Source of the DNA: a virus
Length of the DNA: 64,000 nt
Reading direction: 5' to 3' (one strand)
Virus record (IMG/VR): IMGVR_UViG_3300037459_000160
Span: 32,001-96,000 of that record
Position 1 is the first letter of the stretch. Every line of letters starts with the position of its first letter. A model generated the notes under the pieces. That model did no database searches, was not told where the DNA came from, and saw nothing but the letters and a program-made list of their open reading frames with translations. The translations under genes and the position numbers were made by a program. Positions 1-64,000 of this stretch are shown here, one piece after another.

Positions 1-20
1 TTTTCTTTTATCGCGATACG

Positions 21-275
21 ATGCACGGGCCGGGAATTCTCATTGAGCCCGATGATAGCGATGAAACCCCGATTTATGATCGGTCTGGATTTTTGGCGTA
101 CAAGTGTTCGTGTCTGCTTGTGCTGGAAACGGCCGAGGTTGCCCGGTGGGACAAAACGAATCCGGCCAAGTTTCGTAAGGTGATGAAAAAATGGGGCGAT
201 GATAGGGCGTGGACAATTTATAACAAACAAGTAACAATTGTTGAAGTAAGCGAGGTTCGCGTTGTTACGTCTTAA
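21..275 (+). CDS. hypothetical protein (true start may lie upstream of window)
   Basis: 84-aa ORF co-oriented with downstream genes; no motif recognised. Confidence 0.45.
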   Translation: MHGPGILIEPDDSDETPIYDRSGFLAYKCSCLLVLETAEVARWDKTNPAKFRKVMKKWGDDRAWTIYNKQVTIVEVSEVRVVTS

Positions 276-299
276 CCTTTAATTTTTGAGGGGAACCCG

Positions 300-863
300 A
301 TGCGAGAGACCGATAAAGAGGCAGCCCAATACATGCGAAAGTATGGGCCCTTCAACCTCTCGGTAATTGCGAATCGCAATAAACACAAATGCGATTTTTG
401 CCAAGACCAACCGAGCCGAATCATTAAGGCCGACGCAACTCTTAACCCCATGACCACGGGGCAGGAAATCAAAACCCTTTGGGTTTGCTTGTCGAATGAG
501 TGCCCCGAGGCGTTGCTTGGGGATGAACAGGCAAAGCAAATAAGATTTTCCGCGTTGGCGAGCGGGGCGGGCGGCACTTTCGTACCCTCGCAAAACCTTG
601 AGGAAATCCTTGCTACGGATGAGGGCGAGAGGCTCGTAAAGTTGCTTGAGGAGTATACCAAAGGCGACGAATTGCTAACATTGATGCGTCAAGCGTGGAA
701 GTTTCACGAAAAGGGATTTGGTAAGGGTTGGCGGATCATGCCGAGTCTATTTCAGCAATACACGGAGCGGGAGAGTCTAACCACGAAGCAAATTAGTGTT
801 GTACGGCGGTTCGTGAAAACGTGTCAAACTGAAGTAATCGGGCCGGCTCCCGATAACGACTAA
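300..863 (+). CDS. hypothetical protein, putative Zn-binding (CxxC...CxxxxC)
   Basis: 187 aa, GAGGG RBS; CDFC and CLSNEC. Confidence 0.7.
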   Translation: MRETDKEAAQYMRKYGPFNLSVIANRNKHKCDFCQDQPSRIIKADATLNPMTTGQEIKTLWVCLSNECPEALLGDEQAKQIRFSALASGAGGTFVPSQNLEEILATDEGERLVKLLEEYTKGDELLTLMRQAWKFHEKGFGKGWRIMPSLFQQYTERESLTTKQISVVRRFVKTCQTEVIGPAPDND

Positions 864-867
864 CCCC

Positions 868-935
868 CGTTGCAACAGCCCCGAGGGTGAGGCCGCCATA
901 TCTTTGACCCCTCGGGGCGGGGCAACGAGTTTTTT
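868..935 (+). terminator. long intrinsic terminator-like hairpin
   Basis: GTTGC..GCCCCGAGGGT / ACCCCTCGGGGC..GCAAC followed by T6. Confidence 0.7.
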
Positions 936-952
936 AACAAAACGGTGACCAC

Positions 953-1282
953 ATGAGTCAAGATAGGCATAGCACAGGAAAGTTGATTCCGATTGAGATG
1001 AATCTTGAGCGTGTCAAGCAGCTTTGTTCCAATTGGGAATATGAGTTGGATACGGAGGAAGATTGGCGAGAAGCATTGTTAGAGAACGAAGAACCGTATC
1101 GCCTCATTAACGGAAAGTGGTACAGGCTGTTTGAGTTTGATGAGTCGTTTGATACTTACTTTGAAAAAGTCAGTGTCGATGCACGCGGTACGATTACGTT
1201 CGATGCCACGTATTATGACGGCGGTTGTTGCTGGGAAGAGATAGTTGAAAGGCATTTGAAACAGTTGACTGATAGGCTCTAA
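953..1282 (+). CDS. hypothetical acidic protein
   Basis: 109-aa ORF in tight + strand array. Confidence 0.7.
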   Translation: MSQDRHSTGKLIPIEMNLERVKQLCSNWEYELDTEEDWREALLENEEPYRLINGKWYRLFEFDESFDTYFEKVSVDARGTITFDATYYDGGCCWEEIVERHLKQLTDRL

Positions 1283-1302
1283 TTTTTAACGGAGTTTGAG
1301 AA

Positions 1303-1770
1303 ATGGGGAAATACAAACAATTATCCGGTAATCCGGTTGAGCTTAAGGAATTGCTCGCGAAACTCAAAGATAAGGAAGCGAAGCTTGAGGCTGATTTGGC
1401 AATTAACGATCGGCCCGAGCTTGAGAATTATATCGTTGCGGTTGTGTTGGCGATGGCTGAGGTAAAGCGGATTGATACGCTCATTACGAAATGTGAAAAG
1501 CCGAAAACACAACAAGAACGCACGCGGCTTGAGGGTTTGGTTGCTCAAATCGAATACTTTGAAACCAAGTTGGCAGCGGCCAAAATGGTACTTGCTGAAT
1601 CGGGCGGGAGAGTGGCCGAAAAGTACGTTGATCATAGGCGGCAAAGGCGGGGAGCGTTTGAGCAACTTGAGCAAGTCAAAAAGTGGGCCGAGCAAGAGTT
1701 TGGAAAAGCAAACGTAAATTTGAGCGATCTTTTGCCCTCAATTTCGGACTATTTGAAGTTGCAAGAGTGA
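1303..1770 (+). CDS. hypothetical coiled-coil protein
   Basis: 155 aa, GGAG RBS, heptad-rich. Confidence 0.75.
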   Translation: MGKYKQLSGNPVELKELLAKLKDKEAKLEADLAINDRPELENYIVAVVLAMAEVKRIDTLITKCEKPKTQQERTRLEGLVAQIEYFETKLAAAKMVLAESGGRVAEKYVDHRRQRRGAFEQLEQVKKWAEQEFGKANVNLSDLLPSISDYLKLQE

Positions 1771-1783
1771 GCCCGCAAGTTGA

Positions 1784-1811
1784 TTGACTTGGCCTAAAAC
1801 CGGGTTAGAAT
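1784..1811 (+). promoter_or_regulatory. sigma70-like promoter
   Basis: TTGACT-16 nt-TAGAAT in intergenic gap. Confidence 0.5.
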
Positions 1812-1865
1812 GAAGCAACTCGATTGCACGAAACTATAACCATAACACGGGTACCCCGGAACCGA

Positions 1866-1881
1866 GTGAACCCGGTTTCAC
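1866..1881 (+). promoter_or_regulatory. dispersed 16-bp motif copy 1 (GTGAACCCGGTTTCAC)
   Basis: exact copy, intergenic, upstream of the 1915/csrA genes. Confidence 0.85.
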
Positions 1882-1914
1882 AAGGGTATTAAATTAAATA
1901 ACAGTAGAAAAAAA

Positions 1915-2199
1915 ATGGCATTTTTTGAATTAAATGATTGGCCTTGGTTGGTTGAGTTTGTCTTTGGGCTTTTCTTGTTGGGGGGCGTTACGCAAATCGT
2001 TAAAGTCATCGCGTTCGCGTGGATCGAAACGGTGAGAATTCAGTACGGTTTCGGTATTGACGCGGAGCCTAAAACCAAGGAAGATACCGAGGAAACCGTA
2101 ATTGAGGAAGTTGAGAGGCAAGAGGCCGACGAATTGGGGGGATACGCGGAACGGGTGGCGAATGACGATGAGGATTATCCCGAACACGTTGAGGAATAA
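1915..2199 (+). CDS. small membrane protein with acidic C-tail
   Basis: N-terminal hydrophobic helix WLVEFVFGLFLLGGV, Glu/Asp-rich tail. Confidence 0.7.
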   Translation: MAFFELNDWPWLVEFVFGLFLLGGVTQIVKVIAFAWIETVRIQYGFGIDAEPKTKEDTEETVIEEVERQEADELGGYAERVANDDEDYPEHVEE

Positions 2200-2237
2200 C
2201 GTAACCGGGTTTATACGCAAGGAAGGATAGAAAGAAA

Positions 2238-2492
2238 ATGTTGGTTTTATCGCGGAAAAAGAACGAAAGTGTTGTAATCGGCAACGACATTACGATTTAC
2301 GTTGTTGAAATCCGAGGCGACAAGGTGAGGCTCGGGATTGATGCCCCTAAATCGGTATCGGTGCATCGGCTGGAAGTCTACGAAGCAATACAGCGAGATG
2401 GGCAGAAAAAGAAAGCCCTCAATGTTCAAGGCATCGAGAGCGGGCGTACGCGGGCGGGTGCGGTAACAACTGATGAGGCGATGGAACGTTAA
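2238..2492 (+). CDS. csrA: carbon storage regulator CsrA/RsmA
   Basis: MLVLSRKKNESVVIGNDITIYVVEIRGDKVRLGIDAPKSVSVHRLEVYEAI is the canonical CsrA signature. Confidence 0.95.
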   Translation: MLVLSRKKNESVVIGNDITIYVVEIRGDKVRLGIDAPKSVSVHRLEVYEAIQRDGQKKKALNVQGIESGRTRAGAVTTDEAMER

Positions 2493-2529
2493 ACGATAAC
2501 CCCTTTTTGATCTTTTGGAGCGTTGACCC

Positions 2530-2904
2530 ATGAATGTAAAAGAGCAATTGGCAAACTTGGGAAAAGTCGAGACGAAAGCCGAGAAGAAAGCAAAAATCGC
2601 CAAAGCCAAGGCAGCCAAAGTAGCCAAAGCAGAAGCCATGAAAGCCCCGGTAGTGGCCCCCACGCTTCCTGAGAACGCGACGGCCCCGGCAGCCGACGCG
2701 AAACCGGCCGCGAAGCCCGAGGCCGTTAAATCGGCTATCGTGCAACCTTCAAAAGAAGCGGTTGAAGCGTATACGGGTCTTGAAACTCAACCTCTAAAAC
2801 CCGAGCCGCTTAACCTCGCGGCCCAAGGAAGGCATCCCGACCGGCAAAAGAATTTGGCAACCCGAGAACGCCGAGGAAATCAACACCAAAATCCGGGCGG
2901 TTGA
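2530..2904 (+). CDS. Lys/Ala/Pro-rich hypothetical protein
   Basis: GGAG RBS; KAKIAKAKAAKVAKAEA low-complexity segment. Confidence 0.7.
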   Translation: MNVKEQLANLGKVETKAEKKAKIAKAKAAKVAKAEAMKAPVVAPTLPENATAPAADAKPAAKPEAVKSAIVQPSKEAVEAYTGLETQPLKPEPLNLAAQGRHPDRQKNLATRERRGNQHQNPGG

Positions 2905-2918
2905 TTCTATGGTTGCCG

Positions 2919-2946
2919 TTGAATCCGGGCGGGTTTGTGATACACT
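2919..2946 (+). promoter_or_regulatory. sigma70-like promoter with extended -10
   Basis: TTGAAT-16 nt-TACACT with TGn before the -10. Confidence 0.45.
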
Positions 2947-2998
2947 AGACGAATGCACCTTTTAACCTTTTCACTTTAACGAAGTATGGAGTATGTAA

Positions 2999-3382
2999 AT
3001 GAGCGGAACAACCCAAACCATTGAACAACCCGCAAATGTTCCCGAGAACTTGGCCCTGGTTCAAGCCCCGGTAAGTGGGCTCCCTTCGCGGGATTCCGTT
3101 GAGTCACGTATTGCAAACCTTGAGCGAATTCGCGACGAAAAGTTAAAGCAGGCCGACGCGAAAGCCAAGGAATTGAAATTGAAAATTGATGCCGAGGCAC
3201 GCGAGGCCGTTAAGGCCGAGAAAAAGAAAGTCGATGAGGCCAGAAACGCCGAGAAAAAAGCGGCTCGTGGTGCTTTTAAGGCGGCCTCAAGCTCTTGGAA
3301 AAAGGTACTGAAATCCTTGGAAGCCGACGAAATTGCAGCGGCTCCCGAGGCCCCGGCAACCCCCGAAACCGTTACGCCCTAG
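2999..3382 (+). CDS. Lys/Ala/Glu-rich coiled-coil protein
   Basis: 127 aa, GGAG RBS. Confidence 0.7.
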   Translation: MSGTTQTIEQPANVPENLALVQAPVSGLPSRDSVESRIANLERIRDEKLKQADAKAKELKLKIDAEAREAVKAEKKKVDEARNAEKKAARGAFKAASSSWKKVLKSLEADEIAAAPEAPATPETVTP

Positions 3383-3423
3383 CGGTCTTATCCTCCAATC
3401 CGAGACCGTGCGGGCGGCTGGAA

Positions 3424-3458
3424 GCAACGGCCGGGGTACGTCCCGGCTGTTGTTTTTT
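3424..3458 (+). terminator. intrinsic terminator
   Basis: GCAACGGCCGGG-loop-CCCGGCTGTTG then T6. Confidence 0.75.
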
Positions 3459-3487
3459 ATTGGTCCCAACTCAAAAAGGATTTTATT

Positions 3488-4426
3488 ATGCCTCATGGCG
3501 ATCCGACACAAATTGCGAACATTGCGTACAAAGGTTTCGGGCTCTTTCATATTCTCGATACGCCCGAGAAAAAAGCGTTGATGAACGCCAACATTGAGAA
3601 AATGGCGGATTTGTTTGAGGCCCTCGGCATTTCGCAAAGCGGGGCCGTTTTGGTTGGGGCCGCCAGTAACGACGCCTCGGTAAACCAAGCCAAAACATTT
3701 ATCAACCACAAGGGCGAGTTGATCTTTCAAACCGACAAAAAGAACACGGGCCAAGTTGCCGGAAATTTCAACGGTGGAGGCACGGGCAACAAACCCATCG
3801 CGTTACTGCCCGGCTTTGAGGGCGTGTCAATGGCAAATTTCCCCGTGATTGGTGGAAACGTTGAGTTGCGTACGACCGATGATGCCGACGAAAAGAAACT
3901 TGGCGTTTCCTACAATGGCATTATCGACCTTGCGGGCGACGGAAACGGCCCATTTGTGGTTATGGTAATCACAAACACGCTATCGGCGGGCGGTGGGGAT
4001 GCCCCCAATGGGGAAAGTGGGGCCTCGGCGAGTATCCACGATTTCGATATTAACCAGTATTCCGATGACGGCTCGGCCCCCGGAATGAAAAACGAATTCT
4101 TCATTGTTCTCAATCTACCCGGTACGGGAACGGGCAACGCTTCCCCCGGTGGAAATCCGAGTTGGCCCGGCAACCCCATTAACCTTGATATCTTGCTTAA
4201 CGGCGGCACAATGCCCGTTACGGGTAGGACGTTTGACCCGGCGTACCCGAACGCAAAGTTGGTTGCGTGCAATACCGAAGATTTGTTGGCCGATGATGGG
4301 GGACACCCGGCCGGGCGTTTGCTCGCGGGCTTAATGGCACAAGCCGGGGATTCCGCCAATTCGTTGCGATCGGTAACGGCCCTCACCCAATTGACGCTAA
4401 ACGGTATAAGTGCCTTGCCGACTTAA
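3488..4426 (+). CDS. Gly/Asn/Asp-rich hypothetical protein, possibly a beta-rich virion or surface protein
   Basis: 312 aa, AAAAGGA RBS, flanked by two terminators. Confidence 0.75.
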   Translation: MPHGDPTQIANIAYKGFGLFHILDTPEKKALMNANIEKMADLFEALGISQSGAVLVGAASNDASVNQAKTFINHKGELIFQTDKKNTGQVAGNFNGGGTGNKPIALLPGFEGVSMANFPVIGGNVELRTTDDADEKKLGVSYNGIIDLAGDGNGPFVVMVITNTLSAGGGDAPNGESGASASIHDFDINQYSDDGSAPGMKNEFFIVLNLPGTGTGNASPGGNPSWPGNPINLDILLNGGTMPVTGRTFDPAYPNAKLVACNTEDLLADDGGHPAGRLLAGLMAQAGDSANSLRSVTALTQLTLNGISALPT

Positions 4427-4457
4427 CCGTAAAAACTCACTCACTAGGCGTTAGGAA

Positions 4458-4496
4458 GGCCGGGCCCGGTTGGTTACAATCGGGCTCGGCTTTTTT
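4458..4496 (+). terminator. intrinsic terminator
   Basis: GCCGGGCCCGGTTG-gtta-CAATCGGGCTCGGC then T6. Confidence 0.75.
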
Positions 4497-4517
4497 ACGT
4501 CCTTCTGTGGAGAAAGT

Positions 4518-4718
4518 GTGGACAGTCAATCCGGTTACCAAGCAGATTCGTCGTTTTACGTTTTCCCGAGTGGTGGACGACGATGGCATTTATGGGATGG
4601 CAAAGGTTGCGGCAGTAAATGCGGGGTGGCGGTTCTTAGTAACGTTGCTTGGAAGTGGGATAAAATACCGGTAATCCTCCAGTGCAAACGATGTCTAAAA
4701 ACGAGAGATGAAAAATGA
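4518..4718 (+). CDS. small Cys/Trp-rich hypothetical protein
   Basis: GTG start after GGAG; WH..SKCG..CKRC; listed 4470 start overlaps the terminator. Confidence 0.55.
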   Translation: MDSQSGYQADSSFYVFPSGGRRWHLWDGKGCGSKCGVAVLSNVAWKWDKIPVILQCKRCLKTRDEK

Positions 4719-4921
4719 GTGAATCTTATAGATTTGTACGAGCAATCGTCGATTGTGGTGACCTACGGTGGGAATATCAGATTGATGTTGACGGAGCACC
4801 ACAAGGCGGCATGGCTCACGATGAGGATGTGTCGGATTGGACTGAGGACGACATAAGGTCATGTACGCGGTCGATGTTGGATTGCCCGGATGACCAAGAG
4901 ATTGAGATCGTTTACGCATAG
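4715..4921 (+). CDS. small acidic hypothetical protein
   Basis: ATGA overlap with upstream gene. Confidence 0.6.
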   Translation: MSESYRFVRAIVDCGDLRWEYQIDVDGAPQGGMAHDEDVSDWTEDDIRSCTRSMLDCPDDQEIEIVYA

Positions 4922-4937
4922 CGGGAGATAATAAAAA

Positions 4938-5336
4938 GTGGGCGTTTTCAATGATCCCAAAGTTTTGGACGCAAACAGGCGACTTGAGGAAAAGTTAACC
5001 GAGTGGGGCGGAAAGCTAAAACTCGGGTTTAACCAAACGGCGGCCGGTGATCCCTTACCCAATCCCGTTTCGTTGACAAACCTTTTTGCGAAGTTACAAA
5101 CCGATTTGTTGGATATGCGACGGGAACAAATCGTTTTGGGGGCAGCCGTGCGGCTAATGATTGAGGGCCTCGCGGGCAAGGATGCCGATGGAACGTTTGC
5201 AGCCGGAATGGCCGAGGCGATGGTTACCGACATTGATAGGCAACTTGCCAAACTTCAAGAATTGATTGTTGAGCAAAAGCAACAGGCGATGAAACCCAAA
5301 ATCAAGTTACCCCCCGGTTTTTCAGGTAGGAATTGA
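4938..5336 (+). CDS. hypothetical protein
   Basis: 132 aa, GGGAG RBS. Confidence 0.7.
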   Translation: MGVFNDPKVLDANRRLEEKLTEWGGKLKLGFNQTAAGDPLPNPVSLTNLFAKLQTDLLDMRREQIVLGAAVRLMIEGLAGKDADGTFAAGMAEAMVTDIDRQLAKLQELIVEQKQQAMKPKIKLPPGFSGRN

Positions 5337-5881
5337 TGAGCATTCTAATAACCGGCTCGGGCGAACTCACCCAGGAGATCGTTAAGGCTCTTGACGGCCA
5401 AGAGATTTACCGGATACATCCTAAGGCCGAGAGCCCCGAGCAACTCGCCGAGCTAGGCAAATATTGGCTCGATTATGATTTGCAAGAGCCTCAACACGTT
5501 GTTTTGGCCGTGCAAGATTTGGTAGGCGTAACCCTCTCGGCGGTGATTCATGCCGGGAGCGAACCGACCCCCGTTGACTGGCGAGCTATTAACCCGTTTG
5601 ATTTGCAACGCGAGTTTATGGCGAACGTGTTTGCCCCGTTAATGCTTACCAAATGGTTGCTCGATTTTGACATTTTGCCAACCTCGGGCCGCGTTATCTT
5701 TTTCACCGATTCCAGATTTCTTGGTAGTGGTTTTCTCGCGTATTACGCGGCTAAAGGGGCGTTAGTTAAGGCGGCCGACTGTTTTTTAAGTCAATTCCCC
5801 CGTTCGTTGTCTGTTAATTTCTTGGAGATTAGGGAACCCATTGATACGGCGGCCCAAGCCGCGACGATAGTAAAAGGATAG
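5333..5881 (+). CDS. degenerate short-chain dehydrogenase/reductase (SDR)
   Basis: ILITG start, NVFAP helix, GRVIF, YxxxK (YYAAK); Gly-rich loop incomplete. Confidence 0.7.
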   Translation: MMSILITGSGELTQEIVKALDGQEIYRIHPKAESPEQLAELGKYWLDYDLQEPQHVVLAVQDLVGVTLSAVIHAGSEPTPVDWRAINPFDLQREFMANVFAPLMLTKWLLDFDILPTSGRVIFFTDSRFLGSGFLAYYAAKGALVKAADCFLSQFPRSLSVNFLEIREPIDTAAQAATIVKG

Positions 5882-5886
5882 ACCAA

Positions 5887-6105
5887 ATGAATGATGATAA
5901 GTTGGTACAAAGAGCCGTTAAGAGTCTTCAGAATTTGCATATCAATTTTAGATATGAAAGTGGCGATGACCCGCATCCGTTAGATACTTGTCTTTGGGGT
6001 CGCGTAGCCCATATATTTGGTGTTGGCTCAACCCGAGCAATTGAGATGTGTAGACGTGCCGGCGTCGATCCTGAATACAGAGAGGAACCGGATGGCGGGT
6101 TTTGA
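5887..6105 (+). CDS. hypothetical protein, possible HTH-like
   Basis: LWGRVAHIFGVGSTRAIEMCRRAGVDP; AAGGA RBS. Confidence 0.6.
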   Translation: MNDDKLVQRAVKSLQNLHINFRYESGDDPHPLDTCLWGRVAHIFGVGSTRAIEMCRRAGVDPEYREEPDGGF

Positions 6106-6123
6106 ACCGTAAAGGGGTTACAG

Positions 6124-6414
6124 GTGAAATTCATAGGTGTATTTCCCGCGAACCCGTTCAAAATGTTTACGGTTTCCGATAAACCTTGTGAGCAACTTGG
6201 ACCATTAGCGGCGGTGTGTTCGGTTTGGTTACATAGGCGGGGCTCTGAGATTCTAAGATGCGAAGCTGAAAACAATCGTGTTGGGGATACCCTACAAAAA
6301 GTGGATTCCTTGAATACTTGGATTAAGGCCGGTGATTATCAACCCGGCGACATTTTGGAATTTACGGGGGTAAATGAACAATCGTCTGATATTCTGTTAA
6401 TTGCATACGAGTGA
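6124..6414 (+). CDS. hypothetical protein
   Basis: 96 aa; its TGA stop lies inside the 16-bp motif. Confidence 0.6.
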   Translation: MKFIGVFPANPFKMFTVSDKPCEQLGPLAAVCSVWLHRRGSEILRCEAENNRVGDTLQKVDSLNTWIKAGDYQPGDILEFTGVNEQSSDILLIAYE

Positions 6415-6426
6415 ACCCGGTTTCAC
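6411..6426 (+). promoter_or_regulatory. dispersed 16-bp motif copy 2
   Basis: exact copy; 22 nt before the -35 of the terminase promoter. Confidence 0.85.
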
Positions 6427-6448
6427 AAGCCGATTTCTGTTGAACGTA

Positions 6449-6477
6449 TTGACAATAGACGTTAAGCCCGCGATAAT
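6449..6477 (+). promoter_or_regulatory. sigma70-like promoter of packaging/head operon
   Basis: TTGACA-17 nt-GATAAT. Confidence 0.7.
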
Positions 6478-6514
6478 ATGCCGGGTTTACCGTCTTTTTG
6501 CGTTGAGGGACTGT

Positions 6515-7147
6515 ATGAGCGTTCCTACATTAGCCGAGACTTTGGGGCAACTTGACCAAACGCCCCCGGCCCCGAGTACGCCCGAGGAAAAGAAACGGGC
6601 CGAACTTTCTGACCTTAACGATGAGGAAAAGCGGGCTCAAGCGTATGCGTGGAAATTGCAGGGGCAATCAACCGAAGTAATTGCCCGAGCTTTTGGGATT
6701 GATTCTCGAACGATCCGCCGATGGTTCTTACGCACCGAAAGCGATTTTCGCGAACAGTTTGAGACGCAAACGGCCGCTAACATCATGTCCGAAAGCCTCT
6801 TGTTTCTCGGAAACATTGAGGAAATGGCAATGTATGAGGCCAATCAATCGGCCGGCGATGAACAAGAATACGACTTAAAATCGAGAAAGGTTAAGACCCC
6901 CAAAGAAGTCGAGCGAAACGCCAAACACATTACGGCTAAAATGCTAGTCGTCGCCCTAAAAGCTCGCGGGATGAAACTCGATTTGCTCTTGGAAACCGGT
7001 GTTTTACCCAAAGACCCCGGCCGGCTTTATCGGACGATGGAAAAAGAGGGAAACTTTGAACAAAGTGCCCACTCAAAATCTTCTCGTACGGCTGATCAAA
7101 TCCGTGATGATATGTTAAAGCTCGCCGAAGAAACTAAGCTAGTGTAG
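6515..7147 (+). CDS. terS: terminase small subunit (HTH)
   Basis: ATG 6515 after GAGGGA; HTH QGQSTEVIARAFGIDSRTIRRW; directly upstream of TerL. Confidence 0.75.
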   Translation: MSVPTLAETLGQLDQTPPAPSTPEEKKRAELSDLNDEEKRAQAYAWKLQGQSTEVIARAFGIDSRTIRRWFLRTESDFREQFETQTAANIMSESLLFLGNIEEMAMYEANQSAGDEQEYDLKSRKVKTPKEVERNAKHITAKMLVVALKARGMKLDLLLETGVLPKDPGRLYRTMEKEGNFEQSAHSKSSRTADQIRDDMLKLAEETKLV

Positions 7148-7156
7148 GGGCGGGAA

Positions 7157-8848
7157 ATGGTAAGACCAACCGGGGCCGACGTACTCAAAGACATTGAGGC
7201 CCGAGAACTTCAAATCGGCGAAAAGCTCTTGCAACTTCGCAAACATCGCCTCACGTTTGCGGTTGATTATCACATTAACACTCGCGGCGAAAAAATGGAG
7301 TTTGCGAATTATCCGCACATTCGCGAACTTTATAACTCGCTTGCCCGTGAAATCGTTTTGCAAGGTTCGGTCCAATGTTTTAAGAGTGAGTGGGCAGTTA
7401 TTGACCATTTCGCGGCAGCTTATTCCGGCCTCTCCGTTTTCTACGTGTTGGCCAAGTATGAATCCCGCAACACGTATGTACAAAACCGGATCAATCGTTG
7501 TGTTGAGCAAGTGCCGGAATACAAAAAAATCATCGGCCGAGGATTCTTTGATAATATCGCCCTTAAGAGTTTCGGAACCGGCGTTGTAAAATACGTGGGT
7601 TCTAACGTGTTGAGTGATTTCAAGGAATTCCCGGCTGACATGATCATTATTGATGAGGTTGATGAGTGCGACCCGACAAACATTCAATTTGCCTTGGACC
7701 GTATGCGGGCCTCACAATATCAGTTTATTCGGCGGCTAGGTAACCCCAAGATTCGCGGTAAGGGGATAAATAAATTCTTCCTTATGTCGGATCAACGAGA
7801 ATGGGAGGTACCTTGCAAACAATGCGACGAATACGCCGAAATGGATTGGTTTAAAACCGTTGTTTCCGAGGTGGTTGACCAACACGGCAACATAATTGAT
7901 TACACGTTACGCGATACCGATTGGGCCATTGGATGCCGGCGAGACGTTAGAGCCATTTGTCCCGCGTGCGGGGGCGAACTTGACCGCACAAGCCAAGAGG
8001 GGCGTTGGGTTCCGAGAAATCCGGGGCACCCCGTACACGGTTATCATATCTCAATGTTATGTGCCCCTATTAACCCTATTTCCGGCATGTGGGATCGGTT
8101 TCAAAAGGCAATGAATGACCCCGGATTATTGAAGCAATTCTTTAATTCTGATTTGGGGTTGCCCTATTCATCGGCGGGCAACAAGGTAACAACAACCGTT
8201 TTGGATCGTTGCGTTGATGAAAGTTACGAGTTTGCTATACGCCCGAACGCGGGACACGTTAAGGCCGATTCGGACACCGGCCCGTGTTCAATGGGAATTG
8301 ATGTAGGTGCTAATTTTGATGTGCGTATCTCGCGGCTTGGGGCACGCGGGCAGCGGCGAGCGGTTTACATTGGAAAAGTACGGGCGAGCAACATTGATGA
8401 GCTTTATGATTTGATCGACCGATACAACGTTGAGAAAGCCGTTATGGATGCCGGGCCTGAGTTGATGCTTGCCCAAGATTTCCAAGATACGGCTAATTGT
8501 GATGTTTGGTTGTGCCGGTATCATCCCAATGAAGGCAGCGACCGAAAACGCACATTCCAAATTCACGATCGGGTTGTTTCGATTGATCGAACCGAGGCCC
8601 TTGACCGATCCTATGCCCAAATCAAAAAGAAAAAGAACATCCTTCCTTTCAATTATCAATCAATTTTAGATGGGAAGTTTGTTACGGAAATTTGCGTACC
8701 CGTACGCCAGATTACCGAGGATGCCAAAGGTAACAGTCGGTACGAGTGGACAAAAGGCGTAGACCATTGCCGGCATTCGGACACGTACGATATGCTCGCG
8801 GCCGGGTTGTTGATGGACGTTACGATTGATGATGTTTCTATAGGATAA
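7157..8848 (+). CDS. terL: terminase large subunit, lambda gpA-like family
   Basis: QGSVQCFKSE deviant Walker A, IIIDEVD Walker B, SDQREWEVPCxxC, GYHIS, NSDLGLPY, nuclease MGIDVG and DH. Confidence 0.9.
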   Translation: MVRPTGADVLKDIEARELQIGEKLLQLRKHRLTFAVDYHINTRGEKMEFANYPHIRELYNSLAREIVLQGSVQCFKSEWAVIDHFAAAYSGLSVFYVLAKYESRNTYVQNRINRCVEQVPEYKKIIGRGFFDNIALKSFGTGVVKYVGSNVLSDFKEFPADMIIIDEVDECDPTNIQFALDRMRASQYQFIRRLGNPKIRGKGINKFFLMSDQREWEVPCKQCDEYAEMDWFKTVVSEVVDQHGNIIDYTLRDTDWAIGCRRDVRAICPACGGELDRTSQEGRWVPRNPGHPVHGYHISMLCAPINPISGMWDRFQKAMNDPGLLKQFFNSDLGLPYSSAGNKVTTTVLDRCVDESYEFAIRPNAGHVKADSDTGPCSMGIDVGANFDVRISRLGARGQRRAVYIGKVRASNIDELYDLIDRYNVEKAVMDAGPELMLAQDFQDTANCDVWLCRYHPNEGSDRKRTFQIHDRVVSIDRTEALDRSYAQIKKKKNILPFNYQSILDGKFVTEICVPVRQITEDAKGNSRYEWTKGVDHCRHSDTYDMLAAGLLMDVTIDDVSIG

Positions 8849-8851
8849 GCC

Positions 8852-9427
8852 ATGCCATTTGCCGGATTTGAAGATTTCGCGGAGTGCGTAGCGGCTCAAC
8901 AAAAACGGGATAAGGGCAAGGAATCCGCCCGGCGTATTTGCGGAGCCTTACAAGCTCAAGTTGAGAAAACCGCTATTGATTCCTCATCGGTGCCGAATTC
9001 CGTTGTTGTTCAAAATCGCGAGCTTGCGGCCCAAGGGCTTAACGCGATGGTCAAGAAACGCGGGATGGGCCGAGGCGTTTTGGATAGTGGGTTTTTGAGT
9101 GTTCGCGAAATAATTATCATGCGAAATAATCGTATGAGGATGTTGGCGATTCGGGGGTTTAATCTAGTAGCGAAAGCGGCCGGGTTAAACCTTAAAGAGT
9201 TTCGCGGAACAACGGGCCGGGGCGGTATCAATAACCATAAACACGTTATTGACCTTGACGACCTTGGGAACGGGCTTACCTCAACGAATGAGGGCCATAA
9301 CCATAGGGTAATCAATTTCATTGTACAGCCCTCACCTAATGGACACGTTCACCCCTTGAGCCGATCTGACTTAAAAAGGGTTATGAGCAAGGCGGGCTTT
9401 ACCGCATTGCGTGAAATGATTGGGTAA
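8852..9427 (+). CDS. His-rich head-associated protein carrying an MCP N-terminus-like peptide
   Basis: between TerL and portal; EKTAIDSSSVPNS; three HxH motifs (HKH, HNH, HVH). Confidence 0.75.
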   Translation: MPFAGFEDFAECVAAQQKRDKGKESARRICGALQAQVEKTAIDSSSVPNSVVVQNRELAAQGLNAMVKKRGMGRGVLDSGFLSVREIIIMRNNRMRMLAIRGFNLVAKAAGLNLKEFRGTTGRGGINNHKHVIDLDDLGNGLTSTNEGHNHRVINFIVQPSPNGHVHPLSRSDLKRVMSKAGFTALREMIG

Positions 9428-9430
9428 ACC

Positions 9431-11623
9431 ATGAGTGAGCAAGAACAAGCCGAGCTTGAGGCCGAGGCCGTCGAAAAGCTCAAGGATGATCCGGTTACGC
9501 CCGAGCAATCCGAGGCAACGTTGATTTCGGCGTTGGCCGATGCGGCGTATGAGACTTCCGAGGGCGATGAGCCCATAATTGAGGAAGTTTTCATAACGGA
9601 TGAGGAAACTATTGCCACGGCCGAGGATTTGATTAAGGAATTCACCCGAAAATCAATGCGATGTTTTGATGAAAGCCGCATTGTTTCGGATGAGGCAACA
9701 AGCCGGGGCTCAAGTGCCCTTTCGTTTTTGCTGGCGGGTAAGGGTGACAAGGAAAAAGAGCTTACCCAAAAGACCGCACGCGGTACGCAACAATCGGTAC
9801 GAGAACTTGGACGGGGTTCCATGGGTACCGATTTGGCGACAATCAAAGTCGTTGAGCCCCCATACCCGCCCGAGTTGCTCGCGGCGTTTCTTGAGGTTGA
9901 CGAAACGCATTTTCGTTGTGTACGGACCAAAGTTACCGATGCGATAGGGCGAGAGTTTGAGCTAGTTCCCACGGTAACGGTTGATCCCGATGAGAAGGAA
10001 GAAAAAGCGGGCCGCCCAAAGGCCCAAACACCCGATCCAAGGCCCCCACTGGGCAGCCTCGCGGACCCGACGCGGATTCTTGACCGAGATACTTCCGGCG
10101 TTAATCAAGGCCCCGGTGAGGCCCTTAACGATAACCGAACGCTTGTTGAGAAAATTGCAAAGGCTGGCGTTTCGGCGGTAAGCAACATTCAAAGGGAACA
10201 TACCCCAAAACGAACCGTCGTACCACAAGCCGAAGTTGACGCCGAGACTCAAGACATTGAAGATTTTATTGAGGATGCCAATGAGGTTCTCGGTTTTGAG
10301 GGCGTACTTGACCGAGCTTGTATGGATTATGAGGCGGTTGGGTGGGCAGCAATTGAAATTATCCGTTCGGCTGATTTCAAAATACGGCGGATTGCCCACG
10401 TACCCGCCCCCCGCGTGCGGGTGTTAAAAGGTTGGGCTGGATTCGTTGAGATTTTTGATAATACCGGGCTCAAGGGTAGCGTTGCGGGGGCTCATTTCCG
10501 ATATTATCAACCGTTCGGGAGTAAGGTCGTAATGCGGGCCGACGATCCGACAACGGGCGAAACGGTAGCGTACAACCCAAAAGACCACGGCCCTCTTGAC
10601 CCGGCAAAAGTTAAATGGAATCTTGTTGACCGCGAGACCGGCAAGCCAACCGAGGATATTTCTAGGGCGGCAAATGAAATCCTTTGGATTCCTAGGCATC
10701 ACGCAAATACGATTTATTATGGGTTTACCGATGTTGTGCCGGCCTTGGGTTGGTTACTTGCCAACGTTCATATTCGCGATTATCTGCTTTCATTTTTTGA
10801 ACACAACACGGTGCCCCGGTTCGCGGTAATCATCGAAGGGGCCAAGTTGAGCGAGCCGGTTAAGAAAGCGATTATGTCGTATTTCGGCACGCACGTTAAA
10901 GGCAAGGCTCACAAAACTTTGATTGTGCCGATTCCCGCGTTGCGAGGCGAGGTAAAGGTTAGGTTTGAAAAACTTGACGCGGACAACAAAGAGGGCAGTT
11001 TTCAGGATACGAAAAAGAACAACAGCCAAGGGATTATGACGGCTCATGGCGTAAGCCCGGCGATTATTGGTATTGCCGAATCGTCGGAATTAGGTTCGGG
11101 TAAGGGCTTGAGCCAAGCCGAAATTTACAAGGATAGGATTGTTACGCCAAGCCAACGCTATTGGGCTCGAAAACTTAACCGTATGTTTCGGCTCGGGCTT
11201 GGTACGACATTGGTTGCTATCAAGTTTAACCCGTTAGATATCCGAGACCGTAAAGCCGAACAAGAGGTTTTGACCGGGTATCTTAAAATGGGTGTTGCGA
11301 CGATTAACGAAGTACGCAAGCGGGCGGGGCTTGGTAAGCCTGTTGAGGGCGGGGATAGGGCTTTCGTAATTGTCGGAAACCAAATTATGTTTGTTGACGA
11401 ATTAACCGAGGCGATGGGTTCGGAATTGGAAGCCTTAACCGATGAACTTGAGCGTACGCAATCGGATATGGCGAACAAAGCCGCCGAGGAAAAGGGCCGC
11501 ATGGCGGGTGAGCGGCAAGCGGCGGCAGTTAATCCCCCCAGTGTGAGCAATGGCAACGGAAATCCCTCAACTCCTAATAAAGCCAACGGTAAGCAACCGG
11601 CAGCGGCAAAGGCGGGTTCGTAG
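9431..11623 (+). CDS. portal protein (PBSX/HK97-type)
   Basis: YYG..VPAL, Y...FF.HNTVPRFAVIIEG, HGVSP..IG, TINEVRK..GL.P.EGGD. Confidence 0.9.
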   Translation: MSEQEQAELEAEAVEKLKDDPVTPEQSEATLISALADAAYETSEGDEPIIEEVFITDEETIATAEDLIKEFTRKSMRCFDESRIVSDEATSRGSSALSFLLAGKGDKEKELTQKTARGTQQSVRELGRGSMGTDLATIKVVEPPYPPELLAAFLEVDETHFRCVRTKVTDAIGREFELVPTVTVDPDEKEEKAGRPKAQTPDPRPPLGSLADPTRILDRDTSGVNQGPGEALNDNRTLVEKIAKAGVSAVSNIQREHTPKRTVVPQAEVDAETQDIEDFIEDANEVLGFEGVLDRACMDYEAVGWAAIEIIRSADFKIRRIAHVPAPRVRVLKGWAGFVEIFDNTGLKGSVAGAHFRYYQPFGSKVVMRADDPTTGETVAYNPKDHGPLDPAKVKWNLVDRETGKPTEDISRAANEILWIPRHHANTIYYGFTDVVPALGWLLANVHIRDYLLSFFEHNTVPRFAVIIEGAKLSEPVKKAIMSYFGTHVKGKAHKTLIVPIPALRGEVKVRFEKLDADNKEGSFQDTKKNNSQGIMTAHGVSPAIIGIAESSELGSGKGLSQAEIYKDRIVTPSQRYWARKLNRMFRLGLGTTLVAIKFNPLDIRDRKAEQEVLTGYLKMGVATINEVRKRAGLGKPVEGGDRAFVIVGNQIMFVDELTEAMGSELEALTDELERTQSDMANKAAEEKGRMAGERQAAAVNPPSVSNGNGNPSTPNKANGKQPAAAKAGS

Positions 11624-14600
11624 ACTTAGCCGGTTGATTGTTGTTAAGGCGGCCTCAAGTGGAATTCGATTAAGACTTGAGCGAGACCTTGAGAACAAGT
11701 TACGGCGAATCATTCGCGAACTTTTCGCCGAATTACGGCAAAGCCTTTCCAGTAGATTCCTCCAAGGGATCGGCCGTCAAGCGAACCTGTTTAGGCGTAC
11801 CGCACGCGGGCCCGCACGCACACGCACGCGGGCAGCCAATGAGCTTACGCGGGCCTTCATGGGCCCTTTACGCGATGTGTTGCTCGATACCGAGCAACTT
11901 GCCGCGTTTCGTTATTGGCTCGGCATATCTCAAATACGGGCGTATGAGTATGGGGCGGTAACCGCGTTGCGGGCGATGGGATTTGCGGCAACCTCGCGAC
12001 GGGTTCAAGAGATTGAGAAACGCATTACGGTTTCAAAGGCGGCTGGCGATATCGTCTTTGAGTTGACCGATGCTGAGTTGATTAACGAGCTTGAGGGCCG
12101 GCCGATCGTAGTTGGGGCGGGCCTTGCCCCGGCCGTTGTTGAGGATGCCCGCAAGTTAATTCGGGATGAGTTGTTTTTGGGTAACGCCAGCACGGGTGAG
12201 GGCGGAATTTCCGATTTGATCTTGGCGGGCGGCCAAGTGCCGGAATACCGAGCGTTGCGGATTTCCCGAACCGAAACCCAATCCGCCTTTAATCAAGGAT
12301 TTTACAAAGTCGAACAGCGTTCGGGAATCAAAAAACATTCATGGGTGACGGTGGGCGATAGGCGAGTAAGGCCAGAACACGCAATGAATGAGGATTCTGG
12401 CGATATTCCCATTGGCGATCCTTTTGCGTCGTTGCAAATCCATCCCGGCGATCCCGGCCCACTGGTTTTACACGTTAATTGTCGGTGTTCACTTCAACCA
12501 GATTTATCCGATCCCAATATTTTGCTTGACCCGTGGGCGGGCGATTCCGGGGCCAACCTTAAGACCGATCCGACATTACCGGGCATTCCTCCAAAAATCG
12601 GCAAAATCAGGACCGCATTGAATCAAGCCCAAGCGAGGGCACGGGCAGCGATCCGAGCCGAGGGCGAGGCAATAAAGGCCAGGAAACTAGCCGAAGCCGG
12701 GGCCCAAGCAGCGGCCAAGAAAAAGACCGTTCAAGAATCTAAGGCGGTTGCAAGTACCAAGAGTGAGTTTGAGGCGATTGTTAAAAGTATTGATGCCGAT
12801 GATACATTTTTCAAGATTAGTCAACTTGGCGATAAGTTGAAAGGTTTGAGCAAGGCCGAGGCCCAAGAGCTTGCAAAACAACTAGGGTTTGTATCCAAGC
12901 AATCGTTTGCGACCAAGAAAAAAGCAATTCAAACCATTACGGGCGAGTTGAAAAAGTTTGCCAAATCGGCCGGGGATGTTAAGGGCGTTGATAAAGCCTT
13001 TGGAGAATTCGTATTTGCCACCAAGCCGGTTAGAGAGGCAGCGGAGCAAAAGTTTAAGGTGGAAGCCTTAGAGGATGTAAATAAAGCCAAGTCGGTTTTG
13101 AAAGGCAGTACCAAGGCGATTGACGTTGCCACGTTGGACGCGGCGACGGCGGCCGACTATGCGGAGTTTCTTGAGTGGCAAGCGGTGCAAGCTGGAAAAA
13201 CTCAGAGTTATGGCGTTGTTATCTTTGACGATCAAGGGCGGGTATTACTTCGGCGGGCCAAGGGGGATTTCGGCGGTACCCGTTGGTCATTTGCTAAGGG
13301 CGGGGGAACCAAGCCCGGTACAACGGCACTTAAAGAACTTGCGGAGGAAACCGGGCACCAAGCCAATATTACCGGGGCAATCAAAGGGGATTTTGAGGGC
13401 ACAACCACAAAAAATAACTACTTTGTTGGACGCAAAAAGGGCAAGTTTGATGCGGCCCTTATGGACGCGGAAACAGAGGAAGTGATTTGGGTAGATTTCA
13501 ATGAGGCAAAGAAACTCATAAAGCAATCCCCGAGTGAGTTGATTGTAAAACGTGATCTTGCCGTATTGGATGGGGCGTTTGATGAGATAAGCGGAAACTC
13601 AACAGCGTTAAAGGCGTTGGCAAAGAAAACCGAAACCAAGAAAAAGGTTGTCGATCTTGGCAAGCAACAAACGGCGGCGGCCGATGAGCTTATTGACGCG
13701 GCCAAGCAGTTACAAAAAGCCGCACAAGGCGACCCCGAGGCAGTAAGCAAGCTTTCCAAGGCCGTTAAGAATTTGAAAAAACTAGGCGTTTCCGATACCA
13801 AAATTCAAGAGCTTACCAAAGCGGGCATACAGGCGGGCAAGACCGCCAAGGCTCAAGGAATCCTTGACAATCTCAAAGGTAAGTTGCCAAAAACAATTGA
13901 TGAAATTGATAACGTGGTTGCCGAGCTTAAGAAGTTACAAGCCGGCCTCGGCGGGCTTGAGGCCGAAGTTGATGAGGCAGTTTCCAAAAAGCTCAAATCA
14001 CTCGGCAGCAAGAAAAGCCAACTCAAAAAGAAACTCAAACCAACAGCCAAGCCGGATGAGCCGGAAGTGCTAATAGCCCTAGACATACAAGCCCCAACGA
14101 CTCAAGCATTAAAGGAAGAATTTGAGGCAACGGTTACAAAATCGGAATTGGGTTCGTTATTTAGTCAAACCGAGGCTAAGTTACTTGCCGAGGATTTGAA
14201 AAACGCGGGCGTATCCGCCGACGAAATCGCCAAACTTCAAAAATCGGGAGTACAGGCGGGCAACGAGAAAAAGGCCAAGAGCTTTATTGAGGCTCAAACG
14301 GGAGCGGGCTTGCCCGATGGTCTGGATGATCTTAATGAGCTTGAGGATAAGGTTTTTGGCTTCCTCCAAAAGGGTTTCAAAGATCCCGCACTAGAAAAGA
14401 AATTTGAAGGGGCGTTAAAGAACATTGATTTGAAGAAAAAGGAAATCTTTGCGAAGCCGGCAGCCACGAAAGCCGAAATCAAAGCTCAAAATACCAAAGC
14501 TAACTCACTCGCCAATACTAACCCTCAATCGCTCCAAGATATTAAGGTTGTTGAGGAAGAATTGAAGGCGTTGCAAAATCTCGGTAATCTTAACCCGACT

Positions 14601-16169
14601 ACCGATTTTTCGGTTGACAGCAAGTTACAGGTACTCCAATTCAAGAAAAGCCAACTCCAAAAGAAAGCCGCGAAACCAACAACCGGGCCAACCTCGGCGG
14701 ATATTCTCAAGAAAGCTGAAGCGGCCGACGCGAAACTTAAAGCCGAGCTTGAGGCCCTTGATGATATTAAGATCATTACCGAACCGATTCCAAAACCGAT
14801 TAAGGTAGATTTGGCCGATTTCCCGCCCGCCGATAAACTTGGTCGGTTGGATGAACTTAAGACGCTACCCGGTTCCACGGGGGCCAAGTTGGTTCAAGAC
14901 CCGCGAACGGGCAAAAAGTATGTACTCAAACGCGGAAACCAAAAATTATCTAAAGAGGCTCGCGAGGCACATTTACGCGAGGAATTTCTTGCCGACGACC
15001 TTTACCGGGCGGCCGGCGTTGACGTACCGGCCGGCGTGTTGTATGAGACCGCGAGCGGGCCGGTAAAGCTAACGGAATTCATTGAGGGTACCGAAGATTT
15101 GGCAACCGTACTTGCTAAGGGCGGGTCAAGAGCCAAAAAGGTACTCACCAAAATACAAGGGGATTTTGCCGAGGATGCCCTATTCGCGAATTGGGATGTT
15201 ATCGGCTTGAGCCAGGATAATATTCTTGTAACCAAGACCGGTAAGGTTTTGAGAATTGATAACGGCGGGGCGTTAAGGTTCCGAGCCCAAGGGGCCCCCA
15301 AGGGTAGTCATTTTGGAAATGATGTTGGAGAACTTGCTAGTTTACGAAGCTCGGCGGCCGGGAAAGAAGTGTTTGGACAGTTGACCGATGAGGCAGTTGC
15401 CAAGCAGATTTTCGCGTTGCAATCAAAAAGGGAAGTAATACTTGCCACGATCAAAGACCGAGCGTTAAGAGCGACGATTTCTAAACGCTTAGACTCAATG
15501 AAAACTTGGGCCGATGATGTAATTGAGAAAATTGCAACACGAAAGAAGAATTTGGCTAGTGGTAGAAAACTTAGGCCCGGCGAATTCTCAAACGATCCCG
15601 TAGCTATTGACCCAAGAATTGAAAATCGGGCCACGTTTATAACACCCAAGGCGAAAAAGGCAGCCGAGGAAACGGCACCATTGCGAGAAATGACGAAAAA
15701 ACTTAGAGACTTGGGCCCGCGTGAACATTCGGCGATTGAGGACTATTCGGGTTCATCCTATAGAAGGCTCAATTCTAACTTGCGTAAGGGTAAAAGCCTT
15801 ACGGACGATCAATTACAAATGGTCAAGGGTATTGATGTCGGGCTTGCCGAGGTACCCTCGGCAGCTAAAGAACACCCGGTTGTATTTCGCAAGTTGGAGC
15901 AAGAGGGGCAAAAACTTGAGGCGTTCTTAGCTAAGCATCCCGAGGGCGGCATTGTCTCGTATAACGAATACCTTTCAACCTCATTTTCTAAAGGTACTTG
16001 GAGCGGGAATATTGAGTATGAAATAAGACACAAGACCGGCCGACGAATCAAAGAAATATCGTTGCATCGTAGTGAGGATGAGGTTTTGTTTGGTAGGGGA
16101 GCGGAATTTTTAGTTGAGAGAGTGGAACGGACGGGCAACCGGGTAAAGATTTTCCTAACGGAGTTGTAA
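11550..16169 (+). CDS. MuF head morphogenesis protein fused to Nudix, HipA/PI3K-like kinase and ADP-ribosyltransferase domains (start uncertain)
   Basis: Mu[26 protein letters not shown]; Nudix [17 protein letters not shown]; kinase GSTGA..YVLK..NWDVIG..DNIL..RIDNG; ART Y...SY..LN..LR, VFR, YLSTS, EDEVL. Confidence 0.9.
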
Positions 16170-16171
16170 GC

Positions 16172-16480
16172 ATGGCAGTTGATAAAAAAGATGAGGCTCA
16201 CCAAGCCGAAAGGGACGCCGAACCGTTGATAAACGCGGTGCGGCAATGCAATGATTGCGTAAATCGGTATTGGGGAACGATTACTTGCCTAGCCTTTCCC
16301 GAGCGTATTCCCCACGACATTATCAACGGTGACCATGATCATAGGTTACCGTATCCCGATGCGGAAAACCCTACCGACCAAGGAATACGGTTTGAACTTA
16401 ATGAGGGATTGATTACCCGAGACCCAAACGAATTAGGTATGAAAACAGTTTTTAATTTTCCCCCGCCTATGGATTCCTGA
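16172..16480 (+). CDS. small Cys/His protein, candidate immunity/partner of the MuF effector
   Basis: Cxx[26 protein letters not shown], directly after the ART domain. Confidence 0.7.
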
Positions 16481-16496
16481 GTGAAACCGGGTTCAC
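16481..16496 (-). promoter_or_regulatory. dispersed 16-bp motif copy 3 (reverse orientation)
   Basis: GTGAAACCGGGTTCAC abutting the 16480 stop; 26 nt before a -35. Confidence 0.85.
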
Positions 16497-16522
16497 TTTT
16501 TGAAAAATTTGTGTGTTAGGTA

Positions 16523-16551
16523 TTGACAGTTGGGGCAATACCAGCGAAAAT
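16523..16551 (+). promoter_or_regulatory. sigma70-like promoter for protease/capsid genes
   Basis: TTGACA-17 nt-GAAAAT. Confidence 0.6.
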
Positions 16552-16590
16552 TTCCAAGATTCTAAATTTTCTTGCCGAGGGTAACGGATT

Positions 16591-18192
16591 ATGGCGGCTC
16601 CCATACGTGAATTGCTGCATATTACCGCCCCCATTGCGTTTCAAGTTGAGGGCGAGGGTGAGAACAAGCCAATTCAGCGGGTTATCGTTAAAGGGTTCGC
16701 ATCGGTAGAAACCGGCGATCGTTCGGGCGACATTGTTCCACCTGAGGAATTCAACATTGAAAGGTTTATGGCAGCCCCTACGCTTTTGCTCAATCATCGG
16801 TTTTGGACCGATCCAATGGGCAACCGGGTTGCAATCGGTCGGCCTCTCACAATGAATCCGGTTAAGCTCGGCAAGATAGCCGGCGACGATGATAATTGGG
16901 CAATCATCGACTTAAAAACCAAAAAACAAATTGATAAGTTTCCAAAGGTCAAGGTACCCGATTTGAAAGCGGGCAGCCGTGGCCTTTTTATTACGGCTGA
17001 GATAACGGTACCGGAAGTTGCCGGGATGGTTGTACGCGGTGAGCTTTCCGCGTTTAGCTGGAAGGGCATGACGCTTGTTGAGTTTCGTTTCAATACGAAA
17101 CTCGGGCGTGTCGAGCGGGTGTTATTGGATATCGACCTTTTTGAGGTTTCTTTAACACACGTTCCCGATAATCCTGATTCAACACTTATCGTGGCAAAAG
17201 CGGTCAAGGAAATTATTCTTGAGAAAAGCCGGTTTGAGAGTCGTGAGCAAGCTGTTGCATACATGAATCATCACAATTTAACCGGGGCCGTTCGCGAGGA
17301 CGAGACCCGGTTTTATTCGCGTTTGTTGGACCCCTCGCGGATTGATAACGAAAAGCTCGTTACCGCAAAAATGGCCGAGGGTGTAACGGCGATTGTTGGA
17401 CCGTTACATAATCCCGGTGAGTGGCTGTTTGGGGATTTGCCGCAAGAGGAACGCGAAAGGATCAACAATCTTTACGATGCATCCGATACCGTTTCGGGTG
17501 CCGATTCGGATTCCGTTGATACGGAGGGCTCAAGTATGAGCGACACGGCACAAGCCCAAGACGCGGGAGCCGAGGTTACGGCAACCGATGCGGGCGATAA
17601 GGAAACGAAAGAAAAGGCCGGGAATTTGGGCGGTGCTGGTGGTGCTGGCGGTGCGATTTCCGGTGACGATAAAGAAGCGAAAACGAAAGCCGGGCATAAG
17701 GCAGTTGCGGCCAAGTCCAATGATGAGGCAATGGGGGCATTTGCCTCGGACATTGCCACACAAACGGCGGCTGGAGTTGTGAGCGGTCTCAAGCCCGTGT
17801 TTGAGGCTCAAACGGTGGCCCTCGCGACAATGGGCACGCTGATTGAAAAGATGGCCGGGGGAGTTGACGCGGGAGCCGAAACCCCGAGCGAACAGAAACC
17901 GAAAACGGAAACGGAAACGGACGACCTTGCCGCACAAGTGGCAAAGCAAGAGGCCGCGAAAACCGCGAACCTCAACGATGTTATGGGTCAACTCAACGCA
18001 TTGGCTGACGGGTTGCAGCAAACCCAACAGGCCGTTGTAACCGTCGCGAAATCGGCGGCAGCAATGGGGGCTCAAATTCCCAACGCGGCCGGCTCACGTT
18101 CCGAGAAACTTCCGGCTGAGAAATCAGTTGAGGAAGGCGACGATCCGAACGATTGCTTTGACAATACGTTTGGATTCCTTGGGGGCCAATAA
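16591..18192 (+). CDS. HK97-type prohead protease fused to C-terminal scaffold region
   Basis: KGFAS...DRSGDIV, LLNH, GELSAFS, LFEVSL..VPDNP; acidic/Ala-rich C-terminal half. Confidence 0.9.
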   Translation: MAAPIRELLHITAPIAFQVEGEGENKPIQRVIVKGFASVETGDRSGDIVPPEEFNIERFMAAPTLLLNHRFWTDPMGNRVAIGRPLTMNPVKLGKIAGDDDNWAIIDLKTKKQIDKFPKVKVPDLKAGSRGLFITAEITVPEVAGMVVRGELSAFSWKGMTLVEFRFNTKLGRVERVLLDIDLFEVSLTHVPDNPDSTLIVAKAVKEIILEKSRFESREQAVAYMNHHNLTGAVREDETRFYSRLLDPSRIDNEKLVTAKMAEGVTAIVGPLHNPGEWLFGDLPQEERERINNLYDASDTVSGADSDSVDTEGSSMSDTAQAQDAGAEVTATDAGDKETKEKAGNLGGAGGAGGAISGDDKEAKTKAGHKAVAAKSNDEAMGAFASDIATQTAAGVVSGLKPVFEAQTVALATMGTLIEKMAGGVDAGAETPSEQKPKTETETDDLAAQVAKQEAAKTANLNDVMGQLNALADGLQQTQQAVVTVAKSAAAMGAQIPNAAGSRSEKLPAEKSVEEGDDPNDCFDNTFGFLGGQ

Positions 18193-18218
18193 TTCCCAAG
18201 GGAAACCTTAACTTCTAA

Positions 18219-18269
18219 CCTTTGCGGTACCCATAACGGACCCGTTTCACTTATCCGTTTTCGCAAAGG
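18219..18269 (+). promoter_or_regulatory. structured 5' leader of capsid gene occluding the RBS
   Basis: CCTTTGCG..AACGGA / TCCGTT..CGCAAAGG pairing covers the AAAGGA SD. Confidence 0.55.
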
Positions 18270-18279
18270 ATTTTTTCCG

Positions 18280-19287
18280 ATGAGTATGGATGCACAAATC
18301 AAACTGCCTCTGAAGCAATTGATGGAGAAATCCGCGATTGATTCAAGCAGTCTGCCGAATTCAATAATGAACCGGCAGCAAGCAAACCGTTTTATTGACC
18401 TTGTGGTTGATGAATCGGTCTTGATCAAAATGTCTCGGGTTGTTAAAGTCAATCACCCCAAGGGTGAAATCAACAAACTTGACCTTGGCGATATCGTTAC
18501 CGAGGGAGCCCACACAACGAGCCGGGCAACAACGCGAACCCCGAGCGAGAGAATCGTAACGTACGATATGGAAAAATATCGTTCGGCGTTCGATTTGAAA
18601 ACCGATTTCATGGAAGATAACCTTGAGCGGGCCGGTATCCGCGATACCCTCTTGCAAATGTTTAGCAAGCGGATTGCGATTGATACCGAGCTTGCCGCAA
18701 TCGAGGGTGACGATTCGTTGACGACCGGCGACGGTCAAACCGATGAGAACAATTTGTTGGGCGTGAATGACGGCTGGCAAAAAATTCTCGAAAACGCGGT
18801 ACCGGCCGCCCAACAGCTAGACGCGGCCGGGTTTGCCCCCTCCAAGCGGTTGTATTACGATATGAAACGGCTCATCCCGAGCCGGTATCGTGCGGCCAAG
18901 CCGAATTACACTTGGGTTACGCCCTCGGGGCCGGCCGACAAGTGGGCCTTGGATTGGAGTGACCGCGAAACGGCGGGCGGTGATCGGGCGTTGGCGACTA
19001 ACCAACGGCCGGGGCCTTGGGGAATCCCAATGCTTGAGGTTCCGTTGATGCCGGAAAACCTGCCCTTCGGTACGAGCGGCGTCGATGGTTCGTCAATCTG
19101 GTTGACCCCGTTGAAAAACCTGATTTACTTCATTCAACGGGAAATCACGATTGAGTTTGACCGGCAGCCCCGGCAAGACGTTTGGGAAGTGACCATCCAT
19201 TTCCGCGTCGATTTCGAGGTTGAAAACGTGGATTTGGTCATTTTGGCCAACAACGTTTCAATGAGTGGCAACGACTATACCGGCTAG
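18280..19287 (+). CDS. major capsid protein (HK97 fold)
   Basis: 335 aa after protease; Q.NRFIDLVVDES.L, FMEDNLE, IEGD, pattern typical of phage MCPs. Confidence 0.9.
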   Translation: MSMDAQIKLPLKQLMEKSAIDSSSLPNSIMNRQQANRFIDLVVDESVLIKMSRVVKVNHPKGEINKLDLGDIVTEGAHTTSRATTRTPSERIVTYDMEKYRSAFDLKTDFMEDNLERAGIRDTLLQMFSKRIAIDTELAAIEGDDSLTTGDGQTDENNLLGVNDGWQKILENAVPAAQQLDAAGFAPSKRLYYDMKRLIPSRYRAAKPNYTWVTPSGPADKWALDWSDRETAGGDRALATNQRPGPWGIPMLEVPLMPENLPFGTSGVDGSSIWLTPLKNLIYFIQREITIEFDRQPRQDVWEVTIHFRVDFEVENVDLVILANNVSMSGNDYTG

Positions 19288-19328
19288 AACCCGGTTTTGA
19301 GCCTTTGCCGCGTGTACGGAAAACCGCG

Positions 19329-19370
19329 AGGCTCGGCAAGGCCCCTTTTAACCTTGCCGAGCCTTTTTTA
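19329..19370 (+). terminator. intrinsic terminator after MCP
   Basis: AGGCTCGGCAAGG / CCTTGCCGAGCCT perfect 13-bp stem then T-run. Confidence 0.85.
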
Positions 19371-19381
19371 TTTGGTGAGAT

Positions 19382-20617
19382 ATGTTGCCCGAGGGAATCC
19401 AACAGATCGAAGCCCGCGAAGTGTTGCGGACGTTGCCCGAGAACGTTACAGGTAAAAAGATTGCCTTACGTTTGACGGGTGGGGTTGGCGATGCTGTGAT
19501 TGCAATTGGGGGCGTTGCGTATGCGTTGCGTAAAGAGGATTGCCAAATTACGGCGGCCGTAATGCCTCACCAAATTCCGTTAATGTTGGAAATGGTGGGC
19601 GTTGATAAGGCAGTTGAGGGGAGATTACTTAACCGTCCCGACATTTGCCAAAAATACGATTCTATCGTTTCATTCTCGGGCGTGTTCAATTCCCATCGGG
19701 AGTTACGGGCGGGAGGGTATTACAACCTTGTGAGCGACCGTACGGGCCTCAGGGTGGGGCCCGGCAAGTTTGCCTTTGAGCCAATTGCTCAACCGCGTGC
19801 GAGCGAGCGTACGGGCGTTCTCGGTCGTATACCGTACAAAGTGCGACGGGTAGCGATGCACCCAGGTTCAAGTAACCCGAATCGTTGTTGGGTATCCGAG
19901 CGTTGGCGAGAGCTTGCGTATGAGTTGCGGGACCGAGGGTGTAAAATCCTTTGGTTAGGTACTCGCGATGAGATGGGGTTTAATGCCGAGGGTATTTCCA
20001 AGATGAGCGACGAAACCGAGGATTTGGTTTTACAAGCCGAAGTCCTCGGGAATTGCGATTACTTCATTGGCAACGATTCGGGTTTTGCTCACATTGCGGG
20101 CGTGTTGAATGTGCCCGGTCTTGTGCTGTTTTTTAGTACAGCGGCCGAGGATGTAATACACGCATACCCAAGATTGAAAGGTGTTGACGTTTACGAACGG
20201 TCAAACGTTAAGCCGAGCCGAAGTTTGAGCCAAGGTTGTAAGGTTGCCGAGGTAGCACAACAGGCGATGAGTGTTGCCGATGTTTTGAAGGCAACGGGCC
20301 TTTATTCGGTTTCCCCGAAACGCGGTTCGCGTACGGAGGGTAAAGCCGTGGCAATAAAACTCGCGATTCTCGGGCAACCCGAAAATCCAACTTTAACCTT
20401 GTTGCGGGATTTCCTTATCAAGCACAATTACGAAGTGAAGCTATTGAGAAACGCCCCGACGCATGGGATGGAATTCGATTGTTTTATTTTATTGACCGGC
20501 AGCCGGTGCCGTTTGCAGGTAAAGGGTACGAGTGTTGCCGTTGATATCTCCAACCTTGAGAACGTTAGGCGAGCAATTCGCGAGTTGCTCCTAAGGGGCG
20601 ATGATGAGCAAACTTAA
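19382..20617 (+). CDS. GT9 (ADP-heptose heptosyltransferase-like) glycosyltransferase
   Basis: GGVGDAV, HPGSS...RCW, FIGNDSGFAHIAG. Confidence 0.9.
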   Translation: MLPEGIQQIEAREVLRTLPENVTGKKIALRLTGGVGDAVIAIGGVAYALRKEDCQITAAVMPHQIPLMLEMVGVDKAVEGRLLNRPDICQKYDSIVSFSGVFNSHRELRAGGYYNLVSDRTGLRVGPGKFAFEPIAQPRASERTGVLGRIPYKVRRVAMHPGSSNPNRCWVSERWRELAYELRDRGCKILWLGTRDEMGFNAEGISKMSDETEDLVLQAEVLGNCDYFIGNDSGFAHIAGVLNVPGLVLFFSTAAEDVIHAYPRLKGVDVYERSNVKPSRSLSQGCKVAEVAQQAMSVADVLKATGLYSVSPKRGSRTEGKAVAIKLAILGQPENPTLTLLRDFLIKHNYEVKLLRNAPTHGMEFDCFILLTGSRCRLQVKGTSVAVDISNLENVRRAIRELLLRGDDEQT

Positions 20618-21092
20618 AGATGCGATGCAAGCGATACGGGAAACGCCCCGATCGGCCATTGGGGATATTGAGGAATTAACGGGCCGGCTGGATGAGGCCG
20701 AGACCGCAAAGCGGCAAGCCTTTTTATTTTTGCGGGGCGTTATTGAGTTGGCCCCAGTGGCCATTATTGTTTGCGATTGTGAGGGGAAGTTTAAGGTTTG
20801 GAACGAAAAGGCAAATGAACTTGTTGGGGATAAGCCCAAAGACGTACCCCCCGAGTTTTGGCCCCAAGCGTACCAACTTTTTGACCCTTCCGACCATACG
20901 AAATTGATTGAAAAAGCCCCGCTAGCCGAGGCCCTTGAGACCGAGCGAGAGGTACACAAGTTTATGTGGATCGGTAATGGTTCCCGCCGATTGGTTGAGT
21001 GTGTTGCCCGGCCCGTTTATTGTATTCAAAGACTAATTGGGGCCGTGGTCTACTTCAAGGAATCGGAAACTCATGACCGACGATCCTTTTGA
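20601..21092 (+). CDS. stand-alone PAS domain protein with N-terminal coiled coil
   Basis: FLRGVIELAPVAIIVCDCEGKFKVWNEKANELVG...IGAVVYF PAS signature. Confidence 0.8.
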   Translation: MMSKLKDAMQAIRETPRSAIGDIEELTGRLDEAETAKRQAFLFLRGVIELAPVAIIVCDCEGKFKVWNEKANELVGDKPKDVPPEFWPQAYQLFDPSDHTKLIEKAPLAEALETEREVHKFMWIGNGSRRLVECVARPVYCIQRLIGAVVYFKESETHDRRSF

Positions 21093-21351
21093 CTTGGAAG
21101 ATTCCGTACCGATTCGCGAGGGAATGGTTGGCGATAAAAGTTGGCAGGAATACCGGCGATTGATTTTATTTGAGTTGAAACGCCAACACAACAAACAAGA
21201 GGCCCTTGATACGGCGGTACAAGCAATCAACCAATCGCTCACCGTTTTGAAAACCAAAGCCGCTATGTGGGGAGCCTTGGCCGGCTTGTTAGTCGGTACC
21301 GTGGTTACGATCGTTGGCGGCCTAGTAATTCACACATTGACGACCCATTAA
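21073..21351 (+). CDS. holin-like membrane protein (coiled coil + single C-terminal TM)
   Basis: LKTKAAMWGALAGLLVGTVVTIVGGLVI. Confidence 0.55.
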   Translation: MTDDPFDLEDSVPIREGMVGDKSWQEYRRLILFELKRQHNKQEALDTAVQAINQSLTVLKTKAAMWGALAGLLVGTVVTIVGGLVIHTLTTH

Positions 21352-21363
21352 GGGAGAAAACAA

Positions 21364-21663
21364 ATGGTTGCAACAGCCGGCACCGCCGTAACCCTAGCGG
21401 CGAGCCCCGCACAAACTCAATTTTTTGATGACCCGGTTGGAGCAACCGAGGTTTTCGTTAAGAATGTGGGGGCGAACGTGGCCGAAATTCACGTACCGGG
21501 CTTGCACGCGGACGGGGATTTTTTCCCGATTGCGGTTGGGGCCGATTGTATTTTCCGGCTTGACCATATGGGTATTCGGAAAATATTTGGCCGAGGCGTT
21601 GGCGGTACAACCGATGTTGACTTTGGCGTTAAGTCTAAGACGTTCCCACACGGTACTAATTAA
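21364..21663 (+). CDS. putative minor virion protein
   Basis: GGGAG RBS; beta-rich; morphogenesis region. Confidence 0.6.
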   Translation: MVATAGTAVTLAASPAQTQFFDDPVGATEVFVKNVGANVAEIHVPGLHADGDFFPIAVGADCIFRLDHMGIRKIFGRGVGGTTDVDFGVKSKTFPHGTN

Positions 21664-21673
21664 GAGTGCGGCA

Positions 21674-22027
21674 ATGGTTTTTGTACCGACAACAAACCTA
21701 TTTCCGCGAACCTCAATTTTGGAATACGGTGCAACGGGAAGTGTTGCGGATAACACATTAACAACCGTTTTATCGTTTACCGTTTTGGGTTCGCCCGCGT
21801 TTATTGACGCGATACACGCCGGGGGCAATTTGCCCGCGTGCTTTTCTCTCATTGTGAACACGATTCTAAAACTTGACTTTCAAAATTCCCATACGGAGCG
21901 AACCAAAGCCATAACATTGCCAGCCCCTCAACGTTTTGCGGTTGGCGATGTTGTGGATATTAAGGTTGAACATTTTCAGGTAGGGAAAAGCGGGATCTTT
22001 ACGGCAACCATTTTTGGGCATCGGTAA
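21674..22027 (+). CDS. putative minor virion protein
   Basis: ATG 21674; beta-sandwich-like composition. Confidence 0.6.
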   Translation: MVFVPTTNLFPRTSILEYGATGSVADNTLTTVLSFTVLGSPAFIDAIHAGGNLPACFSLIVNTILKLDFQNSHTERTKAITLPAPQRFAVGDVVDIKVEHFQVGKSGIFTATIFGHR

Positions 22028-22029
22028 TC

Positions 22030-22341
22030 ATGGGCGATTTGGTACGGGCTGGCTTTCGGGCCGATATAATTCAAGCAAACCCCGATTTGTATTTGAGGCA
22101 CGCTAAAATACAACTCAATGAAAAGGATTCGCAAGTTGCATCGTTGAACGCTCGCATTTTGGCAATGGAAACCGTTGAGCTTGAAAAACTTAGGTTGCAA
22201 CTTTCGGTGTTTGAAAAGGAACAACAGGAATTACGGGAACAAGTACGGAGTATTGCAACGGAGTATGCAAGTGAACTTGCCGGGCTTGAGTCCGGTGTTG
22301 TTGATGCCGAATTCACCGTGAAACCCGATTCAAAAGGATAA
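22030..22341 (+). CDS. coiled-coil hypothetical protein
   Basis: 103 aa, heptad repeats. Confidence 0.65.
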   Translation: MGDLVRAGFRADIIQANPDLYLRHAKIQLNEKDSQVASLNARILAMETVELEKLRLQLSVFEKEQQELREQVRSIATEYASELAGLESGVVDAEFTVKPDSKG

Positions 22342-22347
22342 TCTCAA

Positions 22348-23328
22348 ATGTCAGATTTTGATTCCGCACAACCTGTTAGGCTTAATGACGGTACTAACGA
22401 TTTCGGTTTTGTTATCGGTACCCCGTTTTTCGTGACCATTGCGGACGCGGGCGGGGATCAAATCGAAATTGACGCGAGCGGCCAACTTGGCGTTGTAATC
22501 GGCTCGGGGCCGGCCGACATTGGAAAGGCCGAGGATTCGGTACACGTAACCGGCGATGTTGGCGTTGGCCTGTTGGCGGTTCGCCAAAGTGTCCAAGCCG
22601 ATTTGGCCCCCGATGGGGATTACACGTTTCCCACAATCGACGACTCGGGAGGGCTTCGCGTTTCCATCGTTGCGGGGAGTGCGGGGGGAGCCTCGGCCGT
22701 TGATGATTCGGTGTTTACGATTGGCGTTGATAACGTGGCCCCGGCCGGTTATCTGGCCGATGAGACCGCGACCGATTCGGTTGATGAGGGCGACGTCGGG
22801 TTGGCCCGGATGACCCTTGACCGAAAGGTTTTGCATGTTCTTGTTGACCCGACAACCGATGCCAACCGGGCAGCGATTGACGCGAACGGGAGCCAACAAG
22901 TTTTGCTTTTCGGCTCACTTGATCCGACTTCGGTTAATGCCGATGATAACCCGATTTTCGTTCAAGTGGTGACCGGGGCGACAAGCTCAACGGAAATCAA
23001 CGACTTTAACCAAGCGGTGGGCGTTGCCGCGATGGGTGGAACGGCCACGCACGCATTGCCTGTATCGGCAGCCTCAACGCTTCTATTGCGTTCGGTTATC
23101 TTTGCGGGTTCGGGCTCGGGTAAGGTTGAGATTGCCCTTGGGCCGTTGGCGAGCGAGGTTACAAAGGCGGTTGCGTTCATTTCCTCGGCCAACCCGACGC
23201 GGCAAGTATTCTTTGATCCGCCGATTGAGCTTGTCTTTGCGTCCGATGAGCAAGTTTTGTTGACGGTAACCAACCGCGATAACCAAGCCCAAGACCTTTA
23301 CACAACGATTATCGGGGATGAAATTTAA
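22348..23328 (+). CDS. acidic virion structural protein (fibre/decoration-like)
   Basis: 326 aa, Asp/Gly/Ala-rich, repeated IDAxG.L.V turns. Confidence 0.7.
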   Translation: MSDFDSAQPVRLNDGTNDFGFVIGTPFFVTIADAGGDQIEIDASGQLGVVIGSGPADIGKAEDSVHVTGDVGVGLLAVRQSVQADLAPDGDYTFPTIDDSGGLRVSIVAGSAGGASAVDDSVFTIGVDNVAPAGYLADETATDSVDEGDVGLARMTLDRKVLHVLVDPTTDANRAAIDANGSQQVLLFGSLDPTSVNADDNPIFVQVVTGATSSTEINDFNQAVGVAAMGGTATHALPVSAASTLLLRSVIFAGSGSGKVEIALGPLASEVTKAVAFISSANPTRQVFFDPPIELVFASDEQVLLTVTNRDNQAQDLYTTIIGDEI

Positions 23329-23337
23329 GCCCCTCAA

Positions 23338-23353
23338 GTGAACCCGGTTTCAC
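23338..23353 (+). promoter_or_regulatory. dispersed 16-bp motif copy 4
   Basis: exact copy 9 nt after the 23328 stop. Confidence 0.85.
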
Positions 23354-23375
23354 AGTAAACGAAGTAAGGAAAGAA

Positions 23376-23555
23376 ATGAGTACAGGAAACGAAAACGAAA
23401 AGGGAACCCCCGAGTCTAGAGTAAATTCGATTGAGTTAAAGCCGGGGAACGAATTGATTGTTTTAATTCGGCTTGTGGAGCAACTCAATGCGAATGTTGT
23501 CGGGCTCCAAACGATTCTTTCCGAGTTTATCGGGGAGTTGAGAAATCCTAAATGA
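23376..23555 (+). CDS. 59-aa hypothetical protein (absent from ORF track)
   Basis: AAGGA RBS, MSTGNENEKG...LRNPK*, ATGA overlap with the 23552 gene. Confidence 0.65.
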   Translation: MSTGNENEKGTPESRVNSIELKPGNELIVLIRLVEQLNANVVGLQTILSEFIGELRNPK

Positions 23556-24049
23556 GCGATATTGACAATCACGATTTTGATATTGCGATACGGGCCCCTG
23601 ATTCGCCCTCGGGTTCCGTTTTCGGTATTATCGGCCGCGTTGACGATCGGTTAAAGGTTGATGTTGGGGAATCGGGCCCGTTAATCACGATTCCCGGCCT
23701 TGTTGCATTAACGAGCAGAATACGGGAATACGATAGGGATACGCATACCTCGGCGAGTACCCCAAAAACGCTTGTTTCGTTTACCGTACCCGTTGATGAG
23801 GTACTTGAGCTTTTTCATTGGCACGCGGCAGCCGAGGGGGCATCGTACCTTGTATCGTTTCAACTTGACGGGGTAGAATTTGACGCGATTCGGGCGGTAT
23901 CTGCAAACGATGCGGGCCGAATTGAGGTTGAGTACACGGCGGCCCCGGTTCAAGCCGTGGCGGGCGAGGTTGTGAGTATTGAATTGTTGGAAGTTGCCAA
24001 CAACAAAGAAATCATCGTAGGTTTTAATGGGATTGTATTTGACGCATGA
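23552..24049 (+). CDS. putative virion protein
   Basis: 165 aa, beta-rich. Confidence 0.65.
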   Translation: MSDIDNHDFDIAIRAPDSPSGSVFGIIGRVDDRLKVDVGESGPLITIPGLVALTSRIREYDRDTHTSASTPKTLVSFTVPVDEVLELFHWHAAAEGASYLVSFQLDGVEFDAIRAVSANDAGRIEVEYTAAPVQAVAGEVVSIELLEVANNKEIIVGFNGIVFDA

Positions 24050-24699
24050 GCCGACGAACAAAAGAAATGGATTGGGCCACGTTCAAAACCCGCGTTGACG
24101 CGGGCGGGTTGCGAGTGGAATACGACGTTATCAAACGAAATTTGGGCGGGAGCGAACAAGAGTTTTACGACATTTGGGCGGGGGATCAACTTACAATTTT
24201 CACTTGTGGGATTAAGAAAGAAAATCCCACGGTTGACCCGAGCGACCAAAAGGTATTTGAGGATGATTATTTGCCGATGGCAAATACCGTAAATCCTCTC
24301 ACGGTTGACCCGATAGCCGGTAGCACGGTAATCCTAGATGGGGATGCGGTAAGCGGCAGCATACCCAAGGGCTCGGCGGTTGATATTGACTTTGGGCCGA
24401 TCGGCGAGCAACGGTTACTCAAGGGCGGGCACTTGATAACCGATAAATCGGTAATGGGCGATTGGGTCAAATTCCAGGTAATCGACATTGACGACGTTTT
24501 GGGGCAAGGGGCCGGTTTCGTGGTTGCCACGTTTATTAAAAAGTGGTTTGTACCCCCCACGGGCATGATTCAATTTGAGACCCCGCAAGCCTCAAAAATC
24601 TTTGCCGGGCTTTACATTCGTTGTACTTATACATCGGTTGGAACGGTGAATAATGTAACGGCGGGAATCAATTATCTCTTACTCAAACAATTGAGCTAG
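24046..24699 (+). CDS. putative virion protein
   Basis: 217 aa, ATGA coupling. Confidence 0.65.
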   Translation: MSRRTKEMDWATFKTRVDAGGLRVEYDVIKRNLGGSEQEFYDIWAGDQLTIFTCGIKKENPTVDPSDQKVFEDDYLPMANTVNPLTVDPIAGSTVILDGDAVSGSIPKGSAVDIDFGPIGEQRLLKGGHLITDKSVMGDWVKFQVIDIDDVLGQGAGFVVATFIKKWFVPPTGMIQFETPQASKIFAGLYIRCTYTSVGTVNNVTAGINYLLLKQLS

Positions 24700-24701
24700 G
24701 C

Positions 24702-25232
24702 ATGTTGCCGGTTGTTACTAGATTTTGTACGGGTGCGAATCTTGCCGCTACATTGCAGCGGTTAAGCGATGATTTTTATTGGAATCCAACGGCGGTTGCT
24801 TTCCAAGTGGCCCCGGCGTACGCGGATAAGAAAATTGCGTTGGCCGAGGGAGCGGCCGAGAATCTTGAGAGTTACACGGCTTCGGTTGCCAGCCTCGGTA
24901 ATGCGGGCCGGTTGCTCGTTAGGGTACACGATGAGGATAACGCCAACCTTTGCATCGGTACGGCTCATACGGGCGTTCTCAATGGCGAGGAAGTACAAGA
25001 CGTTGGAATAGTTGACGAACACTTGAGGCGAGACCAGAGCCTAGTTCCGGCCCCCGTGGGTACCGATCGAACGCCTAACAACGCCAATCGGAAACTCACC
25101 AACCGCGTTAAGATTGATGAGGGAGCCGGCAAGCTAACGGTTTATGAGGAAGATGATACAACGACTGCCTTTGAGCAAACCATTACGACCGATCCAAACG
25201 CGGAACCTTTGACCGAAGTTGACACGATATGA
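24702..25232 (+). CDS. putative virion protein
   Basis: 176 aa; C-terminal NRVKID...LTVYEEDDTT. Confidence 0.65.
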   Translation: MLPVVTRFCTGANLAATLQRLSDDFYWNPTAVAFQVAPAYADKKIALAEGAAENLESYTASVASLGNAGRLLVRVHDEDNANLCIGTAHTGVLNGEEVQDVGIVDEHLRRDQSLVPAPVGTDRTPNNANRKLTNRVKIDEGAGKLTVYEEDDTTTAFEQTITTDPNAEPLTEVDTI

Positions 25233-25501
25233 GCGGCCGAGCCCGGTTTTTGCTGTTGGGTTGGTTAAACGCTCCCCCCGTGGAACGGGGTACGGCTTGC
25301 GGAACAATCACAATAAAGAGAGTCGGCGGGGGAATTACTTTGACACAACCGGGCGGCCGAATTGATTTACGGCCAAGGATTGGCGGGGAGTTGGAAGCTA
25401 TTCGCAAGGAATCCCGCGTTGGTGGCGATGTAACAATACAATCCCGCATTGGTGGAACCGTTCACATAAGAAAATGTGAGGAATCGGATACGTGCGAGTA
25501 A
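25229..25501 (+). CDS. small Gly/Arg repeat protein
   Basis: repeated RxGGxxxI units. Confidence 0.5.
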   Translation: MSGRARFLLLGWLNAPPVERGTACGTITIKRVGGGITLTQPGGRIDLRPRIGGELEAIRKESRVGGDVTIQSRIGGTVHIRKCEESDTCE

Positions 25502-25505
25502 GCCC

Positions 25506-25820
25506 ATGAGCCTAACAATTACAATTGACGAAGATAATTTAATCGAGTGGGATCAAATGACCGATTCCGCCGATGGTTCGTTTATTAACTCGGCAACTGT
25601 TGATTGGGAGTTAAAGGAAAAGGATGATACCGTTTTGTTCTCGGGTACCCTTGCATTCGTTGTGGCCTCGGATGGGAAATACCAAGGCACGATGGATAAG
25701 GCCGATACGGTGAACCTTGAGCGGGGCGAGAAATACTTTTTGGAACTAACCGCAACATTCGGGGGCCTTGATGGGTTCCGCCGAATTATGTGCATCGCAC
25801 AATTTCACGGCGAGGTTTAA
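25506..25820 (+). CDS. Ig-like virion protein
   Basis: ATG 25506; GKYQ..G.KY.LE pattern. Confidence 0.55.
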   Translation: MSLTITIDEDNLIEWDQMTDSADGSFINSATVDWELKEKDDTVLFSGTLAFVVASDGKYQGTMDKADTVNLERGEKYFLELTATFGGLDGFRRIMCIAQFHGEV

Positions 25821-25821
25821 C

Positions 25822-26541
25822 GTGGGAAATTACATAACAGCCGATGAGGTAAAGTGTAAAAAAATTGGCGGTGTTGTTGTCGAGCAAGTAAAACTTTACA
25901 CCGATGCCGAGATTGAGGAAGAAATTGCATTTATTGAGCAATGGATTGAATTGATTACGGGCGACATTTTTTATACGAAAATCGAAACCAATGAATTTGA
26001 TGGGAATGGATTAACGCGGTTGTTTTTTCCGCCCGATATTCCGTACCAAGTCCAGATTGAGAACATTACCAGCGTTAAGGATTTTGATACTGACGGGCTG
26101 TTGCTTGATACCTTTATTGAGGGTGAGGATTTCGTACCTCGGGAATTCTTCCTTGAGATTGCGTTGAGCTTTCCCGAGGATACGCCGAGACGGGGAATTT
26201 TACGCGGTGGGGTTTGGCCTCGCGGTCAAAAGAATATCCACATTGAGGCGAGTTGGGGCCTTGAGGAAACGCCCGGTACGATCAAAAAGGCGGCTTGTTT
26301 GTTGGTTCTTGAAAAGCTCATACCCGGTTCAACCGGAATGGCCCCCCAGGATGTAATTCAAGCCGTATGGCCTGATTTCACGATTTCGTATAAGAGCGAA
26401 AAAGCCTTTGGAATGACAACAGGTTTTGCCGAGGTTGATCGGCTGTTGATGTTGCACTTGAATCATTCAAGCCTTTTTCTTGTTGTGCCGGATACAAAGC
26501 AAACGTACGACAACAATTTGTTTGGCACGACTAACAGGTAA
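25822..26541 (+). CDS. head-tail connector/adaptor
   Basis: GTG start; YIT.DEV, IE.ITG, FDGNG, WPRGQKNI.IE..WG..ETP..IKKA. Confidence 0.75.
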   Translation: MGNYITADEVKCKKIGGVVVEQVKLYTDAEIEEEIAFIEQWIELITGDIFYTKIETNEFDGNGLTRLFFPPDIPYQVQIENITSVKDFDTDGLLLDTFIEGEDFVPREFFLEIALSFPEDTPRRGILRGGVWPRGQKNIHIEASWGLEETPGTIKKAACLLVLEKLIPGSTGMAPQDVIQAVWPDFTISYKSEKAFGMTTGFAEVDRLLMLHLNHSSLFLVVPDTKQTYDNNLFGTTNR

Positions 26542-26544
26542 AAA

Positions 26545-26949
26545 ATGTTAAGCCGAATTCCTATAATTGGGCTTGCCCACCTTGTTAACATTACGCGAAA
26601 GCGAGACGTTGACGACGGGGCGGGCGGTATTGATGCCGGTGAGCCGCTTACGGTGTACGCCAATCAACGGGGCCGCATTGCCGCGATGACCGATGAGGAT
26701 GAGCAATTACGTTTTGGGAATGTAACCGGGCAGCGTTGGAGCGTGGTAATGATTTACTCGCCCGATATTAAACGCCAAGACTTTTTGAGCCTTTCGCCGG
26801 CAAGTATTGAGGCACCTATTGATAGGTGCAACCCCGATAATGGCAAGGTTCAAGAGTACCGAATAAATTACGTGAAAAAGCAGATTGACGACGGGGGAGC
26901 GATGCACCATACGAGTTTGGTTATTGAGCTTGAGGATCAAAACACGTAA
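26545..26949 (+). CDS. head closure (stopper) protein
   Basis: position; DDGAGG, HH near C-terminus. Confidence 0.65.
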   Translation: MLSRIPIIGLAHLVNITRKRDVDDGAGGIDAGEPLTVYANQRGRIAAMTDEDEQLRFGNVTGQRWSVVMIYSPDIKRQDFLSLSPASIEAPIDRCNPDNGKVQEYRINYVKKQIDDGGAMHHTSLVIELEDQNT

Positions 26950-27455
26950 TGGCAAAATTAACGGTTCGGGTAAGCGGTCTCAGGAAAATAGACCAAAAGA
27001 TTATTACTATGGTGAAAGTTGCCCCGGTACTTTCCGCCAAGGTAATGTTTACGTCTGCCCATCGGATAACGATTCCGGCGATTAAAGCCCGGCTCAAGTC
27101 ACAACGTAATGTGTTTCGCGGCGATCTAGTACAAAGGCAAGCGGCCCGAACGGGGATTGAGGGTGGGAAACCGTTCATTGAGATTGGAGCCCTTGGGGTA
27201 CCTTACGGCCTCGCGGTTGAAAAGGGCCAAGGCCCGCACAAACCCAACTCAAAAAAGATTCTTGAATACGCACGAAAGAAAATGGGATTGACCAAGGGAG
27301 CGTTCGCGGTTGCGGCAGCAATCATTAAGACGCTACAAACCACGGGATCAAGGCCCCACCCGTATTTGGTTCCGACTTGGTTAGTAACACGGGATGCCTT
27401 TTTCAAAGATTGGCTCGCCCGCATGAAAATACAGTTTAAGAAGTTGGGTATCTAA
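26949..27455 (+). CDS. HK97 gp10-like neck/tail completion protein
   Basis: basic; PYGLAVEKG..PH, G.RPHPYL.P. Confidence 0.75.
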   Translation: MAKLTVRVSGLRKIDQKIITMVKVAPVLSAKVMFTSAHRITIPAIKARLKSQRNVFRGDLVQRQAARTGIEGGKPFIEIGALGVPYGLAVEKGQGPHKPNSKKILEYARKKMGLTKGAFAVAAAIIKTLQTTGSRPHPYLVPTWLVTRDAFFKDWLARMKIQFKKLGI

Positions 27456-27456
27456 A

Positions 27457-27957
27457 ATGGCCGAAGGCCAAGAAAATCTCAATCAAGCAATCGTTGAAAA
27501 GTTGCGGGCCGATACCGTCGCAACTATCGGCCTTGTTGCGTTGACAGGGCACGACCAAAGCAAGGCAGAGGGTTTCCGCATTGCACGACAAACACCCCCC
27601 GTTAAAAGCCGATTGCCGTTCTTAGGTGTTTCAATCTTTACAAGTATTCCGTTGATGGATTCGGACGTTTCGCAACTCCAACGAGCCCGCGTACATTTTC
27701 GTTGTTATGGGGCTAAGGAATTGCCAGCGATCAAACTAGCCGATAGAATGGAGCACTTGTTACACGGTAGGGCCGAGGATGTAAGCGTTGGAACGAATCG
27801 GGGTTATTATGATTTTTCCAACAGCGAAGTAAGTACACGAAGTACGAGATTTAAGAATCGAGATTTACCGGATTTCGATGATGACGTTGATGCGTGGAAC
27901 GTGCTCGTTGAGGCCGATTTGGTCTGGATTGATGAGCCCGGTTGCACGCAACCGTAA
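27457..27957 (+). CDS. tail terminator protein
   Basis: position before tail tube; AI..KL.AD, LADRM..LLH. Confidence 0.65.
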   Translation: MAEGQENLNQAIVEKLRADTVATIGLVALTGHDQSKAEGFRIARQTPPVKSRLPFLGVSIFTSIPLMDSDVSQLQRARVHFRCYGAKELPAIKLADRMEHLLHGRAEDVSVGTNRGYYDFSNSEVSTRSTRFKNRDLPDFDDDVDAWNVLVEADLVWIDEPGCTQP

Positions 27958-27984
27958 CCCCGATTCAAGAGGGAGTGTATTTCT

Positions 27985-28482
27985 ATGGCTGGCAATGCCG
28001 ACAATATTTTGATCGGTGCGGCCCAAGTGGACATTGACGGTACAGATGTCGGATTTACCAAGGGTGGTACCACGGTTCGGTACGAGCCCGAGTTTATCGA
28101 CGTTATGGCCGATCAAGCCGTTGGAGTGGTTCGCAAGGCGAGAAGTTTGGAGCGAATGTTTGTAACGACGACTTTGCTTGAGGTGACCCTTGAGCAAATT
28201 CGTTTGTCATTCATGCAACCCGCAACGCATCTTGTGGGCGGGAGTGTGTTGACATTGGGTTACAACGATTCGTGTTTTGTGGATGAGCTTGCCATTGTGC
28301 TAACGGGCCCCGGCCCCGGTACGGGCGGCTTGTGTGGTACCCGCGTTTGGACGTTCCCGAAATGTATTTCGTTCGGGACAAAAGAGGTTGCCATGACCCG
28401 CGAGGAAGAAACCTCATTTGAGGTTGAATTTGAAATCCTCAAGGACGCAAACGGCAACTTTGGTACCGTTGTTGACCAGTAG
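27985..28482 (+). CDS. major tail tube protein
   Basis: NILIGAA....G.DVGFTKGG..VRYEP, L.E.TLE, VEFE.L.D. Confidence 0.8.
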   Translation: MAGNADNILIGAAQVDIDGTDVGFTKGGTTVRYEPEFIDVMADQAVGVVRKARSLERMFVTTTLLEVTLEQIRLSFMQPATHLVGGSVLTLGYNDSCFVDELAIVLTGPGPGTGGLCGTRVWTFPKCISFGTKEVAMTREEETSFEVEFEILKDANGNFGTVVDQ

Positions 28483-28559
28483 CAAACCGTAAGGCGTTTA
28501 CCCGCGTTTTGCGTTTTGTTCGTAATTTCATACCCGATGTAAAGGGGGTGGAAAATCTC

Positions 28560-28802
28560 ATGGCGAGTAGTGAGTTAGGGAGTGAGGTTTTGGCCGAACT
28601 TCAAACCAAGGGAATTGATACGCCCGAGGAGGTTGCCGATTTTCGGATACCCGGCGAAAGGCGAGACAACGCAACCTCGCCAACGGCCGGGGATATGTTT
28701 GATGTACTCGGCAACATTCAAGACAATCGCGGGCAGTATTGGGTAAGCCGTAAACGGGTTCGCCATGATGCCTTGCGATTGCAACTTGAAGGCCAATTGT
28801 AA
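28560..28802 (+). CDS. hypothetical protein
   Basis: ATG 28560 after GGGGTGG. Confidence 0.6.
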   Translation: MASSELGSEVLAELQTKGIDTPEEVADFRIPGERRDNATSPTAGDMFDVLGNIQDNRGQYWVSRKRVRHDALRLQLEGQL

Positions 28803-28844
28803 GTGGCCGGGTAGTGAACCCGGTTTCACTTGTTTTCGTTTTTT
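28801..28844 (+). terminator. terminator-like hairpin containing 16-bp motif copy 5 (28814-28829)
   Basis: AAGTG-GCCGGGT-agtga-ACCCGGT-tt-CACTT then T-rich tract. Confidence 0.7.
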
Positions 28845-28872
28845 GGTCCCAAAATTCAAGGGAGTTTAAGCA

Positions 28873-29241
28873 ATGGGACAAACTTTCGCGGATAAAGAAT
28901 GCTCTTGGGGCGATTTTACCGTAGGGCGTAGCAACCCCTCGGGTACCGTCGTCCGGTTTACGGCCGTTGACCCATGCAATTTGTTGACCACTTCCAAGAC
29001 CGTTCGCATGGTGTTGGCCGATGCTATCGACCAATTTATTGCGGATGAACGTGCGGATTTGGACGCAAACGGCGATTCCATCGTTAAGGGTTCCGATGAG
29101 TTTCCGGGTTCCGGCGACGGTTTTTCTGTCGTTGACTGGAACTTTGACGGCAAGTTTGCGGACATTGATTTGACTTCGTTTGCCAACATTGACACCTCAA
29201 CTGACATTACCGTTGAAACACCTTACGCCGACGTGATCTAA
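28873..29241 (+). CDS. acidic putative virion protein
   Basis: GGGAG RBS, 122 aa. Confidence 0.65.
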   Translation: MGQTFADKECSWGDFTVGRSNPSGTVVRFTAVDPCNLLTTSKTVRMVLADAIDQFIADERADLDANGDSIVKGSDEFPGSGDGFSVVDWNFDGKFADIDLTSFANIDTSTDITVETPYADVI

Positions 29242-29288
29242 ACGCCGGCAGCGGGTGAATTGAGTACGAAGTACAGGAACGGAAAGCA

Positions 29289-29618
29289 ATGGAAAACGAA
29301 ACCACAACGGAAATCCGCGAGCCGGCCGAGCCGGTACTTTTCCGAACCAAGGATTTGAACCAAGCGGCTTATTTTTGGTGCCTTCCCGGTGCCGATATGT
29401 ACGAAATTGAGGGGGATTCTAAGCACCACGCAAATACGGTTTTGTACTTTAAGTTTCGTTTGTCGGAAACTACCGAGGCTCAACTTAAAACGCATTTGTT
29501 TGATTATGCAAACGAGCGTTGTAAAGTGGAGCCTCAAGCTTATGTTCGGAAGCAGAATAATGTGCGTGATTTGTTACACGCGAATTTGCGGAAAATCAAG
29601 GCGGAACGCGAAGGATAG
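29289..29618 (+). CDS. DUF5659-like small phage protein
   Basis: F.TKDL..AAY...L...F.F pattern. Confidence 0.6.
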   Translation: MENETTTEIREPAEPVLFRTKDLNQAAYFWCLPGADMYEIEGDSKHHANTVLYFKFRLSETTEAQLKTHLFDYANERCKVEPQAYVRKQNNVRDLLHANLRKIKAEREG

Positions 29619-29626
29619 AAACGAAA

Positions 29627-30070
29627 ATGGAAACGCAAACGAAAACTACGGAGTCGGAACGCCAACTAAATCTCGGAATTCCGGTTACTCTCAAAAAGCT
29701 CGGCGATGTTCACGTTAAGGAATTGGGCCTTGAGGACATTGTTAAGTGTGCGAAAGAGCTTGCCACGTTGGTAAGTGTTATTGACTTTGGCAAAAAGATT
29801 GATGGGGGCGAAATGCTCGCCATTATCATGTCAGAGCCCGCGACCCTCCAAGCCCTCAAAGTTTTTGCGGCAGCCTCTTGCGATCGACAACCCGGCGATT
29901 TTGACAACATGGGCCCGGCCGATTGGTTGCGGATTGCGATTGCGGTTAAAGAGGTAAACGATTGGGAGGAACTTGCCGAACTTTTTCGTCAAACGGGCCT
30001 CGCCGAAAAAATGTTCTCGGCGGTTCAAGCGAAAAAGACCAAGGCCCCGCCGATACTATCGCAAACCTAG
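29627..30070 (+). CDS. tail assembly chaperone (gpG-like)
   Basis: 147 aa, upstream of TMP. Confidence 0.75.
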   Translation: METQTKTTESERQLNLGIPVTLKKLGDVHVKELGLEDIVKCAKELATLVSVIDFGKKIDGGEMLAIIMSEPATLQALKVFAAASCDRQPGDFDNMGPADWLRIAIAVKEVNDWEELAELFRQTGLAEKMFSAVQAKKTKAPPILSQT

Positions 30071-30348
30071 TAGACCAATTTGCGGGCGAATATGGTTGGA
30101 CAACGGAGCAAGTTGTTAGGCACACTTACCACCAACTCAAAATGCTCGCCCGGCAAATTAGTTTGCGAAAATACGACGACCGGCGAGTATTTGCAGACTC
30201 GATGCGAGTTGCCGCTAATGGGGATCGAAGCCAATTTGAGAAATATATTGATTCGTTAAAGCCCGAGGGATTGGACGAACGGACGAAAACGGAAACCTCG
30301 GGGGGTATGAATATCCCACAAGGTTTTGTGGTTACGGAGGATTTTTGA
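30031..30348 (+). CDS. tail assembly chaperone extension (gpT-like) reached by -1 frameshift
   Basis: G_AAA_AAG at 30031-30037 in gpG frame; -1 frame reads ..FAGEYGWTTEQV..TYHQL; no convincing start of its own. Confidence 0.7.
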   Translation, partial: EKDQGPADTIANLVDQFAGEYGWTTEQVVRHTYHQLKMLARQISLRKYDDRRVFADSMRVAANGDRSQFEKYIDSLKPEGLDERTKTETSGGMNIPQGFVVTEDF

Positions 30349-30352
30349 ACCG

Positions 30353-33300
30353 ATGGCAACGCTAGGTGAGGCCGTAATTAAGGTAATTGCGGACCTTAGC
30401 AATTTTACGGCCAACATGAACAAAGCCGGGGCCCAAATGAAGGCTTTCGGCCAAGGCGTTCAAAAAGTTGGCTCAAGCCTAACGGCGGTGGGGGTAGCGG
30501 CGGCAACAGCCGGGGCGGCCCTACTTGCAATGTGGGCCCCCGCTATCATTGCCGGGGCTCAATTCGAGCAATCAATGGCGGGTGTAAAAGCCGTCATGGG
30601 CGATTTGCAATCCGGCACCGAGCTTGCAACTCAAAACTTTGAAAGGTTAAACGAGAAAGCCAAGGAACTAGGTTCAACAACCAAATTTTCGGCCTCACAA
30701 GTTGCCGAGGCGATGGAATTTTTGGGTCTTGCGGGATTTACAACGGAACAAGCCTTAACCGGCGTTGGTGATGTTCTTGCCCTTGCCTCGGCGGGGGCTT
30801 TGGATCTTGCCCGAGCCTCGGATATTGCTTCGGATTCAATGTCCGCCTTTGGATTAACGGCCGCCGATATTGGGCGAGTGGCCGACGTATTCGCGGCAGC
30901 GGCAGCGGCATCGAATACAAGCGTTGAGCAACTTTCCGAGGCGATGAAATTTGGTGCCCCCGTTGCGGCCGGGTTCGGCCAATCCATTGAGGAAACAGCG
31001 GCGGCAATGGGTATCCTTGCCAATCAAGGCATTAAGGGCTCGGCGGCCGGAACGGCAATCGGCCAAGTGTTTGCAAACCTTGCCTCACGTATGGAAAATG
31101 CCGATGAGGTATTAAGGCAATACGGTTCATCGTTTGACGCGGTTGACCCAAGCATACGGAGCCTCTCGGAAATCGTTGACGAATTCCGACGCATTAACAT
31201 TGATGCGGCCGATTCGATGAATATTTTAGGTATCCGGGGCGGCCGGGCTATGCTTGCGTTACAAAACGCCAGCAAAACCGAACTAGGGGCCGTGCGGGAT
31301 GCCATTAACGGAGCGGCCGGGGCAGCCGAGCGAATGGCGGCCATCCGGTTTGATACGGTTCAAGGAAACTTTATTGCATTCAAGTCGGCGGTTGAGGGGC
31401 TCCAAGTTTCCGTATTTGAATCAATCGCCCCCGTACTTCGCGAGGTTATCAAAACTTCAACCGAAGTTGTAAACCGAATCAAAGCATGGGTTGAGGCCAA
31501 TCAACCTCTCGTACAACAGATTTTCAAAATTACCACGGGGATCGGTAGTTTCTTGCTTGCCCTTGGGCTCATTCTCATACCCCTCGGGTTCATCATTACG
31601 CAAGTGGGGGCGGTAATTGCAACGCTTGGGGCGTTGGCGGCTCAAGTAACCGTCGTTGGGGCAGCAATTGCGGCCGGAATCGGGGCGGTTGCTATCCCGA
31701 TTATTGCGGCCTTTATCGCCAATTGGGATAAGCTCGCTAAGGCGTTTAACGCATTATGGATTGGCATTATTAAGCCCGTTATTGATGGGTTGAGGGAGGG
31801 GTTCGCCTCGGCGTGGAACGATTTCCTCAAGCCGGCATTTGATGCGTTAAAAACCGCAATCGGTGAGTTGATTGATATTTGGGTTGATCTTTTTGGAGTC
31901 CTTGGGGAAGGCGAGAGTATTTGGAAAAACCTTGCAAATATTCTTGCTCAAGTGCTTGTGTTTGCGATTTCAGCGGTACTCGTTGTAATTCGGGCTTTGG
32001 TGGAAATTGGCAAGGTTGCGTCTCAAATTTACGTGGCCCTCGCCGATGTAATGATTGCGGCAGCCCGAGCAATGGGTTTCATTTCTAAAGAGACCAAAAC
32101 ACTAACCGAAGCCCAAGAGGATCAAGCAAAGCAACTCGCCGAGTTTGAAAAGGGCGTAAAAGGCGTTGCCGATGGTTTCCGCAACAAGGCGAACGCGGCC
32201 AAACTCGCCCAAGCTGAGGATCAAAAAGCAATTCAATTGCTTGAAAAACAAGACAAGCTCGGGGGAACCCAACTCAATCAACTTAAGAAATTGCAAGAGG
32301 CCGGCCGAGGCGGGGTGGCTACGATTAAAGAAAGGCTCGCGGTTCGCGAGCAGGAAATTGTCTTACTTGACCGATTGATTGCCAAAGGTAAAGAAGCCGG
32401 GGCCGATGTTGATTTTGAAATAAAGACCCGCGAGAAAATACTTGCCGAACGCGATAAAGAGCTTAAGTTACTTGAGCGAATCGGAGCAGTTGAGCAAAAG
32501 TTTGGGGGCGGGGCAGCCGGCCGCGAGAAAGAAAAAACCCGACTTGAGGAAGTAAACAAAGCCCTCAAAGAACGCGAAAGCGTTTTGATTGATCAAATTG
32601 AGCGAGAGGTTGACGCGGGCCGGGCAGCCGGGAAATTTCGCGAGGAGTTGGCCAAACTCCAACAACAGTTACAAGACAACCAAGCGGCCGTGCGGAGCCT
32701 CAACGACATTGAGAAAAACTTTGGGGATCAACAATTAACAAACGCGGCAGCGACCGGGGCCCGGCTTGAGCAACTTGCCAAAGAAAAAGAAATCCGCAAA
32801 GCGGCGGCCGATGCCGAGAAAGCCCAATCAGCAACCCGCCAAAAGATTGATGAGATACGAAAGGGTATTGAGGCGGCCCGAGCCGCGAGCCTTAAAAACG
32901 AATTGACGCAAATTGAAGATACGCGGATTGCTAGTCAAAACCTTATACAGACTAGGCGGGATGAGGTTGCGGCAATACAGGCTCAAGATAGGATGCTAGG
33001 CAAGCATAATGAGCTTTTGGAGAAAGAGCGGATTGAGCTTGACGGGTTGAGCAAGGCGATTGACCAAAACGCGGCCAAGCAACAAGAGGCCGCGAGGGCT
33101 CGCTTGTCTGAGGGCCGTGAGGATACGTTACGCACGTTAAAGATTCAACAAGCCGAGCGGAACAAGGACGCGGTTGGGGCCGAGCGGTTGCGGCTCCAAA
33201 AGGAAAAGGAAAACTTTGAAAAGCATTTGGATGAGGTTTTCCAACTTGACGGGAAAAACAACGAACGCATTTTGAAGCAACGAAGCGAGGCCATTGATCT

Positions 33301-34240
33301 ATTCAACCGCGAGCAACGGGCCAAGTTGGGCGAGGCGTTTAAGCAACAGGATAAGGGCCAAATCGTACAAGTTGCCGAACGTGAGGCCGATCTTGAGGGC
33401 AAAATACTTGATAAGCTAGTTGGGCAAGTAAAGAACGTTCAACAACTTTTTCAGTTGTACACGGCGATTGCGATTATCCGAAACGTACAAGAGCAACGAG
33501 CAATTCAAGCCGCCGAAAGGGCAGCGGCAGCCGAGCAACGATTGGCCCGGTTCCAAGAACGCCGAGGCCGACAAGCGGGAGCCAACCCGGTACTTGACCA
33601 GCAAATTGCAAAGGCCGAGCGAACCGTAAAATTGTTGGATGCAATTGCGGGTAAGCGGGCGGGCGAGGCTCAACTTGGCGACGTTGCGGCCAATCAAGCT
33701 ATTCAAGAACTAGAAGTGTTACGCCAAAAGCTATTTAAGATTCGGGAAGCAATTGCAGAATTACGCGGTCAAATTCGCCAGGAACTAGATAACGTTGCCC
33801 TTGATTTTGCAGCGGCTCCCCAATTGTGGGTTGATGCGTTTATTGGGGCATGGGCAGCGGCAGCCCAACAGATCGTTGCCGAGGTATTGGCGACGATGGC
33901 CCAAGTTAAAGACGCAATGGACCCGACTTTACGGCAATCGCCGAGCCTTGTTGATGTTTGGGGAAAGAACGTTGATACGGTCAAACAAGGCATCGCTCGG
34001 ATGGGCCAAGCGATCCAACAGAATACGCCCCGCCTGAGTGCCCTCAATGCCTCACAAGCGGGCGTTGCGGCTCCCGTGGGTCTTTCGGCCGGTGGATTCA
34101 CGGGGGCCGTACAGCCCCGCGAGAACAACGACAATCGGCGTATTGATATGCAGATTTCAAACAACGTTGATGGCGACAACCTACAAAGGATCATTGCACA
34201 AGGCATTGGCCGGGCAAACATGCTCGGCGGTTCAATATAG
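30353..34240 (+). CDS. tail tape measure protein (TP901 family)
   Basis: LGSTTKFSASQVAEAM..LG.AGF, A.SNT.VEQL.EA.K...P, GIKGS.AGT; GGAGG RBS. Confidence 0.95.
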   Translation: MATLGEAVIKVIADLSNFTANMNKAGAQMKAFGQGVQKVGSSLTAVGVAAATAGAALLAMWAPAIIAGAQFEQSMAGVKAVMGDLQSGTELATQNFERLNEKAKELGSTTKFSASQVAEAMEFLGLAGFTTEQALTGVGDVLALASAGALDLARASDIASDSMSAFGLTAADIGRVADVFAAAAAASNTSVEQLSEAMKFGAPVAAGFGQSIEETAAAMGILANQGIKGSAAGTAIGQVFANLASRMENADEVLRQYGSSFDAVDPSIRSLSEIVDEFRRINIDAADSMNILGIRGGRAMLALQNASKTELGAVRDAINGAAGAAERMAAIRFDTVQGNFIAFKSAVEGLQVSVFESIAPVLREVIKTSTEVVNRIKAWVEANQPLVQQIFKITTGIGSFLLALGLILIPLGFIITQVGAVIATLGALAAQVTVVGAAIAAGIGAVAIPIIAAFIANWDKLAKAFNALWIGIIKPVIDGLREGFASAWNDFLKPAFDALKTAIGELIDIWVDLFGVLGEGESIWKNLANILAQVLVFAISAVLVVIRALVEIGKVASQIYVALADVMIAAARAMGFISKETKTLTEAQEDQAKQLAEFEKGVKGVADGFRNKANAAKLAQAEDQKAIQLLEKQDKLGGTQLNQLKKLQEAGRGGVATIKERLAVREQEIVLLDRLIAKGKEAGADVDFEIKTREKILAERDKELKLLERIGAVEQKFGGGAAGREKEKTRLEEVNKALKERESVLIDQIEREVDAGRAAGKFREELAKLQQQLQDNQAAVRSLNDIEKNFGDQQLTNAAATGARLEQLAKEKEIRKAAADAEKAQSATRQKIDEIRKGIEAARAASLKNELTQIEDTRIASQNLIQTRRDEVAAIQAQDRMLGKHNELLEKERIELDGLSKAIDQNAAKQQEAARARLSEGREDTLRTLKIQQAERNKDAVGAERLRLQKEKENFEKHLDEVFQLDGKNNERILKQRSEAIDLFNREQRAKLGEAFKQQDKGQIVQVAEREADLEGKILDKLVGQVKNVQQLFQLYTAIAIIRNVQEQRAIQAAERAAAAEQRLARFQERRGRQAGANPVLDQQIAKAERTVKLLDAIAGKRAGEAQLGDVAANQAIQELEVLRQKLFKIREAIAELRGQIRQELDNVALDFAAAPQLWVDAFIGAWAAAAQQIVAEVLATMAQVKDAMDPTLRQSPSLVDVWGKNVDTVKQGIARMGQAIQQNTPRLSALNASQAGVAAPVGLSAGGFTGAVQPRENNDNRRIDMQISNNVDGDNLQRIIAQGIGRANMLGGSI

Positions 34241-34250
34241 GCGGCCAAAG

Positions 34251-34637
34251 ATGGCAATCGTAATCGCAACCCTTGACGGTAATAATTTGCCAACGCAATT
34301 CTCGTATCAACCGTACAGCCCCCGAAAGCGGGTGAGTGTTACGGGCACGGCCGGGGCTGTAATCACACAAGCGGCAACCCCGGTAATCGTTCACGGGGAT
34401 TCTACAGTTTCTTGGCAATGTCCTACGTGTTTTCCCTTTGAATATATGACGTTTCGTAATTTGTTTGAAGTTGCCGATTTGACTTTGTACACATTTACGG
34501 GATATTGGGGTGAGGTTTACGAGGTACGCTTTTCCGCGTTTGACCCGCCGAGCGTACGAGGCAGATTGTTCGATTTAAGCGGGCAATTTGTTGTGGTTTG
34601 CGTTACAACTGAAATTAACGCGGCATGTTCAAGCTAG
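34251..34637 (+). CDS. distal tail (Dit-like) protein
   Basis: small gene right after TMP. Confidence 0.55.
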   Translation: MAIVIATLDGNNLPTQFSYQPYSPRKRVSVTGTAGAVITQAATPVIVHGDSTVSWQCPTCFPFEYMTFRNLFEVADLTLYTFTGYWGEVYEVRFSAFDPPSVRGRLFDLSGQFVVVCVTTEINAACSS

Positions 34638-34649
34638 GCGGGGTATTCA

Positions 34650-37130
34650 GTGGCCGGCCCTTACGTCATACAAACGCTTTACAGTTACGCCCAACTCCCC
34701 TCAACGACTTGGCGTACCGATGTAATTCTCGAAACTCCCGAGTTGTTGGCCCCTCCCGATGGCGATAATCTTTGCCCGTCTAATGCCGATGAGCCGGATG
34801 GGCCCGGCGATTCTTTGATTGATATGACTTGGCGAACGGTAAGTGGTGCCACGTTTTATATCGTTCAAATTTGTAACAATTCAAGTTTCCACGGGCCAAC
34901 GCTTCGCTCGGTTAAACGCCCGGCGACGGGCGGCAGTACCCAAACATTTGTACCCGAGGCCGACGTTGATATACGGTTATCAGAGACCGTACATTGGCGG
35001 GTGATGGCTTACAACACAACGGGTGGGGTTTCTCAAAAATCCGATGCTTGGAGTTACACTTACGATTGTGACGATGACCCCGGCAGCGGGGGGAACAAGG
35101 GGAAAACGTCGAAACCAAGCCCGCCCTCGGGCAGTGGGCCGGGCGGTGTTGGCGGGCACAATAAACCGAAGTGTGAGAAATTCAACATAAAGGTTAATAT
35201 TGACGGGCCCGCTCAAACGATGTGTTCTGACGCCGTTATGTATCATTTGCAAGCGGCGTACGCTTGTAAGGATGCGGACGGGGCCGATTTAATCGGGATA
35301 TTCGCGGTTATTTGGGAAGTGTTTCCAGCCCCCGACAGCGGGCCCCCGTTTTTCTTTCCGTGCGTTTCAATTCGTGCTCAAAATAAAAACCTTTGCGTTC
35401 TCGATATTACCAAGTGTAAAAGCTCGCAAACGTTTTTGCTCCGTTGTAACGTGATTTTTGAAAACAAGATTGACGCAACCAAACTTAATTGCGTTGCCGA
35501 AAAGCGAATTTTTGTTGATTGTGAAACGGGAAAAAATGAGTACAAGCCTTGGCTCTTGAACAATTACATTAACGATCCGGTCGGGTATTACCCTAACTCG
35601 ATAATTTACACTCATCCCGATTATCACGACGACACTATTGCCGAGATTCCCAACGAAACGTTACCTTTGGGAAAAACGAAAGTTGTTACCCCACTCGGAT
35701 CAACGGAGGGGCAGGGCCTATCCGAAAAGAAAAAGGGAATTGGAGTTGGCCCGGTAATTCGATTCGCGATTGAGGATTTGGGTAAGGCGGATTCGGGAAC
35801 AACGTTTGAGGGCAAGCCGGGTGTACCGTTCCCCGGCAGAATGGCCGGCGAAAAAAAGGAAGCTCGCATACACATTCCGTTAGGTTGCGGATTGTCGATT
35901 GATACCACGGTTCCGGCCGGCGAAAAGAAAATTGGGATTGACCTTGAGGAACTAATAGGGGAATCGGGTTCCCGCGTTGGGTTGGAACCAAACGTTGATA
36001 ATGAGGCTAATGAGACGTGTTTGATTGAGGTTGCGGTTGGATGCGGTACCGCGATTTACAATGAGGCCGTTGTTGTTGATGAGGTGGATTTAGCGGGCCG
36101 GGGCCTTGAATCGGCCTCAAGCAATACGGCGGCCGAATGTGCCCTTGACGTTAAACTTGGCGAGTGTCTTGAGTTTGATGCAAATGATGCCATTGCTTTT
36201 GATAAAAATTGCCTTGTCTATGCTACTTCCTACATAAACTATGGTTGTGGTCTCAAATTAGAATCGGGCAAACTTGTTGTCAATCCAGTAGATTTGGCCG
36301 GCCCCGGTCTTGAGATTTACGGCGATTGCGGCCTTAAGATTGATCAAGGTTGCGGCCTTATCATAACGGGCGGAACAACCTTAGAAGTAAATAACATCGA
36401 CCTAGTTGAGGGCCCCGGCCTCTCGGTTTACGGCGATGATTGCGGGATACAAGTTGACATAGGTTGCGGCCTTGAATTTACGGCGGGCCAAGTGGCCGTT
36501 GATACGGCGACACTCGCCGGCCCCGGTATTGACGATTATGTTGGTTGCGGGTTTCAAGTTGACCCCGGTTGCGGTCTCAAACTTTCGGACAACACGAAAG
36601 CCGCGAGTTTACAGGTTGACAATACCGAGCTTGTGGGTCCCGGTCTTTTGCCGTATGGCGATTGTGGGCTAGAGATTTCCACGGGTTGTGGTCTTGAAAT
36701 TGGCCTTCTCAACACCTTGCAAGTTGCAAATGATGAGCTAGCCGGCAAAGGGCTTTCGGCATACGGAACATGCGAACTTGAGGCCGATCTTGCCGCGTGC
36801 GGTGGGCTCGATTTCACCGTTAGTGATGAGATTGAGGTTGACCACGTTAAGACCCACGATTACACATTTCACACAATTAAGGATGATAATTCAGCGATTG
36901 CCCTTACTCTTTCGGGTTGCGAATTGAAATTAACGTTGACGTTGGTTGAGCAAAGAATTGGTTCTAATTGCGGGGGCGTACATTTTGGGAATATCCCGAC
37001 AGGGGCCGAGAAAATGATTTCTGGTACGATCATCTTGCCAACCTCGGAAATTGAAGTCTTGACCGGAATTTCTGGGCTTAATTGCTATTGCACGCCGATT
37101 ACCGAGACCATTAAGCACATAAATTGTTGA
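34650..37130 (+). CDS. Cys-rich tail fibre/tip protein: FN3-like N-terminus plus GCGL / LAGxGL beta-repeats
   Basis: TW..VSGAT.Y.VQ...WRV.AYN; repeated G[CE]GL and L[AV]G[PKR]GL units. Confidence 0.75.
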   Translation: MAGPYVIQTLYSYAQLPSTTWRTDVILETPELLAPPDGDNLCPSNADEPDGPGDSLIDMTWRTVSGATFYIVQICNNSSFHGPTLRSVKRPATGGSTQTFVPEADVDIRLSETVHWRVMAYNTTGGVSQKSDAWSYTYDCDDDPGSGGNKGKTSKPSPPSGSGPGGVGGHNKPKCEKFNIKVNIDGPAQTMCSDAVMYHLQAAYACKDADGADLIGIFAVIWEVFPAPDSGPPFFFPCVSIRAQNKNLCVLDITKCKSSQTFLLRCNVIFENKIDATKLNCVAEKRIFVDCETGKNEYKPWLLNNYINDPVGYYPNSIIYTHPDYHDDTIAEIPNETLPLGKTKVVTPLGSTEGQGLSEKKKGIGVGPVIRFAIEDLGKADSGTTFEGKPGVPFPGRMAGEKKEARIHIPLGCGLSIDTTVPAGEKKIGIDLEELIGESGSRVGLEPNVDNEANETCLIEVAVGCGTAIYNEAVVVDEVDLAGRGLESASSNTAAECALDVKLGECLEFDANDAIAFDKNCLVYATSYINYGCGLKLESGKLVVNPVDLAGPGLEIYGDCGLKIDQGCGLIITGGTTLEVNNIDLVEGPGLSVYGDDCGIQVDIGCGLEFTAGQVAVDTATLAGPGIDDYVGCGFQVDPGCGLKLSDNTKAASLQVDNTELVGPGLLPYGDCGLEISTGCGLEIGLLNTLQVANDELAGKGLSAYGTCELEADLAACGGLDFTVSDEIEVDHVKTHDYTFHTIKDDNSAIALTLSGCELKLTLTLVEQRIGSNCGGVHFGNIPTGAEKMISGTIILPTSEIEVLTGISGLNCYCTPITETIKHINC

Positions 37131-37156
37131 TTGAAAAATGAAACGGAGTAACGGAA

Positions 37157-38614
37157 ATGAATGTGGACCTATTAACAGCCGTGCGGAGTGAAACCGTAGA
37201 AACGAAACTCTTTCAATATGTGCCCTCGCGATCATCCCCCCGCATGGTCGAATTATTGCCCGAGGGTGAGATTGGACGCGGAGCCGAGGGGGAATTTGAT
37301 TGTTGGAGCGTTGAGCCTCGCGGGGTCAACAAAACCCCAACGCTTGAATTTTTTAACGGGGCCAAGTTGGTATTTACAACCACACTTGATCACGCCGGAA
37401 ATTGGAAAGGCCGAGACCGTACGAAAGGTACGGTTATGTTGAGGCCAATTACCAAGACTCCCGACCGTTGGAAGCAACTCGCGGACCCCGTAAGATTTTC
37501 GCAAACGCAAGCCCATCCCGACGTTGATTTACCGGATGGATTTGCGTTCTCGGATAAGTTGGCCGCTCAAATTGATTGGGCTCCATATCAATATAATCTT
37601 GCCGATCAACTTGACCAAAGTAAGCTCGTTAAAGCAAAAACGGCGGTTGCCCTTATCGGGTACAATCGCCCAACGTATTTCGGGCAAATGCTAAACGGGT
37701 TGAAGCAAAATCCTGAAATCCATAAGTTGCCTGTTTTTGCGTTTATGGATAGGACTACGCCCGAGCAAGAGACCACGACCCAAGCCCAACGCGAATTGCT
37801 CAAAGAACATTTGCCCCATGCGATCATAATTACACGACCCATTACCTTTGGGTGCGGGCGAAATATCATTGATGCGAGGCGGCAGTTATTTGACAACCTC
37901 CAATATGAGCGGGTTTGGGTGTTTGAGGATGATTTCGTACCCGGCCCTAATTATCTTGGGGTTGTAACGCGGCTTTTGGATTGGGGTGAAACCAATTACG
38001 GGAACGTTGGGGCAACGCAAGGTTGGGCCAAGTGTCATAAGAGCGTTGACGAAAAACGGGCGGTGTTGCGACAGGTTTGCGGTACTCACAATAATTGGTG
38101 GGGGTACCTGATGAGCAAACGAGCATGGGCCGCGATAAGTGCCCGCATTTATCGTTATGAAGAATTGTTCTTGGGTTCCCGAGACTACGGAACGCGGCCC
38201 CATAGCACAATCGCCCGTTGGTTTAGTCACCTTAGGCGAACGGCTCCCCTAGAGTTGCCCGGTCCCAAGTACCCGGTTGATGAGGCAACTAAAAAAGGGT
38301 CTCGCGGCTACTTCCAAGCCCCACCAACAGGCCAAGACGCGGTAACAATGATAACGTTTGAGCAAGCCGGTTTTGTGAGGCTTGCGACCGTTGTTAATCG
38401 CGGGGTGTACGTGGGTCAACAAGGGATTCATATGAATCCGGGGCAGTTTAGGCGGGCAGGGTATCACAACGTTGAGTATGATGATTTTCCTGAGGATCGG
38501 CAAATAAGTGCATTTACCCCTCGCGGAGTGAACCCGGTTGCACCCGAGCCCGAGCCCGAGCCCGCCGATGAAAATATTCCCGAGGGAATAGGAAGGCCGG
38601 CCGATGGGGGTTGA
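37157..38614 (+). CDS. GT-A fold glycosyltransferase (GT2/GT13-like)
   Basis: IGYNRPTYF, FGCGRNI, VFEDD. Confidence 0.8.
   Translation: MNVDLLTAVRSETVETKLFQYVPSRSSPRMVELLPEGEIGRGAEGEFDCWSVEPRGVNKTPTLEFFNGAKLVFTTTLDHAGNWKGRDRTKGTVMLRPITKTPDRWKQLADPVRFSQTQAHPDVDLPDGFAFSDKLAAQIDWAPYQYNLADQLDQSKLVKAKTAVALIGYNRPTYFGQMLNGLKQNPEIHKLPVFAFMDRTTPEQETTTQAQRELLKEHLPHAIIITRPITFGCGRNIIDARRQLFDNLQYERVWVFEDDFVPGPNYLGVVTRLLDWGETNYGNVGATQGWAKCHKSVDEKRAVLRQVCGTHNNWWGYLMSKRAWAAISARIYRYEELFLGSRDYGTRPHSTIARWFSHLRRTAPLELPGPKYPVDEATKKGSRGYFQAPPTGQDAVTMITFEQAGFVRLATVVNRGVYVGQQGIHMNPGQFRRAGYHNVEYDDFPEDRQISAFTPRGVNPVAPEPEPEPADENIPEGIGRPADGG
38528..38543 (+). promoter_or_regulatory. 16-bp motif variant (1 mismatch)
   Basis: GTGAACCCGGTTGCAC near the 3' end of the GT gene. 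Confidence 0.55.
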
Positions 38615-38876
38615 GAAGTCATTTATCTTAAAGACGATTTCAGTTGCCCGAGCCTTACTTACGGGCCGGTGTGTTAATGAAACTAGAATGCGGGAGCGGG
38701 TTGAGATTTGTTCCAAGTGCCCGTTAGTTGTCACAAAAGGCAAGTTTCTACGTTGTGGGGTTTGTGGGTGCCCGGCTAAGGAAAGCGGGTTGATCAACCT
38801 CGCCCGGTATGAAGAAACCGCCGCATATGGGTGCGAACACCCCGAGGGTTCACGATGGAAAGAGGCGGGAGTTTAA
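38604..38876 (+). CDS. small Cys-rich metal-binding protein
   Basis: R..IC..CP......CGVCGC......C.HP...W. Confidence 0.7.
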   Translation: MGVEKSFILKTISVARALLTGRCVNETRMRERVEICSKCPLVVTKGKFLRCGVCGCPAKESGLINLARYEETAAYGCEHPEGSRWKEAGV

Positions 38877-39544
38877 TCTTTAAGCAATTCGGGGCGATGC
38901 GAACGGGCACCAACCTTGTTCGCCTTTTGGTTGTTGAGAATTTCGGTATTAAGGTTTTGGTTAATGAGGGCGGTAGCAAACACGAATTGCCCGATTTTGA
39001 AAAACTTGACGGGTTGTTGATGGGTACCCGGCCCGATTTTGGTTTTCTCATTTCAACAAAAGACCCGTACGCATGGTTATTGAGCAAATGCAAGTTTGAG
39101 GCCCAACGTAAAGACGTTGGCGAGTTTACGCCGTTAATTCTTGAGACGTTGCGGCATGACTTGGAAGCCGGCGAGGCTCGCGACCGAGTACGTGGTTGGC
39201 TTGAGGATTACAACGCCCGTTACCGCGTTTGGTTCAACATGCCAGCCCAAGACGGGCGGGCGATAATCCGAGCCGAGGATTTATTGACGGTTGAAGGGCA
39301 AGCCGAAGTTGTTTCGGCAATTGGTGGAATTTTTGAGTTGAAACCCCCCGATAATTTGGTTACGTTTACTCGCCGAATCTTACCTAATGGCGGGCGACGT
39401 GGGCCGTTTAACGCGGGGTTTTATCAATCGGGAGAATACCTAGCGGCATTGCCCGAGAGTGCCCAACGGCTCATTGAGGAAATCGTTGATTGGGAACTTT
39501 TTGAACCTCTAGGATATGGACCCTTGGCCAATGAGTACAGTTGA
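38855..39544 (+). CDS. sulfotransferase-like P-loop protein
   Basis: 5'-PSB-like GAMRTGTN, KH, 3'-PB-like KDPYAWLLS, IRAEDL. Confidence 0.7.
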   Translation: MERGGSLIFKQFGAMRTGTNLVRLLVVENFGIKVLVNEGGSKHELPDFEKLDGLLMGTRPDFGFLISTKDPYAWLLSKCKFEAQRKDVGEFTPLILETLRHDLEAGEARDRVRGWLEDYNARYRVWFNMPAQDGRAIIRAEDLLTVEGQAEVVSAIGGIFELKPPDNLVTFTRRILPNGGRRGPFNAGFYQSGEYLAALPESAQRLIEEIVDWELFEPLGYGPLANEYS

Positions 39545-41411
39545 AGAAACGAAAACGGATACGGAATCGGAATCGGAAAATGTGGATTGGGAAGTGCCCG
39601 AAACTACCGAGCAAGTTATCCCGGTTAAAAAACTTCGGCTTGTAATGATCGGTGAGAGTTTTTCGATGCCCTCGGGATTCGGGCAACAAATGTTGCTGAT
39701 TGCCGAGGGGCTTTCGAGAAGGGGTTACGAAATTATCGTTGTAACCTCTCAAATTGGATTGCAAAAAATAGAAGTGCCCGGCGTCGTTGAGTGGGCATAC
39801 ACCGATATTTTCAATGCTGAAATGCTCGATTCAATCATACATAAACTCGCTCCCGATGTTGTGCTAGGGTTCTGGCATACGGGCTTTATCGGGAGCCTTA
39901 TGCAGTTGCGAGGCGTGGCGGCTAATTGCCCGTTTTTCTTCTGGCTCCCGTATGAGGGCAACACGCTACCTAAGGAATTTGCTTCGGTATTTCGCGGGAT
40001 GCCTCAAAACCGAACAATCCATTTGAGCAAGTTTGCCCAAAATTTATGGGCGGGTACTTGCGATTCTGATATTGTGATTCCGCACGGGGTTGATAACAAA
40101 GCGTTTTGTTTTGATCCCGCGTTTGGACCCGAGCAGAATTCAAAACTTCGGCGAAAGTGGGCCGAGCGGCTTCGGTTCCCTTTTTACGATGACACGTTTA
40201 TTGTGTTATGTCTGGATCGAAACATATGGCATAAGCGTTGGGATGCCGTACTTGATTATTGTTCACGACTTGAGAGGGCAATTGATAAGCCGGTACGGTT
40301 ACTTTGCCATGCTCGAAAAGTGCAACCGCAAGCCGAGGGGCACCCGCCCGGCTACGATATTCCTCATCTGGAAAAAGTGTTCAAGTTTGACAACAAGGTT
40401 GCATATACTGATTTTGAATGGCAACGCTCGTTAGAGCGAGAAGAATTGGCCGAGCTTTTGAGGATTTGTGATATTCGGATTACGTGTTCTCAAGGCGAGG
40501 GTTTCGGCATTCCAACGATTGAAGCGGCGGCCGTTGGTTGTTTGCAAGTCGTAAACAACCAAACGACAATGCCCGAGCTACTCGGGGCCGATAATCCTAT
40601 GTTGGTTGAATCGGCCATGACTGAGGATAAAGTTGGGAGCCTTTGGGCTATTCCCGATGTAAGGGAAATGGTTGATCGAACAATCTATTTCATTAACAAC
40701 CCGGTTGAGGCCCAACAGATAATTAAAGAGACCATTAAACACGTTGAGCAATTTGAGGGCGAGAAAGTTTGTCAACAGTTTGATACACTGTTTAGGCGGG
40801 CCGCCGAGTTGCCGAAAGGCGATGCTTGGTACACTTGCCGTTGGGGTATGCAAAACCAAGTGGATGCTCACAAGATTTTTAGGAACTTGGGAACGGTTAT
40901 TTCCAAGATCAAGCATAAACCGACAGTGTTAGACGTGGGGGCGTTTACGGGAACTTTCGTTGACGTTGCGGCCGAGTTTTCGTTGGGGATCGTTGGCATT
41001 GAGTGGGATGAAAAAGCGATACAGCGGGCAAGCTCGCGAGCCCGGATGTACATTAAACACCAAAGCCCAAAAGAAAATTGGCCGGCCGCTAACGTGGTCG
41101 TTTTGACTGATCAACTTGAGTTGCTTTATGAGTTGGGGGGCGTTGAGCTAATCGCCGAAACGGTTAAGCGACTTGCAACGTATCAATGGGCGTTAATTCG
41201 GTTCCGGCCGGCGTATAAGTGGGGCGTTCCGGTTGTGAATCCTGAAACCGTTAGAGGCCAACTTGAGGCGGCCGGAATGATTCGGCGGGAAGATATAGAA
41301 AACATCGGCAAGGAAATTACGGACGTATTTGAACATGAAGTTTGGCAGCCTAACGGGGTTGATTCAACATTGCCCGCCGAGCTTGCCAAATCAATGAAAG
41401 AGAGGGATTAG
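39531..41411 (+). CDS. GT4 glycosyltransferase fused to class I SAM methyltransferase
   Basis: SGFG, IPHGVD, RN..HKR, SQGEGFGIPTIEA; C-terminal VLDVGAFTG..GIE. Confidence 0.85.
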   Translation: MSTVEETKTDTESESENVDWEVPETTEQVIPVKKLRLVMIGESFSMPSGFGQQMLLIAEGLSRRGYEIIVVTSQIGLQKIEVPGVVEWAYTDIFNAEMLDSIIHKLAPDVVLGFWHTGFIGSLMQLRGVAANCPFFFWLPYEGNTLPKEFASVFRGMPQNRTIHLSKFAQNLWAGTCDSDIVIPHGVDNKAFCFDPAFGPEQNSKLRRKWAERLRFPFYDDTFIVLCLDRNIWHKRWDAVLDYCSRLERAIDKPVRLLCHARKVQPQAEGHPPGYDIPHLEKVFKFDNKVAYTDFEWQRSLEREELAELLRICDIRITCSQGEGFGIPTIEAAAVGCLQVVNNQTTMPELLGADNPMLVESAMTEDKVGSLWAIPDVREMVDRTIYFINNPVEAQQIIKETIKHVEQFEGEKVCQQFDTLFRRAAELPKGDAWYTCRWGMQNQVDAHKIFRNLGTVISKIKHKPTVLDVGAFTGTFVDVAAEFSLGIVGIEWDEKAIQRASSRARMYIKHQSPKENWPAANVVVLTDQLELLYELGGVELIAETVKRLATYQWALIRFRPAYKWGVPVVNPETVRGQLEAAGMIRREDIENIGKEITDVFEHEVWQPNGVDSTLPAELAKSMKERD

Positions 41412-43607
41412 ATGCCATTTCCGACCCCAACTCTTGATACCAATATTCTCTCATGGGATCAAACGTGTTCCATGAATTCGCCCTATTCGGCAACTATCCA
41501 AGTTACCAACGAAATCGGGCAGTACGATAAATCGTTACGTTGGACCCCCATTAGGATTCGATTGCAAACACCCAAGGTTATTTTGGGCGGTGTCTCGTTT
41601 GATGCGAGTTGCTTTGAGGGTGATGTTTCTTGGGTGTACGGTTTGATCATGGCCGTTGAGGAAATGGAGGGCATATCGTCAAAAATGGCAAATCTTTCGG
41701 TTCAATCCTTTTTTGCCCGGCTTGCCCGAAAGCCGGTTAATACTGAGGATTTTACCGGAATCGACATTAAAACCATCTTGGAAACCGTGGCCGAGGTTTA
41801 CAGCGGTACGCCCCCCGAGTTGTTTGTATTTGAGGATTGCGGCTCGGGCTCAATTTGTGGCGGTCTTTCGGGGAATAACTTGTTGGAGGAAATGAGACTT
41901 GTTGCCCAAGCAGGTAAGGCAACGTTGTTCACTCGGCATGATGGTTTTTTGGTTTCTGAGTGTTGGAAGGATGAGAGCGACCCGGTAGAAATAGAATTGC
42001 CCGATGAGGCGATTTTGTCCGCGAGTTTAACGCGAGGTACCGAAATGGGGCCGACGCGGATCAAAATTCGTGGTTGCTTTGAAACCCAACTGAAGCAGGG
42101 CGAGCAGGAGTTTGGCGACGACCAGAAACAAGACCCGGCCGGCTCTAAGGGCGGAAAAGGCGGAAAGGGGAAAACGGGCCGAGGTAAGGGTAAGCAAACC
42201 ATTTGCACCCGAAACGGAATCAATCAACGGGATTTGTGTGCGGCGATTAAAAATCTCAAGGGCAACAAGGGGGATAATAAGAACGCCGATATAGAAATAT
42301 TCAACGGGGCGGGTGGGGAAACCTATCAACAAACAAACGAAACTACCGATGGGGAACTTAATATTACGATCGGGGGCCCCGAAACGGGCGGGCCCGGTGT
42401 TCCCGATTATATGGGGCAGGGGGATTCCGAATTTGACGTTGAGGTTACGGGCAGATTTCAACCCGATATTGAGATTGAGAATCCAGGGGCTCAACAAGGG
42501 CCGTTGCCCGGCAATCAAGCTCAACTCGGAAAAGGCGGGGTAATGATTCCAGCCTTTACGATGCCGAAAGGCCCGAGACCGGGCGGGGGCCGCCGAGCGA
42601 TCGGGGGCGGTTTTTTGCCGGGGGGTGCGGGGAATTCTCTCGCGGGTACCGGGCTACGGGGTACGGGCTTAAACTCGGCCCTCGGGGGTGCGGGCGGTGG
42701 GGGCGGTGGAAGTGGCGGTGCCGGGGCCGGGCCGGCTGGCGGAAAGGGCGTTGTTGGGGGTGGGGGGAATAATTCTAACGACAAACACGCGGACGAATCT
42801 GAGGAAATTCAAATTGAGATAACCGTTGACGACCCGGATTTACAAGACGAATTCGGGGTTGTCTATGAACAAATGGAGAACAAGTACGTTGAGGACAGGT
42901 TACGGCTTGAGGAAATCGCAATCCGTAGATTCCAAGAATTCAAAATGAAAAGGAACGCTTGGAATCTTGATATTGCGTACATGCCGTGTTTACGGCTCAA
43001 TCAAGTTGTTAGGTTCCGCACGCCGGCAACGATTGACCCAACCGACCTTACAACCGTTATCCAAAAGACGGTTACCGGCCTGTTAACGTCGATCAATGTT
43101 AACTTTGATCCGAATGTACCGGCCGCGAGTATGAGTATTGTTATTGAGAGCTTTGAGGAAATTGGGGCAACGATTTACACAAGCCAGGGCGATTTGTTCG
43201 GGTTCCGAAAACGGCTCGGTATTGATGGCGTTAGGTGGAAAACTAACGCGGTGGCGAAAGCGATTAAGAGCGTTGACGGATTGACAATTTTTGAGGGGGC
43301 GGCCGTTGGTGATCGGCTTGAGCAAACTTGCAATTTGCGGGCGGGCGAAACGTACACGTTGAGAGCGTTTGGCGAACAGGACGGGTTAGCCGGTCTTTTG
43401 AAACTTGAGGCGTTTGATGTTGGAACGGCAACCCTTATTAGTTCGGCTACGGTTGGTCTCGGCACGGGTGGCTCGCCGGCCTCGGGTTCCCATTCATTCG
43501 TTGCCGTTGGGGGTGATACCCGAATACGGATTGAGCTTGATACAAAGGGCAGTTCTGATTATTGGCGAGTTGAGGATTGGACGTTGAAACGGATAGTTAC
43601 AAAGTAA
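41412..43607 (+). CDS. baseplate hub/tail tip protein with Gly-rich insertion
   Basis: hub-like pattern (LF..HDG.L, EFG......ENKY, MP.L.L.QVV); C-terminal beta domain. Confidence 0.65.
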   Translation: MPFPTPTLDTNILSWDQTCSMNSPYSATIQVTNEIGQYDKSLRWTPIRIRLQTPKVILGGVSFDASCFEGDVSWVYGLIMAVEEMEGISSKMANLSVQSFFARLARKPVNTEDFTGIDIKTILETVAEVYSGTPPELFVFEDCGSGSICGGLSGNNLLEEMRLVAQAGKATLFTRHDGFLVSECWKDESDPVEIELPDEAILSASLTRGTEMGPTRIKIRGCFETQLKQGEQEFGDDQKQDPAGSKGGKGGKGKTGRGKGKQTICTRNGINQRDLCAAIKNLKGNKGDNKNADIEIFNGAGGETYQQTNETTDGELNITIGGPETGGPGVPDYMGQGDSEFDVEVTGRFQPDIEIENPGAQQGPLPGNQAQLGKGGVMIPAFTMPKGPRPGGGRRAIGGGFLPGGAGNSLAGTGLRGTGLNSALGGAGGGGGGSGGAGAGPAGGKGVVGGGGNNSNDKHADESEEIQIEITVDDPDLQDEFGVVYEQMENKYVEDRLRLEEIAIRRFQEFKMKRNAWNLDIAYMPCLRLNQVVRFRTPATIDPTDLTTVIQKTVTGLLTSINVNFDPNVPAASMSIVIESFEEIGATIYTSQGDLFGFRKRLGIDGVRWKTNAVAKAIKSVDGLTIFEGAAVGDRLEQTCNLRAGETYTLRAFGEQDGLAGLLKLEAFDVGTATLISSATVGLGTGGSPASGSHSFVAVGGDTRIRIELDTKGSSDYWRVEDWTLKRIVTK

Positions 43608-43648
43608 AACATGCTTTGAGATTTCGCCCAATGTGATAAGCTCGCCTC

Positions 43649-44491
43649 ATGGATACGAACCTTGCCGGATTCTTAACCGCTCCCCAATTCCGTACAGCCT
43701 CGCGGGATGCGGCGTTTTGCTATCTGCTAATGAGGGCAGATATTGCCCTAAGTGAAACTCAAGTTTCGCGGGCTTTCAAAGAACGTTCCGAGCTTGTATC
43801 CGGTTTAAGTGTTTCAACCATTGCCGAACGTGCGGGGCTCCCCGAGATTACCGCCCGGCGTTGCGTTGATGAGCTTGTACGGGCCGGTTGGGCTCAATCG
43901 GTAAACTTGACCGGGGGCGACGTTGCGTATCGTCTAGGCGTAATTCAGGGCGGTCAAGAGGGGTACTACGCTTACGGGGTGCAACCGGGTTCGCCCCGAG
44001 CGAGCGACAGCATACGCGAACACTTGGGAAAGTGTAAAGAGGAAATCGCCGGGCTTGAATCCCAACAGCGGGCCGAATCCCGTAAGCGAACAAATAAACC
44101 CCGTGAGCCCGTTAAGAATGACCGTAACGAATTTATTGAACGGTTTCAAGCTGAATACGAAAAGCGATATGGTGAGATCCCAACCGGGTTTGATACTGGA
44201 AATTTCGGGAAACCCTCGGGTAAAATTTATGCTAACGCTTCCCAAGTAATTGAACACGCGGGGGATTTGAATAAAGCGACCGAAGTTATGCAATTCGTTT
44301 TTGAAAATTGGTTGGGATTGCAACAGGCATACGGATTCGGGGGTACGCCCGGTATAGGGTTAATGGCTCACCCGAATTCGTTTGCTTTGTTTCTTGATTG
44401 TCTGAGGGGCGGGATTAAGAAAACTCAAAAGGGTATTGGGCAACGGGGGCAAGGCGTTGATTGGGAGGGTGTTGCAAATGAATACGAATAA
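43649..44491 (+). CDS. putative replication initiator (N-terminal winged HTH)
   Basis: LSVSTIAERAGLPEITARRCVDELVRAGW; precedes DnaC-like ATPase. Confidence 0.6.
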   Translation: MDTNLAGFLTAPQFRTASRDAAFCYLLMRADIALSETQVSRAFKERSELVSGLSVSTIAERAGLPEITARRCVDELVRAGWAQSVNLTGGDVAYRLGVIQGGQEGYYAYGVQPGSPRASDSIREHLGKCKEEIAGLESQQRAESRKRTNKPREPVKNDRNEFIERFQAEYEKRYGEIPTGFDTGNFGKPSGKIYANASQVIEHAGDLNKATEVMQFVFENWLGLQQAYGFGGTPGIGLMAHPNSFALFLDCLRGGIKKTQKGIGQRGQGVDWEGVANEYE

Positions 44492-45056
44492 ACTTTTGCA
44501 GCATTTGACAATTCCTCGCGTTCATTGGGATGCGAGACTTGCCGAGATTCCGGGCACTTGCCCGCATTTGCCTAGTGTTACCGATTGGGTTGAGAACGTA
44601 GCGACCCGAGTTAATCAGCCCTTTGGTTTGTTACTACTGGGTGAGCCCTCAATGGGTAAATCGGCGATTGCGGCTATCTGCTTAAAGGCGGCAGCCTCAC
44701 GGGGAATTTTCGGGTATTGGGTTAATCATCGGCAATTGCCGGCCCAACGAATTAACAATCAACCTTTTGACGAAAACCAAACCATTTGGGAAAGGGCTTG
44801 TTCGGTTCCCCTCTTGATAATTGATGAGGTACAACTTATTCGCGAAGCGTACACCGAACAAATCCTTGAGGAATTGGTAAGGATTCGGATTGATGAAAGA
44901 CTTTGCACGATTTTAACAAGCAATCACTCACCCGATGATTTCAAAACCAAATGGCCGACGTTGTTTGCCGCGTTGGATGAGGCCGTAAAAATCGTTGTTG
45001 TTCGTGGCCATAACTTTCGTAAGGAAATCGCAAAGGAAATCAAGGAACTTAAGTAA
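44478..45056 (+). CDS. DnaC/IstB-like helicase loader ATPase
   Basis: GLLLLGEPSMGKS, LLIIDEV, TILTSN. Confidence 0.85.
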   Translation: MNTNKLLQHLTIPRVHWDARLAEIPGTCPHLPSVTDWVENVATRVNQPFGLLLLGEPSMGKSAIAAICLKAAASRGIFGYWVNHRQLPAQRINNQPFDENQTIWERACSVPLLIIDEVQLIREAYTEQILEELVRIRIDERLCTILTSNHSPDDFKTKWPTLFAALDEAVKIVVVRGHNFRKEIAKEIKELK

Positions 45057-46313
45057 ATGGATTTGTTGGGCAAGAGGCTCGTACGTTCGTTGACAGTTGA
45101 GCACGACCTTTCGGCATTGACGCGGGCCGGGGTTACCGAGGCCGATATTTTTGATGATGGCCGGGTTGCCTTTGACTGGATGCTTGGCTTTGTCCGATCA
45201 ACCGGCAATTGGCCGACAGGAAAACAGGTTGAGGAAAATACAAAAGTTGAGTTGCCCGATGTTCTTGACAAATTGGAATACGTTACTGATTTGGTAAGGA
45301 AACGGAGCCTTGCCAAGCAAATCGAGCAAACCCTAACTAGCGGCGTATTAACGAATCTTGAAAATCGTAATCCCGATGAGGCTTTAAGGCTTGCGGGGGA
45401 AATGGTTCAAAGATTACGACCGAGAACCAAAGCGGCCCGAGTTAGCCGGTATCGTGAGGGCGGATTGGCCCGAGTTGAGGCGTATCGCGAGTTGCGGGCA
45501 CAAGGCGGTCTGTTAGGGCTCCCGACTCCTTGGAAAACATTAAATGAGGCAATTCAAGGATGGGTAAACGGTACGTTTAATGTGATAACCGCGATGCAAA
45601 GTACCGGCAAAACTTGGATTTGTTGCGTTATTGCCGAACATGCGTTGAGTCTCGGGGCCAAGGTTTTGTTCATTACTTTGGAAATGGCAACCGCCCGAGT
45701 TGAACGGCGGATTGATGCGTTGAGGCACAAAATACCGTGGGATGAATTGAGGGACACAACTATTGATCTTTTTGGCGAATTGCGTTGGGAGGGTTTGGCC
45801 ATAAACGATATCCATGGCAAAGGCGATATTTTGATTGCTGATAAGCAACTTGTAAAATACGTGAGCGATGCAACAGCCCTTGTGATGGATTATAAACCCG
45901 ATTTGATTGTGATTGATGGGGGTTACCGATTTCAAACAAAGGGGGGCTCCCCGGGGGCGTGGGAATCAACGGTTGCGATCGTTAATGAGTTGCAAGATAC
46001 GAGCGAGGCAACCGGTATACCTTGGGTCGTTACGACGCAACAGGGCGAGGGCGGGGATAAACTCGATAATCAAAAACGGGCGTACAAAGTGCGGTACGGC
46101 AAAGAATGGGTAATCAATCCCGATAATGTAATTGAGGCTTTTCAAGACGGCGACTTGAGATTACTTGGGCAAATGGAATTGCGGACCCTTAAGATACGCG
46201 AGGCAGCGGGCGAGCGAGATTCCGAGGGGTTCCGAATTTTTTGGGATCACAAGAATATGAGCTTTGGGGAAGTGCCCCCGATGACCGATGCGAGCGTTGG
46301 AGTTTCCTACTAA
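45057..46313 (+). CDS. DnaB-like replicative helicase
   Basis: GLPTPW..LN, AMQSTGKT, FITLEM, LIVIDG. Confidence 0.9.
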   Translation: MDLLGKRLVRSLTVEHDLSALTRAGVTEADIFDDGRVAFDWMLGFVRSTGNWPTGKQVEENTKVELPDVLDKLEYVTDLVRKRSLAKQIEQTLTSGVLTNLENRNPDEALRLAGEMVQRLRPRTKAARVSRYREGGLARVEAYRELRAQGGLLGLPTPWKTLNEAIQGWVNGTFNVITAMQSTGKTWICCVIAEHALSLGAKVLFITLEMATARVERRIDALRHKIPWDELRDTTIDLFGELRWEGLAINDIHGKGDILIADKQLVKYVSDATALVMDYKPDLIVIDGGYRFQTKGGSPGAWESTVAIVNELQDTSEATGIPWVVTTQQGEGGDKLDNQKRAYKVRYGKEWVINPDNVIEAFQDGDLRLLGQMELRTLKIREAAGERDSEGFRIFWDHKNMSFGEVPPMTDASVGVSY

Positions 46314-46672
46314 TGCTTGAGGCTTTGAAAACGTGGGCCAATACCGGGGCGTATGATGATGCCGAACCTTTGCAAATTCAACGGTTAAGGCTTGAGGATG
46401 GGGATACGGTAATTTTGCGGGTGCCGGGCAACGTGAGTCAATTGAGACAAAAGAATTTTACTAAGGTTGGGAACCAACTTCACGAATTGTTAGGTTGCCC
46501 GGTTCTCATAATTCAGAATGATATTGACATTTCAAGAATTACCCGAGAGCAAAGGAAAGTGATACATGAGGCCCTCGGATCAAATACGACGGGCCCTAAA
46601 CTCGCCCAAGGAATCAAAACCTTTAATCAAGCCCTCGGAAACTTTAAGGCATCTTATGGGGGCAGAAAATGA
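46313..46672 (+). CDS. hypothetical protein
   Basis: TAATG coupling with helicase stop. Confidence 0.6.
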   Translation: MLEALKTWANTGAYDDAEPLQIQRLRLEDGDTVILRVPGNVSQLRQKNFTKVGNQLHELLGCPVLIIQNDIDISRITREQRKVIHEALGSNTTGPKLAQGIKTFNQALGNFKASYGGRK

Positions 46673-46985
46673 GTTACCCGTTGGGGCACACAATGAGGGT
46701 GGTTGTATTGTTCGGCGTTTGGGTGACGCAAAGGTAAGGCAAAGAGTCTACAAAGCGAATCAACCAAAAGATAGGGCAATAATTCGCCGACTTGTGTTGA
46801 GGCATACGGACGGGCCGACGAAACACCCGGCGAGTTTAGGGTTGGCGGCTTACGGCAAGGGAATGCCCGAGGCTGCGAACCCGTTTAATCAATCAACTGA
46901 TTTTGAAACGTGGTTGGATTGGTTTGCGGGTTGGCATTATGCGAGGCGAGCAGCGGGAAACCACATTGAGGGAGATTGCATTTGA
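46656..46985 (+). CDS. hypothetical protein with C-terminal Rmf/CrpP-like motif (start uncertain)
   Basis: G..AY.KG.P...NPF........W..GW. Confidence 0.5.
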   Translation: MGAENELPVGAHNEGGCIVRRLGDAKVRQRVYKANQPKDRAIIRRLVLRHTDGPTKHPASLGLAAYGKGMPEAANPFNQSTDFETWLDWFAGWHYARRAAGNHIEGDCI

Positions 46986-47002
46986 TGATGTATTGCTTGA
47001 GG

Positions 47003-47206
47003 ATGGCTGAAATAATGGCAGAGTTAAAGGTGTTGGCGGAAGAGAACCTTAACACACTTAAACAAAACCGATTCAAAGATCCCGAGGATAGTATACGTAT
47101 GCATGGAAGGATAGACCGTATCAATGAACTCATGAAGTCCATGAACCACGCTTGGGAATATATCCCCGGTGAGTGGGATGATGAGAAGAAACGGCACAAC
47201 AAGTGA
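47003..47206 (+). CDS. hypothetical protein
   Basis: helical small ORF before primase. Confidence 0.5.
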   Translation: MAEIMAELKVLAEENLNTLKQNRFKDPEDSIRMHGRIDRINELMKSMNHAWEYIPGEWDDEKKRHNK

Positions 47207-47212
47207 TTTCAC

Positions 47213-48202
47213 ATGCACTTTGACCAACTCAAAATTGTGCTGGCAAAGCTCGGCGTTAATACCGAGAACCTTTATCCTAGCTCGCCCGAGCAAGTGCAAA
47301 TTTGTTGTCCTCTCGCCCCGTGGTTGCATAAATCCAAAACGGACAAACACCCGAGTTTGTCAATTAAATTCGGGGAGCCCCCGACGTTGTACAAATGTTT
47401 CGCGTGCCATGAGGGCGGTAAACTTTGGCAACTTGTTGATTCGTACGGGTACCTCGCCAAAAAGCCAGCGTTGCGGCAACTCGCGGGAACCCTCGCGGCA
47501 ACCGATGAGCCAAGCATTACCTCGCGGTTGGAAACTATTGCCGAGAGTTTCGACGAATGGGTATTTGAAAAAGGGCGTACCATACCAAGCCGTTTACACG
47601 ATTCGATTCTTAATAACTTTCCCCCGGCGTGGGGATTTCCCCGAGCCCGAACTTATTTGCAACGGCGACGGGTTACGCTTGAAATGAGCGAGTATTGGGA
47701 TTTGAGATACGATCCTAAAAACGCTCGTATCATGTTTCCGGTTCGCAATAGGGAAGGCGATTTAATCGGCGGGGTTGGGCGAACAACGTTGCCCGGTTTT
47801 GAGCCTAGGTATTTTAATTATTTTGGTTTCTCGGCCGCAAGTACCCTTGGCGGTGTTAGTCACTTTGCCCCGTCCCTTAGGATTGGCGTTGCCGAGGGGT
47901 TTTTTGACTTGATCAATTGCCATGCGTGGGCCCGTTCGCATGGCATTGATTTATCGTGTACGTGGAAAGCGGAAACCTCGCCCGAGCAATGCGAGCTTTT
48001 GTTGTCGTACGATCGGCCTTTGATTTACTTCTACGATTTTGATGAGGCGGGCAACAAAGGTTGGGCGAAAGCAAAACAGGCAATGAGTAAAGTTGCGTTT
48101 GGAATGAGGCGGGCAAAATGGCAAAACGATTCCCTTGACTTAGGCGGCATGGATCAACTAGAATTTGGGCTCGCGGTTTCGGCTGCAAAATTGGGCTCGT
48201 AA
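47213..48202 (+). CDS. DnaG-like DNA primase
   Basis: CP...H...D..PS....CFAC Zn finger; RIMFP, AEGFFD, YDFDEAG TOPRIM. Confidence 0.9.
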   Translation: MHFDQLKIVLAKLGVNTENLYPSSPEQVQICCPLAPWLHKSKTDKHPSLSIKFGEPPTLYKCFACHEGGKLWQLVDSYGYLAKKPALRQLAGTLAATDEPSITSRLETIAESFDEWVFEKGRTIPSRLHDSILNNFPPAWGFPRARTYLQRRRVTLEMSEYWDLRYDPKNARIMFPVRNREGDLIGGVGRTTLPGFEPRYFNYFGFSAASTLGGVSHFAPSLRIGVAEGFFDLINCHAWARSHGIDLSCTWKAETSPEQCELLLSYDRPLIYFYDFDEAGNKGWAKAKQAMSKVAFGMRRAKWQNDSLDLGGMDQLEFGLAVSAAKLGS

Positions 48203-48245
48203 CGAGCATTGTAACCCCATAGTATCTTTTGGAAAGGCTAGTATT

Positions 48246-49304
48246 ATGACAGACGCGATACCCCCGTGGGCACAATCGGAAACGCCAGCACAACAGCCGG
48301 CAGCACAACAACCGGCACAACAGCCGGCACAACAGCCCGTCCCGGCTCCTCAACAGCCGGCACAAGCCCCGCCCGTTACTAATCCGGCGACAACAGGGCC
48401 CATTAACCCGGCTCCACAAGTGGCCCCACAAGCGGTAGCCCCGACAACGGTTGCCACACAACCGGCCCCGGCTTTCCAACCCCCCGCCAATCCAGCCGTA
48501 CAAGCCGCCCCGCCCGCCGTGGCGGCTCCCGCGACGGTTGCCCCGGTGCAAACGGCTCCCGCCAATCCGGCCCCGCAAATGGTTGCACAAGCGGCCCCGG
48601 CAGCGGCCCCGCCCATACATCCGGCTGAGAGCTTTCTTGGCCCCGGTGGACTCGGGGGAGATTTGGAACAAGACCCAAGCACGGGAGGGGGCAGCGGCAT
48701 ACGGTTATGGTTGCCCAAGTCAACCGCCCGGTACATCGTTTTCCTTACGGAAGGCGATAAAGCCCCGTTGTTATGGGAACACCAAGTTAAGCTCGGCGAG
48801 GGGCAAGGGAAGTTTCAAAATTGGATTTCGTGTTTACAGCCCCTCGGTGTCGCTTGCCCAATGTGTCAATTCGCTGAAAGCCACGATGGGACATATCGCC
48901 GATACAAAGGCGTTGTGTTTACCATTGTGGATTGCAATGAGTACACCGACAAGGCCGGCGTTAAGCAATCAATGCAACGCAAATTGTTGGTTGCCAAGAA
49001 AGGCGTTGCCGAGCGGCTCAAACTTCGGTATCAATCTTGCCTTGAGAGGGGGCACGGCTTGCGGGGTGCGATGTTCAAAGTACACCGAACTAACGACGCG
49101 AAAAGCTCGGCCGTTGGCGATGATTTTGAGTATCATTCCAACATTGACTTAAACAGTTTGCCGGAATCTCAAGAGCTTGATTACGCCGAATTGTTATCAC
49201 CGAGTGTTGACAAAATGAACGCTTGGGTTCATCGGATTACGCAAGAACTTGGCGGGGGCGTTGCCCCAACAGGGGGAGCGACGGGCCCCGGTGTACAGTA
49301 TTGA
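48246..49304 (+). CDS. single-stranded DNA-binding protein (gp32-like) with Pro/Ala/Gln-rich N-terminal extension
   Basis: EH..C......CPMC, F.IVD, F.V.R...S..GD.FE; ~125-aa QQPA/PA region. Confidence 0.7.
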   Translation: MTDAIPPWAQSETPAQQPAAQQPAQQPAQQPVPAPQQPAQAPPVTNPATTGPINPAPQVAPQAVAPTTVATQPAPAFQPPANPAVQAAPPAVAAPATVAPVQTAPANPAPQMVAQAAPAAAPPIHPAESFLGPGGLGGDLEQDPSTGGGSGIRLWLPKSTARYIVFLTEGDKAPLLWEHQVKLGEGQGKFQNWISCLQPLGVACPMCQFAESHDGTYRRYKGVVFTIVDCNEYTDKAGVKQSMQRKLLVAKKGVAERLKLRYQSCLERGHGLRGAMFKVHRTNDAKSSAVGDDFEYHSNIDLNSLPESQELDYAELLSPSVDKMNAWVHRITQELGGGVAPTGGATGPGVQY

Positions 49305-49324
49305 CCGCCTGGCTATGGACGCGG

Positions 49325-49370
49325 GCCCCGAGGTTCCTGGTTGTGAAACCGGGTTCACTCGGGGTTTTTA
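49325..49370 (+). terminator. terminator-like hairpin containing 16-bp motif copy 6 (49343-49358, reverse)
   Basis: CCCCGAG..CCTGGTT-gtga-AACCGGG..CTCGGGG then T5. Confidence 0.7.
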
Positions 49371-49388
49371 ACCTTTGAGGGGGCGTTA

Positions 49389-51302
49389 ATGCTTTCGGCG
49401 TTGCAACTCTTGCATAATGAGCCCGTCTTATCTCAACGCTCAACAGAATTCGTTTTGCGGGCAAAGGCAACGGGCTCGTATGCGTTTGACGTTGAACACC
49501 CGCCCGAGTTAACCGCCAGTGGGCCAAATTTCAGGTTAGCCGGTTGTGGGTTTGCAACTGATGGAATCCTATTTTATGAAACCGATGTAAGGCAAATCGA
49601 GGCGATTTGTAAAGCTCTTTTCCCGTTGCACCTTGACGCGGTTGCATATAACGGGAAATACGATTTGAAATGTCTAACGGCGGTCGAGCTTATCTCGCCT
49701 TACGAATATCCGCGTTGTCTTTGCGATCCGATGGTTGCCGTAAATCTGCTAGATGATAACCGGCACAAAAACGAGATGGGCCTAAAGGTTGTTGTTTGGG
49801 ATGAATTCGGCCACGAAATGAAACACTTTGAGGAATCTTGGGAACACGGGGAACATTCAAACGAATTTCGGCTCTATGCCGAGGACGATGTAAGGCAGGA
49901 GTTACGGCTTTGGTTACACCTTAAACCGAAACTCGTGGCTGAGAGCCTTGACAAGTTATTTCATAAAATTTTAATGCCCGTAACTTCGGTTTTTGCTGAT
50001 TTGGAAATGTTCGGCGTTGGTTGGTCGATTGCGGGAGCCCGAAAGCTATTGCGAGGGTTTCAAGAACTTAGGCGAAATACCGAGCAAGAGATTTACAACG
50101 AAATCGGCGAGCTTAACTTAAATTCGGGGGATCAAATAGCCAAGAGGCTTTTTAACGAATTGGGGTATTCAACGGCTGGGCTCGAAATGACTGATAGTAA
50201 GCACCGAGTTAAGACCGATGCTAGCTCGATGGAAAAGCTCGCGAACCGTTACCCGATATGTAAAAAAATCGTAACGTATCGTACGGCAACGAAAATGATT
50301 AACACTTACATCGAGCCCCTTACGCGGAAAGCTCTTGCTGATCCAAAGGGTAGAATTCACCCTACTGTTTGGATCGTATCGGCAACCGGGCGAACAAGGA
50401 TGGAAAACCCGAATTTCCAAAATATTCCGGTTTGGTTAATCCTACGTCCCGAATTTGCCCACTTAAACATTAGGAACAACGTTATCCCGGCTCCCGGTAT
50501 GGCGTTGATTGTCGCGGACTTATCGCAGATTGAATTGAGGATATGCGGGCACATTACACAAGACCCGATGTTTCTAAAAGCGTTTAGGGATTGGCGATGC
50601 GGGGGTTGCCTCAACAAAGGCTCGGAATCAAAAATCCTTTTACATGCGTGCCCGGTTTGTGGCAATCCCGAGGATGAGGATTTTTTGAAGGGGAAGAATG
50701 AAACGGGATTTTTTCACGGTAAGGATATGCACCAACAAACGTTTGATTTGGTGCCGGCGACGGGCAGCCGACAAGGAGCGAAAACGGCGAATTTTGCGGT
50801 TATCTATTTGGCAACAGCCGCCCGGCTCAATTATGAGTATCCTGAGTTGAGCCGGCGACAATGGCAAGAGGTAATAAATCAATTCATGCGAACGTATGAG
50901 GGCATTCATACTTGGCATTTGCGAATGAAAAGGCAAATGTACGACACCGGTGTTTGTCGCGATGTATTCGGCCGCAAGCGTCGAATTCTCAAACGCGACA
51001 TACACGCTAATGCGAAACACGCGGCCAATATGTTTGTCAACTTCCCGGTTCAAAGCTCGGCTTGTGCGTTGATCGAATTGATTATGAGCAATTTGCGGGA
51101 ACATTGGATGCAATCGCGGGATTGGTTGAGAACAATTTTTATGTCAAATTTTGTTCACGACGAAATTGTATTTGAGTGCCCGATTGATTTGGTAGATAGA
51201 TACGTCCCGACGATTCGTACGTTTATGGAAAATTGCGTTCCTTTTTCGGTACCGATTCGCACCGATATACAAGTTGTTGACAAGTGGGGGGCCGCAAAGT
51301 AA
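49389..51302 (+). CDS. polA: family A DNA polymerase with 3'-5' exonuclease
   Basis: FDVE, YNGKYD, YAEDD; motif A ADLSQIELR, motif B RQGAKTANFAVIY, motif C VHDE. Confidence 0.95.
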   Translation: MLSALQLLHNEPVLSQRSTEFVLRAKATGSYAFDVEHPPELTASGPNFRLAGCGFATDGILFYETDVRQIEAICKALFPLHLDAVAYNGKYDLKCLTAVELISPYEYPRCLCDPMVAVNLLDDNRHKNEMGLKVVVWDEFGHEMKHFEESWEHGEHSNEFRLYAEDDVRQELRLWLHLKPKLVAESLDKLFHKILMPVTSVFADLEMFGVGWSIAGARKLLRGFQELRRNTEQEIYNEIGELNLNSGDQIAKRLFNELGYSTAGLEMTDSKHRVKTDASSMEKLANRYPICKKIVTYRTATKMINTYIEPLTRKALADPKGRIHPTVWIVSATGRTRMENPNFQNIPVWLILRPEFAHLNIRNNVIPAPGMALIVADLSQIELRICGHITQDPMFLKAFRDWRCGGCLNKGSESKILLHACPVCGNPEDEDFLKGKNETGFFHGKDMHQQTFDLVPATGSRQGAKTANFAVIYLATAARLNYEYPELSRRQWQEVINQFMRTYEGIHTWHLRMKRQMYDTGVCRDVFGRKRRILKRDIHANAKHAANMFVNFPVQSSACALIELIMSNLREHWMQSRDWLRTIFMSNFVHDEIVFECPIDLVDRYVPTIRTFMENCVPFSVPIRTDIQVVDKWGAAK

Positions 51303-52645
51303 TGGCCGAGGCGATATTAAGTAACTTGATTTGGTTTCCGAAACGGTTGGTTGATTGTGAGAAGATCACGGCCGAGCTTACCATTTTTACCGAAGCCTAC
51401 CGAGGGAAGCCCCAACGTATCGACCTTTACCGCGAGACCGCAACACATATTGGAGTACCTCGCAATTGGGGGCTCAATCAAAGTTGGCTCTTGAGGGGGT
51501 TTATATTGGTTGACGAAACGGTTGCCCCGCCGATGGAATGGCCGAAGTTTGCCGGCACGTACCGAGCGGGCCAAGCCGATTCGGTTAAAGCGTTGGTTGA
51601 AGCGTTTACGCGGAAACCGGGGGCATTACTTGAGGCACATTGCGGGGCAGGGAAAACGGTAATGGGTCTCGCGATTGCTTCACACTTAAACACCCCGGCA
51701 ATTGTTATCGTTCACAAAGACGATTTGGCGAGCCAATGGCATGAGGCCGCAAAATTCTTTCCGGGGTTGAAGTGCGGGCACGTACAGCAAAATCAACTTG
51801 ATTATGAGGGTTGTCATTTCGTAACCGCGATGGCTCAAACGATTCATCGGCGGGCAGATAAATTCCCGCCCGAATTCTTTAAGCATTTTGGGTTGGCTAT
51901 TTTTGATGAGGGGCACAGGTATCCCGCTAAGACGTTTGAGCCAATTCTTGGAATGTTCCCTGCGATATTTCGGTTGGCGGTTTCGGCAACGTGGCGACGT
52001 AAGGACGCGGTAGAATGTATTTGGGGTTGGCATATCGGCAGCGTTGAGCATAAGACCAAGCAATACCGAGCCGTGGGGCAATATCGCCAAATCTTATGGA
52101 ATACCCCGTTGAGGGATGCCGACTTTACCCGAGGCGGCAGCCTTAACACGGCGAAATACATAACGGCGATTGCTGAGGAAGCGGCTTATAACGAATGGCT
52201 AACAAAGCAACTTATTGAAGGGGCAACAGCCGGCCGGCAAATGGCCTTGATTACCGAGAGGATTTGTCAAATCGTTGATATTCAGCAGCGGCTTAGAATA
52301 CTTTCGGGCATTGAGGCCGGGATTTATGCGGGAGCGGTCAACAAAAAGAGAATTAAGAAAGCCGAGCTTGAGGCCGCCAAGACTTGCCAAATCATCCTCG
52401 CGACATATGGAAAGATGAGCGAGGGTACCGATATACCAACGCTTGATTCTTTGATTTTCGGAACCCCCCGAACCGATGTTGAACAACCGATTGGGCGTAT
52501 TCAAAGACCGTTGCAAAAACGGCCGTTAATAATCGTTGACCCAATTTTTAATACCCGATACAACAAGATACTCGGTAAGAAACGTGAAGGCGTTTACAAA
52601 CAACTCGGTTTTACTAACCAATTAACGGAAGGAATTAAACAATGA
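51302..52645 (+). CDS. superfamily 2 DNA helicase
   Basis: HCGAGKT, FDEGH, SAT, EGTDIP.LD, Q.IGRI.R. Confidence 0.9.
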   Translation: MAEAILSNLIWFPKRLVDCEKITAELTIFTEAYRGKPQRIDLYRETATHIGVPRNWGLNQSWLLRGFILVDETVAPPMEWPKFAGTYRAGQADSVKALVEAFTRKPGALLEAHCGAGKTVMGLAIASHLNTPAIVIVHKDDLASQWHEAAKFFPGLKCGHVQQNQLDYEGCHFVTAMAQTIHRRADKFPPEFFKHFGLAIFDEGHRYPAKTFEPILGMFPAIFRLAVSATWRRKDAVECIWGWHIGSVEHKTKQYRAVGQYRQILWNTPLRDADFTRGGSLNTAKYITAIAEEAAYNEWLTKQLIEGATAGRQMALITERICQIVDIQQRLRILSGIEAGIYAGAVNKKRIKKAELEAAKTCQIILATYGKMSEGTDIPTLDSLIFGTPRTDVEQPIGRIQRPLQKRPLIIVDPIFNTRYNKILGKKREGVYKQLGFTNQLTEGIKQ

Positions 52646-53352
52646 GCATTGCAGATCAATTAAGGCAGAGACTCGCCGACGATGCCAAACAGCCGGCCCC
52701 CGAGGCTCAAACCTTGCCAGATAATCCGGTAGCGGCAGCCCTTGCCCCGGCCCCCGAGGTTGCCCCACAAGCGGCCCCGGCTCCTGCCCCGGCTCCCGAG
52801 CCCGCCCCGGCTCCCGAGGTTCTTACGGGCCAACAGGCCCCCGATGCGGCATACGAGCAAACCATGTTACAAGAGGGCCCGGCCCCCCCGGTTCCGATCC
52901 AAGAGGCGATGCCGGCCGCTCCCGCCCCGGCACCCCCGGTAACCGGCAGCCCTGGCCCCCCGGTCCTACCTAGCGGGGCGGGAGCCATTGCCCCGATTGC
53001 TGACGTAACCTCGGCCGTGGGGCAGCGATCTGGCTTGACGGTTTCCCGTATGTATTCCGAATCGGGAACCCTCAAGAGCGAGGAACCCGATGAGGAAGCT
53101 ATTGAAATCTCGGTTCCGGCCGCGAATGTTCCGTTGGCAACCGTGGGTTGTACCGCCAATATGACGATCAACATGGGATCGTATGAAAGCGTAAAGTTGG
53201 GCGTTTCAATCACGCTTCCATGTTACGTTGAGGAAATCGACGGGGCGTACAAGTATGCTAAAAAACTGGTTGACTTGCGGCTTAACAAGGAAGTGCAAGA
53301 CATTAAGGCATACAGAGCCCAACGGGCAACGGATCAAGGCCAAACAACATGA
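52642..53352 (+). CDS. conserved phage protein with Pro/Ala-rich N-terminus
   Basis: C-terminal TINMGSYESVK..V.ITLPC. Confidence 0.7.
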   Translation: MSIADQLRQRLADDAKQPAPEAQTLPDNPVAAALAPAPEVAPQAAPAPAPAPEPAPAPEVLTGQQAPDAAYEQTMLQEGPAPPVPIQEAMPAAPAPAPPVTGSPGPPVLPSGAGAIAPIADVTSAVGQRSGLTVSRMYSESGTLKSEEPDEEAIEISVPAANVPLATVGCTANMTINMGSYESVKLGVSITLPCYVEEIDGAYKYAKKLVDLRLNKEVQDIKAYRAQRATDQGQTT

Positions 53353-54437
53353 GCGACCCCGAACCCGTAAAACTAACCGTTGAAAGCTGGATTGAGAACA
53401 TAAACAAAAGTTACAAATCCGGCGTTGCCCGCATTGGTGCGGATTTTACGGCTTTACATATCAAAAGGTTTTCGTCTGGAATCCTTACCTTGGATTGTGC
53501 AACCGGGGCGGGTTGGCCGTTTGGTCGAATCGTGATACCAGCCGGTGAGGAATCGACGGGTAAAACCCTCATGGCTCTTAAGGCGTGCGATTCGGTTACG
53601 AAGTACGACCACTTAACGCACCTTGCCCAAGATAGGGTTGACCCCGACGAGTTTTACCCCGGTCGGGCTCTTTTCGTTGATGTTGAAAATGCCTTTGATA
53701 TGAAATGGGCAAAGAAAAACGGTTTTGATGATGATTGGCACGTTGTTGCGGTTCCCGATTATGCCGAGCAAGCGGTTGATCTTGTAAGCGATGCCATTAC
53801 TGAAAATCTCTTTGATTTGATTGTTATTGATTCGGTTGCGGCATTGACCCCAACGAAAGAAATCGAATTATCTACTGAGGATTGGCAAATAGGGCTCGGG
53901 GCAAGGCTCACAAACAAAGCAATGAGGAAATGGAATTCTCAACTTGCAAAGCAAAGCCAACAGGGGCTTAGTGGGCCTTGCCTTATGTGTTTGAATCAAT
54001 TCCGAATGACGATCGGGCAAAGTTGGGGTGATCCGCGAGTATTACCGCACGGTAAGGCTCAACGGTTCGCGGCCTCAATTATCATTTACACAACCTCGCC
54101 AAAGATCAAAGACGATTCGACCGATGAGCATGGATTTGTTGAACTTGGGGGAGTGACCAAGAAAAACAAAACCTACACTCCCCAAATCAACTTTCGTTAC
54201 CGGATGGCATTAAAGGAACATCGCAACTGGAAGACAGGCCAAGTTGATAACCCAAAGCAACTCATAACACTCGGGAAGAAATACAACATTGTCGTAAACA
54301 CGGGCAACAAGTGGACAGTTGGAAAACAAGAATTCAAAACCCTCAAGGCGATTTCGGGTAAGATGGAATCCGACCCCGAGTTTGAGCGGCTCATTTGGCG
54401 TTCAATTGTTCAAGCTAGTACGGGGGCTTTGATATGA
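53349..54437 (+). CDS. recA: RecA/UvsX-like recombinase
   Basis: SSG..TLD, GEESTGKT, FVDVE, VIDSVAAL.P..E, ARL, NQFR. Confidence 0.92.
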   Translation: MSDPEPVKLTVESWIENINKSYKSGVARIGADFTALHIKRFSSGILTLDCATGAGWPFGRIVIPAGEESTGKTLMALKACDSVTKYDHLTHLAQDRVDPDEFYPGRALFVDVENAFDMKWAKKNGFDDDWHVVAVPDYAEQAVDLVSDAITENLFDLIVIDSVAALTPTKEIELSTEDWQIGLGARLTNKAMRKWNSQLAKQSQQGLSGPCLMCLNQFRMTIGQSWGDPRVLPHGKAQRFAASIIIYTTSPKIKDDSTDEHGFVELGGVTKKNKTYTPQINFRYRMALKEHRNWKTGQVDNPKQLITLGKKYNIVVNTGNKWTVGKQEFKTLKAISGKMESDPEFERLIWRSIVQASTGALI

Positions 54438-55144
54438 TCAAAAATGGCGTTGTCTATATGGCGACGGGCGGAAAGTTTAATGCCTCACAATTTGGGTTGA
54501 GTTGCTTGGATGAGGCCAAACGGAGTCTTGAGGGGATCAAGAAACATTCGCCCGGCGTACTAACAGCGTTGTTTGTTCATCCGATGCAAGAGGTTGACGA
54601 GTTTGATTTTGTATTTGACCTTGAGGCCGTTAATCAGCGATATGACGCGGGGCATTGGTGGCGAGAGGTAAGCACGTTTCGGGAAACTAAACCGGCGTAC
54701 ATTTGGAATATCCTTTGTGGGATGAAACTTGTTGCCATGCAAGAAACCCCGTTTGTAAATACGTTTTGGTTGGATACGGATACCCACGTAATCGCCGACA
54801 TTTCCCCGATTTTTGAGATTGATTGCGATTTTGCAATTGCCCGCGAGAACGTCCCTAAGTTAGTTCTCAACGCGGGCATCTACTTGGTTAAGGGTGATGC
54901 CGGCCGCGAGTTTGTTAATGAATGGTGGGAAGCGTGGCGGCTCACGAAAGGTAACCGATTCGATCAACAAGTATTGCCTCAACTGTTGAGACATAACCCC
55001 GATTTACGGTTTCACGAATTGCCTTGGTATGTTTGGAACGTGCGGCCCCACGACATAAACTTTAAGCGAGTACCGTTGGTATTGCAGGCAGAAACCAAAA
55101 TCTTACATACCCGTTGGGGTATGGAGAATTGGGGGCAGGAATGA
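54434..55144 (+). CDS. GT-A nucleotide-diphospho-sugar transferase (GT8/GT77-like)
   Basis: GVVY.ATG, K......PF..T.WLDTD, LNAG, DQ..L, WN. Confidence 0.8.
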   Translation: MIKNGVVYMATGGKFNASQFGLSCLDEAKRSLEGIKKHSPGVLTALFVHPMQEVDEFDFVFDLEAVNQRYDAGHWWREVSTFRETKPAYIWNILCGMKLVAMQETPFVNTFWLDTDTHVIADISPIFEIDCDFAIARENVPKLVLNAGIYLVKGDAGREFVNEWWEAWRLTKGNRFDQQVLPQLLRHNPDLRFHELPWYVWNVRPHDINFKRVPLVLQAETKILHTRWGMENWGQE

Positions 55145-55512
55145 AAGGGGGAGATAAGAAACCGAAACGTTCCCCGCTTGGTTCGCGGAAGGACCAAAAG
55201 ACCCGCATTAATGAACATGAGCAAAGCCTTGCCGATAGGTTGGGCGGGCAGCGGCAACCCAACAGCGGAGCTACGTTGAGGCACAAGGGCGATATTTTGT
55301 TGAGCAAACTGTTGCTTGATTCAAAGGAAACCCAAACCAATTCGTTAATTCTTACGGTTGCCGAGATTGTTAAGATTTGTCGCGAAGCCCGTGAGCTATC
55401 CCGTGAGCCCGGCCTTGTTTTATCGTTTACCAAAGCCCCGGTGACAATGCCGGCCGAATGGGTTGCCGTTCCCTTGGAAGTGTTCCAACAATTATTGGAG
55501 AATCAAAAATGA
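55141..55512 (+). CDS. Hjc-like PD-(D/E)xK Holliday junction resolvase
   Basis: E..LA..LGG.R.P.SGA....KGD.......D.K. Confidence 0.7.
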   Translation: MKGGDKKPKRSPLGSRKDQKTRINEHEQSLADRLGGQRQPNSGATLRHKGDILLSKLLLDSKETQTNSLILTVAEIVKICREARELSREPGLVLSFTKAPVTMPAEWVAVPLEVFQQLLENQK

Positions 55513-55724
55513 GCCTCGGAAACCATACGAAAACGATTAAGGGCGAAATTGATAAATTTCACAAGATAGATGGGGGAAGTCCCGAGCGTACATTGGCCGA
55601 GTTAATCAAGATTCGCATTTATCTTGACGATCAAATTAGGAGGTTGCAAAGTGGCGGAAAAGAAAGCGAAAGCGAAGCGGGCAACAAAGAGGAAATCGAC
55701 AAAAGCCGCTCAAAGGCGTGGTAG
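55509..55724 (+). CDS. hypothetical protein
   Basis: ATGA coupling. Confidence 0.5.
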   Translation: MSLGNHTKTIKGEIDKFHKIDGGSPERTLAELIKIRIYLDDQIRRLQSGGKESESEAGNKEEIDKSRSKAW

Positions 55725-55905
55725 GGCAATAAAGGGTACCAAACAGAGCATATTAACCACGATTCAACGTGAAAAGTATGATAAGATTTTCAGATTGTTG
55801 GATGCGGGTACCCCTCCCGTGGAAATCGCTTTTGCAAATTTGAGTTTAAGTATGCCCGACGTGTTGGCAATGCTCCAATATGAGAGGACGAAACGTGGTA
55901 CTTGA
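55651..55905 (+). CDS. basic small protein, possible DNA binder
   Basis: GTG after AGGAGG; KKAKAKRATKRKSTK. Confidence 0.55.
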   Translation: MAEKKAKAKRATKRKSTKAAQRRGRAIKGTKQSILTTIQREKYDKIFRLLDAGTPPVEIAFANLSLSMPDVLAMLQYERTKRGT

Positions 55906-56917
55906 GGCTTTCAAACTCGCTCAAGAGCAAAAGCAACAGGCAACGACCAACGCGGCCCCCGATAAGTTTTGCAACTTACAAAAGGCGGTTTCGCGTTGGC
56001 AAAATGCTTTGCCGGCTCAAGAGACCTTTACGGATTTTTTGAGGGCCTCGGGCTTGTATTTCACTTGCCCCCGCGAGTTTGTGCTTAATTATTGGCAGCC
56101 GAGACCCAACCGCAAATTTGACGCAAAATCCCAATTCCTCATGGGGATGGGAACCCATTTGCACGAATTTATACAAAACGCGGTTCTCGGGCCAATGGGC
56201 GTATTAAAGGGGGAATGGTTTGGCACGGGTTCGGGTTCAAAAGTTAAGGACGGTTACCATCCCGACCCCGAAAAGGCTATTTGGGAAATCACTCACCAAC
56301 AGCCGTTGAGTTGGGCATACCACGAACGGCGGGTTTGGCTCCCTCAATACCGAATACGCGGCCACGTTGACGGGGTTATTTCTATTGACCGCGTACAGTG
56401 GTTGCATGATAATTCGGCGTTGTTCCGATCGGACCCGGCCCGAGCTTGTAAGGTGTTGCTTGGGATTCCGCCCGGCCCTGAGTGTTTGCTTGAGATTAAG
56501 ACAACGGGGGATTACCAATATTCAAAAATTGTAACGTCGGCAGATATTCCCCCGTATTACAAAATGCAAGGGGTGATATATCAAGAGGCAACAGGGTTAA
56601 GGCAAACGGTTTTTTGGTATGTAAACAGGGATTCGGCGGGCTCAAAAGTCCTCACGTACACTTATGAACCGGGTTGGCTTAATGATGCAAAGCGAAAGGC
56701 AACGGCTGTTTGGGAAGCGATTAGGGATGAGACCCTACCCGATATTTTTATGCCTTGCAAATCGCCAAAGGATAAAAGGGCAAAGGCGTGCGTATATCGC
56801 GAACCGTGTTGGGCGAGGCGGCTTGATTTTGCGAAATATGTGGCGGATGGTAAAGCCCAAGCGGCATTGGCGGGCCGTCAACTTTTGGATTTAAGTCAAT
56901 GGCGGGCACCGGCGTAA
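55880..56917 (+). CDS. Cas4-like PD-(D/E)xK exonuclease
   Basis: AS.L..CPR, GT.LH, GHVDG, LEIKT, Q..IY, C-terminal Cys cluster. Confidence 0.8.
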   Translation: MRGRNVVLEAFKLAQEQKQQATTNAAPDKFCNLQKAVSRWQNALPAQETFTDFLRASGLYFTCPREFVLNYWQPRPNRKFDAKSQFLMGMGTHLHEFIQNAVLGPMGVLKGEWFGTGSGSKVKDGYHPDPEKAIWEITHQQPLSWAYHERRVWLPQYRIRGHVDGVISIDRVQWLHDNSALFRSDPARACKVLLGIPPGPECLLEIKTTGDYQYSKIVTSADIPPYYKMQGVIYQEATGLRQTVFWYVNRDSAGSKVLTYTYEPGWLNDAKRKATAVWEAIRDETLPDIFMPCKSPKDKRAKACVYREPCWARRLDFAKYVADGKAQAALAGRQLLDLSQWRAPA

Positions 56918-57435
56918 TGGAAACGCTCAAATACCTCATTGATAACTTTGACCGATCGGTTGTGGTCATCCGTTCGGGTTATTTATTTCTGGACATTAAG
57001 CCCCAAGCAAAGCAAAGCGTTTCGTTTGGTCAAGGCCGAGCATTTATACCAAAGAAAAAACGCGAGTACCTTGCGGCCCTTGCCAAGCAGATATACATAA
57101 AATGGAAAGGCCCAAAGATTGCGGGCCGCGTGCGGCTCACGATTGTTTATGCTTTTCCGTGGCCCCAAAAGGAAAGAGCGATGCAAGCCCTGGGTTGGAG
57201 CCTTACCGATCATAGGATTGACCTTGATAACTTACTGAAGCCCGTCAAGGATTCTTTGAGCGATATCGTTTTTGGTGACGATTGCCAAGTTGTTGAAGTG
57301 AAAGCCCGAAAAATTCGATACAGCCGGCCAGCTATCGGGATGAAAATTGACGAAATCCGGGGCCTCTCAATGGAAAATCTTGTGAACCCGGTTTCACTTG
57401 AAACCCGAGAAAAATACGGGTTTTATCGTGGTTGA
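56917..57435 (+). CDS. rusA: RusA family Holliday junction resolvase
   Basis: DLDNLLK...DSL....FGDDCQV. Confidence 0.85.
   Translation: METLKYLIDNFDRSVVVIRSGYLFLDIKPQAKQSVSFGQGRAFIPKKKREYLAALAKQIYIKWKGPKIAGRVRLTIVYAFPWPQKERAMQALGWSLTDHRIDLDNLLKPVKDSLSDIVFGDDCQVVEVKARKIRYSRPAIGMKIDEIRGLSMENLVNPVSLETREKYGFYRG
57382..57397 (+). promoter_or_regulatory. dispersed 16-bp motif copy 7
   Basis: exact copy within the last codons of rusA. Confidence 0.85.
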
Positions 57436-57541
57436 GAAAGAAATTTTCCAAACTCGGTAAAAATTGGGGTTGCTTTGTGTGTAGTGGTCGATAAACTGAA
57501 ATCAAGTTTTAACCCTTTTCGATTTTAGGAGTACGCAAACG

Positions 57542-58621
57542 ATGAGTACAGGAACGACCCCCGAAACCGTAACTCCCCCGACCGTTGAACAGCCGGAAGC
57601 CCCGGCAGCCGAGGCGGCAGCCCCCGAGGGTGGGAAAAAAAAGAAGCGTGGCCGGCCTAAGGGTAGTAAGAAAAAGGTAACCAAGAAAAAGGGAGCAACC
57701 GAGCCCGCCCCGAGCCCGGCCCCGGCCCCGGCCCCGGCCCCCGCCCCGGCTCCCGAGGCTCCCAAAGCCGAGCTTGTGAGCGTATCGGGCATTACGGCCG
57801 ACATTTGGAAAGACGCGGCCTCAACGTTCGTACCGGTTCTCAAGGCCGACTTTACGCCGACTCAACGAGTTGAAGCGATTCGCCAAGTCTTGCAACAATC
57901 GGCAACGATCGACGACCGGCTTAACTTGGTCATGGGCGAATTGCTGTATGAGGTTTCCGAAAACGAGTATTGGAAGTTGCCGACGTGGAAATTCATTGAC
58001 AAAGAGGGCACCGAACGCGGGTACAAGAACTTTTTGGAGTACGCTCAAGAGGAGTGCGGGCTTGAAAAAAGGAAATCGTACTACCTCATCGACATTTACC
58101 GGCTTTATGTCGTTGAGTTGGGCTTGCCGCTTGAGATTTTGCGAAATCTCGAATGGTCGAAAGCCAAGGTTTTGAAGGGCGTTATCACGAAAGAAAACGC
58201 CAAGGAAATGCTTGATAAGCTCAACACCTTGAGCAAACGTGAGCTTGAGGCGTTCGTACGTACTCTCAAAGCGGGCACTCCCCCGTCAACAACCGTACCC
58301 GAATTCGTGCCGATCAAGTTGCGGCTTTCGGCCGATCAAGCCAAGAATTTCAAGGATGCCTTGGATTGTGCGAAAGGGATGGCTCGTAATCCCGATGGCA
58401 CCGAGGCCAGCGATGGGGCTTGCATTGACTTTATCTTTACCGACTTCCTTGCCGGTCAAGCGGGTCCCGGTCTTGATGGCGTACTTAATCGCCTTGACGT
58501 GTTGGTTGCCAACATTCAACGCACGTTCGGGGTAACTCTTAAGGTTGAGGATTACGACAAGGAACGGTACGCGGCTTTGCAAAGCGATAGGGACGCCAAA
58601 CAGCCCGCTGAAACGGCATAG
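57542..58621 (+). CDS. DNA-binding protein with AT-hook, PA linker and helical domain
   Basis: KKKRGRPKGSKKK; G..L.EV....YW....Y.NF.EY..EE.GL....Y. Confidence 0.75.
   Translation: MSTGTTPETVTPPTVEQPEAPAAEAAAPEGGKKKKRGRPKGSKKKVTKKKGATEPAPSPAPAPAPAPAPAPEAPKAELVSVSGITADIWKDAASTFVPVLKADFTPTQRVEAIRQVLQQSATIDDRLNLVMGELLYEVSENEYWKLPTWKFIDKEGTERGYKNFLEYAQEECGLEKRKSYYLIDIYRLYVVELGLPLEILRNLEWSKAKVLKGVITKENAKEMLDKLNTLSKRELEAFVRTLKAGTPPSTTVPEFVPIKLRLSADQAKNFKDALDCAKGMARNPDGTEASDGACIDFIFTDFLAGQAGPGLDGVLNRLDVLVANIQRTFGVTLKVEDYDKERYAALQSDRDAKQPAETA
57705..57762 (+). repeat. CCGGCC-type 6-bp tandem repeat encoding (PA)n
   Basis: ccggccccggccccggccccggcc run. Confidence 0.8.
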
Positions 58622-58648
58622 TTTCTTTTTGTTTTGAGGGAAACGCGG

Positions 58649-58680
58649 GGGCCGGGGTGCTATGCCCCGGCCCTTGTTTA
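58649..58680 (+). terminator. intrinsic terminator
   Basis: GGGCCGGGG-loop-CCCCGGCCC then TTGTTT. Confidence 0.6.
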
Positions 58681-58683
58681 ATC

Positions 58684-59181
58684 ATGCAAATCTTTGACCA
58701 ACTTGTTGAGTTACTTGACTCGCCCTTGTACGTAATCGGCAAGGCCGCGATTGGCCAGCCGGCATATTGTGATAAGATGCAACCCGGCAAGCCTCGCAAG
58801 CGTTATGTGTTGAGCCTCGGCCGGCAATGTACTTGCCTCGGGTTTATGAAGTTTGAACGTTGCCGACATTTGGCAATGTTGCATGGGGGGTTTAACTGGG
58901 TACCCGGTGACGGTTGCCCGGCCGAGTATGCAGCGTTGGAAAGCGAACGATTGATTGAGGCCGTTGAGGCATTGCCGAGCGAGGCACGGATTGACCGTGA
59001 GACAATCCCGCAAATCGTCAAGGGAATTACCCTCGGGCTCCCGAAACTCAATGCGAGTGAGATTCTTAAAATTGCGGGAACCCGTACGTTTCCCGATGGC
59101 AATTGCCTCGGGATTATTTTCCAGTTTGGGGTAACAAAGGGCCTTGACAAACTTTCCGGTATCGGTAATAATAGGGCCTAG
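58684..59181 (+). CDS. SWIM zinc-finger protein
   Basis: Y.L.....CTC.GF.....CRH. Confidence 0.75.
   Translation: MQIFDQLVELLDSPLYVIGKAAIGQPAYCDKMQPGKPRKRYVLSLGRQCTCLGFMKFERCRHLAMLHGGFNWVPGDGCPAEYAALESERLIEAVEALPSEARIDRETIPQIVKGITLGLPKLNASEILKIAGTRTFPDGNCLGIIFQFGVTKGLDKLSGIGNNRA
59144..59172 (+). promoter_or_regulatory. sigma70-like promoter
   Basis: TTGACA-17 nt-AATAAT. Confidence 0.55.
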
Positions 59182-59219
59182 TTGAGTTTCACTAACCTCT
59201 AATTTTGAAGGGCGAGACC

Positions 59220-60716
59220 ATGCCGAACGCGGGAACCTTGAGTGAGCAAAAGAAACCTCTTTTCTTACTTTTCAAAACGGGCCCCGAAAAATTCCATGTT
59301 TTTCAAATCGTTGGTTGGAAAGCCCGGATTGAACATTTCGTTGAGGGCACCGCCCCCAGTACCCCGAGTTGTGATTGTCAACTATTTCGGTTTGAATCCA
59401 AGTGCCCGCATACCGAGGCTATCGCTACCGAGGCCGAAAAATGGGCATATGCTTTCAACGATTTGCGATCGGCCGGGAAGCCGATTAAATGGCAAGAGGG
59501 CGACGATAAAAAATTTGTTGTGATTGCCTACCAAGGTAAGGCCGGCGAACCCGCCGTTGTACACCCCGAGGTAGGGGATTTGAGTTTGTTCAACTTGGTT
59601 TGGCTGTTGACCGAGGGCCCAACAACTTCCGAATTAAAAAGCCCCACGGGCTTTCTCAACCCCGAGCGGATCTTTGAGGAAGCGAAAAAGAGTTTTGACT
59701 TGTCCGCGACGGTTACCGACACTGATGTTATTGCAGCGGGCAAAGCCGTTAAACCTCTCACGGCCGCCGATGTACAATTTGAGGCCGACTACGATGAGAA
59801 CCTTGGGGCAATGATCCCCGGTGAAAAGGAACCCGCTACTCCCAAGAAAGGCCGCAAGAAAACGAAAACGGAAGTTGCGAAACCTTGGGAAACGATCAAG
59901 CGACCCGACCCAAAATCGTTTTACATTCCCGAAAAGTCTTGGAAGCAACTCTTGTACGGGATGGCAAAGGGCCAAAATATTATGATTATGGGCCCGGCCG
60001 GCAGTGGCAAGAGCGAGATTGTGTATATTGGAGCCAGGGCAATGAGTCTTGACCTTGCCGCGTTTAATTGCGGGGCAATGAGCGAGCCCCGCGAGGCGTT
60101 GATTGGTACGACGATTTATGACCCGGCCAAGGGTACATGGCACCGTGAGGCCCGGTTTGTTAAGGCCGTGCGAGCCGATCGGGGTGTTGTGCTGTTGGAT
60201 GAAATGAGCCGAGCGGTACGGGATGCGTTTAACATTTTCCTCCCGTTGTTGGATCGGCAAGGGTATCTCGCAATGGATGAATCCGAGGATGGGGGCATTA
60301 TTAAAAAGGGGGCTGGCGTTTCATTCGTGGCGACTGCCAACGTGGGTCTTGAGTACACGGGAACCGAGGCGTTAGACAAGGCCCTTAAAGAGCGTTTCCG
60401 CATAATCCGTATGGGTTTTCCCCCGAGAGAGTGGGAAACCAAGATTCTTGTCAATCGTTGCCCCGGTCTTAAGGCTGGCCAAGCAAGCCGCCTTGTGGGT
60501 ATTGCCGAAAAGCAACGCGAGTTGGCCACCCTTGAGAATGAATTTGTTGAACAAATTTCTACGCGTATGCTACTTGCGGCCGGTGAGCAAATCGGCCTCG
60601 GCTTTACGTTCGATGATGCAATTGAATTCAACATTGCCAATCTTTTCTCGGATGAGGGTGGGGATGCAAGCGAGTACACCCGAATTATGCAAATCGTTCA
60701 AAAAGGCGGAGAGTGA
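59220..60716 (+). CDS. SWIM-fused MoxR/CbbQ/CobS-type AAA+ ATPase
   Basis: CDC..F.....CPH; GPAGSGKS, LLDEMSR, ATAN, LD.AL.ERF. Confidence 0.9.
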   Translation: MPNAGTLSEQKKPLFLLFKTGPEKFHVFQIVGWKARIEHFVEGTAPSTPSCDCQLFRFESKCPHTEAIATEAEKWAYAFNDLRSAGKPIKWQEGDDKKFVVIAYQGKAGEPAVVHPEVGDLSLFNLVWLLTEGPTTSELKSPTGFLNPERIFEEAKKSFDLSATVTDTDVIAAGKAVKPLTAADVQFEADYDENLGAMIPGEKEPATPKKGRKKTKTEVAKPWETIKRPDPKSFYIPEKSWKQLLYGMAKGQNIMIMGPAGSGKSEIVYIGARAMSLDLAAFNCGAMSEPREALIGTTIYDPAKGTWHREARFVKAVRADRGVVLLDEMSRAVRDAFNIFLPLLDRQGYLAMDESEDGGIIKKGAGVSFVATANVGLEYTGTEALDKALKERFRIIRMGFPPREWETKILVNRCPGLKAGQASRLVGIAEKQRELATLENEFVEQISTRMLLAAGEQIGLGFTFDDAIEFNIANLFSDEGGDASEYTRIMQIVQKGGE

Positions 60717-60728
60717 ACCCGGTTTCAA
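60713..60728 (+). promoter_or_regulatory. 16-bp motif variant (last base differs)
   Basis: GTGAACCCGGTTTCAA containing the AAA gene's TGA; 27 nt before a -35. Confidence 0.75.
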
Positions 60729-60755
60729 TTCTTGCCGAAAACGGCAAATTTCCCA

Positions 60756-60784
60756 TTGACCCGACCCGACCAATTTGCTAGAAT
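60756..60784 (+). promoter_or_regulatory. sigma70-like promoter
   Basis: TTGACC-17 nt-TAGAAT. Confidence 0.65.
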
Positions 60785-60826
60785 TGGGGCAGTCCAATAA
60801 ACCTTAACCTTTTGCGGAGCGATATA

Positions 60827-63400
60827 ATGCGAAAAGATTGGTTCGGGCAATTCAGCGAAATCGAATACCAAAGCGACGGGCAAAACGATTACTTTGATGA
60901 GGAAATGGGTTTGCTCGCCCGCCAAGATTATTTCTTGAGGGGTTCGGTACTTTCCTCGGCATGGTCTCGCGGGAAAAAGAAATCCGATGATCCCGAAAAG
61001 GTTGTTTTGGATTTGATCCGAATTCGCAACAGTGTTGCGGGTTTGCTCAAAGTACACGGGGTGCCCAAGGGCACCCGGATTGAGATTGCGGCTCTCGGTC
61101 AAATCGGCAAAGGGGCCGCGAGTTTTGAGAGTATTCCAAGCAACGTATCGGGCGATTTTAAGCGGCCGTACATTATGCTGGATGCTGAGATTTATAAAAA
61201 TTGCGATTCCCGCGAAGTGCTTGACATTTATTGTGGCATCGGCGTACACGAAGCCAGCCACTTAAACCACACTCGCCAAATGTTCGTTGATCTGAAAAAC
61301 GGGCATCTTTCGGGTGAGTCTGCAATATGGCACGGTATCTTTGAGGATGAGCGAATTGAGGAATTGGCCAGAAATGAAAGCCCCGGTTATGCGGGTTATC
61401 TCCAAGCAGTCAAGCGGGCATTGTTTGAGAAGACAGAATTTGGAATGGCCCTTAGTAAATGGGATAATCTCCCTGATATGGATAAGATTAGGGGCCTTGC
61501 GTTTGGTTTCATTCGTTGCCCTCATCTACTCAAAGACAATCAAAAACAATGGCGAACGATTGCCGGCAAGTGCGTGTTTGAGGATTTGCGGGCCCTCTTT
61601 CCCTGGATTCCTAAAACTGAGAATGAGGTAAAGGCATTCGGGCAATTGTTGATAGGTTATTTTGAGGATGCTCAAACCGAGTTTAACGAGACGGTGGCTA
61701 ACAGCACGCCCGAGCAAATCGCCGAGAACCTCAACCAGCAAGAGCAACCCGAGCAACAACAGAGCGAACAAGCGGAAGGCGAACCCCAAGCCGGTGAGGG
61801 CCAAGAGGGCGAGGGAAGCCCCGAGGGCGGGCAGCAAGGTCGAGAGGGTTCGGAAGCCGGTGAACAATCCGAAGGCGATTCTCAAAGCCCACAAGAGCCC
61901 CAAGAGGGCGGGGAACAATCCGGCGAGCAAGGCCAGCCCGGCGACGGTTCTGAGGGTCAAGAGGGCGAGCAATCCGGGGAGCAATCTGACGAGCAACAGG
62001 ACAGCCAAGCCGGCAAGGGCCCCCAAGAGGATGAGGGCTCGGAAGCCAAGACCGAGCCGGAAGCCCGCGAGCAAGGCGATACGGAGCCACAATCGGGTGA
62101 TAAGGCGGGTGAACCAAAAGCCGAATCAAAAACCGAAGCCAACTCTAACGAGAATCGCATTACCGGAGATCACATTACCGAGCGTATGCAAAAACAGGCA
62201 GCCGCCGATTTTGAAGATTCCAAAGTGAGTAAGGCCGAGAAGGAGTTGGCTGACCATTTGAAAAACGTTGCCAGCACACTTGACGATATGAAAAACGCCA
62301 AGGACGCGGCTGACGTTATAAGGAAGGGCGGGGGCAATGAGGAAAAGGTACGGAAAGCCGAGAAAAAGCTTGAGAAACTCCAGAAAGAGCTAAAGAATGA
62401 GCTTGATTCCCGAGTTGGCCGGCGATTTGGTACCCGTGAGTTGATAGAAATGATCAAGCGAATTGATACGGTTTCTAAGGCCCTTAGTGCGGATGAGACG
62501 TTTAAGCTCGCCGAGGCCGCCGAGGAAAGGCTTGAACTTGGGCCCGAATGGGAACCCCATCGGGAAGGGGCCGACGTTCGGCGTAATGTAATTATTCACC
62601 CGAGTCCCAACCAGCGAACCCGCGAGAAATACAAAAACTACTTGAAAGCGGTACAAGGGCAGGTTGCCCGTATGCGGAATGTTTTCCGGTTGCGGCTTGG
62701 TATTCGCAAATATAATGAGACCGAGCGGAAATCCGGCCGGTTGCACCCCCGGCGAATCTCGCGGGCCCAATCAACCTCTCGTATTTTCAAAAGGTCGTAC
62801 ACGAAAACCGATATGGGTGTTGCAATCTGCCTTTTGCTTGACGAATCGGGTAGTATGAGCCGGGCTCATATGCAACCTAGTCACTCGAAAGCGAGCATGG
62901 CGTTACAAGTGGCCGTTTGTATGGCCGAAGCTCTCAGGACCACGCCCGGCGTTGAGTTTGAGGTTTACAGTTTTACAAGTTGCGGGACCGGCAACGATAA
63001 TTTCATGAAATATCTTTACGGCAAGAAAAACCCCGATCTTGCCGCGATGGGCCATTATGGGCGGGGCAGCGTGAATTATGATTATATGGCCCTTGAGCAA
63101 GCGGGCCGCATGTTTATTGAGAACACAAGCGACCGGGCACAACGCATTATGATTGTGTTGAGCGACGGGGCACCGTGCGGGGAAGGCCGTAACGGCGAGA
63201 CCGCCGAGCAAGCGACCAAGCGGGCAAGTACCGCCTTGGAGAAATTGGGAATCAAGGTAATCCAAGTTGCGATTGAAGATTTTCGGTCAATGAATTGTTA
63301 CAAACACGTTTTGAAATTTACCGATATTCCCAACCTAATCAACAAGATGCGGGGCCTTATTACTCGTATTATTAAACAAGCGAGCGAGGTTGCCCAATAA
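60827..63400 (+). CDS. CobT-like protein: HExxH metallopeptidase-like domain + acidic Q/E/G linker + vWA
   Basis: HEASH..FEDERIE; SGRL; MIDAS LLDESGSM, VLSDG.P. Confidence 0.88.
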   Translation: MRKDWFGQFSEIEYQSDGQNDYFDEEMGLLARQDYFLRGSVLSSAWSRGKKKSDDPEKVVLDLIRIRNSVAGLLKVHGVPKGTRIEIAALGQIGKGAASFESIPSNVSGDFKRPYIMLDAEIYKNCDSREVLDIYCGIGVHEASHLNHTRQMFVDLKNGHLSGESAIWHGIFEDERIEELARNESPGYAGYLQAVKRALFEKTEFGMALSKWDNLPDMDKIRGLAFGFIRCPHLLKDNQKQWRTIAGKCVFEDLRALFPWIPKTENEVKAFGQLLIGYFEDAQTEFNETVANSTPEQIAENLNQQEQPEQQQSEQAEGEPQAGEGQEGEGSPEGGQQGREGSEAGEQSEGDSQSPQEPQEGGEQSGEQGQPGDGSEGQEGEQSGEQSDEQQDSQAGKGPQEDEGSEAKTEPEAREQGDTEPQSGDKAGEPKAESKTEANSNENRITGDHITERMQKQAAADFEDSKVSKAEKELADHLKNVASTLDDMKNAKDAADVIRKGGGNEEKVRKAEKKLEKLQKELKNELDSRVGRRFGTRELIEMIKRIDTVSKALSADETFKLAEAAEERLELGPEWEPHREGADVRRNVIIHPSPNQRTREKYKNYLKAVQGQVARMRNVFRLRLGIRKYNETERKSGRLHPRRISRAQSTSRIFKRSYTKTDMGVAICLLLDESGSMSRAHMQPSHSKASMALQVAVCMAEALRTTPGVEFEVYSFTSCGTGNDNFMKYLYGKKNPDLAAMGHYGRGSVNYDYMALEQAGRMFIENTSDRAQRIMIVLSDGAPCGEGRNGETAEQATKRASTALEKLGIKVIQVAIEDFRSMNCYKHVLKFTDIPNLINKMRGLITRIIKQASEVAQ

Positions 63401-63797
63401 ACCTTTAATCTTTGGAGTTGATCCGATGCCCAAGTTGGAAGGCGACCACATTGCGGCTTACGAATTTTTTCTTGATACCCCGCTTACCCGAGATAAAACC
63501 CAAGGGCGGTTATCTAATAACCCGACCGAGTTGCCTATAAAGTGTCAACTCAAACGGGCAGGGCGAGAAAGTGAAGGCCCCAACAGGTACCGCATGGGGC
63601 AAGATTTTGCCGCGTACTTCGGTAAACATGATGTTGAGGCAACGCACCCATTATTACAGCAATTCGGGGCCTCGGCTCATACGGTAGCCGGCCAGTTTTG
63701 GATTGTCGCAATTTGGGATGAGAGCGTTACAAGATACGAAGGCGTTGAGGCGTTTACTACGTTTGAGGAAATGTTGAAGGAATGGGAAGTTGATTGA
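63390..63797 (+). CDS. hypothetical protein
   Basis: 135-aa ORF, start uncertain (63390 or 63426). Confidence 0.6.
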   Translation: MPNKPLIFGVDPMPKLEGDHIAAYEFFLDTPLTRDKTQGRLSNNPTELPIKCQLKRAGRESEGPNRYRMGQDFAAYFGKHDVEATHPLLQQFGASAHTVAGQFWIVAIWDESVTRYEGVEAFTTFEEMLKEWEVD

Positions 63798-64000
63798 TGA
63801 GTGGCCGCCAGCCAACGATAACATTTAGGAAAAACGATCTTTGGTTGTTGGAAACGCTTGAGAGATTAGTTGCCACAAAAAAGAGGCTCGGGTATAAAAC
63901 GACTTTATCCCGAGAGCTTATCCGTTGTGCCAAAAACGGTTTAACGAACGGCCTAACCGGGTCCGATCTTGACCGCCAAATTTTGTTAGAGGATTCCAAT
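63797..64000 (+). CDS. putative ribbon-helix-helix protein, runs off window end
   Basis: TGATG coupling; MSGRQPTITFRKNDLWLLETLERLVATKKRLGYKTTLSRELIRCAKNGL. Confidence 0.5.
   Translation, partial: MSGRQPTITFRKNDLWLLETLERLVATKKRLGYKTTLSRELIRCAKNGLTNGLTGSDLDRQILLEDSN

Follow-up and report, generated by a model that had tools for sequence, protein, structure and literature searches.

The HK97 protease cuts the major capsid protein (MCP) between K103 and S104, just before the N-arm (PMC10275583). In P2, the gpO protease-scaffold fusion removes 31 N-terminal residues from the MCP, cuts itself and probably also cuts the portal (PMC7552001). Short sequences that accompany other proteins have been described as well: the capsid-targeting sequence (CTS) of T4, a leader on internal proteins that is removed by the prohead protease (PMC3012670); the N-terminal packaging signal of P1 DarB (PMC9024508); and the Prp cleavage motif of 80alpha, which the CP and SP share with ribosomal protein L27 and which also occurs on non-homologous proteins of other phages (PMC5744158).

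The locus described here lies in a stretch of 64,000 nucleotides (the window), which is part of a 104.7-kb IMG/VR virus record, and consists of a head-morphogenesis operon on the + strand. One gene of this operon, ORF191, occupies the slot between the genes for the terminase large subunit (TerL) and the portal protein, and its product combines a widespread N-terminal module, a peptide shared with the MCP of the same virus and a basic C-terminal part. The peptide, a putative tag, can be regarded as analogous to the T4 CTS and to the shared cleavage motif of 80alpha.

A modular protein between the terminase and portal genes

ORF191 starts 4 nt past the TerL stop codon and ends 3 nt before the ATG of the portal gene (Table 1). 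The two genes share a reading frame, with only the TAA and one codon between them (9425-9433), a layout that may be due to chance because it is not kept in the related loci L008 or L245 (see below). The MuF-family polyprotein encoded further downstream contains a Mu F-like head-morphogenesis domain (aa 228-315), a NUDIX domain (aa 552-658) and a C-terminal ADP-ribosyltransferase domain (PF03496, aa 1383-1537), in addition to a weak kinase-like match below the cutoff (E=0.088) and four motifs of the form phi-x-K-[ST]-[AVI] in its linkers. It looks like a MuF-anchored effector that is packaged in the head. The MCP gene is directly followed by genes for a family-9 glycosyltransferase (GT9), an enzyme that may modify the capsid, and then for a PAS-domain protein; ORFs resembling the GT9 gene occupy the equivalent place in the relatives L005 and L008.

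Table 1. Genes of the head-morphogenesis operon and parts of their products, with positions in the window
Feature	Positions	Strand	Remarks
HTH protein, possibly TerS	6401-7147	+	
TerL (terminase large subunit)	7157-8848	+	PF05876/PF20454, phrog_675; upstream border of the slot
ORF191	8852-9427	+	191 aa, pI 10.4; small, basic and modular protein of the head operon, encoded between TerL and portal
ORF191, module A	8852-8959	+	aa 1-36, consensus to ~aa 44; helical hairpin, MPFAGFEDFxxCV...ARRICGALQA
ORF191, MCP-junction mimic	8960-9025	+	aa 37-58, VEKTAIDSSSVPNSVVVQNREL; core 13-mer 8963-9001; putative scissile bond K39↓T40
ORF191, basic middle segment	9026-9196	+	aa 59-115; 11 K+R vs 2 D+E, pI 12; low-confidence helices in the model
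ORF191, module C	9197-9376	+	aa 116-175; three conserved HxH motifs in a small beta-domain
Portal protein	9431-11623	+	PF04860; immediately 3' of ORF191
MuF-family polyprotein	11550-16169	+	1539 aa
102-aa ORF			between the MuF polyprotein and the protease-scaffold fusion
Prohead protease-scaffold fusion, presumed enzyme	16591-18192	+	phrog_80
Protease-scaffold fusion, C-tail	17950-18192	+	EKSVEEGDDPNDCF
MCP (major capsid protein)	18280-19287	+	XkdG-like; phrog_1623, PF05065
MCP, N-terminal leader			aa 1-17
MCP, matching peptide	18325-18363	+	aa 16-28
Family-9 glycosyltransferase	19382-20617	+	PF01075; directly 3' of the MCP gene
PAS-domain protein	20601-21092	+	

ORF191 as a whole had no match in Pfam, PHROGs or PDB sequence searches, or by tblastn against 50,697 GenBank phages; at the sensitivity used, tblastn also found no cultured member of the clade in GenBank. 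A fold search with the whole model against the PDB and BFVD gave no credible match. An exhaustive profile search, on the other hand, resolves the protein into two unrelated, widespread modules that are joined by a unique middle.

The first of these, module A, carries the N-terminal motif MP[FY]xG[FY]xxFxxC ... [AS]xx[IV]CG and is modelled by AF2 with a pLDDT of 94-98. Residues 1-44 match dozens of proteins at E=1e-9 to 1e-4, encoded at loci that include L001-L003. Elsewhere the module is N-terminal in proteases of the XkdF (PF14550) and Mu gpI-like (PF10123) types and, in one case, in a portal; it also heads a fused scaffold-MCP gene (L001, 870 aa), in which no protease family was detected. 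Its neighbours in an atlas structure search include ClpP-type proteases (PF00574) and a cluster in which only 20% of the members contain Peptidase_S78. ORF191 lacks a protease domain after module A, as do P0034 and the L245 protein. The module was missed by the first-pass annotation of this DNA, and its first 36-44 residues, rather than the peptide that follows, may be the targeting part.

The basic segment and the three HxH motifs (HKH, HNH and HVH) that the same annotation had noticed are present, the former at aa 61-115. The basic middle has no homologues besides a near-identical fragment (P0005). Module C, in contrast, is widespread: its pattern of three spaced HxH motifs, the first and second of which are separated by a GxGxT(S) loop, recurs in P0002 (E=1e-13), P0006, P0010 and others, and an alignment of 22 sequences contains five invariant histidines (H18, H20, H40, H54 and H56), a near-invariant one (H38) and two invariant glycines. 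The first-pass annotation considered the cargo as putatively metal-binding. The AF2 model of this module has a pLDDT of about 90, and a fold search with the module alone (VIA wide) gave no credible match (best Z 3.6). Module C occurs elsewhere alone, in tandem copies (P0006, P0010, P0086) or 3' of Peptidase_S78 (P0013 passes the Pfam cutoff and P0035 is below it), and it matches the C-terminal end of phrog_15223 ('protease'). The copy in P0086 lies inside a large protein that, from its sequence, resembles a polytopic membrane protein; the module is therefore not confined to phage head proteins. Modules A and C, neither of which has a Pfam name, are thereby defined as companions of prohead proteases of several families.

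A peptide shared with the major capsid protein

The starting observation of the first-pass annotation was that ORF191 contains a copy of an N-terminal peptide of the MCP, and the copy is indeed there: EKTAIDSSSVPNS in ORF191 and EKSAIDSSSLPNS in the MCP are identical in 11 of 13 residues and in 28 of 39 nucleotides, and are followed by NREL and NRQQ, respectively, with an offset of two residues. BLASTP stretches the match to 42 residues (40% identity, 71% positives, E=1e-5 for the pair). The AF2 model places the mimic where the second helix of module A ends and a linker of lower confidence takes over, and in sequence the peptide begins exactly where the module A consensus (...QA-x-V-E-K) stops. 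No third copy was found in the full 104.7-kb record. As a control for chance, in each of about 45 related loci the MCP N-terminus was searched against the remaining ORFs of that locus. The best non-self match scored 38.4 bits in the window, as compared with 15.5-24.4 bits in the roughly 40 loci that have no mimic, and the mimics of two other phages scored 47.7 and 50.7 bits. The likeness between ORF191 and the MCP thus exceeds chance.

Among the 13 codons of the peptide, six are identical in the two genes, five are synonymous but different and two change the amino acid. The synonymous pairs include TCA/AGC and TCG/AGT, that is, serines of the TCN and AGY types. With only six identical codons, the earlier statement that the conservation is at the protein level, and not the trace of a recent DNA copy, stands; codon usage rules out recent duplication or gene conversion as the origin of the peptide. 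For the L008 protein and its own MCP, 16 of 20 residues are identical, encoded by six identical and ten synonymous but different codons; for the L245 protein and the MCP of the same contig (L130), the corresponding numbers are 12 of 21 residues, three identical and nine synonymous but different codons. In addition, the peptide is invariant in the P0034 cluster, where module A varies. Judging from these comparisons, the peptide is kept by selection on the protein.

Behind the module A leader, the 3xHxH domain of ORF191 is one among several cargos, all of them strongly basic (pI 10.3-11.3). In a marine lineage from Tara (L008/L009), the TerL-portal slot contains a 204-aa protein in which the tag KSAIDSSSLPNSTANREQG (own MCP, SKSAIDSSSLPNSVLNREQA) is attached to a basic DUF5824 cargo, and only the first 57-65 residues of this protein align with ORF191. 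The slot protein of L245/L244 is 361 aa long and carries the tag VAKSPIDSSSLPNSVASPKQG (MCP, MSKSAVDSSSLPNSVLNREQA) and a Lys-rich tail. A carrier that follows TerL on an incomplete contig (L199) combines VAKAAVDSSSLPNSVANPEQG with a Lys-rich tail, and P0007, a protein of 85 aa, combines EAIDSTSLPNSVANREQG with a short basic tail. In L228, a single ORF that starts right after TerL (4535-6493) fuses module A to the portal (PF04860; the MCP, L108, is on the same contig), and of the peptide it has VEKSAEDEE only: VEKSA is kept and the remainder is absent. The peptide had been suggested to be portable, and in other phages the leader to which it belongs indeed precedes three or four C-terminal parts that are unrelated to one another. 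Because the same copy occurs on different cargos, in phages with the exact MCP variant, the leader of ORF191 looks like a natural, portable tag for capsid processing or loading.

A metagenome scan revealed no new tag lineage, only the L008/L009 type again and the incomplete L245-type carrier L199, and a scan of genome contigs revealed none. At 35 other loci, the linker after module A has no likeness to any local ORF, which rules out copying of the local MCP by this linker as a general rule; since these loci show none, the mimicry is specific to this MCP clade.

The slot of the marine lineage contains one or two more small basic genes (L008:9506-9826; L009:9383-9999). A 106-aa slot gene of this lineage belongs to phrog_7595 and weakly matches (E=0.0011) the end of a 'minor head protein and DNA pilot' family. 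DUF5824, the Pfam name given to the domain in P0034, was also spotted by its signature TPAPKKDQ...VYRRGxGA...SHRP in many marine phage contigs (L010-L087), where its partners are long N-terminal regions resembling HK97-type prohead proteases and small N-terminal modules (for instance, MPYFITDD..CSGWA). DUF5824 is another promiscuous accessory module of head proteins.

A slot gene with module A is present in four lineages, namely the window, L008/9, L245 and L228. About 18 related lineages in which both TerL and the portal are visible have no such insertion: the two genes abut (gap <45 nt) or there is no module A gene. Co-variation of the peptide with the MCP across relatives, the check proposed by the first-pass annotation, is borne out: the MCP variant D-S-S-S is found in every one of the four lineages that have the module A gene there and in none of the ~18 slot-less relatives, a comparison that amounts to only 2-3 independent contrasts. 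The slot-less relatives have DETS, DESS, DQTS, DSTS, DANS and other variants. Among 27 MCP variants, the ORF191 tag scores best against its own MCP. The carriers are not monophyletic, and at least two changes are required by the tree of the MCP body. L199, L245 and L008/9 form one clade in the TerL tree, where L228 lies apart and the window is sister to the slot-less L103 (DQTS) with a support of 98/92.

Possible functions of the shared peptide

The presumed enzyme of this head, the protease-scaffold fusion, matches phrog_80 at E=1.8e-10 and Peptidase_S78 (PF04586) only at E=0.17, below the cutoff, and has no significant similarity to ORF191. The reading of the peptide as a shared protease site agrees with the residues around the putative bond, which is preceded in both proteins by a lysine with a hydrophobic residue before it (LMEK↓SA in the MCP, at K17↓S18, and QVEK↓TA in ORF191); this K↓S/T junction matches that of HK97 at K103/S104 (PMC10275583). 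The C-terminal part of the scaffold contains three motifs of the form phi-x-K-[ST]-[AVI], against 0.37 expected (P=0.007, for a motif defined post hoc, after the data had been seen). The C-tail of the scaffold (EKSxxxDPNSVF) weakly resembles the MCP peptide and is the best non-self match in three loci. This tail is conserved clade-wide as RDEK-x-x-EK-x(3-6)-DPN-x-x-F-x-x-x-F/W-P-F, and its likeness to the MCP lies in K-S-A...P-N-S-V. In the PDB, a profile built from the MCP clade found no more than a weak match to the P2 family.

Because the junctions are alike, and in view of the distribution of the motif and the precedents of HK97 and P2, we favour the explanation that the leader is cleavable. 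By analogy with the described systems, it would route small basic internal proteins into the procapsid and would be cut there by the prohead protease at K↓S/T, like the MCP; we judge the chances of this to be about even. ORF191 would then belong to a small group of accessory proteins of the head interior whose genes are inserted between those of the terminase and the portal and which are built from three parts: module A; the junction copy, with the pattern hydrophobic, x, K, S/T, (A/P)(I/V)DSSS(L/V)PNS; and a strongly basic cargo, which in ORF191 would be the basic stretch together with the 3xHxH domain. Elsewhere, module A heads proteins that become part of the procapsid, namely several families of prohead protease and, in one case, a portal. 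Late in infection, ORF191 would enter the assembling procapsid with the core of portal and protease-scaffold, the prohead protease would read the junction copy exactly as it reads the MCP N-terminus, and the cut would part module A from the basic cargo, which would remain associated with the packaged DNA and may be ejected together with it. A site copied from the MCP would couple processing to capsid maturation and would force the tag to follow the MCP variant. A further possibility, which we consider rather doubtful, is that the junction copy is a co-evolving encapsidation tag and that the cleaved cargo, now with the N-terminus of a mature MCP, plugs N-arm sites of the shell, such as those that are empty at the portal vertex.

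The main rival, which we think unlikely, is that the mimic of the N-arm acts by docking: with or without prior cleavage, IDSSSLPNS would fill the site of a neighbouring MCP's N-arm on the MCP or the scaffold, with the vacant sites around the portal vertex as candidates, and would thereby anchor a basic protein to the inner shell or help to join portal and shell. The invariant part of the mimic, IDSSSLPNS, falls downstream of the putative cut, and the K↓S/T position itself varies, P0007 having K-E; a docking motif therefore fits these two facts better than a simple scissile site. The BLASTP similarity reaching 42 residues into the N-arm, the weak PNSVF resemblance of the scaffold C-tail, the in-frame abutment of ORF191 and the portal gene and the fusion of module A to the portal in L228 are also in favour of docking. 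However, the mimics lack the N-arm helix that follows in the MCP (QANRFIDLVV), the L228 portal fusion has lost the peptide, the MCP clade has no structure that shows a binding partner of the segment, and about 18 relatives assemble without any such protein. For the earlier suggestion that the peptide nucleates portal-capsid assembly, the adjacent portal gene and the one fusion of module A to a portal, which lacks the peptide, are only circumstantial support. Alternatively, ORF191 may regulate the prohead protease in trans, its pseudo-substrate MCP site occupying or timing the enzyme until assembly. The copied site does belong to the main substrate, and modules A and C are associated with proteases at their N- and C-termini, respectively, and are both missing from the clade's own protease-scaffold; but other carriers have DUF5824 or Lys-rich tails in place of module C, most relatives lack the gene, and ORF191 has no similarity to the protease itself, so that we find this role improbable.

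Two further explanations seem very improbable. In one, a third enzyme recognises the Ser-rich peptide as a common modification site, for instance for O-glycosylation by the family-9 glycosyltransferase. GT9-like enzymes can heptosylate serines in autotransporters, the peptide offers three consecutive serines, and the GT9 gene lies directly downstream of the MCP gene, with similar ORFs likewise placed in relatives; yet such an ORF is also present in a relative that has a non-SSS variant and no slot gene (L005), and a literature search on capsid glycosylation by GT9 enzymes returned nothing relevant. The other regards the peptide as an inert recombination scar, a functionless trace left by an old piece of the MCP or by a gene in which protease, scaffold and MCP were fused. 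The head modules of phages are mosaic, and a fused module A-scaffold-MCP gene does exist (L001), but in three lineages identical residues persist although synonymous sites are near saturation, no other part of the leader is as well conserved as the peptide, and the peptide tracks the MCP variant; the evidence already speaks against this reading.

If the leader does work as a tag that routes cargo into the procapsid, copying the MCP maturation junction onto a protein would be a simple evolutionary route to a new head cargo, and the need for the tag to match the capsid variant would be explained. The tag would also provide a sequence rule for finding packaged, and possibly injected, proteins in uncultured phages, and a rule for engineering cargo loading into HK97-fold capsids.

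Comparison with known systems

The likeness to the T4 CTS and to P1 DarB lies in a short, portable N-terminal leader on unrelated and often basic cargos (PMC3012670, PMC9024508), and the cargos of the ORF191 type are likewise basic, as are the internal proteins of T4. In contrast, the Pfam and PHROG searches show no sequence relation between those leaders and that of ORF191, which consists of a folded module of 36-44 residues that is common to prohead proteases and precedes a near-exact copy of the MCP junction. Genes of the ORF191 type, moreover, sit in the TerL-portal slot, and the packaging of their products is putative.

As in 80alpha, a conserved peptide at a protease site, which in ORF191 is a putative one, is common to the MCP and a second protein of the head. 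The 80alpha motif, however, precedes an F↓A bond, imitates a protein of the host and is processed by a protease of the host, whereas the part that ORF191 shares with the MCP is internal in ORF191 and falls mostly after the K↓S/T bond, and the presumed enzyme is the phage's own protease-scaffold. An extreme N-terminal, L27-like motif ending in F↓A, of the 80alpha type, is absent from the sequence of ORF191. The layout of genes in the window is P2-like, with a protease-scaffold followed by an MCP without a delta domain. No extra protein with a copied MCP junction is known, however, in either HK97 (gp5/gp4) or P2 (gpN/gpO).

Encapsulin cargo-loading peptides are short and portable and direct diverse cargos into a shell of the HK97 fold; they sit at the C-terminus and are not known to be cleaved or to be copies of the shell-protein sequence. 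The tag described here resembles them in being a short, portable peptide found with diverse cargos, and differs from them in being a copy of the MCP, in its position ahead of the cargo and in its putative cleavage. If the junction copy is indeed a co-evolving encapsidation tag, any protein with module A and the MCP junction would be loaded and anchored in the HK97-fold capsid, and the leader would be the natural counterpart, in tailed phages, of the encapsulin cargo-loading peptides, one that could be programmed by matching the tag to the MCP variant.
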